64,000 nt of DNA from an uncultured Desulfobacteraceae bacterium (lineage in GTDB: Bacteria; Desulfobacterota; Desulfobacteria; Desulfobacterales; UBA5852). The stretch is from the NCBI GenBank assembly GCA_913060875.1, contig CAJXSL010000003.1, positions 85,045-149,044 of the forward strand, in the 5' to 3' direction. The translations under genes and the position numbers were made by a program. The notes beneath the pieces were generated by a model, which was not told the origin of the DNA, ran no database searches, and worked only from the letters and a program-made list of their open reading frames with translations. Positions 1 through 64,000 of this stretch are shown piece after piece. Numbering within the stretch: the stretch's first letter is position 1; each line of letters opens with the position of its first letter.

Positions 1-647
1 ATCGCGCCATCAACAAGGGCGTCAAACAGGCGCTGGGGGGCCTGCATTCAGCCGAAATCGTTCTTTACAGTGTGGATTTCGCCCCCATCGAAGCGTGTCA
101 GAACCGCGGTGATTGGGACACCACGGCGGAGATACTGGTGGATGCCGCCCGCCGCATCCAGCGGGCCGGGGCCGACTTTCTTCTGATGGGCACCAACACC
201 ATGCACAAGGTGGCCCCTGCCATTGAACTGGCGATTTCCATTCCCTTGCTGCACATCGCCGACGCCACGGGCGAAGCCCTCGTCAAGGACGGTGTCAAAA
301 CCGTCGGTCTGCTGGGCACCGCTTTCACCATGGAGCAGAAATTCTACCGCGGACGCCTGGCCGACCGTTTCGGCCTGGAAGTTCTCGTACCGGGAAAAGA
401 GGCCCGGCAAGACGTTCACAACATTATCTACGACGAACTCTGCCGGGGTAAGATCCTGGGATCTTCGCGCCAGCGTTACATCGAAATCGTCGACCAGCTG
501 GCCCGTGCCGGGGCCGAAGCCGTCATCCTGGGATGCACCGAAATCGGCATGCTCATCAAACCGGAAGACACCCCGGTGCGCCTGTATGACACAACGGCCA
601 TCCATGCCGCCCGGGCCGTGGAATGGGCCCTGGCGGATGGTGAATAG
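1..647 (+). CDS. Aspartate/glutamate-type amino-acid racemase, 5' end outside window
   Basis: Frame +3 is open from the window edge: RAINKGVKQALGGLHSAEIVLYSVDF precedes the listed ORF 72..647. LLMGTNTMH and AVILGCTEIG (second catalytic Cys region) are typical of the Asp/Glu racemase family. Confidence 0.85.
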   Translation, partial: RAINKGVKQALGGLHSAEIVLYSVDFAPIEACQNRGDWDTTAEILVDAARRIQRAGADFLLMGTNTMHKVAPAIELAISIPLLHIADATGEALVKDGVKTVGLLGTAFTMEQKFYRGRLADRFGLEVLVPGKEARQDVHNIIYDELCRGKILGSSRQRYIEIVDQLARAGAEAVILGCTEIGMLIKPEDTPVRLYDTTAIHAARAVEWALADGE

Positions 648-1102
648 GAGATTTTGCTCACTTCATTGTAAAAGCATATCAAGGTCTCGTCTGCCCTCCT
701 GCTCCCGTGACGGCAAAATTGCTTCCCAGCCGACCCGGATCTTTGACCGCGCGCTTGGAGGATCAATCCGTCGGTGCAGCGAAACATTCAACCCACAACC
801 GAAGAATCCGCGCCGCAAGGCAATGCCCTTACCGCTTTGGCTTTCCGTGTTCTAACCGTTCCGTCAAAGTCCCCGAACCAAGCCCTGCAGGCAACAACAG
901 CGGGAGGACTTCGCCCCCCCCCGTGGCAATACATTTTAAGCTAACGGCGCGTGTTCCGACCCATGACGGATCCCCATTAACGGGTCATTATCCGCTTGTT
1001 AGAATTCCATGAGAAGTGCGGGCGTTTGACTTTGTCCGTTTGATGACGCATCATTAATCTCCAACTTTCCACCACGAATCACCTCACGACCGGATCACGA
1101 TC

Positions 1103-2230
1103 ATGAAAAAGAAACTCTTTCTCGCCCTTGTCGGGATCGTGCTGCTGGCCGGTGTGCTGGGCGGCATCAAAATGCTGCAATTTGACCGCATGGCGGCCCA
1201 GGGCAATTTCAGCCCGCCGCCGGCAGTGGTGACCACCGCCGCCGTGGAAAGCACGGCCTGGGAGTCGCGGCTGACCGCCGTCGGTTCCCTCGAGGCGGTC
1301 CAGGGGGTGACCGTCACGGCGGAGCTGAACGGCAAGGTCGTGGACATTGCCTTTGAACCCGGAGCCTTCGTCCAGGCCGGGGATCTTCTCGTGCAGCAGG
1401 ATGTCTCCTCGGAGACGGCCCAGCTCCGGGCGGACGAGGCCACGCTGGCACTCCGGAAAGCCAATTACGACCGTGCCCGGGAACTGCTGGCCCAGAAGGT
1501 GGTCACCCAGGCCGCCTTCGACCAGGCCCTGGCCGAGTACAAACAAGCCCGCGCGGCAATCGACAATATCCGCTCGGTGATGGCCAAGAAGACCATCCGG
1601 GCCCCTTTTGCCGGACGTCTCGGGATCCGTCTGGTCAACCTGGGGCAAATTCTCGATGGAGGCGAACCCATCGTCTCTCTCCAGTCCCTGGATCCCATTT
1701 TCGTCAATTTTCTGCTGCCCCAGCACCAGATCGCCAATCTCCGGATAGGCCTCACGGTGCGCATCACGTCCGACGCCCTGCCCGGTGAATCGGTCGAAGG
1801 CCGCATCACCGCCATCAATCCCCAGGTGGAGGAGGACACCCGCAATATCCGCATCCAGGCCACCGCCAACAATCTCAAGGAGCACCTGCGCCCCGGCATG
1901 TTCGTCAATGTGGCGATCATCCTGCCGGAAGAACAAGAGGTCCTGGTGATTCCGGCCACGGCCGTCTTGTATGCACCCTACAGTGATTCGGTGTTTGTGG
2001 TGGAAAAGGCGACGGCCGGTGACGACGGTCCGGCCGGATTGCAGCTGCGGCAGCAATTCGTGCGGCTGGGGGCCCAGCGCGGCGACTACATGGCCGTGAT
2101 CTCCGGGCTCAACGCGGGAGAGCAGGTGGTCAGTACGGGGGTCTTCAAGTACCGCAACGGACAGGCCGTGAGGGTGGACAATTCCCTGGCGCCCGCATTC
2201 AGCCCGTCACCCGAGCCGGAAGACCGGTGA
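1103..2230 (+). CDS. RND efflux periplasmic adaptor (membrane fusion protein, HlyD family)
   Basis: 375-aa ORF with an N-terminal membrane anchor and a coiled-coil region (ETAQLRADEATLALRKANYDRARELL). It has barrel-sandwich-like segments and sits directly upstream of an RND permease. Confidence 0.9.
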   Translation: MKKKLFLALVGIVLLAGVLGGIKMLQFDRMAAQGNFSPPPAVVTTAAVESTAWESRLTAVGSLEAVQGVTVTAELNGKVVDIAFEPGAFVQAGDLLVQQDVSSETAQLRADEATLALRKANYDRARELLAQKVVTQAAFDQALAEYKQARAAIDNIRSVMAKKTIRAPFAGRLGIRLVNLGQILDGGEPIVSLQSLDPIFVNFLLPQHQIANLRIGLTVRITSDALPGESVEGRITAINPQVEEDTRNIRIQATANNLKEHLRPGMFVNVAIILPEEQEVLVIPATAVLYAPYSDSVFVVEKATAGDDGPAGLQLRQQFVRLGAQRGDYMAVISGLNAGEQVVSTGVFKYRNGQAVRVDNSLAPAFSPSPEPEDR

Positions 2231-2311
2231 GACCCTGAGCTTACGGAAATCAGAGCTGGCGCCGATTTCGCCGGCTTATTCGCAGGAACCCGTTCCCAGG
2301 CGCAGAACGTT

Positions 2312-5300
2312 ATGAAGTTTACCGACATCTTTATCCGCCGGCCGGTGCTGGCGCTGGTTATCAACCTGCTGATCATCATTGCCGGCCTGCAGGCCATCCG
2401 GTCCCTCAACGTGCGCCAGTTCCCCCGCAGCGACAATGCGTCGGTCACGGTGACCACCATCTATGTCGGCGCCAGTGCGGACCTGGTGCGCGGCTTCATT
2501 ACCACGCCCCTGGAGCGGGCCATCGCCGCGGCCGACGGCATCGATTACATCAAGTCCGAAAGCCGCCTGGGGCTTTCCACCATTACGGTGCGGCTCAAGC
2601 TCAATTACGATCCCATCAAGGCCCTCTCCGAAATCAGTTCCAAGGTTGACCAGGTACGCAGCGACCTGCCACCCGAAGCGGAAGTCCCGGTCATCAATGT
2701 GGAATCCGCCGACAGTGAATTCGCCTCGGCGTACCTCAGTTTCACCTCGGATGTGCTCAAGCAGAACGAGATAACGGACTACCTCGTGCGCGTGGTCCAG
2801 CCCCAGTTGTCGGCCCTCGAGGGCGTTCAGCGGGCGGACATCCTGGGAGCCCGTACCTTTGCCATGCGCATCTGGCTGAAGCCCGAGCGCATGGCCGCCT
2901 ACACCATCAGCCCGGTGGAGGTCCGCCAGGCCCTGGCGGCCAACAATTTCCTGGCCGCCGTGGGCCAGACCAAGGGCGCCCTGGTCCAGGTCAACCTGAT
3001 TGCCAACACCGACCTGCGCTCGGTGGAGGAATTCAAGCAGCTTGTCATCCGGCAGCAGGAAGGCGCCATCGTGCGCCTGCAGGATATCGCCGACATCGAA
3101 CTGGGGGCCGAAGACTACGACGCCGAGGTGCGCTTCTCCGGCCAGACCGCGGTCTTCATGGGAATCTGGGCGCTTCCCAACGCCAACGCCCTGGACGTGA
3201 TCAGCCGGGTCCGCACGGCCATGGACGCCGTTCAAAAACAGCTTCCCAGCGGCATGCAGGCCCGCATCGCCTATGATGCCACCAACTACATCCGCAACGC
3301 CATCCGGGAAGTCATCAAAACCCTGAGTGAAACCCTGCTCATCGTGGTGATCATCATTTTCCTGTTTCTGGGCTCCCTGCGCTCGGCCATCATCCCGGTG
3401 GTGGCCATTCCCCTCTCCCTGATCGGCGGGGTCTTCCTGATGCAGGTTTTCGGGTTCACCGTCAACCTGCTGACCCTGCTGGCCATCGTGCTGTCCGTGG
3501 GGCTGGTGGTGGACGACGCCATCGTCGTGGTGGAAAACGTGGAACGCCATCTCTCCGAAGGCCAGTCGCCGCGTATGGCGGCCCTCCTGGGGGCACGCGA
3601 GCTGGTCGGTCCCCTGATCTCGATGACTATCACCCTGGCGGCGGTCTATGCCCCCATCGGGCTCCAGGGAGGTCTTACCGGCGCCCTTTTTCGCGAGTTC
3701 GCCTTTACCCTGGCCGGGGCCGTGGTCATTTCCGGCATCGTGGCCGTCACCCTCTCGCCCATGATGGCCGCCAACCTGCTGGTGGAAGGCATGGAAGAAA
3801 GGGGCTTTGCCGGACGGATCGCCCGGGGCTTCGACCGTCTGCGGCGGCGCTATGGCCGGTGGCTGACGGCCACCCTCGACGCCCGGCCGGCCGTCTATCT
3901 GGTATGGTTTGCCATCAGCCTGTTGGCCATCCCCATGTACACCATGTCCGCCAAAGAGCTGGCCCCCACCGAAGACCAGGGCATTATTTTCGGCATCATC
4001 GAAGCCGCGGCCAACGCTACCCTGGACCAGACCAGCCTCTATGCTGCCGCGGCCAATGACGCCTTCTTCAACACGCCGGAAACCGATTTTTCGTTTCAGG
4101 TGACCTTTCCCTCGTCCGGATTTGCCGGCATGGTGGTCAAGCCCTGGGATGAACGGGAGCGCACCGTTTTCGAAATCCTGCCGGAGGTGCAGCAGAAACT
4201 GTCAGCCATACCGGGGATGCGCATGTTCGGGGTGACCCCGGCGGCCTTGCCTGGCGGCGGCCAGTTCCCGGTGGAATTTGTCCTGGCCTCCACCGCCGAG
4301 CTAGACCAGATCCTCGCCTTTGCCCGTCAGATCCAGATGAAAGCCATGCAGAGCGGCATGTTCGCCTTCCCGCCCATTATCGATGTCAAAATCGATCAGC
4401 CCCAATCGGAACTGGTCATCGATCGGGACAAGGCGGCCGTACTGGACCTCAGCCTCCAGCAGGTGGGCAACGATCTCGCTTCCATGGTCGGGGGCAATTA
4501 CGTCAACCGGTTCAACATCGACGGGCGCAGCTACAAGGTGATCCCCCAGATCAAGCGTGTCGGCCGTCTCAACCCGGAGCAGCTGCAAAATATCTACGTG
4601 ACCGGCCCCAAGGGCCAGCTGGTGCCCCTGAGCACCATCGCCACCATCCGTAACCGCACCGTGCCCCGCGCCCTCAACCGCTTTCAGCAGCTCAATGCCG
4701 TGACCATCAGCGGGGTTCCCCTGCGCCCCCTGGACGAGGCCCTGCGTTTCCTGGAAGACGAGGCCGTCCGTATCCTGCCCCAGGGCTATGTGCTGGACTA
4801 CACCGGCGAGTCCCGTCAGCTGCGCACCGAAGGCAATACTTTCATCCAGGCCTTCACCCTGGCGGTCATCCTGATCTTCCTGGTGCTGGCGGCCCAGTTC
4901 AACAGCTTCCGGGACCCCTTCGTCATCCTGGCCGGGTCAGTGCCCCTGGCCATGTTCGGCGCCCTGGTCTTCACATTCCTGCGGATACCCGATCCGAATG
5001 TGCCCTTCTGGACCAGCGGCTGGACCACCACCCTCAACATCTACTCCCAGGTGGGGCTGGTGACCCTGGTGGGGCTGGTGTCGAAAAACGGCATCCTGAT
5101 CGTGGAATTCGCCAACAAACTCCAAGAACAGGGGCTTGCCAAACAGGAGGCCGTATACCAGGCGGCCCTTACGCGCCTGCGGCCCATCCTCATGACCACC
5201 GGCGCAACCATTGCCGGCCACTTCCCCCTGGTCCTGGTCACCGGGGCCGGCGCCGAAGCCCGCAACTCCATCGGGCTGGTCCTGGTGGGGGGCATCGCCA

Positions 5301-5380
5301 TCGGGACCCTGTTTACCCTGTTCGTCATCCCTTCGATTTACATGCTGATCGCCAAAGACCACTCCCGGACGGCGGCATAA
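2312..5380 (+). CDS. RND efflux permease (AcrB/MdtB-like, HAE1 type)
   Basis: 1022-aa ORF starting MKFTDIFIRRPVLALVINLLIII. It has 12-TM-type architecture and characteristic VVDDAIVVVENVERH and SKNGILIVEFAN motifs. Confidence 0.95.
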   Translation: MKFTDIFIRRPVLALVINLLIIIAGLQAIRSLNVRQFPRSDNASVTVTTIYVGASADLVRGFITTPLERAIAAADGIDYIKSESRLGLSTITVRLKLNYDPIKALSEISSKVDQVRSDLPPEAEVPVINVESADSEFASAYLSFTSDVLKQNEITDYLVRVVQPQLSALEGVQRADILGARTFAMRIWLKPERMAAYTISPVEVRQALAANNFLAAVGQTKGALVQVNLIANTDLRSVEEFKQLVIRQQEGAIVRLQDIADIELGAEDYDAEVRFSGQTAVFMGIWALPNANALDVISRVRTAMDAVQKQLPSGMQARIAYDATNYIRNAIREVIKTLSETLLIVVIIIFLFLGSLRSAIIPVVAIPLSLIGGVFLMQVFGFTVNLLTLLAIVLSVGLVVDDAIVVVENVERHLSEGQSPRMAALLGARELVGPLISMTITLAAVYAPIGLQGGLTGALFREFAFTLAGAVVISGIVAVTLSPMMAANLLVEGMEERGFAGRIARGFDRLRRRYGRWLTATLDARPAVYLVWFAISLLAIPMYTMSAKELAPTEDQGIIFGIIEAAANATLDQTSLYAAAANDAFFNTPETDFSFQVTFPSSGFAGMVVKPWDERERTVFEILPEVQQKLSAIPGMRMFGVTPAALPGGGQFPVEFVLASTAELDQILAFARQIQMKAMQSGMFAFPPIIDVKIDQPQSELVIDRDKAAVLDLSLQQVGNDLASMVGGNYVNRFNIDGRSYKVIPQIKRVGRLNPEQLQNIYVTGPKGQLVPLSTIATIRNRTVPRALNRFQQLNAVTISGVPLRPLDEALRFLEDEAVRILPQGYVLDYTGESRQLRTEGNTFIQAFTLAVILIFLVLAAQFNSFRDPFVILAGSVPLAMFGALVFTFLRIPDPNVPFWTSGWTTTLNIYSQVGLVTLVGLVSKNGILIVEFANKLQEQGLAKQEAVYQAALTRLRPILMTTGATIAGHFPLVLVTGAGAEARNSIGLVLVGGIAIGTLFTLFVIPSIYMLIAKDHSRTAA

Positions 5381-5412
5381 CGAGAACCCCGGCAAGTAGG
5401 TTTGTCTGCTTA

Positions 5413-5447
5413 TTCAGAGCGGAGGACCGCAGGTGGTCCGCTCTGAA
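5413..5447. terminator. Hairpin between convergent genes (possible bidirectional terminator)
   Basis: ttcagagcgga pairs perfectly with tccgctctgaa (11-bp stem, 13-nt interior). It lies between the RND permease stop and the stop of the minus-strand gene at 5463. Confidence 0.5.
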
Positions 5448-5462
5448 GAATTTGGAGGCGGG

Positions 5463-6710
5463 TTACTGGGGTGACGCACCCCGGGAATTCAGCGGATCGA
5501 GGCGAATCTTTTCCGAGCTCACCGCCGGGCCCGTGAAATGCACCAGCCGGAAGATGCTGGCCCCCACCATGACGTCGTCCTTGAAGGCCTGCACCTGCCA
5601 GCAGTAGGGCGAGCCCAGGAGGATGTCGTCCCGGTCGAAGGCTGTCAGGTCGTAGTGGGCTGCCTTGGTCACCGCCGAAAGCTCCGGTTTCTGGTAGGCA
5701 AACGCCAGCGGAGCGCGGGAATCGAAGGTCGCCGCCGAATCCAGTCGATAGAGGCGGAAACGGTACAACGCGCCTTCCCCGGCTGCCCGCCAGGAGAATC
5801 GCGGAAACTGCTTGGAGGAAAACAAAACATACGCCCGCTCCAGGGGCTCCACCAGTTTGAGGGATCCCAGGGGGGCCCCCGTATAGGCTTCGGTGACGAA
5901 ATAATAGATGATGGGCTCGTCAAATCCGGGCACCGGATCCAGGATCTCGAATTCCACCTTGTGCAGACCTGTGCCGTAGGTGGGAAAGGATGGGTTCAGG
6001 GGGCTGGGAATGGTGACCTCGCGCAATCCCCGGTTGAGCTGCCGGGTGACGATGCCCAGGATCTGGCCGTCCACTTTCCACTGGCCCCGCAGGGTGCCGC
6101 CGCCGTTGTAGGTCAGGGTGGCGAACGCCCGCAGCCCCTTTGTGAAACGGGGCACGGTGATCCGCCCCCCGGAAGACGGGCGCGTAGCAGCGGTCTCCAT
6201 CGGCTGGTTGAACTCCAGGGTCATGCGCACCAGGTTGAAGGCCCCGGCCGATGAAGGCACGACGGGCAGCGTGACCAGAACGGATTCCACTTCATTATTG
6301 ATATCCAGAAAATCCCGCTGATAACCAATACGGCTCTGTTTGAGCTTGAGGGCCTCAGCGATGACCCCGGCCGGAATGGTCAGCAATTCAACCACGCTGC
6401 CCCGGGAATTCACGATGGGCATTGTCAGGCCCCGGTTCACGCGCCCCAGCACGCGGCCGTCTTCGGTGATAAATCGCCCCTGGGCCGAGGTACTGGTAAA
6501 ATTCGGATCAAGGAGATCGACGCCGTTATATCGAAGCTGGGCGGTGTTGTTCAATCCCGGAACAATGTTGACGGTAGCAGGAGTGACGCTGACGTCAAGC
6601 GCCTGGCCCAACTCAGGGATTCCGACAATCAAAATGATCCAGAATCCCAGGCGAATCCACGCGGCGGTCCACGATTTCAAACGGCCCATTGTAAAATAGA
6701 GATGACGCAT
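5463..6710 (-). CDS. Hypothetical secreted or anchored protein
   Basis: 415-aa ORF with an N-terminal hydrophobic segment (AAWIRLGFWIILIVGIPELGQA) and beta-rich composition. It is 25 nt downstream of, and co-oriented with, ORF 6736..8988. I recognise no family. Confidence 0.6.
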   Translation of the reverse strand: MRHLYFTMGRLKSWTAAWIRLGFWIILIVGIPELGQALDVSVTPATVNIVPGLNNTAQLRYNGVDLLDPNFTSTSAQGRFITEDGRVLGRVNRGLTMPIVNSRGSVVELLTIPAGVIAEALKLKQSRIGYQRDFLDINNEVESVLVTLPVVPSSAGAFNLVRMTLEFNQPMETAATRPSSGGRITVPRFTKGLRAFATLTYNGGGTLRGQWKVDGQILGIVTRQLNRGLREVTIPSPLNPSFPTYGTGLHKVEFEILDPVPGFDEPIIYYFVTEAYTGAPLGSLKLVEPLERAYVLFSSKQFPRFSWRAAGEGALYRFRLYRLDSAATFDSRAPLAFAYQKPELSAVTKAAHYDLTAFDRDDILLGSPYCWQVQAFKDDVMVGASIFRLVHFTGPAVSSEKIRLDPLNSRGASPQ

Positions 6711-6735
6711 CTGTTGCTCCTGAAATTACCTCAGA

Positions 6736-8988
6736 CTAGGGATAGGACAGGGGGATGCCGATACTGAGCACCAGGTATACCGTGTAATCCTCGTCCGTAG
6801 TGTCGAAAATTTTATCTTCCGTCCGGCTGTACTGCCCCCTGAGGGACAGGGTCTTCTGCACGCTTTCCAGGAAGGGTGTGGCGATATGCCAGTTGTGCTG
6901 TCCGATCAGGTAGTAGGTCCGGGTGTGGAAGGAATCGTCATCGGCCTGAGTGTCCGTGGCGGACAGGGTCCAGTTCAGGTTGTGGGCGTCGTTGAACATG
7001 CACATGCCGGCCAGGGTGCCCTGCCAGGTCTCGGTGACCACGTCGTCGAAATCCGTCTTGGTGCGGGTGTAGGAGGCCGACGGGGTAAAGGACAACATGT
7101 CGATGGGCTGCCAGCCGGCGTTGAGGCTCATCTGATGGGTCCGGCTGTCGGCATCGGTCGGGGTGTCGTCGTCAAAATTCGTAAAATAATAACTCGGGGA
7201 CAGGTTCCATCTTTCGCGGGCCAGGGAAAACCCGCCCCCGACGGTATCCGTGCGGTTTTCAATGGGGTCGGTGGTATCGGGTTCACGGGAACTGTCCTGC
7301 CAGCCGACATTGCCGCTCAGGAAAAACGTGGGCCAATCCGTGGGGTAACAATTGAAAGACAGACCGGCATTCGTATTGTCGATCACCGGCAACGCATCAT
7401 TTTTTTCGACGTTGTCGCGGGTGTGGATGACGTTGGCGGTAAGGTTGGCGACTGGGAAGGTTTTCGTTCCATACAGCGAATACGCCGCCTGATTGTTCAC
7501 TGCCGTGGGCGTAACCACACTCTGGAATTCTTCGCTCAAATATTTGTAGCCGCCGCCATAGTCATAGCTGCCGGCACGGCCTGAAAAACGCAACAGCCAG
7601 GCATCGTCCCAGTCGGCATCGATATCGTCCGAGACGTCCTCATCGAAATCGCTCATGCCGTACTCGGCCGTCAGGTTCAGCATCTCGTTGAAAAGGCTGC
7701 TGGTGGCCTGGATGCTGTAAATCGTGCCCTCATGCCCGGCGGCCAGGGTGCTGGCGTTGTAATCGTCAGGCTCTTCGTTGTCGCCGGTAACCACGGTGCC
7801 CTTCAGGGTCAGGCGCTTGTCGCTCAGGATATCACTTTCCAGGGAGCCGCCCTCCAGGCGGTTGGCGCTGTCATCAATGCCGATCATGTCGTCGAAGCCG
7901 GTCAGGTAGTCGCTGCTCAGCATGAAACCCTGGGCTGTGAAGCCGGGTGCGTTCAGCGTCACAACGCCCCCCCGTCGGGAAATGGTTTCGCTCACCAGTT
8001 CCGTGCCGGTGACATTGACGTCCCCAAAAGCCAAGTGCTGGTTCCGGTATTCCAATTGCACCAGGTAATTGTTCAGATTGAAATCATCCTCCAGAGGGTC
8101 CGGCCCGTCCTGCGTGATATACCAGGTGTTCGCTTCCAGAGACGCTCGAAAGCCTTCTTTTTCCATGCTGGCAAGGAGGGTCTGGTTGGACTGCACGGTC
8201 CAGTCCGGCTCGGGGCTGTCGTCTTTCTGGTAAACCTCGTGAGCGACTTCCGTATCCACTCGCATCTCCACCGCAACCTGATCGAACAACTCCGAATGGG
8301 GGATGATGAAGGTCCATTCCCGGGGCGGCAGAATATTGCCGGCCGCATCCATGACCTCGAGGGTCACCCGGTGGTTCCCGAACGCGAGATCCCACTCCGG
8401 CGTAAAAGCGATGGCGTCCGTGGCGATAAGGGCGATAGGCGTCACGTCCGTGTCATCCAGCAACAGCCGGACCGAAGCCCACTGGGGCGGCAGCCCGGTG
8501 TCGGCAAACCGGATGGTGACGCTGGGACGACGCTCCCGGATGCGCTGATTATTCATGGCCGGGAAAACGATGCCGGCGGGTCGGGGCCGATCCAAAGCGA
8601 CCTCGATCCGCAGCGGGTTGCGGCGGGGATCGTTTTGGGGCTGGGTAACCCGCCGGCCCTGGCCATCTTCCACCTCAAAAAAGTATTCGATGCCGGGCGG
8701 TAAAACCCAATCCTGTTCGATCATGCCGGAAAATTCAATCTCGGTATCCTGCTTCATGGGCAGGGCGCGGTAGGTGGAAGTACCGATGCTGCGGTAATGC
8801 AGGGTGGCCTGGAGGGGCAGTATAAATTCCTGGGCGCGGATCCGGAAAACAATGCTTTGGCCGGCGAAAACCGGTCCATGGGGGGCAACAAGAACAATGC
8901 GACTTTCCGCCTTTACGGCTGGCGGCGGCAGCAGGAAAAGAAAAACTCCAGGCAAGACCAGGGCAAGCAAGAAGACGCGTCGTATCAT
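6736..8988 (-). CDS. Hypothetical outer-membrane-like protein (signal peptide, Ig-like N-terminal region, acidic beta-rich C-terminal region)
   Basis: 750-aa ORF with a signal peptide (MIRRVFLLALVLPGVFLFLLPPPAVKA). The C-terminal half is rich in alternating aromatic/polar residues and D/N/T/G, as in beta-barrel strands and loops (e.g. YYFTNFDDD, TLSLRGQYSRTED). Confidence 0.6.
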   Translation of the reverse strand: MIRRVFLLALVLPGVFLFLLPPPAVKAESRIVLVAPHGPVFAGQSIVFRIRAQEFILPLQATLHYRSIGTSTYRALPMKQDTEIEFSGMIEQDWVLPPGIEYFFEVEDGQGRRVTQPQNDPRRNPLRIEVALDRPRPAGIVFPAMNNQRIRERRPSVTIRFADTGLPPQWASVRLLLDDTDVTPIALIATDAIAFTPEWDLAFGNHRVTLEVMDAAGNILPPREWTFIIPHSELFDQVAVEMRVDTEVAHEVYQKDDSPEPDWTVQSNQTLLASMEKEGFRASLEANTWYITQDGPDPLEDDFNLNNYLVQLEYRNQHLAFGDVNVTGTELVSETISRRGGVVTLNAPGFTAQGFMLSSDYLTGFDDMIGIDDSANRLEGGSLESDILSDKRLTLKGTVVTGDNEEPDDYNASTLAAGHEGTIYSIQATSSLFNEMLNLTAEYGMSDFDEDVSDDIDADWDDAWLLRFSGRAGSYDYGGGYKYLSEEFQSVVTPTAVNNQAAYSLYGTKTFPVANLTANVIHTRDNVEKNDALPVIDNTNAGLSFNCYPTDWPTFFLSGNVGWQDSSREPDTTDPIENRTDTVGGGFSLARERWNLSPSYYFTNFDDDTPTDADSRTHQMSLNAGWQPIDMLSFTPSASYTRTKTDFDDVVTETWQGTLAGMCMFNDAHNLNWTLSATDTQADDDSFHTRTYYLIGQHNWHIATPFLESVQKTLSLRGQYSRTEDKIFDTTDEDYTVYLVLSIGIPLSYP

Positions 8989-9221
8989 AGCCGTATTTCG
9001 CTCATGTCCGAAGGAATAGCGTGCTAGCGATAATCTACTTGTCTAATGTAATGAGGATTCTATTTTCGTCTTCGCAAAACCTTCCTAACGTGTATGGCGT
9101 GCAAGTCGTTCGACAGCCGGTGCCGTCAGGGTTTAGCGGCCGGATCGAGACCGGAACGTTTTACCGCCTGTAACGCATTGGTTTGGGGATGGCGCTTGCG
9201 TCACACCGTAAGAGCCGCGCT

Positions 9222-9258
9222 CCTACAAAAGCCCCATGGCACTTAAGTCATGGGGCTT
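9222..9258 (-). terminator. Rho-independent-type terminator after the PilZ gene
   Basis: aagccccatg pairs with catggggctt (10-nt loop). On the minus strand it is followed by a TTTT run (cttttgtagg). Confidence 0.5.
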
Positions 9259-9376
9259 GTCTTTGTAAAAGCCAGCAAAAAAACGTTACCGTATTGATAC
9301 AATGCTTACATACAAGCCTGCCCGGCAGGTGTCAAACAGTAATTCCGGTATTGGCCGACTCCGAAAAAGAACTATC

Positions 9377-9400
9377 CCGAACATTGCATGCAATATTCGG
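9377..9400. repeat. 24-bp AT-rich palindrome, copy 1 (ccgaacattgcatgcaatattcgg)
   Basis: Near-perfect inverted repeat centred on CATG, abutting the stop codon (9402..9404) of the PilZ gene. A near-identical palindrome with the same flanks (cccgaa...ttcggact) is at 31027..31050. Confidence 0.6.
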
Positions 9401-9401
9401 A

Positions 9402-11123
9402 CTAGAGGAAGTAAAATCCGATGGCGGCATCGTAATGGTCCGTGCCGTAAAACTGGCAGCCGACGGTGTTGCCGACCACGGATTTCACAACCACGGTTTT
9501 CTTGATGAGGGTTTGATTGGCGTTGTCCAGGTTGAAGCGAACCTGCAGGCGGTCGTTACGGCGAAGCTGACCGGCGTTGCCGCAGGTAAATTGCAGGCCG
9601 GCCCGGGAGAGATTCTTTACCACCATCGGTCCCCAGACATCCCCGGAAGCCAGCTTGTTGCCGCTTCCCAGGGCCTGGGCAAAATACCCGTCCAGGCGAA
9701 CAGCCTTGCGATAGGCGGCCCGCAGTTCCCGGATAATCCGGAAACGATGGCCGCAGGGACATTGGACCCGCACGGCGGAACCCATTTTTTCAAACAGACG
9801 GCCGGAGACGGCATCCTGGAAACCGCATTGCGGGCAGGACATCAGGTAGCGGCCGTCATCGCCGACAAAGACAGGGCTCCGGTTGGCGTCCCCCGGTCGG
9901 GGGTCCATGGCAAATTTCATGCGCGCCTTGGCGCTGGGCGGCCCTTGATCCTGGCCCGCTTTCCGGGACCCGGGGGGAACGGGCGCCCTGACCGCAGGGG
10001 ACTCTTCAATGATCTCAATGTCGGCAATATCGATGGTTTCCACCGGCTCCGCATTCGGCTCGGGGCCGGGCCGCACCTTTATGCGGGACGCCTGGGCACG
10101 CGGTTGAATCAGCGCCGGGCCGGGCCGGACAAAGGGCAGGGCTTCGGCCATCAGGCGGCCGGCCAGCTTCACCAGCGAGGTGGCATGGCGGGGCCACCGC
10201 GTGGGGCGGGCGGTCGCCACGCCAATAACCCCCATCGGGGTTTTGCGCCGAAAAATCGTATGGCACAGGACAGCGCCCACATCCTGTTGAAGCCATTCAT
10301 GCAGGACTTTGCGTTCAAGATCGGAAAGGCTTTCCGTATCGTTGATAATGAACTGGCGGTCGCGCACAAGGGTATCGAAAAGGCGGGGCATCAGGGCGAC
10401 CGGCATGGCGTGTGGCGGCGGGCGGTCGTCCGGATTCGGTTCGAGCCGCCAGACAAAATCCGTGGTCAGGCACTTTTCCTTGACGTCGATCAGGCTGATA
10501 AAGCCGTACTCGGCGGCGCTGAACAGACCCACCTTTTCCAGAACGCTGCCAATGGTCTTGTCACGCCCATTTTCCCGGCCCGGTTGGAATTCATCGACCC
10601 AGGAGAAGATCAGATGGATAAGATCCTCCAAAACCTGGGCGTCCTGCATGGCCATCCGCAGGTCGGTAACATCGGACAACGCCATGTGAATGCGCGGCGC
10701 TTGCCCTTCCTTGCCCCGCAGTTGGCCCATTTCGACCTGGGCATGCCGTGTCACCCCCGGCGACGGATGCAGCTCGATCTCGACACTCTGGCGTTTGGCC
10801 GAGCGCATCAGTTCGTTCCAGTGGGAATAGAAAATGACCAGATCGTCGACATTGATAAAAAGCGAAAAGGGCTTGCCCTTGACCGTAGCGGCCTTCTGGC
10901 CGACAAGGCCCAGGGCCGTGGCATCGGCGGCCAAAATGAGGCCGGCGCGATCCAGCAGGAGATGCCCCACATCCACCAGGTTGCGCCCGCACTGGCCGCA
11001 GTATTTGAAAAAGGGGGGATTGACAGTGCTGCAACCGGGGCAGGTGTTCTTCAACTGTGCCCCGCAACCACCGCAATAGTTCTGGCCTTTGGCCGTTTCA
11101 GCACCACATTTCGGGCAGGTCAT
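9402..11123 (-). CDS. Multidomain c-di-GMP receptor candidate: double zinc ribbon, PAS-like, GAF-like, second zinc ribbon, PilZ
   Basis: The N-terminus has CPKCG..CGGCG..CPGC..CGQCG. The middle regions are PAS- and GAF-like. The C-terminus has CPQCG...CPCGH followed by PilZ motifs RAAYR (RxxxR) and NLSRAG (D/NxSxxG). Confidence 0.8.
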   Translation of the reverse strand: MTCPKCGAETAKGQNYCGGCGAQLKNTCPGCSTVNPPFFKYCGQCGRNLVDVGHLLLDRAGLILAADATALGLVGQKAATVKGKPFSLFINVDDLVIFYSHWNELMRSAKRQSVEIELHPSPGVTRHAQVEMGQLRGKEGQAPRIHMALSDVTDLRMAMQDAQVLEDLIHLIFSWVDEFQPGRENGRDKTIGSVLEKVGLFSAAEYGFISLIDVKEKCLTTDFVWRLEPNPDDRPPPHAMPVALMPRLFDTLVRDRQFIINDTESLSDLERKVLHEWLQQDVGAVLCHTIFRRKTPMGVIGVATARPTRWPRHATSLVKLAGRLMAEALPFVRPGPALIQPRAQASRIKVRPGPEPNAEPVETIDIADIEIIEESPAVRAPVPPGSRKAGQDQGPPSAKARMKFAMDPRPGDANRSPVFVGDDGRYLMSCPQCGFQDAVSGRLFEKMGSAVRVQCPCGHRFRIIRELRAAYRKAVRLDGYFAQALGSGNKLASGDVWGPMVVKNLSRAGLQFTCGNAGQLRRNDRLQVRFNLDNANQTLIKKTVVVKSVVGNTVGCQFYGTDHYDAAIGFYFL

Positions 11124-11562
11124 GGCGTAATGTATAGCTCAATAACTCACCGGGAATCAAGGATATGGGGACCAACGCCCGAAGCGTTCGGTCGGAATGG
11201 AAGGGCCCGAGGGGTCGAGGGGCCAAGGAGCCAAGTAAAATTCTAAAGCATTACAAATCGTTGCATATCCCTCAGACACCATGCGGGTTTCGTCTATCGA
11301 TCGATGTCGATGCACCCGTTAAGGATAAAAAGAAGATCGTACGGATGTCTTCGATCAAACCTGAGCGGCCCGGGTTCTATAATCCAATATCGATTGCGGA
11401 TGATGGTCTTCCAAAATCCTGATTTGACAGTTTCCGTTTGCAAAGGTTAGAGGATTCGTCACGGCATCGCTCCGGGGGCTGGCTTCTCTCGTGTGCAACA
11501 CGGTCAAAAGACCAAACCGATGGAACGCTGCCAGCTGAAAACCTTAAGGAAGGAGTTGCGTC

Positions 11563-12702
11563 ATGAAAACGGATACCCGCTGTGTCCACAGCGGCAGCTA
11601 TTTCGAAAAGACCACCGGCGGCATCAATACGCCCATTTTCACCTCGTCGGCCTTTGACTATCTCGACCGCGAGGATATCCCCTATCCGCGCTATTTCAAC
11701 ACCGTGAACCAGGACGCCGTGGTGCAAAAAATCGCCGCCCTGGAAAAGGCCGAGAGCGGGGTACTCTTCAGCTCAGGCATGGCCGCCATGAGCACCGCCA
11801 TCCTGGCTTTTGCCGGGGCCGGGGACCATGTGGTGCTCATGGACGAGCTCTACGGGGGCACCCACGCCTTTGCCACCGACACCTTCGCGCGCCTGGGCAT
11901 CGCGCATACATTCGCCGCGTCCACCGCGGAGGCCATCGGTGCGGCGGTCAACGACCGCACCCGGGTGATCGTCATCGAATCCCCCACCAACCCCCTGCTC
12001 TCCGTCGTGGATATTGCCCGGATCGTCGACATCGCGCGGGCGCGAGACATCACCACGATTATCGACAACACCTTTGCCACCCCCATCAACCAGAAGCCCC
12101 TGAATCTGGGCATCGACATCGTCGTGCACAGCGGCACCAAATACCTGGGAGGCCACAGCGATCTTTGCTGCGGCGTCGCCGTGACATCGCAGGACCGGAC
12201 GGAAAGCATCCTCCACGTGGCCCGCCACCTGGGGGGCAGCCTGAACGCCATGACCTGCTACCTGCTGGAACGCAGCCTCAAGACGCTGGCCCTGCGGGTG
12301 ACCCGCCAGACCGCCAACGCCCAGGCGCTGGCCGACTTTCTCCACCGGCACCCCCGCGTCAACCAGGTCTACTACCCGGGACTGGCCGATGCGCCCGGCC
12401 ATGCCACGGCCAGAGCCCAGATGTCCGGCTTCGGCGCCATGCTGTCCTTCGAGCTGGAGGGCGCCACGGCCGACACCGACGCTTTTCTTCGCAAATTGGC
12501 CCTCATCCGCCCGGCCGTCAGCCTGGGCGGCGTGGAGACCACCATCTGTGCGCCGGCCGTAACCTCCCATGAAAAAATGTCCCCCGAAGAACGGCAGCGC
12601 GTGGGCGTGACGGACGGCCTGCTGCGCCTGTCCGTGGGCATCGAGCATGCGGATGACCTGATCGACGATCTGGACCGGGCCTTAAAGCCGTCCGCCAGTT
12701 GA
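11563..12702 (+). CDS. Cys/Met-metabolism PLP-dependent enzyme (cystathionine gamma-synthase / gamma-lyase family)
   Basis: 379-aa ORF containing SGMAA, DNTFATP and HSGTKYLGGHSD (PLP lysine context). The RBS aaggaagga lies upstream of the ATG. Confidence 0.9.
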   Translation: MKTDTRCVHSGSYFEKTTGGINTPIFTSSAFDYLDREDIPYPRYFNTVNQDAVVQKIAALEKAESGVLFSSGMAAMSTAILAFAGAGDHVVLMDELYGGTHAFATDTFARLGIAHTFAASTAEAIGAAVNDRTRVIVIESPTNPLLSVVDIARIVDIARARDITTIIDNTFATPINQKPLNLGIDIVVHSGTKYLGGHSDLCCGVAVTSQDRTESILHVARHLGGSLNAMTCYLLERSLKTLALRVTRQTANAQALADFLHRHPRVNQVYYPGLADAPGHATARAQMSGFGAMLSFELEGATADTDAFLRKLALIRPAVSLGGVETTICAPAVTSHEKMSPEERQRVGVTDGLLRLSVGIEHADDLIDDLDRALKPSAS

Positions 12703-12892
12703 ATCTCTCCGGAGAACAGAAGGCCTAAGTCCCCCATAGAAAGGGGCTTGAACAAAATATTTGACCTGCTGCCTTGATTACCATAATATCCATCTCTTTA
12801 CGGTGGACCGACAACGCCTTCCCTCGCCCGGAAGGCGTTGCCGTATGGAACGACCCCGGCCCGGCAGCGCCGGCGGCATGACCCTAGATTAG

Positions 12893-13099
12893 TGTCCGTC
12901 CATAAATGGTAGATTTTGGTTCTTGGCAAGGCCCGAGCGCGTTTTCCCGCTCCGCGGGACATTATCCCGCTAGACGGGACTTCCCGTCCAATCGATTCCG
13001 GTCGGAGGGTGTAAACCGGAGGAATAGCCCGCTATTTCGAGGATTGAAAACAAGCGAGAACGCTGGCAGGGGCCGAAAGATGCCATTTATGGATGGACA
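12893..13099. mobile_element. MITE-like element, copy 1 (207 bp) with 17-bp terminal inverted repeats and a 9-bp direct flank duplication
   Basis: The ends are tgtccgtccataaatgg and ccatttatggatggaca. It is flanked on both sides by ctagattag (12884..12892 and 13100..13108). It is homologous to 39501..39640 apart from a 67-bp internal insert (about 12947..13013). Confidence 0.7.
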
Positions 13100-13126
13100 C
13101 TAGATTAGCAACAGGAGGATGAGACG

Positions 13127-13693
13127 ATGACCGACAAAGTGGGGGCCCGAATTGCCAAGTACATGGCCCAGAACGACATCACCATCGACACCTTGGCCGA
13201 ACGGACCGGCCTATCCATCAGCCTGCTGACCGCCATCCGGGACGAGGATGTCTATCCCTCCCTGGGCCCCCTGGTGAAAATCGCCCGCGCCCTGGGCGTG
13301 CGGCTGGGCACCTTCCTGGACGATCAGGACAGCATCGATCCCCTGATCGTGCGCCGCACCGCGCGCCGCAGCGCCCTCAGCACCCTGCGGGCCAAGGACC
13401 GGCCCGTGGAGACCAAATTCTACTCCCTCGGAAGGGGTAAGACCGACCGCCACATGGAACCCTTTTATGTGGAGCTGCTGCCTGAATCCAGCCAGGATAA
13501 GGCCCTCTCCAGCCACGAGGGCGAGGAATTCATCGTCGTGTTGGAAGGCCAGGTGGAGGTGGTCTACGGCCAGGAAACCCACCGGCTCGATACGGGCGAC
13601 AGCATCTACTACAACTCCATCGTGCCCCATCACGTCGGGTGCGTCGGCGACGAACCGGCCGCCATCTATGCCGTGCTGTACTTTCCCGAATAG
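13127..13693 (+). CDS. XRE-family HTH transcriptional regulator with C-terminal cupin domain
   Basis: The N-terminus is HTH_3-like (ITIDTLAERTGLSISLLTAIRDE). The C-terminus has cupin motifs (HEGEEFIVVLEGQVEV...GDSIYYNSIVPHHV). The RBS aggagg lies upstream. Confidence 0.9.
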   Translation: MTDKVGARIAKYMAQNDITIDTLAERTGLSISLLTAIRDEDVYPSLGPLVKIARALGVRLGTFLDDQDSIDPLIVRRTARRSALSTLRAKDRPVETKFYSLGRGKTDRHMEPFYVELLPESSQDKALSSHEGEEFIVVLEGQVEVVYGQETHRLDTGDSIYYNSIVPHHVGCVGDEPAAIYAVLYFPE

Positions 13694-13704
13694 AAGAGGA
13701 CAAG

Positions 13705-15354
13705 ATGACCGACCAGGAATTGAAACAGGCCACCTTGGGCCAACTGCTCGACCAGGCCATTGCAGCCTATCCGGACAACGATGCCGTGGTCTATGCCGAC
13801 CGCGATTTCCGTCTCACCTACCGGGAATTCGGTGACGTCGTGGACCGCCTGGCCAAGGGGCTCATGGCCCTGGGCGTGGAAAAAGGCGAAAAGGTGGCGG
13901 TCTGGGCCACCAACGTGCCCTACTGGGTGGCCCTCCAGTTTGCCACCGCCAAGATCGGGGCCATCCTGCTGACCGTCAACACCAACTACAAAAGCGCCGA
14001 ACTGGACTACCTGCTGCGCCAGTCGGAGACCGAGAACATCTTCATCATCGACGGCCTGCGGGACACCGACTACGTCCAGACCCTCTACGAGCTCGTGCCG
14101 GAGCTCAAGACCCAGGAGCGGGGCTACCTGAAGAGCAAGACCTTTCCCCATTTGAAACGCGTCTGCTTCCTGGGCCCCGAAAAGCACCGGGGCATGTACG
14201 CCATTCCCGAAATCATGGCCCTGCACGTCATGGTGGACGATGCCGCCTACCAGGAGCGCCAGGCCTGCCTCGACCCCCACGACGTGGTGAACATGCAGTA
14301 CACCTCGGGCACCACCGGGTTTCCCAAGGGCGTCATGCTCACCCACTACAACATCGGCAACAACGGCTACTGGATCGGTGAAAACCAGAATTTCACCCAG
14401 GCCGACCGGATCTGCATCCCGGTGCCCCTCTTCCACTGCTTCGGGTGCGTGCTGGGGGTCCTGGCGGCCGTCACCCACGCCGCCACCATGGTGTTCCTGG
14501 AAAGCTTCGACCCGGTGGATGTCATGGCCTCGGTGGAGGAGGAGCGTTGCACCGCCCTTTACGGCGTACCCACCATGTTCATCGCAGTCCTCCAGCACAA
14601 GCTGTTCAAAAAATTCGATTTCAGCACCCTGCGCACCGGCATCATGGCCGGCTCGCCCTGCCCCATCGAGGTCATGCGCCAGGTCATCGACATCATGAAC
14701 ATGCACGAGATCACCATCTGCTACGGCCTCACCGAGGCCTCGCCCGTGATCACCCAGACCCGGGCCGACGACGACATCCGCCTGCGGGTGGAATCCGTGG
14801 GCCGGGCCATGCCGGGCATCGAGGTCAAGATCGTGAACCCCGATACCCACGAACTGCTCCCGGCCGGCCAGCAGGGCGAGGTCTGCTGCCGGGGCTACAA
14901 TGTCATGAAGGGCTACTACAACATGCCCGAGGCCACATCCGAGGCCATCGACGCCGACGGCTGGCTGCACTCGGGCGATCTCGGCGTCATGGATGAAAAC
15001 GGTTATCTGGCCATCACCGGCCGTCACAAGGACATGATCATCCGCGGCGGGGAGAACATCTACCCCCGCGAGATCGAGGAATTCCTCTACCGCCTCGAAG
15101 GCATCGCCGACGTCCAGGTGGCCGGCGTGCCCAGCCCTAAATACGGAGAAGAGGTGGGGGCATTCGTCTTACTCAAGGAAGGCCACGCCTACGAGCCCGA
15201 AGACATCAAGGACTTCTGCCGCGGCCAGATCAGCCACTACAAGATCCCCAAGTACGTGGCCTTTGTGGAGGACTATCCCATGACGGCCAGCGGCAAGATT
15301 CAGAAATATAAACTGCGGGAAATGGCGGAGGCGTTGTTCCCGGATAGAATATAG
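13705..15354 (+). CDS. AMP-dependent acyl-CoA synthetase/ligase
   Basis: Contains the AMP-binding motif YTSGTTGFPKGV, the GYGLTE-like motif CYGLTEASP, and a C-terminal SGKIQKYKLR. I prefer the ATG at 13705 (RBS agaggac) over the listed 13639 start, which overlaps the upstream gene. Confidence 0.9.
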   Translation: MTDQELKQATLGQLLDQAIAAYPDNDAVVYADRDFRLTYREFGDVVDRLAKGLMALGVEKGEKVAVWATNVPYWVALQFATAKIGAILLTVNTNYKSAELDYLLRQSETENIFIIDGLRDTDYVQTLYELVPELKTQERGYLKSKTFPHLKRVCFLGPEKHRGMYAIPEIMALHVMVDDAAYQERQACLDPHDVVNMQYTSGTTGFPKGVMLTHYNIGNNGYWIGENQNFTQADRICIPVPLFHCFGCVLGVLAAVTHAATMVFLESFDPVDVMASVEEERCTALYGVPTMFIAVLQHKLFKKFDFSTLRTGIMAGSPCPIEVMRQVIDIMNMHEITICYGLTEASPVITQTRADDDIRLRVESVGRAMPGIEVKIVNPDTHELLPAGQQGEVCCRGYNVMKGYYNMPEATSEAIDADGWLHSGDLGVMDENGYLAITGRHKDMIIRGGENIYPREIEEFLYRLEGIADVQVAGVPSPKYGEEVGAFVLLKEGHAYEPEDIKDFCRGQISHYKIPKYVAFVEDYPMTASGKIQKYKLREMAEALFPDRI

Positions 15355-15388
15355 AGCTGTCGTTATCAGCCCGATTTCTTAAAACCGC

Positions 15389-15412
15389 AGGGGCACGGCG
15401 CGCCGTGCCCCT
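15389..15412. repeat. 24-nt perfect GC palindrome aggggcacggcgcgccgtgcccct, copy 1 (likely also a bidirectional terminator)
   Basis: Perfect self-complementary sequence between convergent genes, overlapping the radical SAM stop codon by 2 nt. An identical copy is at 19007..19030. Confidence 0.75.
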
Positions 15413-16510
15413 ACCGCAACCACTGGTAGCCCTGCACATCGATATTGCTGAGCCCCAGTTGCCGTGCCCGTTCCACCACCCGCCGATACTCTTTACCGGT
15501 AATCCGCCGGGACAGTTCCCGATAATCAAAGGCCTTATAGGCCGGGTGATACTGGGCCATGATATTGACATAGGTGTCTTTGGGCAGCGTTTCAGCGATC
15601 CAGGCCATGATATCCTCGGAGCCGCTTGTATTGTTGGGCATCACCAGATGCCGGATCATCAGTCCCCGCTGGATCAGCCCCTTTGAATCGGGCCTGGCAA
15701 CCCCGACCTGGCGGTGCATCTCGCGAATGGCTGCGCGCGTCAGGGCGGGATAGCTCTCCGCCCCGGGGGAATATTTCGCCGACAGGTCAGCATCCCAGTA
15801 CTTGAAATCCGGCAGATAGATATCGACGATGCCATCCAGAAGCGCAATGATCTCAACACGCTCCCAGCCGCTGGTGTTGTAGACGATCGGCAGCCGCAAC
15901 CCCTTCGCCGCGGCAATGTCCAGCGCTTTCAGGATGTGGGCGGCATAATGGGTCGGGGTCACGAAATTGAGATTGTGGCACCCGATCTTTTGCAGTTTCA
16001 GCATCATCCGGGCCATATCCGCGATGCTCTTCCGGGCGCCCCGGCCGAGCTGGCTGATTTCCCAGTTCTGGCAGAAGACGCACCGCAAGTTGCAATGGGT
16101 CAGAAAGATGGTTCCCGATCCGCCGCGTCCCACCAGCGGGCGCTCTTCACCGAAATGCGGCTGAAAGGCCGACACCACCAGATCGTCACCCGGCGCCCGG
16201 CAGAAGCCCTCCTCCCCTTCCAGGCGATTCACACCGCAGCTTCGCGGACAGAGCTCGCAGGCCTCCATGAGCGCCCAGAGTTCCTCGGCGCGGCGACCGA
16301 GTTCGCCGGTCCGGTGCCGTTCCAGATAGGCCGGCTCAAAGAACGGCTCTTTGTCGGCGGAGGGCTGATCAGCAGCCGTCGCAGCATGGCTGCGGCCCGC
16401 GGCCAGGACGTTGTCCAGCAGGATGGCCGACAGCCCGACGTTGAAGCACAGTCTGATGGTGCCATTCAGAAAGCATCTTCGGGAACAGAGTCTATCCAAA
16501 AACGGTTTCA
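15411..16510 (-). CDS. Radical SAM protein (PflX/PflA-like activase family) with a twin-arginine-type N-terminal leader
   Basis: Contains CNLRCVFCQN (CX3CX2C). The N-terminus MKPFLDRLCSRRCFLNG plus a hydrophobic stretch plus AGRSHA resembles a Tat signal. I prefer the start at 16510 (RBS gaggagg), 12 nt after the upstream stop. Confidence 0.85.
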
Positions 16511-16522
16511 TCGTTGACCTCC

Positions 16523-18817
16523 TCATGCAAGCCGGTAGGACCGGTCGGCGAGGACGATGACGCTCGTTAATTTCAGCAGCGCCACGGTGATGCCGGTGCC
16601 GACCAGGCCCAGCACCGGCAGGAGCACGACAGCGCCGAAGATGCCGCCCAGCCACCCGCCCAGCAGGTCGGCCGCGTACAGCAGCCCGGCGGACCGGCTT
16701 AAACTGGGGGACGTCTCCAGGTAGATCTTGTTGGCGAGAGGAAATTGAGCGCCGATGAGGATTCCGCTGATAAAGGCAACCACCAGGAAAAGCATCCTGA
16801 GCGCCATGAAACGTCCTGATCCGACCAGGCTTGCATGGGCTGCATCAAACAGAACGGGGCCGGCAAGGGCAAAAGCGATAATGAGGAGGTCGATCTTCAG
16901 GAACCATCGGACATCATGCGTTATGCGATTCAAATTGATCGTCATGAGGGTGGCCCCGCAAGCCGTGCCGGCCATGAACGCCGCCACCAATAGGCCGATC
17001 CATGAAAATACATAGCCATAAATCGATTGAAAGGTAAAGATGATCATGAGGTCGAAGAGCATGCCGGCAAACCCCGTGGTAATGATGGACAGGGGTACGC
17101 CCGTTCCGACAAGATCCGCCTTTAGCGTTCGGAATATGACGTAGACCAGAAGAAGCAAGACGGTCGAAAGCACCATCGCCTTCACGCTGATCATTTCGAA
17201 TGTTTTGAAGATCCCGCAGAGCGACGGGGCAAAGAGGGCGTTCCAGTGGGCGATGCTGTAGAACAACCCCATCGGCCTGAAATCGGAATTGATTTTCCGG
17301 CTGCTATCCTCGATCAACCGCGCGAACCAACCCGGCCAGCCGTCATGCAGCTTGTTTTCGATATGCCAGGGCAGCATCGCTTCCGTCTGGAGTTTCCGCT
17401 GGTCCAGCCGCGCGACAACTTGGTTTCGTCCGATGGTCAGAATGCCGGGCGCAGCCGATGCGATGAACAGGTTCCGGCCGTCGCCCGGAACGATCCGGAT
17501 ATGATCGAAGACTCTTTTCAGGGTGTGAAAGACGCAGCCGTTCAGATCCTTCAATTCATCATTCAGGTAGGTCATGGAGCCGGGCAGCCCGATGACCAGC
17601 AATCCGTCGTCCTGAAGCCTTTGCCGGGCGAGGGCAAAAAACTCCCGGGTAAACAATCGGTTGGTCTGCAAATTCGACGGCGCCATGATCCCGATGAAAA
17701 TCGCATCGAACCGCTCAGGGGAGGTCTCCAGCAGCAGGCGGCCGTCCATCGATTTGACGGTCACCTTGGGATGGGTCAGTTCGGCTTCGGTCAGGGGGGT
17801 CGGATATTTCCGGATGAGGTCCGGCAGCAGGGGGTCGAGTTCGGCATACACGATGGCGGTCACGGAGGGATGTTTCAAGGCGGCATCGATCATACCGCCG
17901 GCCCCGCCGCTCAGGATGAAGAGGTTGGCGGGGTCCGGATGGATCAAAAGGGGCAGGTGAACGAACGCCTCCACAAAGGCCATGTCCGGAACCGGGGTGA
18001 TGATGGTGGGGCTGCCGTCCTGAAAGAAAATATACTGCCCCTGGTTTTCAAGAATACAGATATTGCCGTAGGGGGAGTTCTGGTAATGAACGATCTGCTG
18101 GTTCTTCCATTGCGCCTGAATGGTATTCCGATGCAGCCGGCCCGCCTGGCCGGTCAGCCCGGCCCAGCCCAGGATCACGATCAGCCCGCCCAGAAGCCTT
18201 GCAAGCATCTTCGGATATCGACCGGTTTTCCGGATGGCGGCTGTTAAAACCAGACAGGCTACCACGTTCAGCATGGCGAGTCCCCAGGCGGTCTGAAAGG
18301 CGTCAAGGTAGGGGATCAGCAGATAGGTGCAGGCCAAGCCTCCGATGATGGTGCCCACGGTCTCAAAAATGTAGACCTTGCCCACCGCAGCGGCCTCCCG
18401 GCCTGAAACTCCGGCATAGATCCGGCAGCCGAAGGTAAACAAGGCGCCATGCAGCACGCTGACCGGCAAAAGGATGAGGAAGGCGGCATAGAGCATCGCC
18501 AAGAAGCCGATGCCTTCACCAATGGAAATGCCAAGGGCGTTTTTAAGAAGGCGAATTCCCAGAATCGACAGGAACAGCGACAGGGAAAAAAGGAGGGTGA
18601 TGACGGTAAAGGCTTCGATGCGGTGCTTGATCTTTTCGACGGTGCCGCCGAGGACAAAGCTCCCAAAGGCCTCGAGAACCAGCCAGTTGGCAAGGATGAC
18701 GCCGATGCAAAGCTCGTTGCCGGCAAAAACGATCAGAAATTCCCTCAGAAGGACGATCTCGGCCACCAGGCCGCTCAATCCCATGACCACGATGGCGATG
18801 CGGAACCGAACGTTCAT
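16523..18817 (-). CDS. Fused MFS-like / spermidine synthase-like (aminopropyltransferase fold) polytopic membrane protein
   Basis: 764 aa with about 7 N-terminal TM helices and a central SpeE-like methyltransferase-fold region (LFILSGGAGGMIDAALKHPSVTAIVYAELDP, DAIFIGIMAPS). Further C-terminal TM helices follow. Confidence 0.85.
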   Translation of the reverse strand: MNVRFRIAIVVMGLSGLVAEIVLLREFLIVFAGNELCIGVILANWLVLEAFGSFVLGGTVEKIKHRIEAFTVITLLFSLSLFLSILGIRLLKNALGISIGEGIGFLAMLYAAFLILLPVSVLHGALFTFGCRIYAGVSGREAAAVGKVYIFETVGTIIGGLACTYLLIPYLDAFQTAWGLAMLNVVACLVLTAAIRKTGRYPKMLARLLGGLIVILGWAGLTGQAGRLHRNTIQAQWKNQQIVHYQNSPYGNICILENQGQYIFFQDGSPTIITPVPDMAFVEAFVHLPLLIHPDPANLFILSGGAGGMIDAALKHPSVTAIVYAELDPLLPDLIRKYPTPLTEAELTHPKVTVKSMDGRLLLETSPERFDAIFIGIMAPSNLQTNRLFTREFFALARQRLQDDGLLVIGLPGSMTYLNDELKDLNGCVFHTLKRVFDHIRIVPGDGRNLFIASAAPGILTIGRNQVVARLDQRKLQTEAMLPWHIENKLHDGWPGWFARLIEDSSRKINSDFRPMGLFYSIAHWNALFAPSLCGIFKTFEMISVKAMVLSTVLLLLVYVIFRTLKADLVGTGVPLSIITTGFAGMLFDLMIIFTFQSIYGYVFSWIGLLVAAFMAGTACGATLMTINLNRITHDVRWFLKIDLLIIAFALAGPVLFDAAHASLVGSGRFMALRMLFLVVAFISGILIGAQFPLANKIYLETSPSLSRSAGLLYAADLLGGWLGGIFGAVVLLPVLGLVGTGITVALLKLTSVIVLADRSYRLA
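18691..18733. repeat. 43-bp segment inside the spermidine-synthase-like gene that is exactly duplicated at 23097..23139
   Basis: caaggatgacgccgatgcaaagctcgttgccggcaaaaacgat is read identically at both positions, in the same orientation. Confidence 0.85.
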
Positions 18818-19006
18818 GACGCATAACCCGAACAGCGCTTATGTCCTTGATATTCGGAAACACCAAAACCAAATCCGTAGACGCAAACAGCAGGCAGTGG
18901 ACGAGGAAAAATTAAATTCAGAGGAAGGCGATTCGAGACAATAAATCGATTCTAAAGGAAGGCCCTGCCAAACTCAAATGGTTTTCATCAGGGACAGGAA
19001 AGCCGT

Positions 19007-19030
19007 AGGGGCACGGCGCGCCGTGCCCCT
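19007..19030. repeat. 24-nt perfect GC palindrome, copy 2
   Basis: Identical to 15389..15412. It lies in the divergent intergenic region between 18817 (-) and 19236 (+). Confidence 0.75.
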
Positions 19031-19125
19031 AGATTGTCCGGCCCCCTGCCAGGCAGATCGCATTATACCCTACCAGGTTTCCGGATTTTGCAAGAATATT
19101 CATTTGATTTACGTTTGTTTTTGCG

Positions 19126-19154
19126 TTTATTTTCCTGCCCGGCAGGAAAATAAA
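19126..19154. promoter_or_regulatory. 29-bp perfect palindrome (13-bp arms, 3-nt centre) upstream of the acyl-CoA synthetase gene; possible operator or hairpin
   Basis: tttattttcctgc ccg gcaggaaaataaa, about 80 nt upstream of the ATG at 19236. Confidence 0.4.
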
Positions 19155-19235
19155 ATTCTATGTTATCGGCTATCTCAAAATCAGGATTTTGGTCGAGGGA
19201 CAGCGGTTAAACACACGCAATAAAGGAATCGTGGC

Positions 19236-21344
19236 ATGGAGTTCTTTTTTAACCCGCGTGGCATTGCAGTCATCGGGGCAACGGCGGATCAGCGCAAAGG
19301 CGGCAACATCATCATATCCAATCTACAGAAAGGCTATGATGGAAGAATCTATCCGGTCACCCCCCGTTATGAGGAAGTCAACGGGCTTGCTTGCTATGCC
19401 AGCGTTTTGGATGTGCCGGACCCGGTGGATATGGCCATTGTATATGTGAGCGCCAAGTTGGTACCGCAAATAATCGCGGATTGCGGCCAACGGGGCATCG
19501 GCGGCGCGATGCTGGAATCCGCGGGCTTTTCCGAGGCTGGTCCTGAAGGAGCGGCCCTTCAGGAGGAAACCGCAAAAATCGCCCGGAAGACCGGGGTCAG
19601 ACTCTGGGGCCCCAATTGCATGGGGTTGGTGGACGCTGTCAATCGCAATGTCTTCTCAACCGTGGCCCCTTCCATCTGGAGCGCCGGGATGACGCCCGGC
19701 AACGTCTCGCTCATCGCGCAGAGCGGCATGCTGGCGGGTGCCTTTCTCATCGACATCATGACCCACGGGGCCGCCGGCATCAGCAAAGTCTGTTCCATCG
19801 GCAATAAAATGGACGTCCATGAAGGCGACCTCCTGGAATACCTGCTGGATGATCCGCTCACCGGTGCCATTGGCATGTACCTCGAGTCCATCGTAGACGG
19901 CCCGCGTTTCATGGCCCTATGCCGAAAATCCACCAAGCCCATTGTGGTGCTGAAAGGCGGAAAAAGCGCCCAAGGGGCTGAGGCAGCCTTGAGCCATACC
20001 GCCAGCATGGCCGGGCAAGGCGCCGTGGTCAGCGGCGCCTTGCGTCAAGCCGGTGTGGTGGAGGCCAATGACTTCTACCAGATGATGGATTTGTGCCGCG
20101 CCCTGGGGGCCTATCCGGACCTGCCGGCCGACACGCAAAACCGGGTGGCCGTCTTGACCTACAGCGGCGGCGCCGGGATTGTCTCAACCGATTTTCTGGA
20201 ATCCCAGGGCCTTGTGCTGGGCGACCTAGGCTCTGGATCCATTGACATTCTCCAGTCGGTCTACCCGGAATGGATGCCACCGAAAAATCCCATGGATCTT
20301 TGGCCGGGCATCATCGGCAATGGGACGGTAAAAGTTTACAACGAAGCCGTGCGGGCTGCTTGCGCCGACCACGGGATCGACGGCATTTTGGCCCATTGCT
20401 TTGTGGGCGGCTTTGGCCTGGAACCGGACCTTCCCACCATGGCCCGCCTGGCCAGGGAAGCCGGAAAGCCTCTGGTCTGCTGGATTTCAGGGGAGCGGAA
20501 AGCCGTTCATGATTTCCAGGTGCAAGCCCAAAAGCTACACGTGCCGGTGTTCCGGGAGGTATTCCGATCGGTGGAATGCCTGGGTGCGATCCTGAACAAT
20601 CCCCAAAAAGGTTTATCCGTGCCTGAAAGCGTGGGGGCGCCTTTAGACCGTGAGAGGCTGGCCTCCCTGCTCGCGGGATGCAGCGGCAGCCTGGATGAAT
20701 TTCAGTCGACGCAGATCCTGGCGGCCATGGGAATCCCTGTTCTGGATGAAACGTTGACGGCATCCGCCGGCGAAGCCTGCCGGGCCGCCGAAGCGATGGG
20801 GTTTCCCGTGGTGATGAAAGGCGTCGACCCCAAGATCATCCACAAGACCGAGGCCAACCTGGTCCGATTGGATATCGCGTCGTCGCAGGAGGTGAAACGC
20901 GTGTTTGGCGAACTGGCCGCCGCCATGGGGGACCAGGGCAAGGTCCTGGTTCAAGCCCAGATAAAAGATGGCCTGGAGCTGATTGTGGGGTTGGTGCGCG
21001 ATCCCCAGTTCGGCCCCTGCGTGATGTGCGGATTGGGCGGCGTTATGGCGGAGCTGCTGGAAGACCGGGTATTTGCCGCAGCCCCGCTTACCCATCAAGA
21101 TGCCCTGGCCCTCATCGGCCGGCTCAAATCCCAAGCGCTGATCGATGGTTTCAGGGGGGGCCAAGCGGTGGACAGGGATGCCCTGGCGGCCATTTTAGTC
21201 CGCTTGGCCCAGCTGGGGCTTGCCAGTCCCCAAGTTTTGGAAATAGACATCAATCCATTGATCGTCGCCGATGGGCGGCCCGTGGCCGTGGATGCGACCA
21301 TTGTATTGCAAAAAGCGTCCCACCTTTTTGGGCAACTATCGTGA
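19236..21344 (+). CDS. ADP-forming acetyl/acyl-CoA synthetase family protein (CoA-binding + ATP-grasp)
   Basis: 702 aa. The N-terminus is a CoA-binding domain (FFNPRGIAVIGAT, GPNCMGL, SQSG). The C-terminus is an ATP-grasp domain (FPVVMKG...). Confidence 0.9.
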   Translation: MEFFFNPRGIAVIGATADQRKGGNIIISNLQKGYDGRIYPVTPRYEEVNGLACYASVLDVPDPVDMAIVYVSAKLVPQIIADCGQRGIGGAMLESAGFSEAGPEGAALQEETAKIARKTGVRLWGPNCMGLVDAVNRNVFSTVAPSIWSAGMTPGNVSLIAQSGMLAGAFLIDIMTHGAAGISKVCSIGNKMDVHEGDLLEYLLDDPLTGAIGMYLESIVDGPRFMALCRKSTKPIVVLKGGKSAQGAEAALSHTASMAGQGAVVSGALRQAGVVEANDFYQMMDLCRALGAYPDLPADTQNRVAVLTYSGGAGIVSTDFLESQGLVLGDLGSGSIDILQSVYPEWMPPKNPMDLWPGIIGNGTVKVYNEAVRAACADHGIDGILAHCFVGGFGLEPDLPTMARLAREAGKPLVCWISGERKAVHDFQVQAQKLHVPVFREVFRSVECLGAILNNPQKGLSVPESVGAPLDRERLASLLAGCSGSLDEFQSTQILAAMGIPVLDETLTASAGEACRAAEAMGFPVVMKGVDPKIIHKTEANLVRLDIASSQEVKRVFGELAAAMGDQGKVLVQAQIKDGLELIVGLVRDPQFGPCVMCGLGGVMAELLEDRVFAAAPLTHQDALALIGRLKSQALIDGFRGGQAVDRDALAAILVRLAQLGLASPQVLEIDINPLIVADGRPVAVDATIVLQKASHLFGQLS

Positions 21345-21381
21345 TATGTAAAATTCAATTCCGCTACGGGGAGATTCAGGT

Positions 21382-22734
21382 GTGTATCATCGAATATTAA
21401 ACATATTTATTGCAACACAGAATCCTCAGCTTGAGACGCTGCTTCGGGACACCCCACCGATTGATAGATTCTCATATCAGTTTTCCTGTCATCCGGATGT
21501 CGATGAAGCTGACCTGAAAGGGTGTAGGGTCATCGTTCTCGATTTCGAAGACGACAACCCCATATCCCTGGAAAACATTCTCGCAGCCAAAGATGAGCAG
21601 GCCGTTGTTATCGGTTGTTTTTCAGCCGATAGCTTTCCAGTCCTGGCAGAAAATTACCCGCTATTCGACCAGATCTGGATCAAGCCATTTGTTGAAGATA
21701 AGGTCCGGTCTTCTTTCACCGGGATACTGAATCGTATGAAAGAAAAGGAGGATTCGGTACTTACCCGAAAATATCTGGACACGCTGATAGACAGCCTGCC
21801 CGACTTGATCTGGTTCAAGGATGCCAAGGGAGCTCATTTTAAAGTCAACAACAGCTTCTGCCGGGCTGTAAATAAAACAAAGGCCCAGATTCAAGGCCGT
21901 GGGCATTACTATATCTGGGATCTTGAGCCGGATGAATATGCCCAGGGGGAATATGTTTGCCTGGAATCAGAAGAGGTTGTTCTCAACAAAAAGGAAACCT
22001 GCCTTTTCGACGAAACCGTGAAATGCGGTAATGAACTCCGCAAGTTCAAAACGTACAAATCACCCATCTTCGACACCGATGGCCGCGTTATTGGCACTGT
22101 CGGATTTGCCCATGATGTGACCGACCTGCAAAACCTGCTGATTGAATTGAATATCCTGATTGAAAGCCTGCCGTTTGCCGTCATGATCACGGACAAGGAC
22201 AGAACAATTACCAGCGTCAATCAGAGATTTATTGACAATTTTATGCTAGACCGCGCAGAAGTGGTCGGTAAGCCGGTCGATTCTCTCCTTGATGAGGAGA
22301 CCAGGACCTTCACCCGGAGCAAAAGATGGATTGTCGAGCGGGAAAAAGAAAGCATCCGGCTCCTTTCTGAAGACAGGGTCCTGAAAATTCACGAAGAGAA
22401 GCTTCTGGATGTATTCGGCATACTGGCTGGCTATATCCAACTTTTTATGGACATCACCCTTGAACATCGGCTGCGTGAAGAAAAAACGAAGCTCGAAGAG
22501 GCGCTTGCCGAAATAAAAAAATTGAGCGGGATGCTCCCCATTTGCGCTTCCTGTAAAAAGATCCGGGATGATAAAGGGTACTGGACACAGATAGAATCCT
22601 ATATCAGCCAACACTCCGACACACAATTCAGTCACGGAATCTGCCCCGACTGCGCTAAGAAGCTTTATGGCGACCTGTATCAAGAGGCCGCTTCGAGCAG
22701 AGGCGCGAGCCAGACCGAGGATGACGGATCGTAA
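21382..22734 (+). CDS. Signal-transduction protein: receiver-like N-terminus, two PAS-like domains, coiled coil, Cys/His-rich C-terminal module
   Basis: GTG start, 450 aa. PAS-like blocks include LIDSLPDLIWFKDAKG and LIESLPFAVMITDKDRTI. The C-terminus reads PICASCKKIRDDKGYWTQIESYISQHSDTQFSHGICPDCAKKLYG. The gene is visibly AT-richer than its neighbours. Confidence 0.75.
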   Translation: MYHRILNIFIATQNPQLETLLRDTPPIDRFSYQFSCHPDVDEADLKGCRVIVLDFEDDNPISLENILAAKDEQAVVIGCFSADSFPVLAENYPLFDQIWIKPFVEDKVRSSFTGILNRMKEKEDSVLTRKYLDTLIDSLPDLIWFKDAKGAHFKVNNSFCRAVNKTKAQIQGRGHYYIWDLEPDEYAQGEYVCLESEEVVLNKKETCLFDETVKCGNELRKFKTYKSPIFDTDGRVIGTVGFAHDVTDLQNLLIELNILIESLPFAVMITDKDRTITSVNQRFIDNFMLDRAEVVGKPVDSLLDEETRTFTRSKRWIVEREKESIRLLSEDRVLKIHEEKLLDVFGILAGYIQLFMDITLEHRLREEKTKLEEALAEIKKLSGMLPICASCKKIRDDKGYWTQIESYISQHSDTQFSHGICPDCAKKLYGDLYQEAASSRGASQTEDDGS

Positions 22735-22744
22735 TCAAAGATCA

Positions 22745-23077
22745 GGGTCGGACCAAACTAACCCATTGCCACAACAGTAAAATATCGAAAAACTTGGCCT
22801 CAAAGCGTCCTTAGAAGTGTTGTTCTACCCATCAAACTGCAAATCTAACAGATAGCCTGTGGAAGCAAGATATTCGTGGAAAAGGTAAAAGGACAATTGA
22901 AGGGCCGCGCACTTGGCAGGCGAACCATGGAAGTCAACGATTCAGGGGTTCCATTGAAAGGGGGGAGTATACCTTAGACGGGTGATTTTCGCCTCAAAAC
23001 CAGCCGTCTAAGCAATAAAACATAGGGAAATTTTGTAATTTACAACACGATTTCAGCAACTTGATCTGGTCCGACCC
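22745..23077. repeat. ORF-less ~333-bp segment bounded by 11-bp inverted repeats (gggtcggacca / tggtccgaccc)
   Basis: The inverted repeats are at 22745..22755 and 23067..23077. An internal hairpin pairs cttagacgg with ccgtctaag. It is followed by the tandem ccaattatcca x2 and the 43-bp gene-fragment copy. Confidence 0.35.
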
Positions 23078-23096
23078 AATTATCCACCCAATTATC

Positions 23097-23139
23097 CAAG
23101 GATGACGCCGATGCAAAGCTCGTTGCCGGCAAAAACGAT
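23097..23139. repeat. Second copy of the 43-bp fragment of gene 16523..18817
   Basis: Exact match to 18691..18733. Here it lies in non-coding, AT-rich sequence, and the reading frame ends in a stop just beyond the copy. Confidence 0.85.
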
Positions 23140-23327
23140 TCGATCAATCCGATGCGAATCAAGCCAAGCTCCCCAAAAAGGCCAATTTATAATATGATAT
23201 CGGTTAGCATATGCCATACGATGCGTGACCTGTCCCTATAAAAAAACAGGCAGCATCCCATGATAGTTTGTCTGGTGGAGGCCATGTCAACGACCTGTTA
23301 CTGACCGTAGAATCAAAGGCCATTCAG

Positions 23328-24356
23328 ATGCATATTAATCCACACCGTATCCCCCTTCGCTACTGGATTTTGATGAGCGTGTTCCTGTTCTGCTGGAATG
23401 CGGCATCGCCCATTGAGGCTAATCAGGGCATGGATATCCGGCAGGCCGTATACTTGATTGAAAGTGGCAAACCAAGCGAAGCTATCGAGCTGCTGTCGCG
23501 AATGATCGATGAAAATGACCAAAGGCTTGACACCTATACGATTAGAGGTGCCGCTTATTATGAGATGGGAGGCTTCACCAAGGCCATCCAGGATTTTACT
23601 CGTGCCATCGAACTAAACTCCCGTTGCGCAAAATGCTATTACGCCCGCTGCCGAGCATACGAGAGGTTGAACGACCTGCAGAAAGCGTATGAAGATATTT
23701 CACAGGCCATCAAAATCGAACCGAAAGCATCCGAACTCTATTTCAAAAGAGGTTGGATTGCCCTGATGAAAAACCCTTCTTCCGGTGAGAGCGTTGAGGA
23801 TATTTCCAAAGCCATGGAGTTGGATCCCGACCAGACCCTGCGGGGCCTGCGTGCCCGTGGTATGGCGTTTGAATTTAGCGGTAATTATAATTCGGCCTTG
23901 AAAGATTATATGGAAATCGAGCGCCTGGGTCAGGCGGATACGAATTTATATTTCAAGATTGCCAGTCTGAGTCGTTTTACTCAAAATAAATCTCAAGAAG
24001 TACTGTACTTCGAAAAAGGAATGGCGAGTTTTGCAAAAGCTGAAACGGCAGGACGAACGGAGGTGGCACATTACATTGATATTGGCCAACACTTTCAGAA
24101 TGAGGAAGAAGATATTGAGAAGGCCTTGGAATACTACAAAAGGGGACTCAGGCATTATCCCGAGGACGCCATGCTCCACATTCTAATTGCAAAAGCATAT
24201 GCAGCTAAGGGTGATAAGCCAAATGCCCTCACGCATATTGAAAAAGCAAAAGCAATCCACATATCGGCTGTAGAATTCATCCGGAGTGTGATAAATGATT
24301 CCGCTTGGGATAGCATCCGTGATACAGATGAATTTAAGGACCTACTCGACCTATAA
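23328..24356 (+). CDS. Secreted TPR-repeat protein
   Basis: Multiple TPR-like repeats (e.g. AIELNSRCAKCYYARCRAYERLNDLQKAYEDISQAIKIEP). I prefer the start at MHINPHRIPLRYWILMSVFLFCWNAASPIEA, which is signal-peptide-like. AT-rich gene. Confidence 0.75.
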   Translation: MHINPHRIPLRYWILMSVFLFCWNAASPIEANQGMDIRQAVYLIESGKPSEAIELLSRMIDENDQRLDTYTIRGAAYYEMGGFTKAIQDFTRAIELNSRCAKCYYARCRAYERLNDLQKAYEDISQAIKIEPKASELYFKRGWIALMKNPSSGESVEDISKAMELDPDQTLRGLRARGMAFEFSGNYNSALKDYMEIERLGQADTNLYFKIASLSRFTQNKSQEVLYFEKGMASFAKAETAGRTEVAHYIDIGQHFQNEEEDIEKALEYYKRGLRHYPEDAMLHILIAKAYAAKGDKPNALTHIEKAKAIHISAVEFIRSVINDSAWDSIRDTDEFKDLLDL

Positions 24357-24641
24357 TAGGTATTTTTAAAGAGGACTGCTTCTGTTCTAATCCATGATCG
24401 CTGAATCGAAAAGCAAGAGGCCAAGGTTTTTTACTTATCCCTTGACCCTTTATTTCATCCCAGCATCATCCCTCTCCTTGAGCAGCGTCCTGTAAAGAAC
24501 GATCGCGAACAGGCCGAGGAAGGGGGTTTATGTTTTTATGCTTTTCTAATCCTGCCTGAATTACGCACCTTCAATCATACCCACCAATCCAGCATGGGGG
24601 TAGAGGGAACATGCTATGGTCCCTCCGGTTCCTATACGCCT

Positions 24642-26927
24642 TCATGCCCTATCGCTGCCCCAGGCCCAATCCGTCCTCACCTTTTCGACCTGTGCGACGG
24701 TAGCGGCCGACAGCAACTGCCGGGCATACTCTTCGGCCTTGGTTACCGACATGGCGCGGATGGTTCGTTGCAGGGCGGGTAGGAATTGGGGGTCCACGCT
24801 TAACCGCCGGAGGCCGACGCCGATCAGGAACGGCACGAAATCCTTCTGGTGGGCCACTTCACCGCATACGGAGACCGGCACCTGGTGATCCGCCGCCCGT
24901 TGAATGATGCGGGCCAGGGCGCGCAGGACGGATGGGTGGTAGGGCTGGTAGTAGGCCGCAACGTGTTTGTTCGCGCGGTCGGCCGCCAGCATGTACTGGG
25001 TGAAGTCGTTGGTGCCGATGGAGAGAAAATCAACCTCCCGGGCAAGTTCATCGATGATCTCGACCATGGCGGGCAATTCGATCATGGCGCCCAGCTTGGG
25101 TTCGCGATGATGCGGCAGTTTCTCATTGGTCAGCGCCGCAATGGCCTGCCGGACGGTCTGACGCGCGGTCCGGAATTCATCGATGGAGGAAACCATGGGG
25201 AACATGATGCCCAATGATGGGGCGTGCACGCCGGCCCGCAAAATGGCCCGGATTTGTTGGTCGAAGATCTCGCGGTGTCTCAATGAGAATCGAATGGAGC
25301 GCAATCCGAGCTCCGGGTTGTCTTCCTGGAGCATATCCAGATAGGGGAGTATTTTGTCACCGCCCACATCCAGCGTTCTTATCCAGACCGGGCGCTGGGC
25401 CATCTTGTTGAACAGCCGCTCATAGACCAGCCGCTGCTCTTCTTCCGAGGGCAGGTCGGAACGGACGATAAACGGAAATTCCGACCGATATAGGCCGATG
25501 CCTTCGGCTTTCAGCTCCAGGGCCAGGTCGAGCTCGCTCAGCAGGTTGATATTGGCCATCAGGTGGACACGCGCGTTGTCCCGGGTCCGGGTTTCAGGGA
25601 CCATCTTGACCCCGCGGCCGGCGGTTTTCCGGAGGGCCCGGTTGCGCTGGTCGTACTGCCGGCGGACTTCCTCGGAAGGATCGACATACAAGGTCCCGAC
25701 ATCGGCATCCATGAGAACCAGGGTGTTATCGGGGACCTTCAGTAAATTGGCATACATGGCGATGATGGTGGGAATATTCAGGGAACGGGCAATGATGGCG
25801 ACATGGGAGGTGACGCCGCCCCCGGCCAGGATAAGGCCGGCCACCGACTCGGAGGCCAGCTTGAGAATATCCGAGGGATAAAGCTGGGTGGCGATGACGA
25901 TGCGGCCATCCATGGGGCTCTGGCCTGTCGTCGGGTTCTTGCGCAGGTTGAACAGCAGCCGCCGCACCAGGTCTTCGACATCTTTTGATTTCTCCCGGAT
26001 ATAGGCGTTGGGGCTTTTTTCGAACAAGTCGATGACATGGCGGGCCGCATGGCGAATTGCCGCCGGTGCGGGCAGCCCGTCGGTGATGAGCTGCGTGATC
26101 TGTTGAACGAACCGGGTATCCTTCAGAATCATGTGGTGGGCCTCGAAGATCAACACCGCGCTTTCCGGCAGCCGTTGAACCATTTGTTCCTGAAGCTGCC
26201 TGAGCTGGCCGATGGTTTTGGCCATGGCGGCGCGGAAATCCTCGAGCCCGGCATTGAATTGGTCATCGGCCACATCTTCCATCAGGGGGTCGGAGGAACG
26301 CATGGTCATGGCCGGTGCCAGGGCAAACCCATTGACGGCGGCTTCGCCTTTAAACATTTGCATGCCTTCGGGCATGGTTGGGGCGTCGGCCGGAGTGGCC
26401 GCATGGTTGAGCGTCATCATCATGCGCGCATTGGCAATGGTGCCGGCCAATTGGGCGGCGATGGCTTTGAGCGCCATCACATCCGCCGGGTTGAAGTAAT
26501 TGGCGTCGGTGTGCTGGACAACGAGAACACCCGTTTTTTCAGAGCCGTAGCTGATGGGAACCGACAGGAAGGATTGGAAGCGCTCCTCCTTGGAAGTTTC
26601 AAAATATTTGAAGCGCGGGTTGCGGCTGGCCTCACCTTCGCAAACCGGCGCCATTTGTTCGAGGGTCCAGCCCACCAACCCCTCGCCGATTTCCATCCGC
26701 ACCCGCCCCACCGAATCGGGATGCAGCCCCACCGTGGCTTTGAGTACCAAAGTGCCCGAGTTGGCTTCCAAGAGGTAGATAGATCCAACATCGGCGTTCA
26801 AGTGCGAAGCCACGAGGTGAACCACCTGCTGCAGAAAGTTGTCGATGTCTTTGCTTTCCGACATCAGGTTGGACAGTTCGCTGATGTCGCAAATCAAGCT
26901 CAGGTGCTCTCTTTTGGGATTCGCCAT
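24642..26927 (-). CDS. ptsP: GAF-domain phosphoenolpyruvate-protein phosphotransferase (EI-Ntr type)
   Basis: 761 aa with an N-terminal GAF domain followed by PTS enzyme I domains. These carry the phospho-His region GGVTSHVAIIARSLNIPT and the PEP-utilizing C-terminus FLSIGTNDFTQY. Confidence 0.95.
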   Translation of the reverse strand: MANPKREHLSLICDISELSNLMSESKDIDNFLQQVVHLVASHLNADVGSIYLLEANSGTLVLKATVGLHPDSVGRVRMEIGEGLVGWTLEQMAPVCEGEASRNPRFKYFETSKEERFQSFLSVPISYGSEKTGVLVVQHTDANYFNPADVMALKAIAAQLAGTIANARMMMTLNHAATPADAPTMPEGMQMFKGEAAVNGFALAPAMTMRSSDPLMEDVADDQFNAGLEDFRAAMAKTIGQLRQLQEQMVQRLPESAVLIFEAHHMILKDTRFVQQITQLITDGLPAPAAIRHAARHVIDLFEKSPNAYIREKSKDVEDLVRRLLFNLRKNPTTGQSPMDGRIVIATQLYPSDILKLASESVAGLILAGGGVTSHVAIIARSLNIPTIIAMYANLLKVPDNTLVLMDADVGTLYVDPSEEVRRQYDQRNRALRKTAGRGVKMVPETRTRDNARVHLMANINLLSELDLALELKAEGIGLYRSEFPFIVRSDLPSEEEQRLVYERLFNKMAQRPVWIRTLDVGGDKILPYLDMLQEDNPELGLRSIRFSLRHREIFDQQIRAILRAGVHAPSLGIMFPMVSSIDEFRTARQTVRQAIAALTNEKLPHHREPKLGAMIELPAMVEIIDELAREVDFLSIGTNDFTQYMLAADRANKHVAAYYQPYHPSVLRALARIIQRAADHQVPVSVCGEVAHQKDFVPFLIGVGLRRLSVDPQFLPALQRTIRAMSVTKAEEYARQLLSAATVAQVEKVRTDWAWGSDRA

Positions 26928-27057
26928 GCATCGCTCTTTCAGTGGTTCGCCGCCCGTTGGGCCAGTGAGGGGTTTCTAAGGTTTTATGATTTGGTCATCA
27001 AGCTTGAAAGGCTCATCGCCCTTATACCCCACCACGCCGGCAAAGGAAACGAAGTGG

Positions 27058-28182
27058 TTAGTATCGGCCGGGGGTCAACTTGAGAAGACGGCCGCCGGAA
27101 CCGTCTTCGAGCACGTACAACGCCCCGTCGGGTCCCTGCTCCACCTCGCGGATGCGCTCGCCCCATTTGAAGCGTTCGGCTTCTTGGGCCGTGTCGCCGT
27201 TTAACGCCACATGGATGAGAGCCCGGGATACCAGCCCGCCTATCAGCGCATCGCCTTGCCAATCGGTAAACAGGTCGCCATCGTAGATCACCAGGCCGGA
27301 CGGGGCGATGGAGGGCACCCAATACGCCCGGGGGGCTTCGAATTCCGGGCGAGTGTCATGGTCGGGTATCCGCCTGCCCGAGTAGTGATCGCCGTTGGAT
27401 ACGATGGGCCAGCCGTAGTTTTCGCCGGCCACGATCAGGTTCAACTCGTCGCCGTGGCGCGGCCCCATCTCGTGGACCCACAACCGGCCGTCGGCATCAA
27501 AGGCGATGCCCAGCATGTTGCGGTGACCCACGGTCCAGAATTGCCGGGCGATGGCACCCCGATCCTGCCAGGGATTGTCAGCGGGCACACTGCCGTCGTC
27601 GTTCAAACGCAGCAGCTTGCCCAGATGGCCGTCAAAATCCTGGGCCGGGTCCAATTTCTGGCGGTCGCCGGAGGTGACGAACATTTTACCGTTGGGACCG
27701 AAGGCAATGCGATGGCTGTAGTGCCCCTTTCCGGTAACTTTAGGCTTCTGTTCCCAGAGTCTTTCTACGGACGCCAGAGTGGGCGGGCTGGTTTGCAGAT
27801 CGAGCCTGGCGCGCACCACCACCGCACCCCTTGTGCGTTTATCTTTACCGAATTCGGCATAGGACAGATAGACCCAGGCATTGCGTTCAAAATCCGGATG
27901 CAGCACCACATCGCCCAGGCCGCCCTGGCCGCCATAGGCGACCTTCCACATGCCCTGCACCTCTGTTTTCGATCCGTCGGGGGCCACATGCCACAGTACC
28001 CCGGGTTTCTCGGTCACCAGAAGGGTGCCGTCGGGCAGGAAGGTCATGGCCCAAGGCTTGTCGAAGGCTGCGATCCGCGCGGCCACAAGTTTGGTACCCT
28101 CCGTGCCCTTGATGGTAAAATCTTCGGCGGCAACCGGCATCGCAAGTGTTAGGATCGTCAGGAAAAATGTAATTATGCGCAT
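27058..28182 (-). CDS. PQQ-dependent soluble sugar (aldose) dehydrogenase, YliI/SGDH family
   Basis: Signal peptide [19 protein letters not shown]. Beta-propeller motifs include [44 protein letters not shown] and GENYGWP. Confidence 0.9.
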
Positions 28183-28543
28183 AGAAGTATTCCCCTTCTT
28201 TTTAAAAAAAATTTGAGAATGGGATCCAAGGCGTCCAGGGTTCAAGGATTCAAGTGTTTATCCTTCAAGGGATTGCCCGGCACTTGGAGACGCAAGCGAG
28301 GCCGCCGGCTGGTACCAGTTTTTTTCTTTCAGGAAAATAGCGCCTGCCGCGCTGGTCTCGTTTGGTATTTCGATGTCGACGCCAAGCGTCGCCTTTTCCG
28401 CTTGACGCTTTGAGCTTGGGGTTTGCCCTTGAGTTGTTCACTCGACCCCATGAATCCTTGGTCCCTCGGACCCATTCAAGACAAACTAGGGTGCCGGATG
28501 AACCCTGTCAAACCTTTCGCTTTCCCTGCTTGACGGCTCTTCC

Positions 28544-29257
28544 TTACCCTTCAAGTTCGACGGCTTCCACCAGCACTCGGGCGGTACCTTTGGCGTAAAA
28601 TCCGAGCTTTTTGGCGGCGCCGGCGCTCAAGTCGATAATCCGGCCCTCGACGAAGGGGCCGCGATCGTTGACCCGCACGATGATTTCGCGATTGTTCTCC
28701 AGATTGACGACGCGCACGAAGGTGGGCAGGGGCAGGCGCTTGTGGGCGGCATTCAGGCCGCGGGGGTCGAAAGCCTCGCCGTTGGCGGTCATGTGCCCGC
28801 CATCCTGGTGGTAGGTTTCGTAACCGTACCAGGAGGCAATGCCGGTCTCCCGATACGTCCGGGCTTTCCTGACACTCATGGGCACGTAGCGCTTACCCTT
28901 GACCACGTAGGGTGATGTCTTGACCCGTCCCTGGCGGATAGCTTCTTTGGGCGGCAAGCCGTCGATGGTTTCGATGTCGTCGTTCGTCAGGGGCCAGCTC
29001 AAGGGGGCCATGACCACCGTATAGGTGAATCGGCCCACCTGGTAAACGGTCTTGCCGGCGAATTTGGTGACGGTATAACCCAGCTTCAATGTACCGACGG
29101 TAACATCGTACGTGGTTTCGATGATGCTGCAGGAAAGCAGGCCGAGGAAGGCGGCTATCAGGATGAGTCGGGGCATTGGCACGGTGACGGTTCCCGGTTC
29201 CAGAAGCTGACGCAACAGCTTTTTTAATTTCATATCATAGTTTCGCCGATTGTGCAT
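28544..29257 (-). CDS. rlpA: Septal ring lytic transglycosylase RlpA-family lipoprotein (DPBB domain)
   Basis: Lipobox LGLLSCS. DPBB region: GIASWYGYETYHQDGGHMTANGEAFDPRGLNAAHKRLPLPTFVRVVNLENNREIIVRVNDRGPF. An internal start (MKLKKLL) is possible. Confidence 0.85.
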   Translation of the reverse strand: MHNRRNYDMKLKKLLRQLLEPGTVTVPMPRLILIAAFLGLLSCSIIETTYDVTVGTLKLGYTVTKFAGKTVYQVGRFTYTVVMAPLSWPLTNDDIETIDGLPPKEAIRQGRVKTSPYVVKGKRYVPMSVRKARTYRETGIASWYGYETYHQDGGHMTANGEAFDPRGLNAAHKRLPLPTFVRVVNLENNREIIVRVNDRGPFVEGRIIDLSAGAAKKLGFYAKGTARVLVEAVELEG

Positions 29258-29500
29258 AAGCGGCCAAAGGTTTTAGATTCGGTCGTCTGTAGACCGGAAA
29301 ACACCGTCATACGGGGCATGCCTGCTTGTAATTTCCTGATTTTCGGTCCATAGAACGCGTTTGCCTATTTTCCAGATCGGATTCAGCGGGCTGGCGACAG
29401 CGGCGATTCCGAAGGTAAAATTTTACTTGTGCGAATGGAACCGGCAATGTTATAAGCATATGCCCAATACATGAACTTTAAGATTTAAGGGGATCTACCC

Positions 29501-29938
29501 GTGGATAAGTTCGATCAGTTTGTGAATGAATTGCAGGAAAAAATTTTTGATGACGCCCGGGAGGCCTATGGCGACAAGGGCTTTGACCGCTGGCGCAACC
29601 CCCGGCACAACGGCCGGATGGATGCGGCCGACAGTTCGGCCCGTGTCACCGGCGACTGCGGCGACAGCATCGAAATCTTTCTGAAGATCGAAAACGACCG
29701 GGTCCAGGACGCCTCCTATGTTACGGACGGATGCGGAACCAGCAGCATCTGCGGATCGTTTGCCGCCGAGCTGGCCATCGGGAAGGATCTCGACGCCGTG
29801 ACCGACATCAACGGGGATGCCGTCGAAAACGCCATCGGCCGCCTTCCGGACGACGACCGGCACTGTGCGGATCTTGCCGCCGCCGCCCTGCAGGAGGCGT
29901 TGAGCCGATACATGCAGCGCACGGTTTCCGGAGAATGA
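29501..29938 (+). CDS. NifU N-terminal-like iron-sulfur cluster scaffold protein
   Basis: GTG start with RBS aagggg. The conserved Cys contexts are GDCGDSIEIFL, DGCGTSSICGS and HCADLAAAAL. Confidence 0.85.
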   Translation: MDKFDQFVNELQEKIFDDAREAYGDKGFDRWRNPRHNGRMDAADSSARVTGDCGDSIEIFLKIENDRVQDASYVTDGCGTSSICGSFAAELAIGKDLDAVTDINGDAVENAIGRLPDDDRHCADLAAAALQEALSRYMQRTVSGE

Positions 29939-30236
29939 GCACCCCGCGACCCTAACCCGAATGTCTCATGAATTTTTTTCTACGCAATAAATTTTATGCA
30001 AATATTCAGGGGTATCAAAGCTAAATGGGGAATGATTTTAAGGTGACAAATTGTACCCTTGGCCGATTTCCAAAATCATCGATAAAATTTCACCCTGCAA
30101 GCGCGCCCGAGATGTCCATTGGCCGCGTTATCAGAGACTTGCGGTACAGGCTGTACAGCAGCGCCCCTGATGTCTTGCCAATGGACATCTCGAATGCGTG
30201 AAATATCCGGGTTAACCGGAAGGAAAGGAGTGAGCC

Positions 30237-30614
30237 ATGACCAAAGTAGCCATTATCCGTTGTGAAAAAAACGAGGAACGCTGCCCCCTGACAGGTTGTA
30301 TCAATTGCCTGATGGCGGGGAAGGAAGGGTTTGCCGAATACCAGGACGCCGTACCCGCCGGTGTGTTTACCTGCCGGTGCCCGGGCGACAATGTGGCGAA
30401 CCTGGCCAAGATCCTCAAATCCAAGGGAGCCGAGGCCATTCATTTTTGCACCTGCACCTTTGCCGCTAAAACCGAGAACGGCTGGAAAATGGAAAACGGC
30501 GGATTCTGCGATCACGTCGATGCGCTGATGGAACAGGTTCATGAAGCCACCGGCCTTCCCTGTGTAAAAGGCTCGGCCCACCTGCCGGAGGGGTATGTCC
30601 CGGAAAAACTTTAG
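30237..30614 (+). CDS. CGGC-domain-like small Cys-rich protein
   Basis: 125 aa with a strong RBS (aaggaaaggag). MTKVAIIRCEKNEERCPLTGCINC...FTCRCPGDN...IHFCTCTF. Paralogous in layout to 39054..39500. Confidence 0.7.
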   Translation: MTKVAIIRCEKNEERCPLTGCINCLMAGKEGFAEYQDAVPAGVFTCRCPGDNVANLAKILKSKGAEAIHFCTCTFAAKTENGWKMENGGFCDHVDALMEQVHEATGLPCVKGSAHLPEGYVPEKL

Positions 30615-30626
30615 AATCTATCTCAA

Positions 30627-30812
30627 AAAAGTTTTTTCGCCCGATTTCGGCGTTGTGCCCTCGTCTCAAGTCCTCGACATACTATAGTATGTACCCCAAG
30701 AGTACTTCCTTCGGTGCGCCTATGCGGGTTGCACCCACCGTTGAGGGCTTGATCAGATGGGAAGTCCCGCTTTACGGGAATTCTCGGTCACGCCGTATCT
30801 CGAACGAAAACC
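30627..30812. repeat. Repeat family 2, copy A (TIR-like ends; shares cgatttcggcgtt and gccgtatctcgaacg blocks with copy C)
   Basis: The left end is aaagttttttcgcccgatttcggcgtt and the right end is gccgtatctcgaacgaaaacctt. It shows homologous blocks to 35318..35476 and to the partial copy at 31128..31163. Confidence 0.5.
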
Positions 30813-31026
30813 TTAATTTTAAGATGGCTTCTAGTCAGTTCATATGAGCCGATTTCCGGCACGCCGTCCCATCTTCCGTAGAAATGGTTTTGGCTTGCCC
30901 ATTGTCCCGCGCCGCGCATCGGCGGGACGGACGGATTAAAACACCCCGGAACGGTCGAACCTCTCCGGAGCCGCCACCAGTGGTGTCTCTTGTTGACAAA
31001 GAGCAACCATATCAGCCCGAATATTT

Positions 31027-31050
31027 CATGAAATATTCGGACTGACCGGA
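31027..31050. repeat. 24-bp perfect AT-rich palindrome, copy 2 (ccgaatatttcatgaaatattcgg)
   Basis: Perfect inverted repeat with the same flanks as the copy at 9377..9400. It lies about 180 nt upstream of selO. Confidence 0.6.
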
Positions 31051-31127
31051 AAGGGGCCTCCTTTCGGCCCCCCTCCCTCTTGACCTTCGGGATTTTCATC
31101 CCAACGTTTGCAAAAACGATCCCAAAA

Positions 31128-31163
31128 CGTCTTTTCGCCCGATATCGGCGTTGATACCTCGCC
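31128..31163. repeat. Repeat family 2, partial copy B (left end only)
   Basis: cgtcttttcgcccgatatcggcgttgatacctcgcc matches the left end of copy A (ttttcgcccgatttcggcgttgtgccctcg). Confidence 0.4.
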
Positions 31164-31228
31164 TATATTTTGGACATAAATCCAATTTTTGAGATGCTTT
31201 TTTCCTGTGGTGGACTGGAGAGGATGCC

Positions 31229-32710
31229 ATGACGTCCAGCAGCAAACCCAACCGCCCCGACGCCGGGTGGCACTTCGATAACAGTTATGCGCGGTTGCCG
31301 GCGGCGTTCCATGTCCGGATGAATCCCGTGCCGGTACGCACACCGAAACGGGTGATTTTCAACGAGGCGCTGGCGCAATCCCTGGGGCTGAACCCCGAGG
31401 CCCTGAAGGGCGAGGAGGGGGCCGCCATTTTCGCGGGCAACAAAGTTCCCGAGGGCGCCGAGCCGCTGGCCCAGGCCTATGCCGGGCATCAATTCGGCCA
31501 CTTCACCATGCTGGGCGACGGGCGGGCCATCCTGCTGGGCGAGCAGGTCACCCCGCAGGGAGCGCGTTTCGACATCCAGTTCAAGGGATCCGGCCGGACG
31601 CCCTTTTCACGAAATGGGGACGGACGGGCGGCCCTGGGGCCGATGCTGCGGGAATACATCATCAGCGAGGCCCTGCACGCCCTGGGCATACCGACCACCC
31701 GCAGCCTGGCAGTGGTGACCACGGGGGAGCCGGTGTTCCGTGAGACCCCGCTTGAAGGGGCGATTCTCACCCGTACGGCGGCCAGCCACATCCGCGTGGG
31801 CACGTTCGAGTATGCGGCGGCCCGCGGCAACCCCGACGACCTTCGGGCCTTGGCCGATTACACCCTCCGCCGCCACTTTCCCGATCTGGCCGCCACCGAA
31901 AACCCCTATCTTGCCCTGCTTGAAGCTGTCATGGAGCGGCAGGCTTCCCTGGTGGCCCGCTGGCTGCTGGTGGGCTTCATCCACGGCGTCATGAACACGG
32001 ACAACGTGGCCCTTGGCGGGGAGACCATCGACTACGGCCCCTGCGCGTTCATGGACGCCTACGACCCGGATACCGTCTTCAGCTCCATCGACCACCATGG
32101 CCGCTACGCCTACGGCCGGCAGCCGCAGATCGCCCAGTGGAACCTGGCCCGTTTGGCCGAGACCCTGCTTTCCCTCATCCACGAAGACCACCAGGCGGCC
32201 GTATCCATGGCCACCGGGGCCATCACTGGATTTCCCGATACCTTTCGCCAATACTGGCTGGCGGGTATGCGGGCCAAACTGGGTTTGTCGAACCAGGAGG
32301 CGGACGACGGCGCCCTGGTGGAGGACCTGCTGAGTTGCATGCACCGGCACGGGGCGGATTTTACCAACACCTTCCGCGATCTCGCATCCGGTTCCCAGCC
32401 GGAGGCCTCGGTATTCCAGGCCCCGGATTTCCAGCAGTGGTTCGCGCGCTGGCAGGCCCGGCTGAAACGCCAACCCGACGCCTGGGAAACCGCTCGCCAG
32501 TGCATGAACACCCACAACCCGGCGGTCATCCCCCGCAACCATCGGGTGGAAGAGGCCCTGGCTGCGGCCGTGGAGCGGGCCGACCTATCGGTGATGGAAA
32601 ACCTGCTGGATGTTCTCGCCCGCCCCTACGACGATCCGCCGGAAGAGAGCGGCTACCACCTGCCGGCGCCCCCTTCGGCGGAGCCCTACCGTACCTTCTG
32701 CGGAACATAA
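31229..32710 (+). CDS. selO: Protein adenylyltransferase SelO (YdiU family pseudokinase-fold AMPylase)
   Basis: 493 aa. The N-terminus reads [12 protein letters not shown], followed by [23 protein letters not shown] and [25 protein letters not shown]. Confidence 0.95.
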
Positions 32711-32825
32711 GGACGGTTTCCACCCTGAACAGACAACCCGTTGGAAGCCGTCTTCAGCGGGGCAGCACCCCCCTTCCCCCCCCTTGATGCAGGGAAGAAA
32801 AACGGGCTTTTCCTGCGCCTTCCGC

Positions 32826-33998
32826 CTATGCCACCTGTCCGCTGCGCAGCCGCGGCGGCAGAACGAAGACTTTACGCAAGCCCTCCTTAAGCGAAATCGC
32901 CTCTTCCGGGCAGAAGCGGGCGCAGACCCCGCAGCCCAGGCAGGAGGCTTCATCCCGCACGGCCAGTCCGTCGTCATCCAGGGCGATCGCATCGGTGGGG
33001 CACCAGTCCACGCAGGTGCCGCAGCCGGTGCAGGCATCGGCATCGATCACGGAGAGATGATAGGTGGAGTTGACCAAGGGCAGGGTGCCGTCGCGCCACA
33101 GGCGAAACGTATCGCAGCAGTCCTTGCAGCAGTTGCAGATGCTGGTCTCGAGGGCTGATTCCCGCGCCCCCGGGTGAAAGGCCTTGTGGACCAGGCCGGC
33201 CTCCTCGGCCTCTTTGAGGATCTTGAGGGCCTCATCGCGGGTAACCGGCCGGGCAAAGCCCTGGGCCACGGTGTGACGGGCCGATTTGCCGAAAGTGAAG
33301 CAGTTTTGGACCGGCGCCTGGGTGCGGCAGGGTTCGCCCAGAAGATTCCGCCGCTGGCGGCAGAAGCAGTAGCCCACCGCAATGTCGTCAAATTTGGCGA
33401 TGATCTCTTCCACCGTCTGGCTGGGGAGAACGAATTCCTCGCCGCCCTCGATCGGTTTGTCCACCGGGATGACACGGATGGCCTGACCGTCGGTCGTGCT
33501 GCCACCCGGCACGGTGCGGTCGATGGCCGGTGCGGCCTTGAAGAGGGGCATCAGGGCCTCGTAATTGCCCTGGGTCTGCTCCCGGAGATCGGCCAGCATC
33601 TTTTCGAACAGCCGGGCGAGCTCTTTCTCCTCGTCGCTGCCGGTCAGCTCCCCCATGAACTTGTATTCCATCAACCCCACCATCATGAGGGGCAGGAGCC
33701 GGTAGACCATGACGCCCTTTGAGTTGGGCTGATTGAACACCAACCCTTTTTGGGCCAGGCTGTCCGCCAGGGCCCCGGCCTTTTCCGCCGGGAACCCGCT
33801 CGAAGCCGCGAGCTGCTCCAGGGTCTGGGAGGGTTGTTCGCGGAAGGCATGGATCAGGTCCAACTCGTCTTCAACGTCACCCACCGCACGCTGAATAATG
33901 GCCACCGCCGTCGGTGAAACCGGAAACTGAACCATCCCCTGCCGGCAGATGACCCCGGCTGAGCGTTCGAACTTTTCCTGCAAGGTGATCTCGGTCAT
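32826..33998 (-). CDS. 4Fe-4S dicluster domain protein with N-terminal winged-helix-like region
   Basis: 390 aa. The C-terminus has CTGCGTCVDWCP and CLGCGVCARFCP ferredoxin motifs, plus CNCCKDCC. The RBS gaggag lies upstream. Confidence 0.75.
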   Translation of the reverse strand: MTEITLQEKFERSAGVICRQGMVQFPVSPTAVAIIQRAVGDVEDELDLIHAFREQPSQTLEQLAASSGFPAEKAGALADSLAQKGLVFNQPNSKGVMVYRLLPLMMVGLMEYKFMGELTGSDEEKELARLFEKMLADLREQTQGNYEALMPLFKAAPAIDRTVPGGSTTDGQAIRVIPVDKPIEGGEEFVLPSQTVEEIIAKFDDIAVGYCFCRQRRNLLGEPCRTQAPVQNCFTFGKSARHTVAQGFARPVTRDEALKILKEAEEAGLVHKAFHPGARESALETSICNCCKDCCDTFRLWRDGTLPLVNSTYHLSVIDADACTGCGTCVDWCPTDAIALDDDGLAVRDEASCLGCGVCARFCPEEAISLKEGLRKVFVLPPRLRSGQVA

Positions 33999-34210
33999 GG
34001 TGTTGTCGCTCCTCGGAAGTGAGTTGTGAAAAGACAGATCAAACCGTCATGGGGGCTGTTTGTCAAGCTTGGGAAGCGAAACCCAGATAAATTGGTGCGT
34101 TTCCATTTCGCGTGGCCGAAAATAAAGAAACCATTTCCGGACGATCACAGTATACGATATATAAGACGCCTTTGCGGAAAACTTATGGTTTGCCAAACTG
34201 GACGGAAGCC

Positions 34211-34804
34211 ATGATCGACATCATCGACCATCTGCCCGAAGCCCATATCCAAGCTGCCGTGCGTCTTTACTACACCGGCCTGGAGGCCAAGCTGGCGCCG
34301 GTTTTCGGGCCCCTGGACTCCGCCCTGGCCGTGCTGCCCCGCAGCATTCATCCCACCCGCTGCCTCACGGCCTTTACAAAGGGCCGGCTGGCGGGCATCC
34401 TCGGCCTCCACGACCAGCAGGGCAGCTTCCTGGAGCCGTCTTACGGCGCCATGGTCCGGCACTACGGACAGGTTGCCGGCACATTTCGGACCATGCTGCT
34501 CATGCTGCTGGACCACAAGCAGCCCCCCGGAGATCTCTATCTGGACGGCATCGTGGTCGATCCTTCCCTTAGGGGGCAGGGCATCGGCAGCGCTCTTTTG
34601 GCGGCTTTCGAGAACCTGGCCCGGGACAACGGCTTTGCCACCGTCTCCCTGGAGGTCATTGACACCAACTCCCGAGCCTGTCACCTCTATGCACGCCGGG
34701 GTTACCGCAAAATTGCCACCCACACCATGGGACCCTTCAGCCGCCTTTTCGGGTTTCGCACCACGTTCCGGATGACCAAGGCCGTTGGCGCATCGCTTTC
34801 TTGA
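34211..34804 (+). CDS. GNAT-family N-acetyltransferase
   Basis: Acetyl-CoA binding motif LRGQGIGSALLAAFENLARDNGF. I prefer the ATG at 34211 over the listed GTG at 34112. Confidence 0.8.
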   Translation: MIDIIDHLPEAHIQAAVRLYYTGLEAKLAPVFGPLDSALAVLPRSIHPTRCLTAFTKGRLAGILGLHDQQGSFLEPSYGAMVRHYGQVAGTFRTMLLMLLDHKQPPGDLYLDGIVVDPSLRGQGIGSALLAAFENLARDNGFATVSLEVIDTNSRACHLYARRGYRKIATHTMGPFSRLFGFRTTFRMTKAVGASLS

Positions 34805-34847
34805 ATCGATCGCTTTTTCGATTGACAAATCATTACCCTGAATATAT

Positions 34848-35309
34848 TTGTATGTACAAACAAGAAAGCATGTAATGACCGAATCCAAATCGATACTGAA
34901 CCACTGTCTCTATTTCACGGCCAACGCCCTTTCCCGGGTGATCACCCGCATGGCCGAGGAGGAGTTCAGGCCCACAGGCCTGTCGCCGTCCCACGCTTTT
35001 CTGATGATGCAGGTCATCGACCAGCCCGGCATCACCCAGAAAGCCCTCGGCGCGGAGCTGCACCTGGCGCCTTCCACGGTCACACGCTTCGTGGACGCCC
35101 TGGTTCACAAAGGCTATCTGGAAAGGGCGGTGGACGGTAAAACCACCCGGATCACGGCCACAGAAACGGGGCGGCGCCTGCACGAGCCCATCAGGGCGGC
35201 CTGGAAAAGCCTGCACATGCGCTACGCAGCCATTTTGGGCCTGAAAAAGGGCGACGCCCTCACGCGGGTAATCGACCGGGCTGGAACCCTGCTGGAAGAA
35301 AATCTTTAA
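34848..35309 (+). CDS. MarR-family transcriptional regulator
   Basis: Winged HTH: LSPSHAFLMMQVIDQPGITQKALGAELHLAPSTVTRFVDALVHKGYLER. An alternative start at 34875 is possible. Confidence 0.85.
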   Translation: MYVQTRKHVMTESKSILNHCLYFTANALSRVITRMAEEEFRPTGLSPSHAFLMMQVIDQPGITQKALGAELHLAPSTVTRFVDALVHKGYLERAVDGKTTRITATETGRRLHEPIRAAWKSLHMRYAAILGLKKGDALTRVIDRAGTLLEENL

Positions 35310-35317
35310 ACTTTGAC

Positions 35318-35476
35318 GGTTTCGTAAAAAGTCCGATTCCCCTGGGGGGGACTAAAGATCGGCGTTACGCTTCATCCCTCGTCACTGCGGCGTACGATAA
35401 GTACGCTGCCTGCAACACCCGCGACAGCGGTATTCCTCGGGATTCGCAAGCCGTATCTCGAACGTTTTACGAAACC
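35318..35476. repeat. Repeat family 2, copy C (159 bp) with perfect 12-bp terminal inverted repeats
   Basis: ggtttcgtaaaa (35318..35329) and ttttacgaaacc (35465..35476). Internal blocks agatcggcgtta and gccgtatctcgaacg are shared with copy A. Confidence 0.55.
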
Positions 35477-35570
35477 ATCAACTTTAGGAATAGGAAGCCA
35501 ACCGGGTGGCACCGGGAGGCGAATGACGAATCAAGCTTGTTGTATGTACATACAAAAAAGGAGGCTTAAA

Positions 35571-36209
<639 letters not shown>

Positions 36210-36380
36210 AAAAATAACGTCGCCATTGTTGGAGACAAGGCGCTGATGTTGTAATTTTTTTGATTGTTCCGCGGACCCGGGAATCCTTGACCCCTTGACC
36301 CCTCGGCATTACTATCCACCCTTCGATGCCATCGGAGACCAACGCAAAAGGGCCTGTAAATGCCAAAGGAAACCTGTCTC

Positions 36381-37301
36381 ATGCCCCCTGTTAAAACCAT
36401 CGCCATTCTCGGCGCCGGCGCCATGGGCGGCGCCTATGCCGCCATGCTGAATTCCAATGAAGCGCTCAAAACCATGTTCGTGGCCAGCGGCCCGCGCGCC
36501 GAACGCCTCGCCCGGGAGGGGCTGGTGGTCAACGGCACACCTTTGAAACTTCCCGTGGTGGGTCCGGACGACCCGGCGGCGCCCGCCGATCTCATCATCG
36601 TGGCGCTGAAGCATCACCACCTCCAGGCGGCCCTGCCCGATCTGGCCCCCCTGGTGGGCGAGGAGACCACCATCCTCTCCATCATGAACGGCCTGGAAAG
36701 CGAGACGGTTATCGGGGCGCACTATGGCGCGGAGAAGCTGGTGCTGGCCATCTCCGTGGGCATCGATGCCCTGCGGGAGGGCCGACACATCACCTACTCA
36801 AACCCCGGCAAGCTCATTTTCGGCGAGCCCGCCAATGCAAACACCAGCCCCCGAGTCCGGAAGCTACAGGACACTTTCTCCCGGGCCGGCATCCCTCATG
36901 CAACACCCGAAGACATGGTCCGCACCATGTGGTGGAAATTCATGATCAACGTGGGCATGAACCAGGCCTCGGCCGTGATGGGGGCGCCCTACGGTGTCTT
37001 TCAGACGTCGGAAGATGCCCGGGCGCTCATGAACGCCCTCATGGACGAGGTCATCGCCCTGGCCCGGGCCTCAGACGTGAATCTCTCTGAAAAGGATGTG
37101 GACGACTGGCTTGAAATCCTGCCCACCCTATCTTCCGACGGGAAAACCTCCATGCTCCAGGACATCGAGGCCGGCCGCCGCACCGAAGTGGATGTCTTCG
37201 GGGGTAAAGTGGTCGCCCTGGGCCGGGAACTCGGCATCGCCACCCCGGTCAATGCAGCCCTGCTCAATATCATTCGCGTGCTGGAAGCGCGTATGGCCTG
37301 A
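36381..37301 (+). CDS. panE: 2-dehydropantoate 2-reductase (ketopantoate reductase, ApbA/PanE family)
   Basis: Rossmann motif IAILGAGAMGGAYA. The C-terminus has the family region SMLQDIEAGRRTEVDVFGG. The start is at 36360 or 36381. Confidence 0.9.
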   Translation: MPPVKTIAILGAGAMGGAYAAMLNSNEALKTMFVASGPRAERLAREGLVVNGTPLKLPVVGPDDPAAPADLIIVALKHHHLQAALPDLAPLVGEETTILSIMNGLESETVIGAHYGAEKLVLAISVGIDALREGRHITYSNPGKLIFGEPANANTSPRVRKLQDTFSRAGIPHATPEDMVRTMWWKFMINVGMNQASAVMGAPYGVFQTSEDARALMNALMDEVIALARASDVNLSEKDVDDWLEILPTLSSDGKTSMLQDIEAGRRTEVDVFGGKVVALGRELGIATPVNAALLNIIRVLEARMA

Positions 37302-37322
37302 CGCTGTATGAATGGACACTTC

Positions 37323-38441
37323 TTAGCGTTTCCGCCTTTCTTTGTTCATGGCTTTGATTTTCACGGCGACATCCTTCCAGCGCTCTTTTTCCACCCGGTC
37401 GGCACTCTTGCTCTGCCGGTCGGACAGGTAGGCCAGCTCGCGTTTCAATTTTTGGTAGCTTTCCAGCCGGCCCGGGGAAACCCGTCCTTCCGCGACGGCC
37501 TGCAGCACCCGGCAGCCTGGTTCGTGTGTGTGGCTGCAATCGGAAAAGCGGCAGGCACCGGCCAGCTCCTCGATCTCCGGGAAAGCGTTCCCAACGCCTT
37601 CGCCCGTGTCCCAGAAGGCAATCTCCCGGATGCCCGGGTTGTCGATCACCATTCCCCCCTGGGGCATCACGATCAGATCCCGTGTGGTTGTGGTATGCCG
37701 GCCCTTGCCCCCATGTGCGCTGACCGAAGCGGTCGCCTGCACATCCCGGCCGCAGAGCCGATTCACCAGGGTGGACTTGCCGGCACCGGAAGAGCCTACC
37801 ATGGTGGCGGTCTGGCCTGGTGCCAGATAAGGCGCCAGGGCGGTCAGCCCGGCGTCGTCCAATGCCGAGACCAGGTGGACCGGAACCCCGAAGGCAACAC
37901 TTTCGACGTCACCTACGAAAGCGTCCGGATTCCGGTGAAGGTCCGCTTTGGTGAGAATGATGACAGGATTCAGGCCGCAGTTGTAGACCAGGGTCAAATA
38001 GCGTTCGATGCGACGCAGGTTGAAATCCCGGTCCAGACCGCAAACGATAAAGACGGTATCGAGATTGGCGGCGATAATTTGTTCTTTCCGGGGCTGGGCA
38101 TCCTGTCTGCTGCGGGTCCCCGCCGCCCCGCGGGACAAGGCATTTTGGCGGGCCAGCACTTTCACGATCATGGAATCCGTCACGAGGACCCAGTCCCCTG
38201 TGACCGGAAACGTGCCATCGACACCGTGCCCGATCCGGCCCGCCACGGTCGCCAGCCATTCTGACTTTCCGTTGCTGACCTGAAAGGTGTTTTTCCCAAC
38301 CCCGGCGACTCTGGCCGGGATCCATCCGTCCTGGCCCACCGTTTCCAGTTGGGCCTGAAAATGCTGCGACCATCCCATCTTAAAAAGATGCGGGTTGGAA
38401 TTGTAATTATTTATCTTGTCTCCATGCGGATTGGTGATCAT
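37323..38441 (-). CDS. rsgA: Ribosome small-subunit-dependent GTPase A
   Basis: Circularly permuted GTPase motifs (ILTKADL, GSSGAGKSTLVNRL) and a zinc knuckle (CRFSDCSHTHEPGC). An alternative start at 38378 is possible. Confidence 0.9.
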   Translation of the reverse strand: MITNPHGDKINNYNSNPHLFKMGWSQHFQAQLETVGQDGWIPARVAGVGKNTFQVSNGKSEWLATVAGRIGHGVDGTFPVTGDWVLVTDSMIVKVLARQNALSRGAAGTRSRQDAQPRKEQIIAANLDTVFIVCGLDRDFNLRRIERYLTLVYNCGLNPVIILTKADLHRNPDAFVGDVESVAFGVPVHLVSALDDAGLTALAPYLAPGQTATMVGSSGAGKSTLVNRLCGRDVQATASVSAHGGKGRHTTTTRDLIVMPQGGMVIDNPGIREIAFWDTGEGVGNAFPEIEELAGACRFSDCSHTHEPGCRVLQAVAEGRVSPGRLESYQKLKRELAYLSDRQSKSADRVEKERWKDVAVKIKAMNKERRKR

Positions 38442-39053
38442 GGTTGTGCTCCCTTTGTGGCTATCCTAAAGCGGTGTGGCTGGCACATGCCGCCCTATAC
38501 GTGCGCACGGGCCACCGGTAATCGCAATAATCGAATAATTTTATAGTTGAGGAAGCGTTGCCGAGGGAGAAAACACCGCTAGTGGCGGCCCACCACAGGG
38601 GGGCCGTTGGGGAACAAACCAGGCAAAACCGGTCTGCTTTAAAACGGAAAAACTTGCAGGACCTGAGGCGGTGCTGCGATCAATCAGCCACCGGCGGGTT
38701 GGTTCCCTTGTCGGCAACGATTGACACAATATCCATTGATGTTCTGAACAAAAAAACCCCTTTCACGTGTTTTAAACCAAGACGGCTTTCATAGGCAATT
38801 CAACTAGGCGCTGTCAAGCGCCTTTCCCTCGGGGAAGGCTTGAAAACCGTTTGGGTGCTTTTGGTTGTGGGCTTTCTATTTGTTCCGCAGAGACGAACGC
38901 GAGTCCCTATCCTTTTTCTCCTTGCTTTTCCCTCCTCCTTGTCACTATAACCTCCCCTGACATATGGGTTATATCCCATTTTTTAACGTTGATACACAAT
39001 GAAGGATCCGGGTGTTGGCGTGAAATGCTAAACCAATTTAAAAAGGGGCTGAC

Positions 39054-39500
39054 ATGGCCGCAAAAACCAACATTGGCATCATCATCTGTGACCGCTACCG
39101 CCGGTGTGCCGGCGGGAAATGTTTCCGATCGTTGCGCAACCGCGAGGGGGCTTTTTCCCGCTACATGGATGTAGACGTGGCAGTTGTCGGGTATACGACA
39201 TGCGATGGTTGCCCGGGTGGCAATGTGGAATATGCCGTGGATGAAATGAAGGGTAACGGCGCCGAGGTGATCCATCTTGCCACGGGACTCGTGGTAGGGT
39301 ATCCCCCCTGTCCTCATATCACCTATTTTCACGACTTCATTACCAAACGATACGGGCTTGAAGTCGTTTACGGCACGCATCCCATACCGGAAAAATATCT
39401 CGAGATGCATGATCAGCTGGGAACATGGGATAATCCCCAGTGGCAAAAAATCATTCGACCGACATTGGCGGATGAAAAGGTGCGGGTATCCTATAACTAG
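39054..39500 (+). CDS. CGGC-domain protein
   Basis: 148 aa reading IGIIICDRYRRCAGGKCFRSL...VVGYTTCDGCPGGNVEYAV...GYPPCPH. The stop codon TAG at 39498..39500 directly abuts the MITE copy. Confidence 0.8.
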   Translation: MAAKTNIGIIICDRYRRCAGGKCFRSLRNREGAFSRYMDVDVAVVGYTTCDGCPGGNVEYAVDEMKGNGAEVIHLATGLVVGYPPCPHITYFHDFITKRYGLEVVYGTHPIPEKYLEMHDQLGTWDNPQWQKIIRPTLADEKVRVSYN

Positions 39501-39640
39501 TGTCCATCCATAAATGGTAGATTTTGGTTCCTGGCAAGGCCCGAGCGCGTTTTCAACCGGAGGAATAGCCCGCTATTTCGAGGATTGAAAACGAGCGAGA
39601 ACGCCGCCAGGGGCCGAAAGATGCCGTTTATGGATGGGCA
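39501..39640. mobile_element. MITE-like element, copy 2 (140 bp)
   Basis: The ends are tgtccatccataaatgg and ccgtttatggatgggca. The flanking taactag is repeated at 39494..39500 and 39642..39648. It is collinear with copy 1 minus the 67-bp internal segment. Confidence 0.7.
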
Positions 39641-40015
39641 CTAACTAGCCGACAAACCGATTAAACATGACATCGCCCCTGAGTCTACGGGGCGCCAGAC
39701 ACACAAAACCATGAAAAACGCTAAAGCCCACGCCAAACGCAGAAAACGATGCCCATGCTGGTGGACGGGATCGTAATCCTTTCTTTCAATCCCATATCCA
39801 TATTCCTGTCGCTATAATCGCTAAACACCTAGTTGTCCGAATTCAGACGAATTCGTAGACATTCGGAATACGGCTGCCGACGGCCTGGGCGTCCTGTTAT
39901 CGGGGGTGCTCTGCGCGGCGTACCATGATGGCGCAGCCATACCATCGCACGCAACCGAACGCCGCTATCAGGCCGTTGACGACACCGTCTGCATTGAAAG
40001 AAAGGATGCTTCATA

Positions 40016-40846
40016 ATGGAAATTGGTTCAGCTCAAATCATCGCCCTCCTGGTCACCGGCATCGGTGTTGGCTTCGCTTCCGGGCTATTGGGGGTCGGCG
40101 GATGCTTTATCATGGTGCCCGTGCAATTCTGGGCCCTTACCTCCATCGGCATCGATCCGACGATTGCCATCCGGATCGCCTTTGGGACCAACCTGGCTGT
40201 CGTGCTCCCCACGGCCATCAGCGGGTCTGCAGGGCACCACCGCAAAAAGGCCGTTTTATGGAAAGCAGGTGTTGTCCTGGGATTGTCAGGACTTGTCGGT
40301 GCCTTTATAGGCGGCTTTTTTGCGGCCCACCTGCCTGGCCAGCTGCTTAAAATCGGATTTGGCCTGGCCATTCTGGCCGGCGCCGTCCGGATGCTGACGG
40401 CCAAACCGCCCAAGATCGAAAAAGACCCCGTGGAGAATAATCTGGTCTACGTCCTGTGGGGCTTTCCCCTGGGCATCGTCTCGGGCATTATCGGCATCGG
40501 TGGCGGGGTCCTGATGATTCCCGTCATGGTCCTGGCCCTGCGGTTCAAGATGCATCAAGCCGTGGGAACGGCAACGGCCCTGATGATCTTTGCCGCCTTC
40601 GGCGGGACACTTTCCTACCTGTTCAACGGCCTGCATGTGGCCGGATTGCCGCCCTACTCCATCGGCTATGTCAACCTGCTGCAATGGGTTTTACTGGCCG
40701 GCACCAGCGTCCCCATGGCCCAGGTCGGGGCCCGGGCCGCCCACAAACTGCCGGCCAAGCAGCTCAAAAACATCTTTATCGCCGTGATGATCTACATGGG
40801 CCTGAAAATGACGGGCGTTTTCGCCTGGCTGCATCTGCCGCTCTAG
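40016..40846 (+). CDS. TauE/SafE-family (TSUP) anion exporter membrane protein
   Basis: 276 aa with about 8 TM helices and a duplicated GxGGG-containing half structure (GLLGVGGCFIMVP; IGIGGGVLMIPVM). Confidence 0.9.
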   Translation: MEIGSAQIIALLVTGIGVGFASGLLGVGGCFIMVPVQFWALTSIGIDPTIAIRIAFGTNLAVVLPTAISGSAGHHRKKAVLWKAGVVLGLSGLVGAFIGGFFAAHLPGQLLKIGFGLAILAGAVRMLTAKPPKIEKDPVENNLVYVLWGFPLGIVSGIIGIGGGVLMIPVMVLALRFKMHQAVGTATALMIFAAFGGTLSYLFNGLHVAGLPPYSIGYVNLLQWVLLAGTSVPMAQVGARAAHKLPAKQLKNIFIAVMIYMGLKMTGVFAWLHLPL

Positions 40847-41011
40847 GATAGTTTCTGAAAGCCTCTAACCGGCATTTGATGATCCCTCGTTCCCATTCCG
40901 GCGCCGGCCGGGTTCCCCTGACAACCAAACGGTTGGCTGGAAGATCCCGGCTGGCGGGATTGTGACAAAATGTAGCGACAACAAATCCCAAAGCTTTCAT
41001 CATTCCGGATG

Positions 41012-41074
41012 CGAGATGGAATCTCTCACGATTCCATCTCGTTGAACCACGAGATGCCGGATCAGATCCGGCAT
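41012..41074. repeat. Two REP-like perfect hairpins
   Basis: cgagatggaatc/gattccatctcg forms a 12-bp stem (41012..41041). atgccggat/atccggcat forms a 9-bp stem (41054..41074). Confidence 0.5.
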
Positions 41075-41371
41075 GACAGGCAAAAAAGGGATGCTTTGCC
41101 GCACTGTAACGAATCCTCTTCCGCCGGGATGGCCCGGAGGTGAACCGTTCGTTGCCGTATTGATGTATTCCAATCAATGGGCGTATCGGCGTTGACGCCG
41201 CCGATGTGTGCTATAGACTTTCAATAGGCCCGCCCATGCCTTCCACAGACCATCCAGGCCACGGCGCTTACCATGAAGCGTAAGAAAGGCGCGTCTGTTT
41301 TGGACGGGTAAACCGTCGTGTCCTTCCTGGCGGCTTCACGTTCACATAAACCTGACACAGGTGAGGAGAAA

Positions 41372-41893
41372 ATGATGGAACTCAAGGGAAAGAAAATCAT
41401 TATCCTGATCGAAAATATGTATAACGAATTCGAATACTGGTATCCCTACTACCGCCTGAAGGAGGCCGGGGCCGAGGTGGTCACGGCCGGGACCGGGAGC
41501 CGGCAGTACACCAGCAAATCCGGTCTGCCGGCCAAGGCGGATGCCGATGCGAAAAACCTGACCGCCGCCGATTTTGACGGCATCGTCATTCCCGGAGGCT
41601 ATGCGCCGGATCTCATGCGCCGCAACCCTGACATGGTGCGGCTGGTCAAAGACACCTTCGATGCCGGGAAAATCGTGGCCGCCATCTGCCACGCCGGCTG
41701 GATGCTGGCCTCCGCCAAAATTCTGGCCAACCGGCGCGTCACCTCCTTTTTTGCCATCAAGGACGATCTGATTCACGCCGGAGCGGACTGGACGGATGCG
41801 GAAGTCGTCATCGACGGCAATCTCATCACAAGCCGGACGCCGGATGACCTGCCCGCTTTCATGAAAGCGGTGATTGCCGCCTTGGCAGGGTGA
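41372..41893 (+). CDS. DJ-1/PfpI-family protein (type 1 glutamine amidotransferase-like)
   Basis: Nucleophile elbow AAICHAGWML plus DGIVIPGGYAPD. I prefer the start at MMELKGKK with RBS ggtgaggag. Confidence 0.9.
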   Translation: MMELKGKKIIILIENMYNEFEYWYPYYRLKEAGAEVVTAGTGSRQYTSKSGLPAKADADAKNLTAADFDGIVIPGGYAPDLMRRNPDMVRLVKDTFDAGKIVAAICHAGWMLASAKILANRRVTSFFAIKDDLIHAGADWTDAEVVIDGNLITSRTPDDLPAFMKAVIAALAG

Positions 41894-41956
41894 TCGTCCG
41901 ACACACGGTTCGAATTGCCCTATCCCGTCGCATTGACAGGTAAACCTGCCGCCGTC

Positions 41957-42029
41957 ATCCCGGCGAAAGCCGGGATCTCCTTGCCAACCCCATTCTTTTT
42001 TTATTACATTCCTGATCATGTCCGGAATG
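41957..42029. repeat. REP-like hairpins of the gtcatcccggcgaaagccgggat type
   Basis: atcccggc gaaa gccgggat (41957..41976) and cattcc...ggaatg (42007..42029). Related cattccgg motifs occur at about 41001. Confidence 0.45.
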
Positions 42030-42171
42030 ACAGATAACAGGCCTTACACCAGGCCGTCTTTTCTTTCCACGTGAAAGAAAACGAAAAAAACCAAAACTTC
42101 CATCCGTCCATCCGAATTTAAAAAGCAACTGTGTTGATTTACGGGCCTCGATCAGGAAGGAGCACATCCCC

Positions 42172-43101
42172 ATGTCACGGTTTCAAAAACGGCACTCCCT
42201 CTACCTGGTGTTATGCATCGGTATCGCCTTGCTCGACTTCACCTGGATCAACAAAGCCAACCAGACCTATGCCAAGGACTATCTCAACGAAAGCATTGCC
42301 CTATCGGCCGCGACATACGCCACCTGCCGCATCATCAACGGCGGTGTGTCTTCCATCCAGGAGTCGAGCATCAACATCAGTCCCTGGGGGATCGGGCTCG
42401 AATACGAGGCCGGACAGATTCTCGATCCCATTAACGACGCCACCGAGCGCTTGAGCGATGCCTGCGTCAAGTCCATGGCATTGCTCGGCGTTCAGCGCCT
42501 GCTGCTCTCGGCCATCAACACCTACACCATCGTCCCCTTCTATGGACTGCTCGCCTTGCTCTTTGTTTCGTTATGCTTCCGGAAAACGACCGAGATGACC
42601 TATCTCCTGAGCCGCGGCGCAGTACTGCTTCTCTTGATTCGCCTGGCCACGCCGGTGATGTGCTGCGTGGGCACCCAGGTCAACGACGCCTATTTCATCC
42701 CCCAAATGGATGCGCAGCAGGCCCGCCTCGTCATGGTCAAAGAAATTGCCATGGCAGAATTCGAGGCTGAAATCCCGGCGGTTTCCCTGGAGGACCATGA
42801 GGCCGACGGGGTCCTGGAATCCATTTCCCAGTTTTTCATCTATTTCAAGAACAAGCTCGTGGAATTCTCCGCCCTCACCCGGCACCGCGCCGCCTCCCTG
42901 GCCAGCGCCGTGGTGTACCTGAAGACCCACTTTGTCGACATTACCGAAAGCTTGGCGTTTCTTTTCGTCCTGGTCATCGAAAAGATCATTCTGCACGTTT
43001 TTCTGATCCCTTTATTGCTGTTCGGATCCCTGTACAAAATATTCGGCTATCTTGCGGGGGAGCGCTTTGAAAAGCTTGTTGTGCAACTCAAGGGCGCATA
43101 G
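42172..43101 (+). CDS. Hypothetical membrane protein
   Basis: 309 aa with a good RBS (aggaaggag) and at least 4 hydrophobic segments. I recognise no family. Confidence 0.6.
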   Translation: MSRFQKRHSLYLVLCIGIALLDFTWINKANQTYAKDYLNESIALSAATYATCRIINGGVSSIQESSINISPWGIGLEYEAGQILDPINDATERLSDACVKSMALLGVQRLLLSAINTYTIVPFYGLLALLFVSLCFRKTTEMTYLLSRGAVLLLLIRLATPVMCCVGTQVNDAYFIPQMDAQQARLVMVKEIAMAEFEAEIPAVSLEDHEADGVLESISQFFIYFKNKLVEFSALTRHRAASLASAVVYLKTHFVDITESLAFLFVLVIEKIILHVFLIPLLLFGSLYKIFGYLAGERFEKLVVQLKGA

Positions 43102-43188
43102 TTGTTGTGCTGGATGCCGACATTGATGACGATCAAAATCGTAGGTTTTTTCCCGATGGTATTTGAATCGCCTTAGAGGGAGATCATC

Positions 43189-44358
43189 ATGGCTAAACTG
43201 GAAACACGGCTCAAATCCCTGGCGGCCCGCCTGGGGGCCGACCTGGTGGGCATTACCACCCGGGACACTATGGCGGACGGGCCGCCGTCCGCCGACCCGC
43301 GCTACCTCCTCCCGTCGGCCCGATCGGTGATTGCCTTCGCACGCGCCCTGGACAGGGACGCCGTGGCGGACTTCATCCGCAAAAAACGCTGGCAGCCCCA
43401 TTGCGACAACCGCAAAACCGTTGTCCGGGACCTGTATACCATCGGCGACGGACTGGCCGAACAGTTGCGCTCCGAGGGGCACGACGCCGTCAACGTCGAC
43501 ATCAACAACAACTACCGGCCTGAAGAAAGGGCCGCCGACGTGACGGAGATGACCGCCTTCCACCCGGAATTCGCCCACCGCTATGCCGCCCTGGCCGGCG
43601 GCATCGGACGCCTGGGCTGGAGCGGCAACCTCCTCACCCGGGAATTTGGCGCCCTGGTGGAGCTGGGCAGTGTCCTGACCTCCGCCGAACTGATGCCGGA
43701 CAGCCCCATTCCGGACGAAGCGCACCCCTGCGATCGCTGCAAGATGTGCACCCTGGTATGCCCCGTGGAAATGATTCACCCCCGGGACGAAACCCGGGTG
43801 ACCGTTGCCGGCATCACCGAAACCATCGCCCGCAAGCAGCCCAACACCTGCTGCTGGATCGGCTGCAGCGGCTACGAGGGGTTGGACCGGTCCGGCGCCT
43901 GGTCCAACTGGAGCCCCTACCGACTCGGCCGCCCGCTGCCCAAAGAAAAACACGAACTCGACGCCCTCTGCATCCGCCTGCAGAAAGCCGACCCCCAGAT
44001 GCAGGCCGACATCAGCGGTTTTGCCGACTACCGGCAGGCGGTCTTCGATCCGGGCTGGTTCTATTACACCGTCTGCGGGTTCTGCCGCTGCGTCTGCATG
44101 CCCCGGCGGGAAGACCGCCTTGCCAACCGCAAGGCCATCGTCAATTCAGGCACGGTTGCGTTGAGACGCGACGGCGCCCACACGGTGGCCGACGCAACCG
44201 CCATGGAGGTGCCAACGCCCTTTAACCTGAACGTGGTGGTCCCGCGGAATGAATTTTCCAGGGAGAAATCCGGGATCCGGCCATGGCCGGACCAGTTTCC
44301 CCTCGACCGTGAAGTGATCGCCTATCTGGACCGGCAGGCCCATGCATCGGAGGGATAA
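43189..44358 (+). CDS. QueG / reductive-dehalogenase-related 4Fe-4S protein
   Basis: The N-terminus LKSLAARLGADLVGITT...LLPSARSVIAFA resembles QueG-type N-termini. It also has the ferredoxin motif CDRCKMCTLVCP and extra Cys clusters (CCWIGCSGY, CGFCRCVC). Confidence 0.6.
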   Translation: MAKLETRLKSLAARLGADLVGITTRDTMADGPPSADPRYLLPSARSVIAFARALDRDAVADFIRKKRWQPHCDNRKTVVRDLYTIGDGLAEQLRSEGHDAVNVDINNNYRPEERAADVTEMTAFHPEFAHRYAALAGGIGRLGWSGNLLTREFGALVELGSVLTSAELMPDSPIPDEAHPCDRCKMCTLVCPVEMIHPRDETRVTVAGITETIARKQPNTCCWIGCSGYEGLDRSGAWSNWSPYRLGRPLPKEKHELDALCIRLQKADPQMQADISGFADYRQAVFDPGWFYYTVCGFCRCVCMPRREDRLANRKAIVNSGTVALRRDGAHTVADATAMEVPTPFNLNVVVPRNEFSREKSGIRPWPDQFPLDREVIAYLDRQAHASEG

Positions 44359-44359
44359 A

Positions 44360-44854
44360 ATGACCATTGTCAGCACCCGCCCGGAAGACGCTGATCGTAT
44401 CGCCGCGATCATCCGGGCATCCCATCAGGATGTGGCGCAGATGTTCCACATCACCCGGGACAATAACCCCAAACACCCCTCCTTCTGCACCCGGGACTGG
44501 GTGCTGGCCGATTTTGAGCGGGGAGAAGAATATTTCCTTTACGAAACCGGAAGCAGAACGGCCGGCTGTGTCGCCTTCGAACAACCTGATTCGGAAACGG
44601 CCTACTTGAACCGGCTTTCCGTATTGCCGTCCTGCCGCCAAAGGGGCATCGGCGCCGCCCTGGTCCGGTTCATCATCGACTACGCCCGGTCGAAACGGGT
44701 GCGGACCATCAGTATCGGCATCATCGCGGCCCATGCGGCCTTGAAAAACTGGTATGCCGGGTTAGGATTTATTGAAAAAGAAACCCGCCAATTCAACCAT
44801 CTGCCGTTTGATGTGACCTACATGCACTTATGTCTTAACGAACGTGCAATATAG
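44360..44854 (+). CDS. GNAT-family N-acetyltransferase
   Basis: The ATG is 1 nt after the upstream stop, suggesting translational coupling. Acetyl-CoA motif: CRQRGIGAALVRFIIDYARSKRV. Confidence 0.8.
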   Translation: MTIVSTRPEDADRIAAIIRASHQDVAQMFHITRDNNPKHPSFCTRDWVLADFERGEEYFLYETGSRTAGCVAFEQPDSETAYLNRLSVLPSCRQRGIGAALVRFIIDYARSKRVRTISIGIIAAHAALKNWYAGLGFIEKETRQFNHLPFDVTYMHLCLNERAI

Positions 44855-45066
44855 TCGATTACCCTCCAAGACGCTGTATTTGTCTGTAAATTTGCAAAAA
44901 TAAATATAATCGCTTGCTTTATGCCCCAGGAAAGCCTATCGTTATGCAAATCAACAAGGTTCATCCGCCTGGGTGAACCAGGAGCATTCTGAAGGAACAC
45001 CCCATTGATCCAGATGGCATCCTCCAGCAGGCGACGTTGAAAATTTTAAGAAAGGAGGATGGTATC

Positions 45067-45267
45067 ATGGCCAATGGCACAGTAAAGTGGTTCAACGATC
45101 AAAAAGGATTCGGATTCATCGAGCAGGAAGACGGACCGGACGTATTCGTCCATCATTCCGCCATCAATGCGACCGGATTCAAATCCCTCAGCGAGGGCGA
45201 CCAGGTAACATTTGACGTCCAGCAGGGCCCCAAGGGCCCGGCAGCCGCCAATGTAACAGTCGTCTAG
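45067..45267 (+). CDS. csp: Cold-shock protein (CspA family)
   Basis: [33 protein letters not shown] contains the RNP1 and RNP2 motifs. The RBS aaaggagg lies upstream. Confidence 0.95.
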
Positions 45268-45285
45268 TTAGACCCCTGATACAGA

Positions 45286-45329
45286 AGAGGCATTTCTTCG
45301 TCTAGCGGAGAAATGCCTCTTTTATTTTT
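45286..45329 (+). terminator. Rho-independent terminator after csp
   Basis: agaggcatttc pairs with gaaatgcctct (11-bp stem), followed by ttttattttt. Confidence 0.8.
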
Positions 45330-45368
45330 ACCCCTGTATCGCAATCCGATGGAAAAGGAGGCCCTCCT

Positions 45369-45587
45369 GTGGCCAAAAGTCATTTCTCGTTCAAAAAACG
45401 TCAGAAGGAACTGGCACGCCAGAAAAAGCAGGAAGAAAAACGGCAGCGCCGCCTGGCCAAAAAGGCCGGGGATCAAGAAGATGATTCAATAGAAGCCGAG
45501 GAAATCGACGCCAATGGCGCTCCGGCGGAACCGCTGGAAACCAGCGAAGAGCCGGAGACCGGTCCGGACAATCCAGTGGCTTCCTAA
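45369..45587 (+). CDS. Small highly charged protein (basic N-terminus, acidic C-terminus), hypothetical
   Basis: GTG start with aaggagg a few nt upstream. The sequence reads SHFSFKKRQKELARQKKQEEKRQRRLAKKAG followed by an acidic tail. Low-complexity composition makes the call uncertain. Confidence 0.45.
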   Translation: MAKSHFSFKKRQKELARQKKQEEKRQRRLAKKAGDQEDDSIEAEEIDANGAPAEPLETSEEPETGPDNPVAS

Positions 45588-45978
45588 ACTGGACACAGCA
45601 CCCCGCGGCCATGGGTTGCGGGCCGCTTGGCGGTAAACCCCGTGCAACGCCGCACCATAGCATCTTTTCCGGCGGTGGACCAATTCGGTTGGATGCCGTT
45701 GCGGCCAGGGGTTGCCATCCGGCCGGCATGGTTCATCTTGGTATTGATGGTCATTCCCATCCACACGCCTTCCACACGATCAAAAATAGTTCCGCCATTC
45801 CCTGGCATGATCCCAGCCACAGCTATTCCCGTAACGGTCGTCTGGCCGATAAAACAGGCTTTGGTCTTATAAGCAATCGCCCTTACCGTGCCTCAGCCAG
45901 CACCTGGACCTGCCGCCACTTGGAAGGGACCGCCATCTGCGCTCCTCCGGGAAAAGGTGACAGACCCCGGGAAATTGT

Positions 45979-48900
45979 CTAGGTAAACCGTTTCAGGGTC
46001 TTCAGGTAGCCGGGATAACAGGACAGATAAAACGACAGGACCCGGGCGAAATCCCGGCCGAGCACGCCGTCGATGAACATCTGGCTGATGTCGCGCTGGC
46101 GCTGGAGCGTCATCTGGGACGTGATGAAAATATGGCGCTCCTCTTCCGTCAGGGTGGCCAAAAGCTGCACGAGGGCGCTGCGGGCGCGGGGCTGGTACAT
46201 CCAGAAATACAGCAGGTCGAGCGCATGAATCATCAGGATCTTTTCCAGGTCACGGGCTTCGGCATTGGCCCGCTCGCGAAACCGGGCCGGCTTCTCGAGA
46301 ATTTCCATGGTGCGGGATTCCGGAAAAAGCAGTTCAAGCTGGGCATGGATGTTGAACAGGGCCGCGAATATTTTACGGTAAGCCCGTGAGCGCATCTGGA
46401 TATTCTTGAAACGGTCCGCCGTGCCCTCGATGATGCCCGCCACCAAGTCGGAAGCGAGTTTGCTGATCACGGCCGCCCATTTCTGAAGCACCAGAGCCGG
46501 GGCGGCCACCCCCGCGAAGGCCAGGAGGCTCCCTATTGCCAAATTGAAAAGAATGGCGATGGGAATGGAAAGAACGCTTCGGAAGAAGTTCCCCAGGACG
46601 GCCCCCCGTGGAAGGCCCCGGAATGCATTGTGGCTGGAGAGATAAAGGCCGTTGGTGAGCGCCATGAAACTGTAGAGGGCCACCGGCTGGGTAGCGGCAT
46701 TGATGTTGAAACCCTGGTCGAGAATCACCGTTTTGGCTAGATAGTCCAACAGCGGTACGGAAAACCCGGTAAAGAGCAGCGAATCGGCAATCCGGCCCCA
46801 GTTGACATAGGCCTTCCAATGCAGAAGGGGTGAGCGTCGCAGGCCGCCCCCGCCCAGCACGGATTGAAGGATATTGCGCAGCCCGGTAATGCCGAACCAG
46901 ATAAATGCGCCCCCGTAGGCCAGCAGCCACCAATCTTTGGTCAGGGCAAAGGTGGCAAATGCCGGAATGAAGCCCACCAGCACCTTGATGAAGTTGCACA
47001 GGTTGGAATTGAGGTAGGTCCAGGACAGCCGGGGCCGCTGGGTTTTGTCGGCCGGGGCGGTCAACCGCAACTGATTGTCCACCGCCTTTGCGACCCCGCC
47101 CAGGGTTACGATATTGCCTTCCGATGCCATGCGGGCCGCATCCCCCTGGACCGCCCAATCGACCATACGGTCGTGGCCGAGATGCCGCAAACCGGGCAGC
47201 CAGGCACTCAGGCGATAGGCGGACCGCCCCTGCAAGGTGGTGGCCCTGCGGGGAATCAGGGTAAGTCGTTTGAGAACCGGAATCCGCATGGGAATCAAGG
47301 CCCGGCCCACCCCGATCTCCCGTTTGATGGACTTCCAGGCCCTGTTGGACAGACTGTCGATGACGGCCAATCCCATCCCGTGAACGCCCCGGGTCTGGCC
47401 GGTGGAGTCCGATCCGATCCGGGCCTTGAGGGGTTTTTCTTTGTAGAAGGCCTGCAGTCCGATGATGTCGTGCAAAATATAGGTCAGTTTTTCGACCTGG
47501 CTGGCCCGGTGGTCGGGATGGCCCTGCCCCTGCTCCACCGACGCAATGATGTCAAGTATCAATCCCTTCAGGGCCATCGGATTCTGTTCGTTGACGGCTT
47601 CCTGAAGGCGGCTGATGGCTTCGATATGCTCGGTCTGGGAACGGGCCCAATCTTTCAGGTTGAAAAGCTCCAGGCGCGTGATCATGCCCTCGCAGTCGTA
47701 GATCAGCTCAAGCACGTCTTCCGGCCGCAACCCTGTCAGGTTGAGGGTCACCCGATAACCGGACTGCAACCCGGCCAGGCGGTCCAGCAGGGCTTTGGGC
47801 GACTGGATCAGATCGGCAAGCGTCTTGTCGGATTGGCCGGGCACCGACGGATTGGGGATCCCCGGGTTGCGGGCGGGGTTCAGGTAGTTCGCCACCAGCT
47901 TCTCCAGGTCCATGCCATTCCATTTGTGGAACCATTGGGCAATGCGCTCCTGCTCCTCGGGAGCGGCCGAGGGATATTGGGATCGCAGCGCTTCGGCGCG
48001 GGTCTGCAGGACAGCGAGAATCTTCTGCTCGATAAACTTCACCAGATGGAGGGGCGCCCGTTGGCCCATACCGACAAAATCGAGAAATTCCCCCATTTCG
48101 ATGGGCGCCAGGTCGATATCGTATTCCCGCCTGAGGTGGTCCCGGTGGGTGCGGTTGAAGGCTTCCAGCAGGGCGGAAACATAGGCCTGCTTGTAGCGCG
48201 AGAGCAGCCGTCCCTCCCGCATCATCCGGCGGACGGACGGCTCTTCCAGAAAACAGAGAAAATCCTGGGCATCGGCAAAACCGCGCGGCGTCCAAATCAA
48301 TTGAATGTAGCGGCCCCGGAAGCGGGCCGGAAATTCAATGCCGATACGCACATCGATGGCCATGATGTCGGCCGCCTCCAACAGTTCGGCGGCAAAACGC
48401 GGCTCGATATAATTGTAATGCACCACCCGAAGCCGCCGGATGCCCTTGATCCAGGCATCCATGATCAGGTGGGTGGAAGACTTGCGCCCCTTGGTGTTGA
48501 CATCGTGGACATGGTCGTCGAAAGTCACCTGGTTCCAGTCTTCCGGCATCTCCAGCAGATGATAGCGTGCCAGCTGGCGGCGCACCATGCGGGGCCGCCC
48601 CGAGACCGTCATTCGGAAATCGTGGGCCAGCGCCAGCTGGCGGTAGGCATCGCCCCGGGCCCGCACGAGTTCCTTCATGATCTGCAGGAGCACCCGGGCC
48701 GTGTTTTTGGGCATGGGACCTTCGGCCGTATCCAGCACCTCGTCTTTCAGGGAGCGCAGGGCGCTGAGGCGCTGATCCATGCGGCCGACCTCGAGGGACG
48801 TGAGCAGATGCACCATGGCGTAGGCAATCCGCAGACTTCGGGATTCCGCCAATTCCTTGATGCCCTCGGGATGAAAATAGCCGTAGTACTCCCGTCGGGC

Positions 48901-49026
48901 ATAGCTCAGGTCTTCATCCTGCCGCATCACGGCCCCGATGATGTTGATCAGTTCATGGTCCCGCCGGTCGAAAAGCAAGGGGGAGATGGGAGGTTTGTCG
49001 TCTATCGAAATATTTTGGCGATGCAT
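45979..49026 (-). CDS. Large hypothetical protein: ~560-aa soluble N-terminal region plus polytopic C-terminal membrane region
   Basis: 1015 aa counting from the ATG at 49026 (MHRQNISIDD). The C-terminal third has at least 6 hydrophobic helices (e.g. VLVGFIPAFATFALT, WWLLAYGGAFIWFGITGL, SIPIAILFNLAIGSLLAFAGVAAPALVL). I recognise no family with confidence. Confidence 0.7.
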   Translation of the reverse strand: MHRQNISIDDKPPISPLLFDRRDHELINIIGAVMRQDEDLSYARREYYGYFHPEGIKELAESRSLRIAYAMVHLLTSLEVGRMDQRLSALRSLKDEVLDTAEGPMPKNTARVLLQIMKELVRARGDAYRQLALAHDFRMTVSGRPRMVRRQLARYHLLEMPEDWNQVTFDDHVHDVNTKGRKSSTHLIMDAWIKGIRRLRVVHYNYIEPRFAAELLEAADIMAIDVRIGIEFPARFRGRYIQLIWTPRGFADAQDFLCFLEEPSVRRMMREGRLLSRYKQAYVSALLEAFNRTHRDHLRREYDIDLAPIEMGEFLDFVGMGQRAPLHLVKFIEQKILAVLQTRAEALRSQYPSAAPEEQERIAQWFHKWNGMDLEKLVANYLNPARNPGIPNPSVPGQSDKTLADLIQSPKALLDRLAGLQSGYRVTLNLTGLRPEDVLELIYDCEGMITRLELFNLKDWARSQTEHIEAISRLQEAVNEQNPMALKGLILDIIASVEQGQGHPDHRASQVEKLTYILHDIIGLQAFYKEKPLKARIGSDSTGQTRGVHGMGLAVIDSLSNRAWKSIKREIGVGRALIPMRIPVLKRLTLIPRRATTLQGRSAYRLSAWLPGLRHLGHDRMVDWAVQGDAARMASEGNIVTLGGVAKAVDNQLRLTAPADKTQRPRLSWTYLNSNLCNFIKVLVGFIPAFATFALTKDWWLLAYGGAFIWFGITGLRNILQSVLGGGGLRRSPLLHWKAYVNWGRIADSLLFTGFSVPLLDYLAKTVILDQGFNINAATQPVALYSFMALTNGLYLSSHNAFRGLPRGAVLGNFFRSVLSIPIAILFNLAIGSLLAFAGVAAPALVLQKWAAVISKLASDLVAGIIEGTADRFKNIQMRSRAYRKIFAALFNIHAQLELLFPESRTMEILEKPARFRERANAEARDLEKILMIHALDLLYFWMYQPRARSALVQLLATLTEEERHIFITSQMTLQRQRDISQMFIDGVLGRDFARVLSFYLSCYPGYLKTLKRFT

Positions 49027-49285
49027 AGGGTCCCTGAATCCCGGCGGCAACCATTTCCCGGGATGCCCAAAAAAGATGTTTCTCCAACCGCCATGAAAGA
49101 GGCGCAAAATTAAGACTAACAATTTCCTAACATTTCGACAAGGCGATGATGGCTTCACCCGCAAGCCTCACCGCCGGCCCCTTGACGCCACCCCCCCGAG
49201 AGGTCATATTGCCGGAGTAAAATCCTGCTGTTATCGGAAACCGTCGGCATAATGCCGACGCTCAGCCCTTTGGCAGCCAATCCGC

Positions 49286-50572
49286 ATGCCCCCTTCACCT
49301 ACTGAGGAGAAACGTGTGACCGACCCCCAACCTCGTGGCCGTTTCATTCCCTTCCGCAAATCCGACCTGGTCGCCATGTGCCGGCAAGCCGGACTGGTGC
49401 CGCAACAGGCCCAAAGCGACTTCAACGACTTCCGCCGCATTCTGGAAGCCTTGCTGCATTTCGAATACCACCACCTGCTGGAATCCCTCAAGGACGCCTA
49501 CGCCCCCTTCAACCCCGATGCCGACACCCGACCCATTCGTCCCCCTGAACCGGCAGCCCTCCAGGCCCACCAGAAGGCCTTTGTTCAGAAAATGAACGCC
49601 TTGCTGGATGCCGCCAATTTCGAGCCCATCACCCAAAACGATTTGAAGGAGGCCCTGTCGGAGGAATCCCTTTTCAAGATCCGTCTGGAAGTAGACTTCG
49701 ACGACTTCGAAGAAGTCCTCTTTTTCCGGCGGGGGGAACGCCGGAAAGCGGAAACTATTGTCTCCTGGGCCGGTCTGAAAAAAACGCCCCTAACCTTTAC
49801 CAACTACGATCGGGTGGTGGTCTATATCAAATTCAAGGATGCGGCCTATTTTACCGCCGCCGGCCGGCGCGACCTTCCCTACCAGCCCGGCGCGACCCTG
49901 ATCAAACTTTTCCAGAACGTGCCCAAGGCCGACCTGGAAATGCTCTTTCCCAACAGCGAAGTGCGCATGAAAACCATCGACAAGCTGATCATCGGGATTC
50001 CGGCCGCGGTAAGCGGGGCGGTTGTGGTGGTCTCCAAGCTGGGGGCCTCCCTGGCACTGGTGGGCTCCCTGGTGGCATTCTGGCTGGGATTGCGGGAAAC
50101 CACGGTGGATATTGATCAAAAACATCTGGTGGCCCTGGGCCTGGGGCTGGTGGCCCTGGGGGGCTTTCTGTTCAAACAAATCAATAAATTCAAAAACCGT
50201 AAAATCCGCTTTATGAAAGCCCTGGCTGAAAATCTCTATTTCAAGAACCTGGACAACAACGCCGGGGTTTTCCACCACCTGATCGACGCTGCCGAAGAAG
50301 AGGAATTCAAAGAGGCTCTGTTGGCCTATCTTTTTCTGGCGCAACACGAAGCGGGACTCACCCGCCAGGCACTGGACGACGCCGTGGAAAGCTGGCTGGA
50401 GAAAGACTGGGACTGCGCCATCGACTTCGAGGTGGACGACGCTCTGGACAAGCTGGAGCGCTGGGGGCTCGTTCAGCACCAGGGCGACCGCCTCACAGCC
50501 CTGCCCCTGGCCGAGGCCAAAACCTGCCTGGACCATACCTGGGACAACTTCTTCACCTATCAGCAGGCATAA
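49286..50572 (+). CDS. DUF3754/TMEM143-like membrane protein (recalled resemblance, not verified)
   Basis: 428 aa with two central TM helices (IIGIPAAVSGAVVVVSKLGASLALVGSLVAFWLG; LVALGLGLVALGGFLF). The likely true start is the GTG at 49316, preceded by gaggag. Confidence 0.7.
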   Translation: MPPSPTEEKRVTDPQPRGRFIPFRKSDLVAMCRQAGLVPQQAQSDFNDFRRILEALLHFEYHHLLESLKDAYAPFNPDADTRPIRPPEPAALQAHQKAFVQKMNALLDAANFEPITQNDLKEALSEESLFKIRLEVDFDDFEEVLFFRRGERRKAETIVSWAGLKKTPLTFTNYDRVVVYIKFKDAAYFTAAGRRDLPYQPGATLIKLFQNVPKADLEMLFPNSEVRMKTIDKLIIGIPAAVSGAVVVVSKLGASLALVGSLVAFWLGLRETTVDIDQKHLVALGLGLVALGGFLFKQINKFKNRKIRFMKALAENLYFKNLDNNAGVFHHLIDAAEEEEFKEALLAYLFLAQHEAGLTRQALDDAVESWLEKDWDCAIDFEVDDALDKLERWGLVQHQGDRLTALPLAEAKTCLDHTWDNFFTYQQA

Positions 50573-50632
50573 GGGCTAAAGGATCCGGGGATTCCAGGGG
50601 TCAATAATCCCAGGGTGAATGCCCACACCCCC

Positions 50633-52075
50633 CTACACCCAACGCATCTTGATCAGCACCTTGAACATTCTCTCGAACGTCTTGCCATAGGGCGGATAAA
50701 GGAACGCCGCCCCGAGAGGCTTGGCCGCCTGGCGGAAGACCGGGCGCAGCTTGGAGAACTCGGCAAAGCCTTCGTAGCCGTGATACTGCCCCATCCCGCT
50801 GTTGCCGATGCCGCCGAAGGGCATGTCATGCTGGGCCACGTGCATGGCGCAGTCGTTGATGCTGACCCCGCCGGACATGGTGCGGGCGATGACGGTATCC
50901 TGCACCCCGCGGTCGTTGGTGAAAAGGTAAAGCGCCAGGGGGCGTTCGTGGGCATTGATGTAGTCAATGACCTCGTCCAGGCTCTGGTAGGTCTTGATGG
51001 GCAGCAGGGGGCCGAAAATCTCGTGCTGCATCACCGCCATTTCATCCGTGACATCCCGCAGGATGGTGGGCGGAATCTTGCACAAATCCGCATCCGGAGC
51101 CGCGCCATCGATCAAATGGTCGATCGCGGCCCCTTTGGAGCGGGCGTCTTCGATCACGCCGGTCAACCGCTGGAAGCTCCTTGCGTTGATAATGGCGGTA
51201 AAATCCGGCGTGTCCAGCCGGGGATAGCGGGCCCGGACGATTCGCCGCGCCGCTGCCACGAAGGCCTCGACCTTGTGGGCCGGCATCATCAGGTAGTCCG
51301 GCGCCACGCAGGTCTGACCGGCATTCATGTACTTGACGTGTAAAATCCGCTCGGCTGCCGTCCGGATGTCAAAATCATCGGCAATAATGGTGGGAGATTT
51401 GCCGCCCAGCTCCAGGGTCACCGGGGTCAGGTTGTCGCTGGCGGTCTTCATCACGGTGCGTCCGGAGGCCGGCGAACCGGTAAATACCAGATGGTCGAAG
51501 GGCAGGGGGGTAAAGTCCCGCGCGCTGACACCGGGCAGAATCGCCAGCAGGTCCTCGGAGAATTCCGGCGCCAGGATGTCATGCAGGAGATGGCTGAGCC
51601 GCTGGGCATTGGCGGCCATCTTGACCATGCAGCGGTTCCCGGCGGCCAGGGCGCTGGTCAGCGGGCTGATGACCAGGAACAGGGGATAGTTCCAGGGGGC
51701 GATCATGCCGACCACCCCTTTGGGCTGGGGGATGACCTGGTTGCGGGCGCCTTTGAACCACAGGGACACATGACGCTTTTGGGGTTTCATCCATTTTTTG
51801 AGTTTCCGCCGGGTGTCGCGCAGCCCGTCGATGGCCGGGAAAAGCTCCAGGATCTTGGTCTCCTGGATCGAACGGTTGCCGAAATCCCGGGAAACCGCCT
51901 CGGCAATGGCATCCTGATGCTTGATCAGTACGTTTTCCAGCTTTTGCAAAATGGCCCGCCGCCCTTCCACGGACGAAGGCGGATTGTTCAGGCAGGCGGC
52001 TTTCTGGCGCTCGAAAATTTCCTGGGCTCGGCTGGCGGCATCCCCGATCGGGACCACCTGGGCGGCTGGGTTCAT
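50633..52075 (-). CDS. Aldehyde dehydrogenase (class 3 / coniferyl-aldehyde dehydrogenase-like)
   Basis: 480 aa containing ELGGKSP, NAGQTCVAPDY (catalytic Cys) and FGGIGNSGMG. The RBS ggagga lies upstream. Confidence 0.9.
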   Translation of the reverse strand: MNPAAQVVPIGDAASRAQEIFERQKAACLNNPPSSVEGRRAILQKLENVLIKHQDAIAEAVSRDFGNRSIQETKILELFPAIDGLRDTRRKLKKWMKPQKRHVSLWFKGARNQVIPQPKGVVGMIAPWNYPLFLVISPLTSALAAGNRCMVKMAANAQRLSHLLHDILAPEFSEDLLAILPGVSARDFTPLPFDHLVFTGSPASGRTVMKTASDNLTPVTLELGGKSPTIIADDFDIRTAAERILHVKYMNAGQTCVAPDYLMMPAHKVEAFVAAARRIVRARYPRLDTPDFTAIINARSFQRLTGVIEDARSKGAAIDHLIDGAAPDADLCKIPPTILRDVTDEMAVMQHEIFGPLLPIKTYQSLDEVIDYINAHERPLALYLFTNDRGVQDTVIARTMSGGVSINDCAMHVAQHDMPFGGIGNSGMGQYHGYEGFAEFSKLRPVFRQAAKPLGAAFLYPPYGKTFERMFKVLIKMRWV

Positions 52076-52174
52076 AAGGTCATCCTCCGAATTTTTAGTT
52101 ATTGCCTTAATTCATAAGACCGTTTGAGGGCCCGATCAAGACATAGACCGTTAAATTCAACGGATAGCTCAAAC

Positions 52175-53602
52175 TTAATTTTGGTTGATCACGACCATTT
52201 TAATGGTGGTCATGTCCTCGATGGCAAAGCGGACCCCCTCGCGGCCCAGTCCGCTACGTTTGTTGCCGCCGTAAGGGAAATGATCCAGTCGAAAGGTCGG
52301 CGTGTCATTGATCATGACACCCCCCACATCCAGGGTTCGTACGGCCTGCATGGCTTTGCGGATGTCATTGGTGTAGATGCCGGCCTGCAGCCCGAAGGCC
52401 GAGGCATTGACGCTGGCCAGGGCCGCGTCGAAATTCTCATAGGAGACGATGGAGACCACCGGCGCAAAGATCTCCAGGCACATGACCTTCATGGATTCGG
52501 TCACCCCGGTGAGGACCGTGGGCATGTAGACCCGTTCGCGGGCCTCCCCGCCCACGGCGACGGCAGCCCCCTGGGCCACGGCTTCGCGGACCCAGGCATC
52601 AATCCGGCGGACTTCCCGGGGGGCGATCATGGGCCCCACGTCGCAGCCGGGCTCCAGGGGATCGCCCACCTTCAAGCCCTTGACCTTGTCCACGAAAATC
52701 CGGGTAAACGCCTCGGCACAGTCCCGGTGTACGTAGATCCGCTGCAGGGAAATGCACACCTGGCCGGCATTGGCAAATGCGCTCACCACGCAGCGTTCGG
52801 CCGCCTTGTCCAGATCCGCGTCCGGCTCGATCAGGGTGGCCGAATTGTTGCCCAGCTCCAGGGTCACCTTCTTGATCCCCGCTTTGCGGATGATCTGCTC
52901 CCCCACGTCCGGGGAGCCGGTGAAGGTGATTTTCCGGCAGTCCGGATGGGTAACGATGGCATCCCCGACAACCGCACCTTCGCCTACCACGATGTTCAGC
53001 ACCCCACGGGGCAGCCCGGCCTCCATGAGAAGTTCCCCCAGCTTGAGCGCTGATAAAGGCGTGGCCGAGGCGGGCTTCAAAACCACGGTGTTGCCGGCGG
53101 CCAAGGCCGGGGCCACCTTGTGCGCCACCAGGTTGAGGGGAAAGTTAAAGGGCGTAATGGCGCCGATCACTCCCACCGGTTCCCGGAGATAGTAGCCGAA
53201 ACGGTTATCCCCGAAACGGCTGGCATCCAGAGGAATGGTTTCGCCGTGGATGCGTTTGGCCTCTTCGGCGGCAAACTTGAAGGTTTCCGAGCTCCGCTGG
53301 ACTTCGTTCAGGGAAAACTTCAACGCCTTGCCGGTTTCCCGGGTGATGACTTCGGCCAGGGCCTCCGCCCCTTGCCAGAGGCTGTCCGCCACGGCCTCCA
53401 AAAGCGCAGCGCGCCGGTGGGCCGGCACCTGCCGGTAATCCGGGAAGGCATGCGCCGCCGCTTCGACAGCACGCCGGGCGGTGGCCGCATCCGCCAGCGG
53501 CACGTTAGCCGCCACCTCACCCGTGAATTTGTTCAACACCGGCAACTCCCGGCCGGTTTCCACCCACTGTCCGTCGATCAGTGTTTTATATGATTCAGGC
53601 AT
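52175..53602 (-). CDS. NAD(P)-dependent aldehyde dehydrogenase
   Basis: Contains LELGNNSA, NAGQVCISLQR (catalytic Cys) and PYGGNKRSGLGREG. I prefer the start MPESYKT at 53602. Confidence 0.9.
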   Translation of the reverse strand: MPESYKTLIDGQWVETGRELPVLNKFTGEVAANVPLADAATARRAVEAAAHAFPDYRQVPAHRRAALLEAVADSLWQGAEALAEVITRETGKALKFSLNEVQRSSETFKFAAEEAKRIHGETIPLDASRFGDNRFGYYLREPVGVIGAITPFNFPLNLVAHKVAPALAAGNTVVLKPASATPLSALKLGELLMEAGLPRGVLNIVVGEGAVVGDAIVTHPDCRKITFTGSPDVGEQIIRKAGIKKVTLELGNNSATLIEPDADLDKAAERCVVSAFANAGQVCISLQRIYVHRDCAEAFTRIFVDKVKGLKVGDPLEPGCDVGPMIAPREVRRIDAWVREAVAQGAAVAVGGEARERVYMPTVLTGVTESMKVMCLEIFAPVVSIVSYENFDAALASVNASAFGLQAGIYTNDIRKAMQAVRTLDVGGVMINDTPTFRLDHFPYGGNKRSGLGREGVRFAIEDMTTIKMVVINQN

Positions 53603-53742
53603 GATCCATCCTCGCAAATCGTTTGAGTTCGCCCCGGCAAGAGCCGTTGCGGTTCCGTGTCGTCCCTATCATGGTGACCAGCACCCGGATTTCAAGGCGT
53701 TCCCATTGGTTTCCAACAATCACAGCCGAGAAGGACACAGGG

Positions 53743-56517
53743 CTAAACTTTTTCAACCCGCACCGCACAGGCCTTGTACTCCGCCGTCATGGTCACCGGA
53801 TCGAACACGGGATTGGTCAGCCAGTTGGCATTGGCCTCCCGGAAATGAAAGGCCATCCAGACCATCCCCCGGGGAACGCGATCCGTCACCCGGGCCTTGG
53901 CGCACACCGCTCCCCGCCGGGATCGTACCCGCACGGTTTCGCCCTGGGCTATCGCCAGGCCGGCGGCATCATGGGGCGACATATCCACGGTTTCCTCCCC
54001 CAGGATGTCATTCATGCCGTCACAGCGCCCGGTCTGGGTGCGGGTGTGGTAATGAGCCAACCGGCGTCCCGTGCTGAGGACCAGCGGATAGTCTTCACAG
54101 GGTTGTTCGGCCGGGGGCGTCCAGTCCACGGGCGTGAAAACCCCCAGTCCGCAGGTAAAGTCCCCGTCCTTGTGAAGAAAGCAAGTGCCCGGATGGGCCT
54201 CGTCCGGGCAGGGCCACTGCAGGCCGTCGCCGTCCAGGCGTCCGTATTGGATCCCGCCGAACTGGGGGGCCAGGACGGCGATTTCATTGTCCCAGATCGC
54301 CTGGGCGCTGTCCGACGCCCATTCGTGGCCCAGCCGCCGGGCAATCTCCCTGAAAATCCACCAATTGGGCCGCGCCAGTCCGGGGGCCGGACTGGCTGTA
54401 CGCACCCGGCTTACCCGGCGTTCGCTGTTGGTAAACGTTCCCTCGTTTTCGCTCCAGGCCGCGGCCGGCAGGACAACATGGGCAAAACGCGTGGTCTCGT
54501 TAGGGAAGATGTCCTGGCAGACCAGAAATTCAGCCGAAGCCAGTTCGTGTTCCACCTTGCGAATGTCGGGCTCGGTATTGGCCAGGTTTTCCCCAAAAAT
54601 ATAAAACGCCCGCACGCTTTTATCCACCAGCCCTTCCATCATTTGGGGGATCATAAGGCCATTTTGATCCGGCAGCCGGTCGACCCCCCAGGCGGTAGCG
54701 AATTTCTCCCGGGCCTCGGGATTGATGACCGGCTGATAACCCGGGAAGACATTGGGCAGGGCCCCCATGTCGCAGGCCCCCTGGACATTGTTCTGGCCGC
54801 GCAGGGGGTTCACCCCGCCGCATGCCACCCCCATGTTGCCCAGCAGCATCTGGAGGTTGGCCACGGCCAGAACGTTGTTGCGCCCGCAGGTATGCTCGGT
54901 GATACCCAGGGTGTAGCAGAGCATCATGGGTTTCACCGCACTGATGCGCCGGGCCACCTCGCGGATCAGATCCGCATCGAGGCCGCAGATGGCGGCCGCC
55001 GTTTCCGGGGGATAGGCCTGGACCTTTTCCTTGAGGTCTTCGAATCCCACCGTGCAGGAGGCCACAAATCCCTGGTCGTAAAGTTTTTCCTCAATCAGCA
55101 CCTGCACGACACTGTTCAAAAAGGCGATGTCCGATCCCACCCGCAGGGGCACATGCAGATCGGCGTGGTCCGCCAGGGCATGCCGCCGGGGATCCACCAC
55201 GATCAGCCGAGCGCCCTTGGCCACCGCATTTTTCACATAGGTGGCCGCCACGGAGTGCGCCTCGGTCATGTTGGAACCGATCACCATGAACATTTTGGCC
55301 CGGGCGAATTCGTTGAAGGAATTCGTCATGGCCCCACTACCGAATGCTGCCGCCAGACCGGCGACGGTGGGCGCATGTCATGTGCGCGCGCAATGATCGA
55401 TATTGTTCGTACCGATCGCTGCGCGAAACAGTTTCTGCATCTGGTAAGAGTCTTCATTGATGCTGCGGGCACAACTGACCCCGGCGATGGCATCGGGCCC
55501 GTGCGTGTCCATGACGGCCTTGAAGCGCGTCGCCACCAGGTCCAGGGCCTCCTCCCAGGACGCCTCACGGAAATCGTCGCCCTCCCGGATGAGGGGCGTC
55601 TTCAGGCGCTCTTCAGAGTAGATGAAATCGTAACCGAAACGCCCCTTGACGCATAGCCGGCCCCGGTTGGGTTCGGCGTCTTCCACCCCGGAGACTTTGA
55701 CGATCCGCCCGTCCTGAACGTGCAGCCACTGCTGGCAGCCTACGCCGCAATAGGGGCAGGTGGTGCGAATTTTGTGGTCTTTCCAGGGCCGCCAGGTATA
55801 GCGTGCTTTTTTTTCCACCAGGGCGCCCACCGGGCAGGCCTGGATGCATTCCCCGCAGAAAACGCAGTCGGAATCCGCCAGGGGACGGTCACCGGCCGCC
55901 ACGATTTTGCTGTCCGCACCCCGGTAGCCATAGCTGATGGCGCGATTGACCTGCACCTCGTTGCAGGCCTGCACACATCGGCCGCAAAGAATGCAGCGCG
56001 AAAAATCCCTCACAATCATCGGATTGGCCAGCTCGGGCGGTAAACCGGCTTTGGCCGTGCGCGGGTAGCGATCGCTCCGGGCCTGGTAGGCATAGGCCAG
56101 CTCCTGGAGCTTGCAGTCGCCCCAGGCCGGGCACAGATCATCGGTCTGGTCAGCAGCCTGGACCCGCAGTTGGAATTCGGTCCAGTCGCCGTTCTCTTCT
56201 GAGGGAACGGCGCAATTGTGATTGCCGGAAGCCAGCAGCAATTCCAGTATGGTCCGGCGGGCGGCCACGACCCGCCGCGATTCGGTCTGCACCACCATGT
56301 GGGCCGCCGCCGGTGTACTGCAGGCCGGCAGAAGGGTGCGGGCCCCTTCCACTTCCACCACGCAGACCCGGCACGCCCCCGTGGGGCTCGTGCCCTTGAG
56401 ATGGCACAGGGTGGGGATGGGGATGCCATGGGCCTCGGCCACCTCAAGCAGGGTCTGTCCGGTCCGAAATGCCAGGGACTGGCCGTTCATGATGAGGGTT
56501 TCTTGTTTTTCCGACAT
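53743..56517 (-). CDS. fdhA: Formate dehydrogenase alpha subunit, selenocysteine-containing (2Fe-2S + 4Fe-4S + Mo/W-bisPGD); UGA at 55378..55380 read as Sec
   Basis: Two same-frame ORFs are separated only by TGA: ...[33 protein letters not shown]. The N-terminus has 2Fe-2S (CRVCVVEV) and ferredoxin motifs. A SECIS-like hairpin lies 3' of the UGA. Confidence 0.9.
55333..55377 (-). promoter_or_regulatory. SECIS-like stem-loop immediately 3' of the in-frame UGA
   Basis: In the mRNA, CCCAC pairs with GUGGG as a lower stem. GUCGCC-GGUCU-GGCGGC forms the apical hairpin. The GGUCU loop resembles the E. coli fdhF SECIS apex. Confidence 0.6.
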
Positions 56518-56563
56518 GCTTTCTCTCCGTTCTCGATCAGCGCCACCATCAGCGCCGAAGGCT

Positions 56564-58651
56564 TCAGGCAGCGGCTTTGCGTACCGTCACGTAGTGGTCC
56601 TGCATGGCCAGAGCGCCACCGGCCCGATCCCACTTTTGCAGTCCGCCGCACATCAGACGCTGTTCGGCCAACCCCTTGCCGAAGGCACGACTTTCCACCG
56701 GCAGGGTATGGCCAAAGCCGTGCAGCAGAAACACGGCTTCCGGGTGAATCATATCCGTCAGCTTGACGGCGATCATGCCGGAGGCACCGTTGGCAGCCAC
56801 TTCCGCCATATCGCCGTCGGCCAGGCCCAATGATTCCGCCGCAGCCCTGTGCATCCAAAGCGTATTTTCCGAAACCTGCTCGAAAAGCAGGGGATTGTTG
56901 ACCGTATGCCCCTGGGTGTGGACCCCGCAGCGGCCAAAGGTGATCCGGAACTGACCTTGGGGCGGATGGTCGCTTTCATAAGGTTTGAGCGACGGCAGCC
57001 CCTGATCTTCCCATGCAGGTGCAATCATTTCGATTTTGCCCGATGCGGTCTTGAACCCGAGATTGTCCGGGGAACGATAACGGGGGCCGCCGGCCAGGGG
57101 AACGAATCCCCGCGCGTCGAAATCCTCCGAGGTCACGCCTGTGTCCTGAAGCTGGTAGTCCCAGATGTCCTCGATGGCGTCGAACGCCAGGGCATCAAGC
57201 CCCATCCGTTTGGACAGGCCGCTGATAATCTCCCAGTCGGCACGGGTATCGTAGCGGGGTTTCACGGCCCGGCGACGCAGGAAGAAATAGGGGGTCAGGC
57301 CGTTTTTGCAGGCAATGATGGATTCCCGCTCCAGATAGGGCGACAGGGGCAGGACCACATCGGAATACCAGGCCGTATCCGACCAGCTGAATGTGACCGA
57401 CAAGAGGAAATCCAGCTTATCCCAAATCTTTTTGAGGGCTTCGGGATCGGGGAACCCCATCAGGGGATCGTGCCGGTAGGCCACATAGGCTTTCACCGGA
57501 TAAGGATCTTCGCTTTGAATGGCATCGAACCCCAGATGCAGCAGTCCCGGCCCTTGGTCGAACTGCGGATGACGCCAACCCACCCCGTCGGCCCGTTTCT
57601 CCTCGGGCGGCGGAAAGAGATTCACCAGGGCTTGCAGTCCTTTGCCTCCCACATCGGCGGGCGTATTGGCCCGGGGCAAACCGCCCTTGGCCCCGATGGA
57701 CCCCAGAAGGGCGTTGATGATGTAAATGGAGCGGGACATGTAAAAGGAATCGCGGTAACGGGCCGTCATCCATCCCGGGTGCCAGAGCACGGCCGGTTTG
57801 GCGGTGGCCAGTTCGCGGACGAAACGGACGAGCTCCGCAGCCGGCACCCCGGTTTCCGTCTGGGCCCATTCCGGCGTATAGGGTTTGACAAAGGCATGCA
57901 GCCTCTCGAGGTCTTTGATCCAGCGATTTGCAAACCCCTTGTCGTAGAGCCCATGGTTCAAAAGAACATGGATCACCGCCAGGTTGAAGGCATAGTCGGT
58001 ACCCGGTCGGAGCATGAAAAACCGATGCGCCTTGGTGGCCGATACCGTGGCCCGAATGTCGATCACGGTCAGGCGGCAGCCCTGATCCAGGGCGTTCATC
58101 AGGTCGTTCACCTCTTTGACGTTGATGGCTTCGAACATGTTGCGGGTCTGGAGCACGACGTGGCGTGCATTTTTCAGGTCATAGACCACGCCTTTGCGCC
58201 CGAACCCGAAAAGCGAAAGGGCCGCATGGTGGACATTGCGGGCGCAGGACGCATCGTGGTTAGACCAGTTGGGAGAGCCCAACCCCCGCACAAAAGCCCG
58301 GTGCAAATCACGGAACGGGCCGCCCCGGTCGGAGAACAGAATGCTGCGCCCGCCATGCGCATCGATGACCTTCTGCAATTTTTCAGCGGTATGATCCAGG
58401 GCCTCATCCCAGCTCACCGCCTGCCACTTGCCCTCCCCCCGGGCCCCTTTGCGGATCATGGGTCCCTGGGGGCGCTCGGGATCTTCAATCAGGGCCTTGC
58501 CCGCCGCTCCCCGGCCGCACAGTGAACCGGCAATGCCCTTGATATGGGGATTGCCCTGAATGAAACGGATCCGGTCGTTTTCCGTAGCCACCTGGATCGG
58601 GCAGCGTACGGTGCACATGCCGCACACGCTATAGACGTTTTCGATAGCCAT
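56564..58651 (-). CDS. Cytoplasmic molybdopterin (Mo/W-bisPGD) oxidoreductase, unknown substrate
   Basis: 695 aa. The N-terminus has the 4Fe-4S motif CGMCTVRCP...SLCGRG and no Tat signal. The layout is that of the molybdopterin oxidoreductase / dinucleotide-binding domains. Confidence 0.85.
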   Translation of the reverse strand: MAIENVYSVCGMCTVRCPIQVATENDRIRFIQGNPHIKGIAGSLCGRGAAGKALIEDPERPQGPMIRKGARGEGKWQAVSWDEALDHTAEKLQKVIDAHGGRSILFSDRGGPFRDLHRAFVRGLGSPNWSNHDASCARNVHHAALSLFGFGRKGVVYDLKNARHVVLQTRNMFEAINVKEVNDLMNALDQGCRLTVIDIRATVSATKAHRFFMLRPGTDYAFNLAVIHVLLNHGLYDKGFANRWIKDLERLHAFVKPYTPEWAQTETGVPAAELVRFVRELATAKPAVLWHPGWMTARYRDSFYMSRSIYIINALLGSIGAKGGLPRANTPADVGGKGLQALVNLFPPPEEKRADGVGWRHPQFDQGPGLLHLGFDAIQSEDPYPVKAYVAYRHDPLMGFPDPEALKKIWDKLDFLLSVTFSWSDTAWYSDVVLPLSPYLERESIIACKNGLTPYFFLRRRAVKPRYDTRADWEIISGLSKRMGLDALAFDAIEDIWDYQLQDTGVTSEDFDARGFVPLAGGPRYRSPDNLGFKTASGKIEMIAPAWEDQGLPSLKPYESDHPPQGQFRITFGRCGVHTQGHTVNNPLLFEQVSENTLWMHRAAAESLGLADGDMAEVAANGASGMIAVKLTDMIHPEAVFLLHGFGHTLPVESRAFGKGLAEQRLMCGGLQKWDRAGGALAMQDHYVTVRKAAA

Positions 58652-58714
58652 AGGTTCCTCCTCGGGATCGCGCGGGCAGAAGCGCCCACCCGCAACATAG
58701 CCGTCTAACGGCGG

Positions 58715-60346
58715 TTATTTCCCAAAACCACACTTCGGAAAGGTGCAGACTTTGCACCCCAGGCAAAAAGCGCCTTCCGCCAGCCGGGCAAGATCCCGTC
58801 GCGTCACCGCGATACCGGCCAGCAACCGGGGAAGCAGCAGGTCGAAACTGGTGGCTTTGTGATAGAGGGCGCAGGCCGGCACACCGATGATCTGGGTGTC
58901 ACCGATTTGGGCCAGAAAAAGCATGGCCCCGGGAAGTACCGGCGCACCGTAACGCACATTTTCGGCCCCGGCGTCGAGCAGGCCCAGCCGGGTCACATCA
59001 TCCGGGTCCACGGACAGGCCTGCCGTGGTCACCAGCATATCGGCGCCGGCGCACCGGCCCTCGGCCACAGCCCGGGCAATCGCCTTCCGGTCATCGGGAA
59101 CGATCTTCTCCCAAACCACCCGGGATCCCAACTGCTGAACCTTATGACGGATGATCGGCGCGAAACCGTCCAAGATGCGTTTTTCAAACACCTCGGTGCC
59201 CGTGACCAGGATGGCGACACGGGCCCGGCGCAGGGGTTGCACGCGGAAAAGCGGCCCTCCATCCAACACGGCCATAGCCCGTGTCAATTGACGTGCCGGG
59301 AGATAAAGGGGGATCGCCCGCGTGGCCGCCACAGGGCGCCCGGCCTGCACCACGCTATGGTTCTGTCGGGTAGCACACATAACCCCTTCGAGCAGATTGA
59401 AGGCTTCCAGACGGTTCTGGTCGATCATCAACAAACCGTCCCGGCCGGCCGTAAAGGTGATCTTGCCCTCCCGGGGCATCTTATTGTGTACGACACCATC
59501 TCCCGCCATGGCATCGGCAAAGGCAACGGCGGCATCATCTTCGTGAATCCATTCCTTCTCCGACAGACTGTCGGGGGCGACATACAGATAACGGCGCCCC
59601 ATGCGCTGGAGGTGGCAGATATCCCCCCCATCGATGACCTGACCGCGCCGGAAAGCCGGCCCTTTGGAACGTCCCGGTTCGATCCGGGTCAGGTCATGCA
59701 ACAGGGGCAGGCCCACGGCATTGTTCAACGCGACCGCCTCGACCAGGGGCATGGGCAGAAGCGACGAACCGGTGCCGTCGGTTTCCCCATAAGGCGCTTC
59801 CCCCTGGCATCCCCGGCAAATGGCCCCATGGCGCACAGGGTAGCCTTCGCCGCAAACAGGACAGGGGGCCATAGCCCCCCGGTTGGTTTTGCCGCAAAGC
59901 CGCGCGGAGACCCGAACAGCTGCAAAACTGCAGACCGTCGCGCCGGCGGCTTCGATTTCTCCTAGTAAACGCGACTTGTCCTGTTCTATTTTGGGCCGGC
60001 GTTTGTAATACCACTCCCGGATCGTCGGCCAATCCGTCAGCTTGGCGGAATCAACGAAGGCGCGCACGCCCTGGCCGTTTTCTTTATTGTATAAGGTCAC
60101 GGCGTAGCGCCCCAGGTCGATGACCTTGAGCCAGCCGTTGCCCGTCGTGCAGGGGGTCAACAGTTGGACCGCATCCGGCAGGCAGGCCGGTGTTTCACAC
60201 AGAGCGTCATGCAGTCCGTTGGCCGGCAGTTGCCGCTGGAGCGCCGTCACCATGTAGCCCCCCAGGAGAATGCCGGGCGCAACGCTGCCATGAAAGGATT
60301 TGGCCAGGGCGGCAAACTCATCCCATGAATAGGATCCGATGGACAT
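58715..60346 (-). CDS. FmdE-like domain fused to a zinc ribbon and a molybdopterin-binding (MoCF-biosynthesis/MoeA-MogA-like) domain
   Basis: The N-terminus is FmdE-like (FHGSVAPGILLGGYMV), followed by CPVCGEGYPVRHGAICRGC. The C-terminus reads VAILVTGTEV...MLVTTAGLSVDPDDVT...GAPVLPGAM. Confidence 0.7.
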   Translation of the reverse strand: MSIGSYSWDEFAALAKSFHGSVAPGILLGGYMVTALQRQLPANGLHDALCETPACLPDAVQLLTPCTTGNGWLKVIDLGRYAVTLYNKENGQGVRAFVDSAKLTDWPTIREWYYKRRPKIEQDKSRLLGEIEAAGATVCSFAAVRVSARLCGKTNRGAMAPCPVCGEGYPVRHGAICRGCQGEAPYGETDGTGSSLLPMPLVEAVALNNAVGLPLLHDLTRIEPGRSKGPAFRRGQVIDGGDICHLQRMGRRYLYVAPDSLSEKEWIHEDDAAVAFADAMAGDGVVHNKMPREGKITFTAGRDGLLMIDQNRLEAFNLLEGVMCATRQNHSVVQAGRPVAATRAIPLYLPARQLTRAMAVLDGGPLFRVQPLRRARVAILVTGTEVFEKRILDGFAPIIRHKVQQLGSRVVWEKIVPDDRKAIARAVAEGRCAGADMLVTTAGLSVDPDDVTRLGLLDAGAENVRYGAPVLPGAMLFLAQIGDTQIIGVPACALYHKATSFDLLLPRLLAGIAVTRRDLARLAEGAFCLGCKVCTFPKCGFGK

Positions 60347-60379
60347 GCGCTAAGACGTCCTTTTTCGTCACCGGCGCTT

Positions 60380-61126
60380 TCAGGCGGTCAAGGGCCGGAA
60401 CATGGTTTCAGCCATGGCGACCGCCGATGCCTCGGGGAACCCGTGAAAAACCAAAAAAGTACTCTGATACGTCGGGTCGTTGCAGGTGCGCACAACCTCG
60501 CATCCCATTCGATGGGCATGCCCGGCATCAACGCCGCATGAGAGCTCGCCAACGTCTCCGGCCGGAATCCGGTCCCCGGCAACCATGGCAAACCGCATGG
60601 CATCCGCCACCTGGCGCATACGCATGCGAAAGCTTTGCAAATAATCTTCCGACAGGAATCCGGATTTGGCGAGACGGGCCTCCAAGTCCGGCAGCAGCGC
60701 AGGCTCGACCACCTGGGCCAGGACATTGCGTTTGCACCAGTCGATAACCCCGCCAGCGATCGGCTGTTCAATCTCGAGTTGCGCGGATAGGCGGCCATGG
60801 CGCTTTTTGACGATTGGCCGCATGGCTCCTTTCATGTGAACGAGGGTGTGCCGCGGATTGATCATCAGGTCGCCGGCAGCCGTGATCTCACCGCAGGCGG
60901 CATAATTGCCGGCGCAAAAAAGGGCCATTTCAGCCAGGCGGGCCATCAGCAACCAGTAGCAAGGCTGGCCGGGATGGCCTTGGCGGTCAAGCGTATCGCG
61001 TAAATCCACCAGGATGGTTTCGTTGGGGCTGTAGGGAGCATGCCCATCGAGACGTTCGTTGAACTGTCTGTAAAACGGGAGTGTTTGCCGCGATTCAAAC
61101 GCGGAAGGGAAGGAAAGGTCGCTCAT
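60380..61126 (-). CDS. Hypothetical protein, first gene of the Mo cluster
   Basis: 248-aa ORF with RBS aagga. It is co-oriented with the next gene at a 33-nt gap. I recognise no family. Confidence 0.55.
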   Translation of the reverse strand: MSDLSFPSAFESRQTLPFYRQFNERLDGHAPYSPNETILVDLRDTLDRQGHPGQPCYWLLMARLAEMALFCAGNYAACGEITAAGDLMINPRHTLVHMKGAMRPIVKKRHGRLSAQLEIEQPIAGGVIDWCKRNVLAQVVEPALLPDLEARLAKSGFLSEDYLQSFRMRMRQVADAMRFAMVAGDRIPAGDVGELSCGVDAGHAHRMGCEVVRTCNDPTYQSTFLVFHGFPEASAVAMAETMFRPLTA

Positions 61127-61282
61127 CGTGTCCTTGCCGAGGACAAGCTCTCCGAACGGTTATCGATATCAAACCGTATACCAATTCGTGGCTTGTTCCG
61201 AATTGTGGTTGAAGATAAAATTTATGAAATGTCGGTCAGTAAGAGGATCATGAACACGATCGGCTATTTAACCCATCGCCTA

Positions 61283-61301
61283 ATATATGTCAATTATGAT
61301 A
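61283..61301. promoter_or_regulatory. Possible ModE-type operator (ATATAT-N6-TATGATA)
   Basis: It lies in the AT-rich divergent intergenic region between the Mo cluster and the ModE-like gene. It resembles the TATATA-N6-TATATA core reported for ModE sites, but the match is imperfect. Confidence 0.25.
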
Positions 61302-61449
61302 CTGTTAGAATCGGTTTTTTCGGGTCGTGGACGGTCACTTTGTTCCTGTGCCGCGACCGGACTTACCTGTAGGGCCACACAAGCAGGATTGCCTGGTCCG
61401 TCAGGGTCTGGTAGGAATAGAGGGAAAAATCAGAGCAAAGGCGGAAAGC

Positions 61450-61800
61450 ATGACGGAAAAGGAAGGAGATTTCCAGATCCGGTCCAAACTCTGGATCGAA
61501 GATGCCGAAGGCAATGTGGTTTTCGGTCTGGGCCGCTATCGCATCCTCGAAGCGATCGATCGCCTGGGGTCGCTGCATGCGGCGGCCAAAGACCTTCACA
61601 TGAGCTATCGGGCGGTATGGTGCCGGGTCAGGGCCTCGGAAGAGCGCCTCGGGAAACCGCTTGTCACCCGTCAGGGCCGCGGCTCTGCGTTAACGCCCTT
61701 GGCCTTGAGGCTGATGAAACAGTTCCGGCGCATCCAGTCCGTCGTCGAAAAGGAATCCGACGACATCTATGACGATTTGATGTCGAACCACCTCTCCTGA
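61450..61800 (+). CDS. ModE N-terminal-like winged-helix transcriptional regulator
   Basis: LGRYRILEAIDRLGSLHAAAKDLHMSYRAVWCRVRASEERLGKPLV is the typical ModE/LysR-type HTH. I prefer the start at 61450 (MTEKEGD) over the listed 61327. Confidence 0.7.
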   Translation: MTEKEGDFQIRSKLWIEDAEGNVVFGLGRYRILEAIDRLGSLHAAAKDLHMSYRAVWCRVRASEERLGKPLVTRQGRGSALTPLALRLMKQFRRIQSVVEKESDDIYDDLMSNHLS

Positions 61801-61878
61801 TAGGCAAAACTGCGGGCGGCCCAGGACTTTTTCGGATCTGACCGGCGACATCGGGGCTGCCGGGCATCCACTTCGTTC

Positions 61879-61920
61879 TTGACGCGCCAAACAAATCTGA
61901 TATTGTACTCCCTACAATAT
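61879..61920 (+). promoter_or_regulatory. Promoter-like TTGACG-N16-TATTGT overlapped by the perfect palindrome atattgta-ctccc-tacaatat
   Basis: The -35-like hexamer is at 61879..61884. The palindrome at 61900..61920 covers the -10-like hexamer. Confidence 0.35.
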
Positions 61921-61953
61921 TGCGGATTCAAAACTGAGTTATGCCATAGGCCA

Positions 61954-61988
61954 ACGCCACCCAGACTCATCGGGGTGGCGTTTTTATT
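61954..61988 (+). terminator. Intrinsic terminator-like hairpin plus T-run, 17 nt upstream of the pabA start
   Basis: cgccaccc pairs with gggtggcg (10-nt loop) and is followed by tttttattt. Confidence 0.7.
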
Positions 61989-62004
61989 TGGGGAGGAAGG
62001 GTTC

Positions 62005-62631
62005 ATGGCGTCCCGCCTGCTGGTCATCGACAACTATGACTCTTTCACGTACAACCTGGTCCAGATGTTTCTGCAATACGACCTGGACATCATGGTGTTC
62101 CGCAGCGACAAGCTGGTCCTGGATCAGGTGTCCGATTTACGGCCGGACTATCTGTTGGTCAGCCCGGGGCCGAAAGATCCCGCCCATGCCGGCATTTCCA
62201 TACCCATCATCCACCATTGGCATCGCCGCATCCCGACGCTGGGCGTCTGCCTGGGCATGCAGTGCATCAATGAAATCTTCGGGGGTAAAACCGTGCGCGC
62301 CCCGCTGCCCCGGCATGGCAAGGTAAGCCCTGTACATCATGAGGGTCGGACCCTGTTCAGGGGGCTGCCGCGCCCTTTTGCCGCCGCCCGCTACCACTCC
62401 CTGATGGTGGACGTCCGGTCTCCGCTACTGGAAGTGACCGCCCACAGCGAGGACGGGGTCATCATGGGGCTGTCCCACCCGGAATTCCCTTTGCATGGTG
62501 TCCAGTTCCATCCCGAGAGTTTTATGACGGAAGCCGGTTTTGACCTCCTGGAAAATTTTCTGCGTCTGGGGCCGCTCAACCTACCGATTCGCCAGGCAAC
62601 CCGGGCCGCGGCCCAACTGGTGATCCATTGA
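62005..62631 (+). CDS. pabA: Aminodeoxychorismate/anthranilate synthase component II (class I glutamine amidotransferase)
   Basis: MASRLLVIDNYDSFTYNLVQ, the catalytic GVCLGMQ, and HGVQFHPES. The RBS gggaggaagg lies upstream. The pabA versus trpG assignment is inferred from the partner gene. Confidence 0.9.
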   Translation: MASRLLVIDNYDSFTYNLVQMFLQYDLDIMVFRSDKLVLDQVSDLRPDYLLVSPGPKDPAHAGISIPIIHHWHRRIPTLGVCLGMQCINEIFGGKTVRAPLPRHGKVSPVHHEGRTLFRGLPRPFAAARYHSLMVDVRSPLLEVTAHSEDGVIMGLSHPEFPLHGVQFHPESFMTEAGFDLLENFLRLGPLNLPIRQATRAAAQLVIH

Positions 62632-62648
62632 CACGGCAACCGTAAAAC

Positions 62649-64000
62649 ATGACGGCATCCATCAATCCCATACTGAAAGCCGGCGGGTATATCGAACGGA
62701 TCCGCTCCCGGGAAATAACGCCAGCCATCCCCCTGATGGACCTGGCCGCCCGCCTCGCCGATACGGAGGGCACCGTCCTGCTCATGAGCGGCGGCGACCT
62801 GGACAGCGCCCGCTACCATATCCTGGGCTTCGATCCCTGGCTGACCCTGAAAGGATGCGGCCGCAACCTCCGGTTGACCATCGACCAAGAAGAACATGTT
62901 CTCTCCACGCATCCGCTGGATGGCCTGCGGGCGGTAATGCAGCACTTTCAGTGCCGCCCCGGCAGCATCGCCGCCGGTTCCCCCCTGGCGGGCGGTCTCA
63001 TGGGCTATCTCGCCTATGACCTGAAAGATGTGCTGGAAGAACTGCCGCGCACATCGCTGGACCGCTGGCAACTGCCCCACCTGTGCTTTTATGCGCCATC
63101 CATCATCCTGGTCCATGACCGCCAGCAGCAGCGGACCCACCTGCATGAAATGGTGCGCCGCAAAGGGTATCGCAAACTGGAACCCGATGGCCGCGCGCGG
63201 ATGGCCGCTCTGGAGAAAACCCGGCCGCCGGACGAGGGCTTCATGGTGGACCGCGACGGCCTGCAGTCCAATTTCAATCGGCCGGACTATGAGGCCGCCG
63301 TAAACCGCATCCGCGACTATATCGCCGCCGGCGACGTCTATCAGGTGAACCTCTCCCAACGCTTTGAAACGCGTTTCCAGGGCAGCGCCTTCGGGTTTTT
63401 CCGCGCCCTGTACGAAAAAAACCCGGCCCCCTTTTTCGCCTTCCTGAACGCCGGCAACCACCAGCTGGTATCCACATCCCCGGAGCGCTTCCTGAAGCAG
63501 ACGGGTCGGGATGTGGAAACCCGCCCCATCAAGGGCACCCGCCCCCGCCGGAGCGACCCCCGTGAGGATCGGGCCATGCGGGAGGCCCTCGTGACCAGCC
63601 CCAAAGACGATGCCGAGCTTTCCATGATCGTGGACCTGCTGCGCAACGATATCGGCCGCGTCTGCCAGGGCGGCTCGGTCCGGGTGACCGCCCATAAAGC
63701 TGTCGAGGCCTACGATAACGTCTATCACCTGGTCAGCATTGTAGAGGGAACCCTGGCCCGGAACCGGGACGGTATCGATCTCATCCAGGCCGCCTTTCCG
63801 GGAGGGTCCATAACCGGCTGTCCGAAAATCCGATCGATGGAGATCATCGATGAGCTCGAACCCGACCGCCGTCATGTCTACACCGGTTCCATCGGCTACA
63901 TCAGCTTTCACGACACCCTGGATTTTTCCATCGCCATCCGCACAGCGGTGGTGCATCAGGGCCGGATGGCCTTTTCCGTCGGCGGCGGCATTGTCTACGA
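62649..64000 (+). CDS. pabB: Aminodeoxychorismate synthase component I-like (chorismate-binding enzyme), 3' end outside window
   Basis: The frame is open from the ATG at 62649 to the window end. Translated by eye it contains GDVYQVNLSQRF, PIKGTRPR, SPKDDAELSMIVDLLRNDIGRV and FPGGSITGCPK. The listed 62391..63956 minus-strand ORF is its antisense shadow. Confidence 0.9.
   Translation, partial: MTASINPILKAGGYIERIRSREITPAIPLMDLAARLADTEGTVLLMSGGDLDSARYHILGFDPWLTLKGCGRNLRLTIDQEEHVLSTHPLDGLRAVMQHFQCRPGSIAAGSPLAGGLMGYLAYDLKDVLEELPRTSLDRWQLPHLCFYAPSIILVHDRQQQRTHLHEMVRRKGYRKLEPDGRARMAALEKTRPPDEGFMVDRDGLQSNFNRPDYEAAVNRIRDYIAAGDVYQVNLSQRFETRFQGSAFGFFRALYEKNPAPFFAFLNAGNHQLVSTSPERFLKQTGRDVETRPIKGTRPRRSDPREDRAMREALVTSPKDDAELSMIVDLLRNDIGRVCQGGSVRVTAHKAVEAYDNVYHLVSIVEGTLARNRDGIDLIQAAFPGGSITGCPKIRSMEIIDELEPDRRHVYTGSIGYISFHDTLDFSIAIRTAVVHQGRMAFSVGGGIVY

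Follow-up and report, generated by a model that had tools for sequence, protein, structure and literature searches.

A radical SAM protein with a Tat-type leader and its co-inherited spermidine-synthase-fold membrane partner

The two-gene locus and its products

The window (the whole 64-kb stretch of DNA analysed) carried a radical SAM (rSAM) gene and the gene of a membrane protein (hereafter the partner) directly upstream of it, both on the minus strand, with the following features:

15390..15411, no strand: perfect 22-nt palindrome GGGGCACGGCGCGCCGTGCCCC, read from the sequence, overlapping the rSAM stop codon
15411..16511, minus: rSAM gene, PflA/PflX-like, 366 aa (ORF and translation)
16071..16094, minus: CX3CX2C radical SAM cluster motif CNLRCVFC, residues 140-147, read from the sequence
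16200..16259, minus: invariant motif C85-x2-C88-x3-C92-x11-C104 (alignments A1 and A3)
16341..16382, minus: variable linker between leader and catalytic domain, residues 44-57 (homologue comparison, AF2)
16383..16511, minus: Tat-type leader, residues 1-43 (RR invariant in A1 and A3)
16518..16522, minus: Shine-Dalgarno GGAGG, read from the sequence, 6 nt upstream of the rSAM ATG
16523..18817, minus: partner gene, 764 aa, 14-TM protein with a central SpeE-fold domain (PF01564, NF037959, AF2)
16547..17185, minus: C-terminal membrane domain, TM8-TM14, residues 545-757 (hydropathy, AF2 helices)
17393..18106, minus: SpeE-fold domain, residues ~238-475 (alignment to solved SpeE structures, Foldseek)
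18152..18817, minus: N-terminal membrane domain, TM1-TM7, residues 1-222 (hydropathy, AF2 helices)
18949..18977, minus: promoter-like site TTGAGT-17-TAGAAT (consensus scan), ~130 nt upstream of the partner start

The rSAM protein matched Pfam Radical_SAM (PF04055) at 43.7 bits (cut-off 29.5), in agreement with the family named in the original prediction, and the CNLRCVFC cluster motif pointed out there was present and invariant in alignments A1 and A3. The ORF had been given as 15411..16510 and as starting 12 nt after the partner stop: the ORF and the close spacing were both found, but the ATG lay at 16511 and the spacer measured 11 nt. A mis-called start had also been considered; the Shine-Dalgarno sequence, leader conservation (see below), and an independent JGI gene call of 366 aa on the source contig all agreed on the present one. 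GGAGG adjoined the TGA stop of the partner gene (16523-16525), which suggests translational coupling of rSAM to partner. More than 8000 rSAM homologues were found. Structurally, the AF2 model was closest to the PFL-activating enzyme 3c8f (E 6e-7, TMt 0.69). Of 84 locus sequences, 83 had all of C85, C88, C92, and C104, the single miss being an offset artefact, and these cysteines are a candidate site for an auxiliary metal or Fe-S cluster. The linker was hypervariable in length and sequence among homologues, T/P/S/K-rich in many of them, and of low pLDDT in the AF2 model; it was directly followed by the conserved start of the catalytic domain (FEPAYL...HRTGEL).

At the operon ends, the palindrome sat between convergent genes, the minus strand then reading GGTTTTAAG, and it is likely the terminator of the two-gene operon; a simple terminator scan passed over it for lack of a long T-run. 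The TTGAGT-17-TAGAAT site is a weak promoter candidate, the count of such sites in the consensus scan being equal to the shuffled expectation.

The partner, to which the public protein P0121 was 100% identical, matched Pfam Spermine_synth (PF01564) at residues 282-409 (68.9 bits), the family named for an HMM check in the original prediction, and NF037959 ('fused MFS/spermidine synthase') at 74.1 bits (cut-off 40). Hydropathy and the AF2 model agreed on seven helices at each side of the SpeE-like domain (TM1-TM7: 2-30, 35-62, 66-95, 105-138, 142-170, 173-193, and 200-221), and the proposed embedding of a SpeE-like fold between two membrane domains was thus borne out as 7 TM + SpeE fold + 7 TM. 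TM4-6 were weakly similar to TM12-14 (internal repeat, E = 0.004), and the C-terminal membrane part of the homologue at locus L081 matched Pfam MFS_1 weakly and below its cut-off (21.9 bits); support for these domains as MFS members is weak. Loop K+R counts were 18.9 on one side versus 1.6 on the other across 38 sequences, and 15-33 versus 1-3 across 27 diverse partners; the SpeE-like domain lay on the K/R-poor side and is therefore predicted, by positive-inside counts, to be outside, facing the periplasm. Invariant acidic residues were located inside the TM helices, and these residues as well as the NF037959 match would be in keeping with transport of a cationic solute.

The top Foldseek matches of the partner domain were all SpeE, but its motifs differed from those of SpeE: GGAGG (residues) in place of GGGDGG, and G-I-M-A-P in place of D-S-S-D-P. 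A motif census of 27 loci gave (i) GGGDG Asp replaced by Ala in 25, (ii) the first catalytic Asp of D-S-S-D-P replaced by Gly in 25, and (iii) the ribose Glu kept at every one of the 27 loci and the adenine Asp-Gly kept in 26, the window partner retaining Glu326 and Asp358-Gly359. SpeE equivalog scores were far under cut-offs (159 versus 472, and 86 versus 249 bits), and the match to PRK03612 (polyamine aminopropyltransferase) was partial (159 bits). With the dcSAM-selecting and catalytic aspartates lost and the equivalog cut-offs missed, the partner was rejected as a spermidine synthase. An envelope-associated alkyl/aminopropyl-transfer system had originally been proposed: its envelope part is favored by the partner topology, while aminopropyl transfer appears unlikely from both lost aspartates and the low SpeE scores.

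Gene pairing and leader conservation

The partner was directly beside rSAM in ~30 loci, which formed one clade (clade I), and it was the sole conserved neighbour of rSAM (29 of 83 loci). In nearly all clade-I loci, it was immediately upstream of rSAM with an overlap or a gap of ~11 nt, the genes flanking the pair differing at every locus; reciprocal look-ups from the partner side gave the same pairing. Partner and rSAM identities correlated (r = 0.73; Mantel 0 of 2000), and a leaderless subclade within clade I had lost the partner too. The two genes were hence conserved and inherited together, as originally supposed, but the pairing was not universal: the rSAMs of clade II, a large sister group of Tat-lipoprotein type, had no such neighbour, and two loci (L001 and L003) kept an intact rSAM gene next to a partner remnant. 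With most Tat-leader homologues (clade II) lacking a nearby partner, the need for a dedicated SAM supplier cannot be general. The module was found in >20 phyla, so the search within 'Desulfobacterota' put forward in the original prediction was too narrow.

The rSAM N-terminus MKPFLDRLCSRRCFLNGTIRLCFNVGLSAILLDNVLAAGRSHAAT was composed of an n-region ending S-R-R-C-F-L, h-region LCFNVGLSAILLDNVLAAG, and c-region R-S-H-A|A, and SRRCFL was the sole [STN..]RRx[FLIVM][LIVMF] motif near an ORF start in the 64-kb window (ORFs of at least 100 aa). The h-region was interrupted by Asp, and 12 of the 22 residues that follow RR were uncharged, where a TATFIND-style threshold asks for 13. The Tat-signal model TIGR01409 did not match the window leader and gave 14.8 bits (cut-off 16.7) on the leader of a relative.

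Neither R11 nor R12 varied in alignments A1 and A3, which held 16 and 46 homologues (66-92% identity), and the leader consensus in 120 homologues of the same identity range and from many phyla was [ST]RRxFLK. A census of 85 related loci from >20 phyla gave ~65 leaders with RR and 5 with RK or KR, the remainder being ~9 hydrophobic N-termini without RR and ~6 leaderless proteins. At least 13 uncharged residues within 22 after RR were found in 49 of 63 RR leaders, while part of clade I had Lys inside the h-region and uncharged runs of just 8-10. RR leaders were less hydrophobic in the h-region than non-RR ones (1.77 versus 2.77, p = 2e-6), which matches true Tat versus Sec signals, lower hydrophobicity being a known difference of the former. 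A lipobox at the h-region end was common among related leaders, and clade II displayed textbook Tat-lipoprotein signals, e.g., SRREFIGFCFSLTVSGFGSSFISLCAGC. Every partner-linked rSAM carried a hydrophobic leader; the ~9 homologues with Sec-type or TM-anchor leaders without RR, seven of them partner-linked, kept all cluster cysteines, and we know of no route by which an Fe-S enzyme exported unfolded would obtain its clusters. The wider family (40-52% identity, ~300 aa) had no leader, which makes the leader a derived trait that has been maintained. The Tat-type leader first noticed in the window is a real, translated one, kept across hundreds of homologues, and analysis of the sequences did not place the RR segment as a non-exported cytoplasmic N-terminus.

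Comparison with known systems

The window rSAM resembled PflA and PflX-like proteins (COG1313, KEGG K04070) in its radical SAM partial-barrel fold with CX3CX2C, in its best structural matches (3c8f, 8fo0, and 3cb8), and in the JGI label of its homologues, 'putative pyruvate formate lyase activating enzyme'; relatives numbered ~6200, those at 40-52% identity being mostly ~300 aa. It differed from them in scoring 22 bits against the PflA/GRE-activase cut-off of 232, in the extra invariant N-terminal C-x2-C-x3-C-x11-C, and chiefly in its conserved Tat-type leader and linker, which the cytoplasmic relatives lack; no glycyl-radical enzyme was encoded in the rSAM neighbourhoods examined. Its best NCBIfam match, a weak one, was the PflA-like AmmeMemoRadiSam rSAM (TIGR04337), which shared a similar N-terminal Cys-rich region, and a large subgroup of true TIGR04337 members had Tat, lipobox, or hydrophobic leaders, a parallel to the leader described here; such members sometimes adjoined the window rSAM family (L035, L045, L064, and L081). 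However, the TIGR04337 score of the window rSAM was 33 bits (cut-off 220), AMMECR1 and Memo genes were absent from the neighbourhoods examined, and the conserved partner of its family was the SpeE-like membrane protein.

The partner scored above the cut-off of NF037959, NCBI labels its homologues 'fused MFS/spermidine synthase', and its N-terminal 7 TM plus SpeE fold aligned to positions 24-415 of PRK03612. It differed from both in (i) a second 7-TM bundle, making the SpeE fold an insert between membrane halves, (ii) the absence of catalytic and dcSAM-selecting aspartates, and (iii) co-inheritance with a Tat-leader rSAM gene. A literature search on the fused MFS/spermidine synthase family found no experimental work, and the literature searched had nothing on the two-gene module.

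Tat-exported Fe-S proteins include hydrogenase small subunits, Rieske proteins, HiPIP, and DmsB-type ferredoxins; some are anchored by an uncleaved leader, and Tat lipoproteins exist. They share with the window rSAM the S/T-R-R-x-F-L-K leader and Fe-S clusters, which they acquire before export, but they transfer electrons and need no diffusible cytoplasmic co-substrate, whereas rSAM uses up SAM and depends on a donor of very low potential. Anaerobic sulfatase-maturating enzymes are cytoplasmic rSAMs whose substrate bears the signal peptide. For HxsB/HxsC of the HXS defence system, too, the rSAM stays cytoplasmic and the signal peptide is on the substrate (PMC13128918). In both systems the radical SAM chemistry has its end product in the periplasm, but in the window it is the rSAM itself, not a substrate, that bears the export signal.

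Proposed extracytoplasmic module and rival explanations

The best explanation, a tentative one at a little under an even chance, is an extracytoplasmic rSAM module with an MFS-like partner that brings in SAM or clears away its by-product. The two genes would form a self-contained bicistronic module acting at the outer surface of the cytoplasmic membrane. The PflA-like rSAM would fold and acquire one or more Fe-S clusters while still in the cytoplasm. Its N-terminal twin-arginine leader would then direct the folded protein into the Tat pathway, and afterwards the enzyme would stay membrane-tethered, here by the leader, cleaved or not, and in the many lipobox relatives by a lipid anchor. The partner would be MFS-like, with 6+6 repeat helices plus two extra ones, TM7 and TM8, pushing the spermidine-synthase-fold domain to the same outer side; this domain retains the adenosine-holding residues for SAM-type ligands and lacks those for aminopropyl transfer and for rejection of the SAM carboxylate.

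In a rival reading, the RR leader might be vestigial or repurposed, anchoring rSAM at the inner membrane face, possibly on partner cytoplasmic loops, with all the radical chemistry on the cytoplasmic side, which offers both SAM and reductant. We consider this rather unlikely. In its favor, the closest relatives (40-52% identity) are leaderless and cytoplasmic, the h-region is short with Lys or Asp in part of clade I and is modelled as one long low-confidence helix, ~9 lineages have non-RR hydrophobic N-termini as if membrane attachment alone counted, and known systems such as HXS mature exported proteins in the cytoplasm, ahead of export (PMC13128918). However, a plain anchor needs neither the invariant RR nor the full S/T-R-R-x-F-L-K that is kept, the common lipoboxes at the h-region end make sense solely after translocation, positive n-regions favor N-in, C-out, the RR/non-RR hydrophobicity split fits true Tat and Sec signals, and an inner-face rSAM would be cut off from the only conserved soluble part of the partner, outside. 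Less probable still is an activase with its protein substrate, rSAM installing a radical or covalent modification on the partner, probably on its outward SpeE-like domain, with the partner as effector. The closest structures are indeed PFL-activating enzymes, which act on proteins, the co-inheritance and co-variation are tight and 1:1, and a domain degenerate as SpeE might need a newly installed catalytic group; yet the partner has no glycyl-radical-type motif or GRE fold (Foldseek gave SpeE alone), the PflA and GRE-activase HMMs were far under cut-offs, and the partner cannot be the sole substrate, since clade II, L001, and L003 keep an intact rSAM.

An ordinary membrane-bound spermidine/polyamine synthase beside an unrelated rSAM, with incidental adjacency or a mis-called start, would agree with the 'spermidine synthase' label given to the partner by the sources and with the partial PRK03612 match at 159 bits. 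It is very improbable and already contradicted by the SpeE equivalog scores (159 versus 472, and 86 versus 249) and the loss of both the GGGDG Asp and the catalytic Asp, by an adjacency kept in ~30 loci of different phyla with unrelated flanks and co-varying proteins, and by an rSAM start fixed by Shine-Dalgarno sequence, leader conservation, and independent gene call.

Radical SAM chemistry needs SAM and a low-potential donor, and to our knowledge neither a pool of SAM outside the cytoplasm, nor an exporter of SAM, nor a low-potential donor for rSAM in the periplasm has been described. For the preferred extracytoplasmic module, we infer from sequence the Tat export of rSAM, and likewise what the SpeE-like domain binds, a transport role of the membrane domains, the electron donor, and the substrate: the partner would carry SAM out to rSAM, or bind and return a 5'-deoxyadenosine/MTA-like by-product, and rSAM would act by radical chemistry on a substrate in the envelope or periplasm. 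Radical SAM chemistry, normally cytoplasmic, may thus run outside the cytoplasmic membrane here.

Two-gene unit and its products

The gene of the radical SAM enzyme and that of its SpeE-like membrane partner were co-directional and flanked by plus-strand genes, one convergent and one divergent, with the following features:

16523..18817, minus strand: partner ORF, upstream gene, 764 aa
16518-16522, minus strand: Shine-Dalgarno sequence GGAGG, abutting the partner TGA and 6 nt before the radical SAM ATG
16511 (ATG) to 15411-15413 (stop), minus strand: radical SAM ORF, downstream gene, 366 aa
15390-15411: perfect 22-nt GC-rich palindrome GGGGCACGGCGCGCCGTGCCCC, overlapping the radical SAM stop, between the convergent acyl-CoA ligase and radical SAM genes

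The original prediction had put the radical SAM start at 16510, one base off the ATG at 16511, and 12 nt after the partner stop, where the spacer was 11 nt. Since GGAGG abutted the partner TGA and lay 6 nt ahead of this ATG, the N-terminal leader (residues 1-43) is translated, and translational coupling of the two genes is probable. The 764-aa and 366-aa products were also present in an independent JGI gene call of the source contig. A mis-called start, named beforehand as a possible flaw, was ruled out by GGAGG, conservation of the leader at the protein level, and the same 366-aa JGI call, and the start was thus upheld. A weak promoter-like site was located ~130 nt upstream of the partner gene, and base composition gave no signal of recent transfer (GC 0.57-0.62, same as the flanks).

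The radical SAM enzyme is placed in the radical SAM superfamily, with SAM cleavage predicted, by three features: (i) CX3CX2C motif CNLRCVFC at residues 140-147, with C140, C144, and C147 invariant in homologue alignments of 16 and 46 sequences; (ii) PF04055 (Radical_SAM), the sole and generic domain detected by Pfam, at 43.7 bits versus a gathering score of 29.5; and (iii) a partial TIM barrel in the AlphaFold2 model (pLDDT 75.5), which was closest to the pyruvate formate-lyase activase PFL-AE (3c8f; E 6e-7, TMt 0.69), with viperin, DesII, and SkfB as the next matches. PDB sequence search detected no solved structure. The catalytic domain was very strongly conserved (66-70% identity between phyla), and the N-terminal motif C85-x2-C88-x3-C92-x11-C104 was invariant. 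Membership of a known subfamily was ruled out, every NCBIfam match being far below its cut-off: the glycyl-radical activase models TIGR02493 (PflA; 22.2 versus 231.75 bits) and TIGR02494 (18.7 versus 174.35), the NrdG model, and TIGR04337 (AmmeMemoRadiSam; 33 versus 220, with 348.7 for a true member in locus L081). The enzyme is PflA/PflX-like but, by these models, neither a glycyl-radical-enzyme activase nor an AmmeMemoRadiSam protein.

Variant sequences were seen at the CX3CX2C motif. The homologue in locus L022 (702-707 region; Anaerolineae MAG PWVB01000068) had an in-frame TGA at codon 140, that of the first CX3CX2C cysteine (CTGTCCCAC TGA AATCTACGG); the gene, which encoded a Tat-lipobox leader, was intact elsewhere. 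This TGA may reflect a sequencing error or a pseudogene, or it may encode selenocysteine. Three leaderless relatives, P0261 (787 aa), P0340 (770 aa), and P0268 (517 aa), had an insertion right after CX3CX2C (CNLRCVFC|V...SN|CQNY). Its position and sequence resemble those of an intein, which would be full-size in two of the proteins, where it probably includes a homing-endonuclease region, and a mini-intein in the third.

The partner had been described as a SpeE-like fold between two multi-helix membrane domains, and PF01564, Foldseek, hydropathy, and AlphaFold2 all agreed with this. PF01564 (Spermine_synth) matched aa 282-409 at 68.9 bits versus 22.9; phmmer retrieved 25 solved SpeEs; and the top 50 Foldseek matches were all SpeE (solved spermidine, thermospermine, and polyamine synthases). 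Hydropathy and the AlphaFold2 model (pLDDT 71) gave the layout of seven helices (2-221), SpeE-fold domain (~238-475), and seven helices (545-757), the helical region after the SpeE-fold domain being poorly modelled. NF037959 ('fused MFS/spermidine synthase') matched aa 38-442 at 74.1 bits versus 40, with the C-terminal 7-TM bundle outside the match. TM4-6 and TM12-14 displayed weak similarity (23% identity, E 0.004), and tblastn self-matches occurred in L007 and L016, which suggests a 6+6 repeat to which TM7 and TM8 are added, flanking and carrying the inserted domain. MFS_1 did not match the window partner; its weak score in the divergent L081 homologue (21.9 bits versus 33.4) agrees with such a repeat, and Foldseek showed no MFS fold, the SpeE domain dominating every match.

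A residue census of the partner, based on alignment to solved SpeEs and 27 loci, revealed two sets of positions: (i) the glycine loop, ribose-binding Glu326 (27/27), and adenine-binding Asp358-Gly359 (26/27) were kept; and (ii) the dcSAM-selecting Asp of GGGDGG was lost (GGAGG; Ala in 25/27 loci and invariant in the partner alignment), the first catalytic Asp of D-S-S-D-P was Gly in 25/27, the second was replaced by Ala in the window partner and by Glu in 20/27, and Phe-Val stood in place of the Tyr-His pair close to the amine site. SpeE equivalog models were also below cut-off: TIGR00417 (86.4 versus 249.55), PRK00811 (93.6 versus 260), and PRK03612 (159.5 versus 472). The low equivalog scores and lost catalytic residues ruled out a true spermidine synthase, and they make aminopropyl transfer, one of the functions originally suggested for the pair, unlikely. 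Judged by these residues, the SpeE-like domain is not an aminopropyltransferase, although binding of an adenosyl ligand is plausible. As a member of NF037959, an uncharacterised family, the partner fails the SpeE tests; no experimental basis for the widespread 'fused MFS/spermidine synthase' annotation was found in the literature, and this annotation is put in doubt.

Leader of the radical SAM enzyme and topology of the partner

The leader carried the motif S-R-R-C-F-L-N at residues 10-16. The Tat consensus noticed originally is thus real and shared, with R11 and R12 invariant in the alignments of 16 and 46 sequences and TRRxFLK as the homologue consensus. In all of the best 120 homologues (352-395 aa), a short basic n-region led into [ST]-R-R-x-F-L-K and then into a stretch of moderate hydrophobicity. 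Between this stretch and conserved FEPAYL..HRTGEL lay a linker that varied in length and was often T/P/S/K-rich. In the window, the h-region was followed by A-G-R-S-H-A|A, an AxA-like putative cleavage site, while many relatives closed the leader with an L-x-[GAS]-C lipobox, e.g. SRREFIGFCFSLTVSGFGSSFISLCAGC. The 85 loci with a complete N-terminus were divided into RR (~65), RK/KR (5), strongly hydrophobic non-RR (~9), and leaderless (~6) types.

A TATFIND-style threshold of at least 13 uncharged residues among the 22 following RR was reached by 49/63 RR leaders (20/29 in clade I, the partner-linked clade containing the window, and 29/34 in clade II, its partner-less sister clade), while the window leader had 12, broken by D33; Lys or Asp lay inside the h-region in part of clade I. 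TIGR01409 (Tat-signal HMM) did not match the window leader and gave 14.8 bits versus a cut-off of 16.7 for a relative. The median best 12-mer Kyte-Doolittle hydrophobicity was 1.77 for RR leaders versus 2.77 for non-RR leaders (p = 2e-6). Tat signals are less hydrophobic than Sec signals, and the RR-leader h-region is Tat-like by this sequence measure. The non-RR N-termini (L019, L021, L032, L034, L037, L040, L057, L072, and L076; e.g. MLAKLFIWSFPVMLILISGC and MKKLVGKIISFLFFSVLFANS) resembled a Sec-type signal, lipoprotein signal, or anchor.

Partner topology was read from loop charges. The K+R count averaged 18.9 in N-terminus-side loops versus 1.6 in the opposite short loops among 38 close homologues, and it was 15-33 versus 1-3 in 27 partners of different phyla (one at 32% identity). 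By the positive-inside rule, this bias would place the partner termini in the cytoplasm and the SpeE-like domain outward.

Co-inheritance and distribution

A scan of species-representative genomes yielded 586 relatives of the radical SAM enzyme, and 80 loci from more than 20 phyla were kept: (i) Desulfobacterota, Chloroflexota, Nitrospirota, Myxococcota, Bacteroidota, and Gemmatimonadota; (ii) Acidobacteriota, Spirochaetota, PVC groups, Omnitrophota, Zixibacteria, and others; and (iii) a few archaeal MAGs. The leader-bearing family was found mostly in anoxic-sediment bacteria, with some archaea. When 1.8 billion representatives were searched exhaustively, 6206 relatives were recovered; those at 40-52% identity were mostly ~300 aa with the match beginning at residues 1-20, and were therefore leaderless, so that the leader is a derived, maintained trait in part of a cytoplasmic family. 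The N-terminal extensions of the distant relatives P0357, P0363, and P0384 (44-47% identity) were long, non-hydrophobic, and rich in Arg, Ser, and Pro. They resemble organellar presequences more than they do bacterial signals, and these proteins hence may be eukaryotic members.

The partner was the only recurring neighbour among 83 radical SAM loci (29 loci), and the lack of co-conservation that would have spoken against a pairing was not seen; reductants, cytochromes, Tat genes, AMMECR1/Memo, and glycyl-radical enzymes showed no recurrence around these loci. The partner gene lay directly upstream, overlapping or ~11 nt off, or directly downstream in an Endomicrobiia MAG. Look-ups from three partner homologues found the radical SAM gene adjoining each time, with wholly different flanks. 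A neighbour-joining tree of the radical SAM catalytic domain split the family into clade I, partner-linked with the exceptions L013 and L015, and clade II, without the partner and with the most canonical Tat-lipoprotein leaders. The one clade-I subclade without the leader also lacked the partner (L047; the upstream sequences of L031 and L056 were too short). No leaderless enzyme had a partner, and all partner-linked enzymes had a hydrophobic leader. Pairwise identities of partner and radical SAM enzyme were correlated (r = 0.73; Mantel 0/2000 permutations). The two genes are one inherited unit.

Only 3' remnants of the partner gene were present directly upstream of radical SAM genes in (i) L001 (7732-7989; Zixibacteria CP070813), the last 83 aa at 72% identity, and (ii) L003 (~7159-7989; Fidelibacterota CP070656), aa 489-709. 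Both adjoining enzymes were intact and of the Tat-leader type; the radical SAM gene can evidently outlast partner decay. Flanking genes were unrelated in every locus examined, consistent with movement of the module as a unit. An ISL3-family transposase was located ~1.3 kb upstream of the module in L002 (3087-4394). The neighbourhoods of leaderless P0243 and distant Tat-leader relative P0247 were uninformative.

Locus L081 (2476-7059; Nitrospira MAG VGWX01000028) had the order second radical SAM gene, divergent SpeE-like/MFS gene (32% identity), first radical SAM gene; the second enzyme was a true AmmeMemoRadiSam protein (TIGR04337, 348.7 bits) with its own Tat-lipobox leader (MLTRRTFLKYCLYATATLCPGC...). 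A second, AmmeMemoRadiSam-type enzyme also lay beside the first in L035, L045, and L064. An RR/KR motif near the N-terminus was found in 64 of the 120 closest homologues of the second L081 enzyme, and hydrophobic non-RR N-termini occurred in others. A large AmmeMemoRadiSam subgroup thus has Tat, lipobox, or hydrophobic leaders like those of the window family, so that leader-bearing PflA-like radical SAM enzymes are a broader phenomenon, which seems to have gone unremarked.

Site of action and its meaning

Owing to their need for SAM and a strong reductant, radical SAM enzymes are regarded as confined to the cytoplasm. Two independent lines, the export signal of the radical SAM enzyme and the charge-based topology of the partner, would place the soluble parts of both proteins outside the cytoplasmic membrane, and their co-inheritance argues for joint action on the outer side; an extracytoplasmic radical SAM module is therefore favoured on these sequence features. 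The main rival reading, in which the enzyme is cytoplasmic and merely membrane-tethered, draws on the Lys/Asp residues within the h-region in part of clade I and on the ~9 non-RR, Sec-type homologues, seven of them partner-linked, that keep every cluster cysteine. To our knowledge, there is no route for Fe-S insertion after Sec export, and Sec-type leaders on an Fe-S enzyme do not fit the favoured reading. The rival is further helped by the fact that neither a SAM pool outside the cytoplasm nor a suitable reductant in the periplasm is known to us, but it fits poorly with the invariance of RR, the lipoboxes, and the outward partner domain. Even a cytoplasmic tether would leave a conserved two-gene membrane module.

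In the favoured extracytoplasmic module, the radical SAM enzyme would acquire its clusters in the cytoplasm, cross the membrane in folded form via Tat, and stay tethered there; the MFS-like partner, via its outward adenosyl-binding domain, would supply SAM or else bind 5'-deoxyadenosine or an MTA-like by-product and return it; and the substrate would presumably be an envelope or periplasmic molecule. In clade II, which has no partner, the folded enzyme might take SAM along during export and use it as a cofactor that is regenerated. It is a tentative proposal, somewhat short of an even chance, that this is the first radical SAM family outside the cytoplasm, Tat-exported in folded form and often a lipoprotein, with one clade served by a dedicated MFS-like partner whose outward, catalytically dead SpeE-fold delivers SAM or removes 5'-deoxyadenosine. 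Such a family would require that SAM be supplied outside the cytoplasm and that low-potential electrons reach the periplasm in anaerobes of more than 20 phyla.

Full-text literature searches yielded no description of an exported radical SAM enzyme or of this partner family. In known systems linking such enzymes to the periplasm, e.g. HXS (PMC13128918), the radical SAM enzymes remain cytoplasmic and complete the radical chemistry before their substrate is exported, whereas here the enzyme itself bears the export signal. The chance that radical SAM chemistry has here a new compartment is substantial. If leader-borne export is true, the compartment rule for these enzymes would be overturned by a family that is large, strongly conserved, and spread over more than 20 phyla, and this would point to new SAM and electron routes across the membrane.
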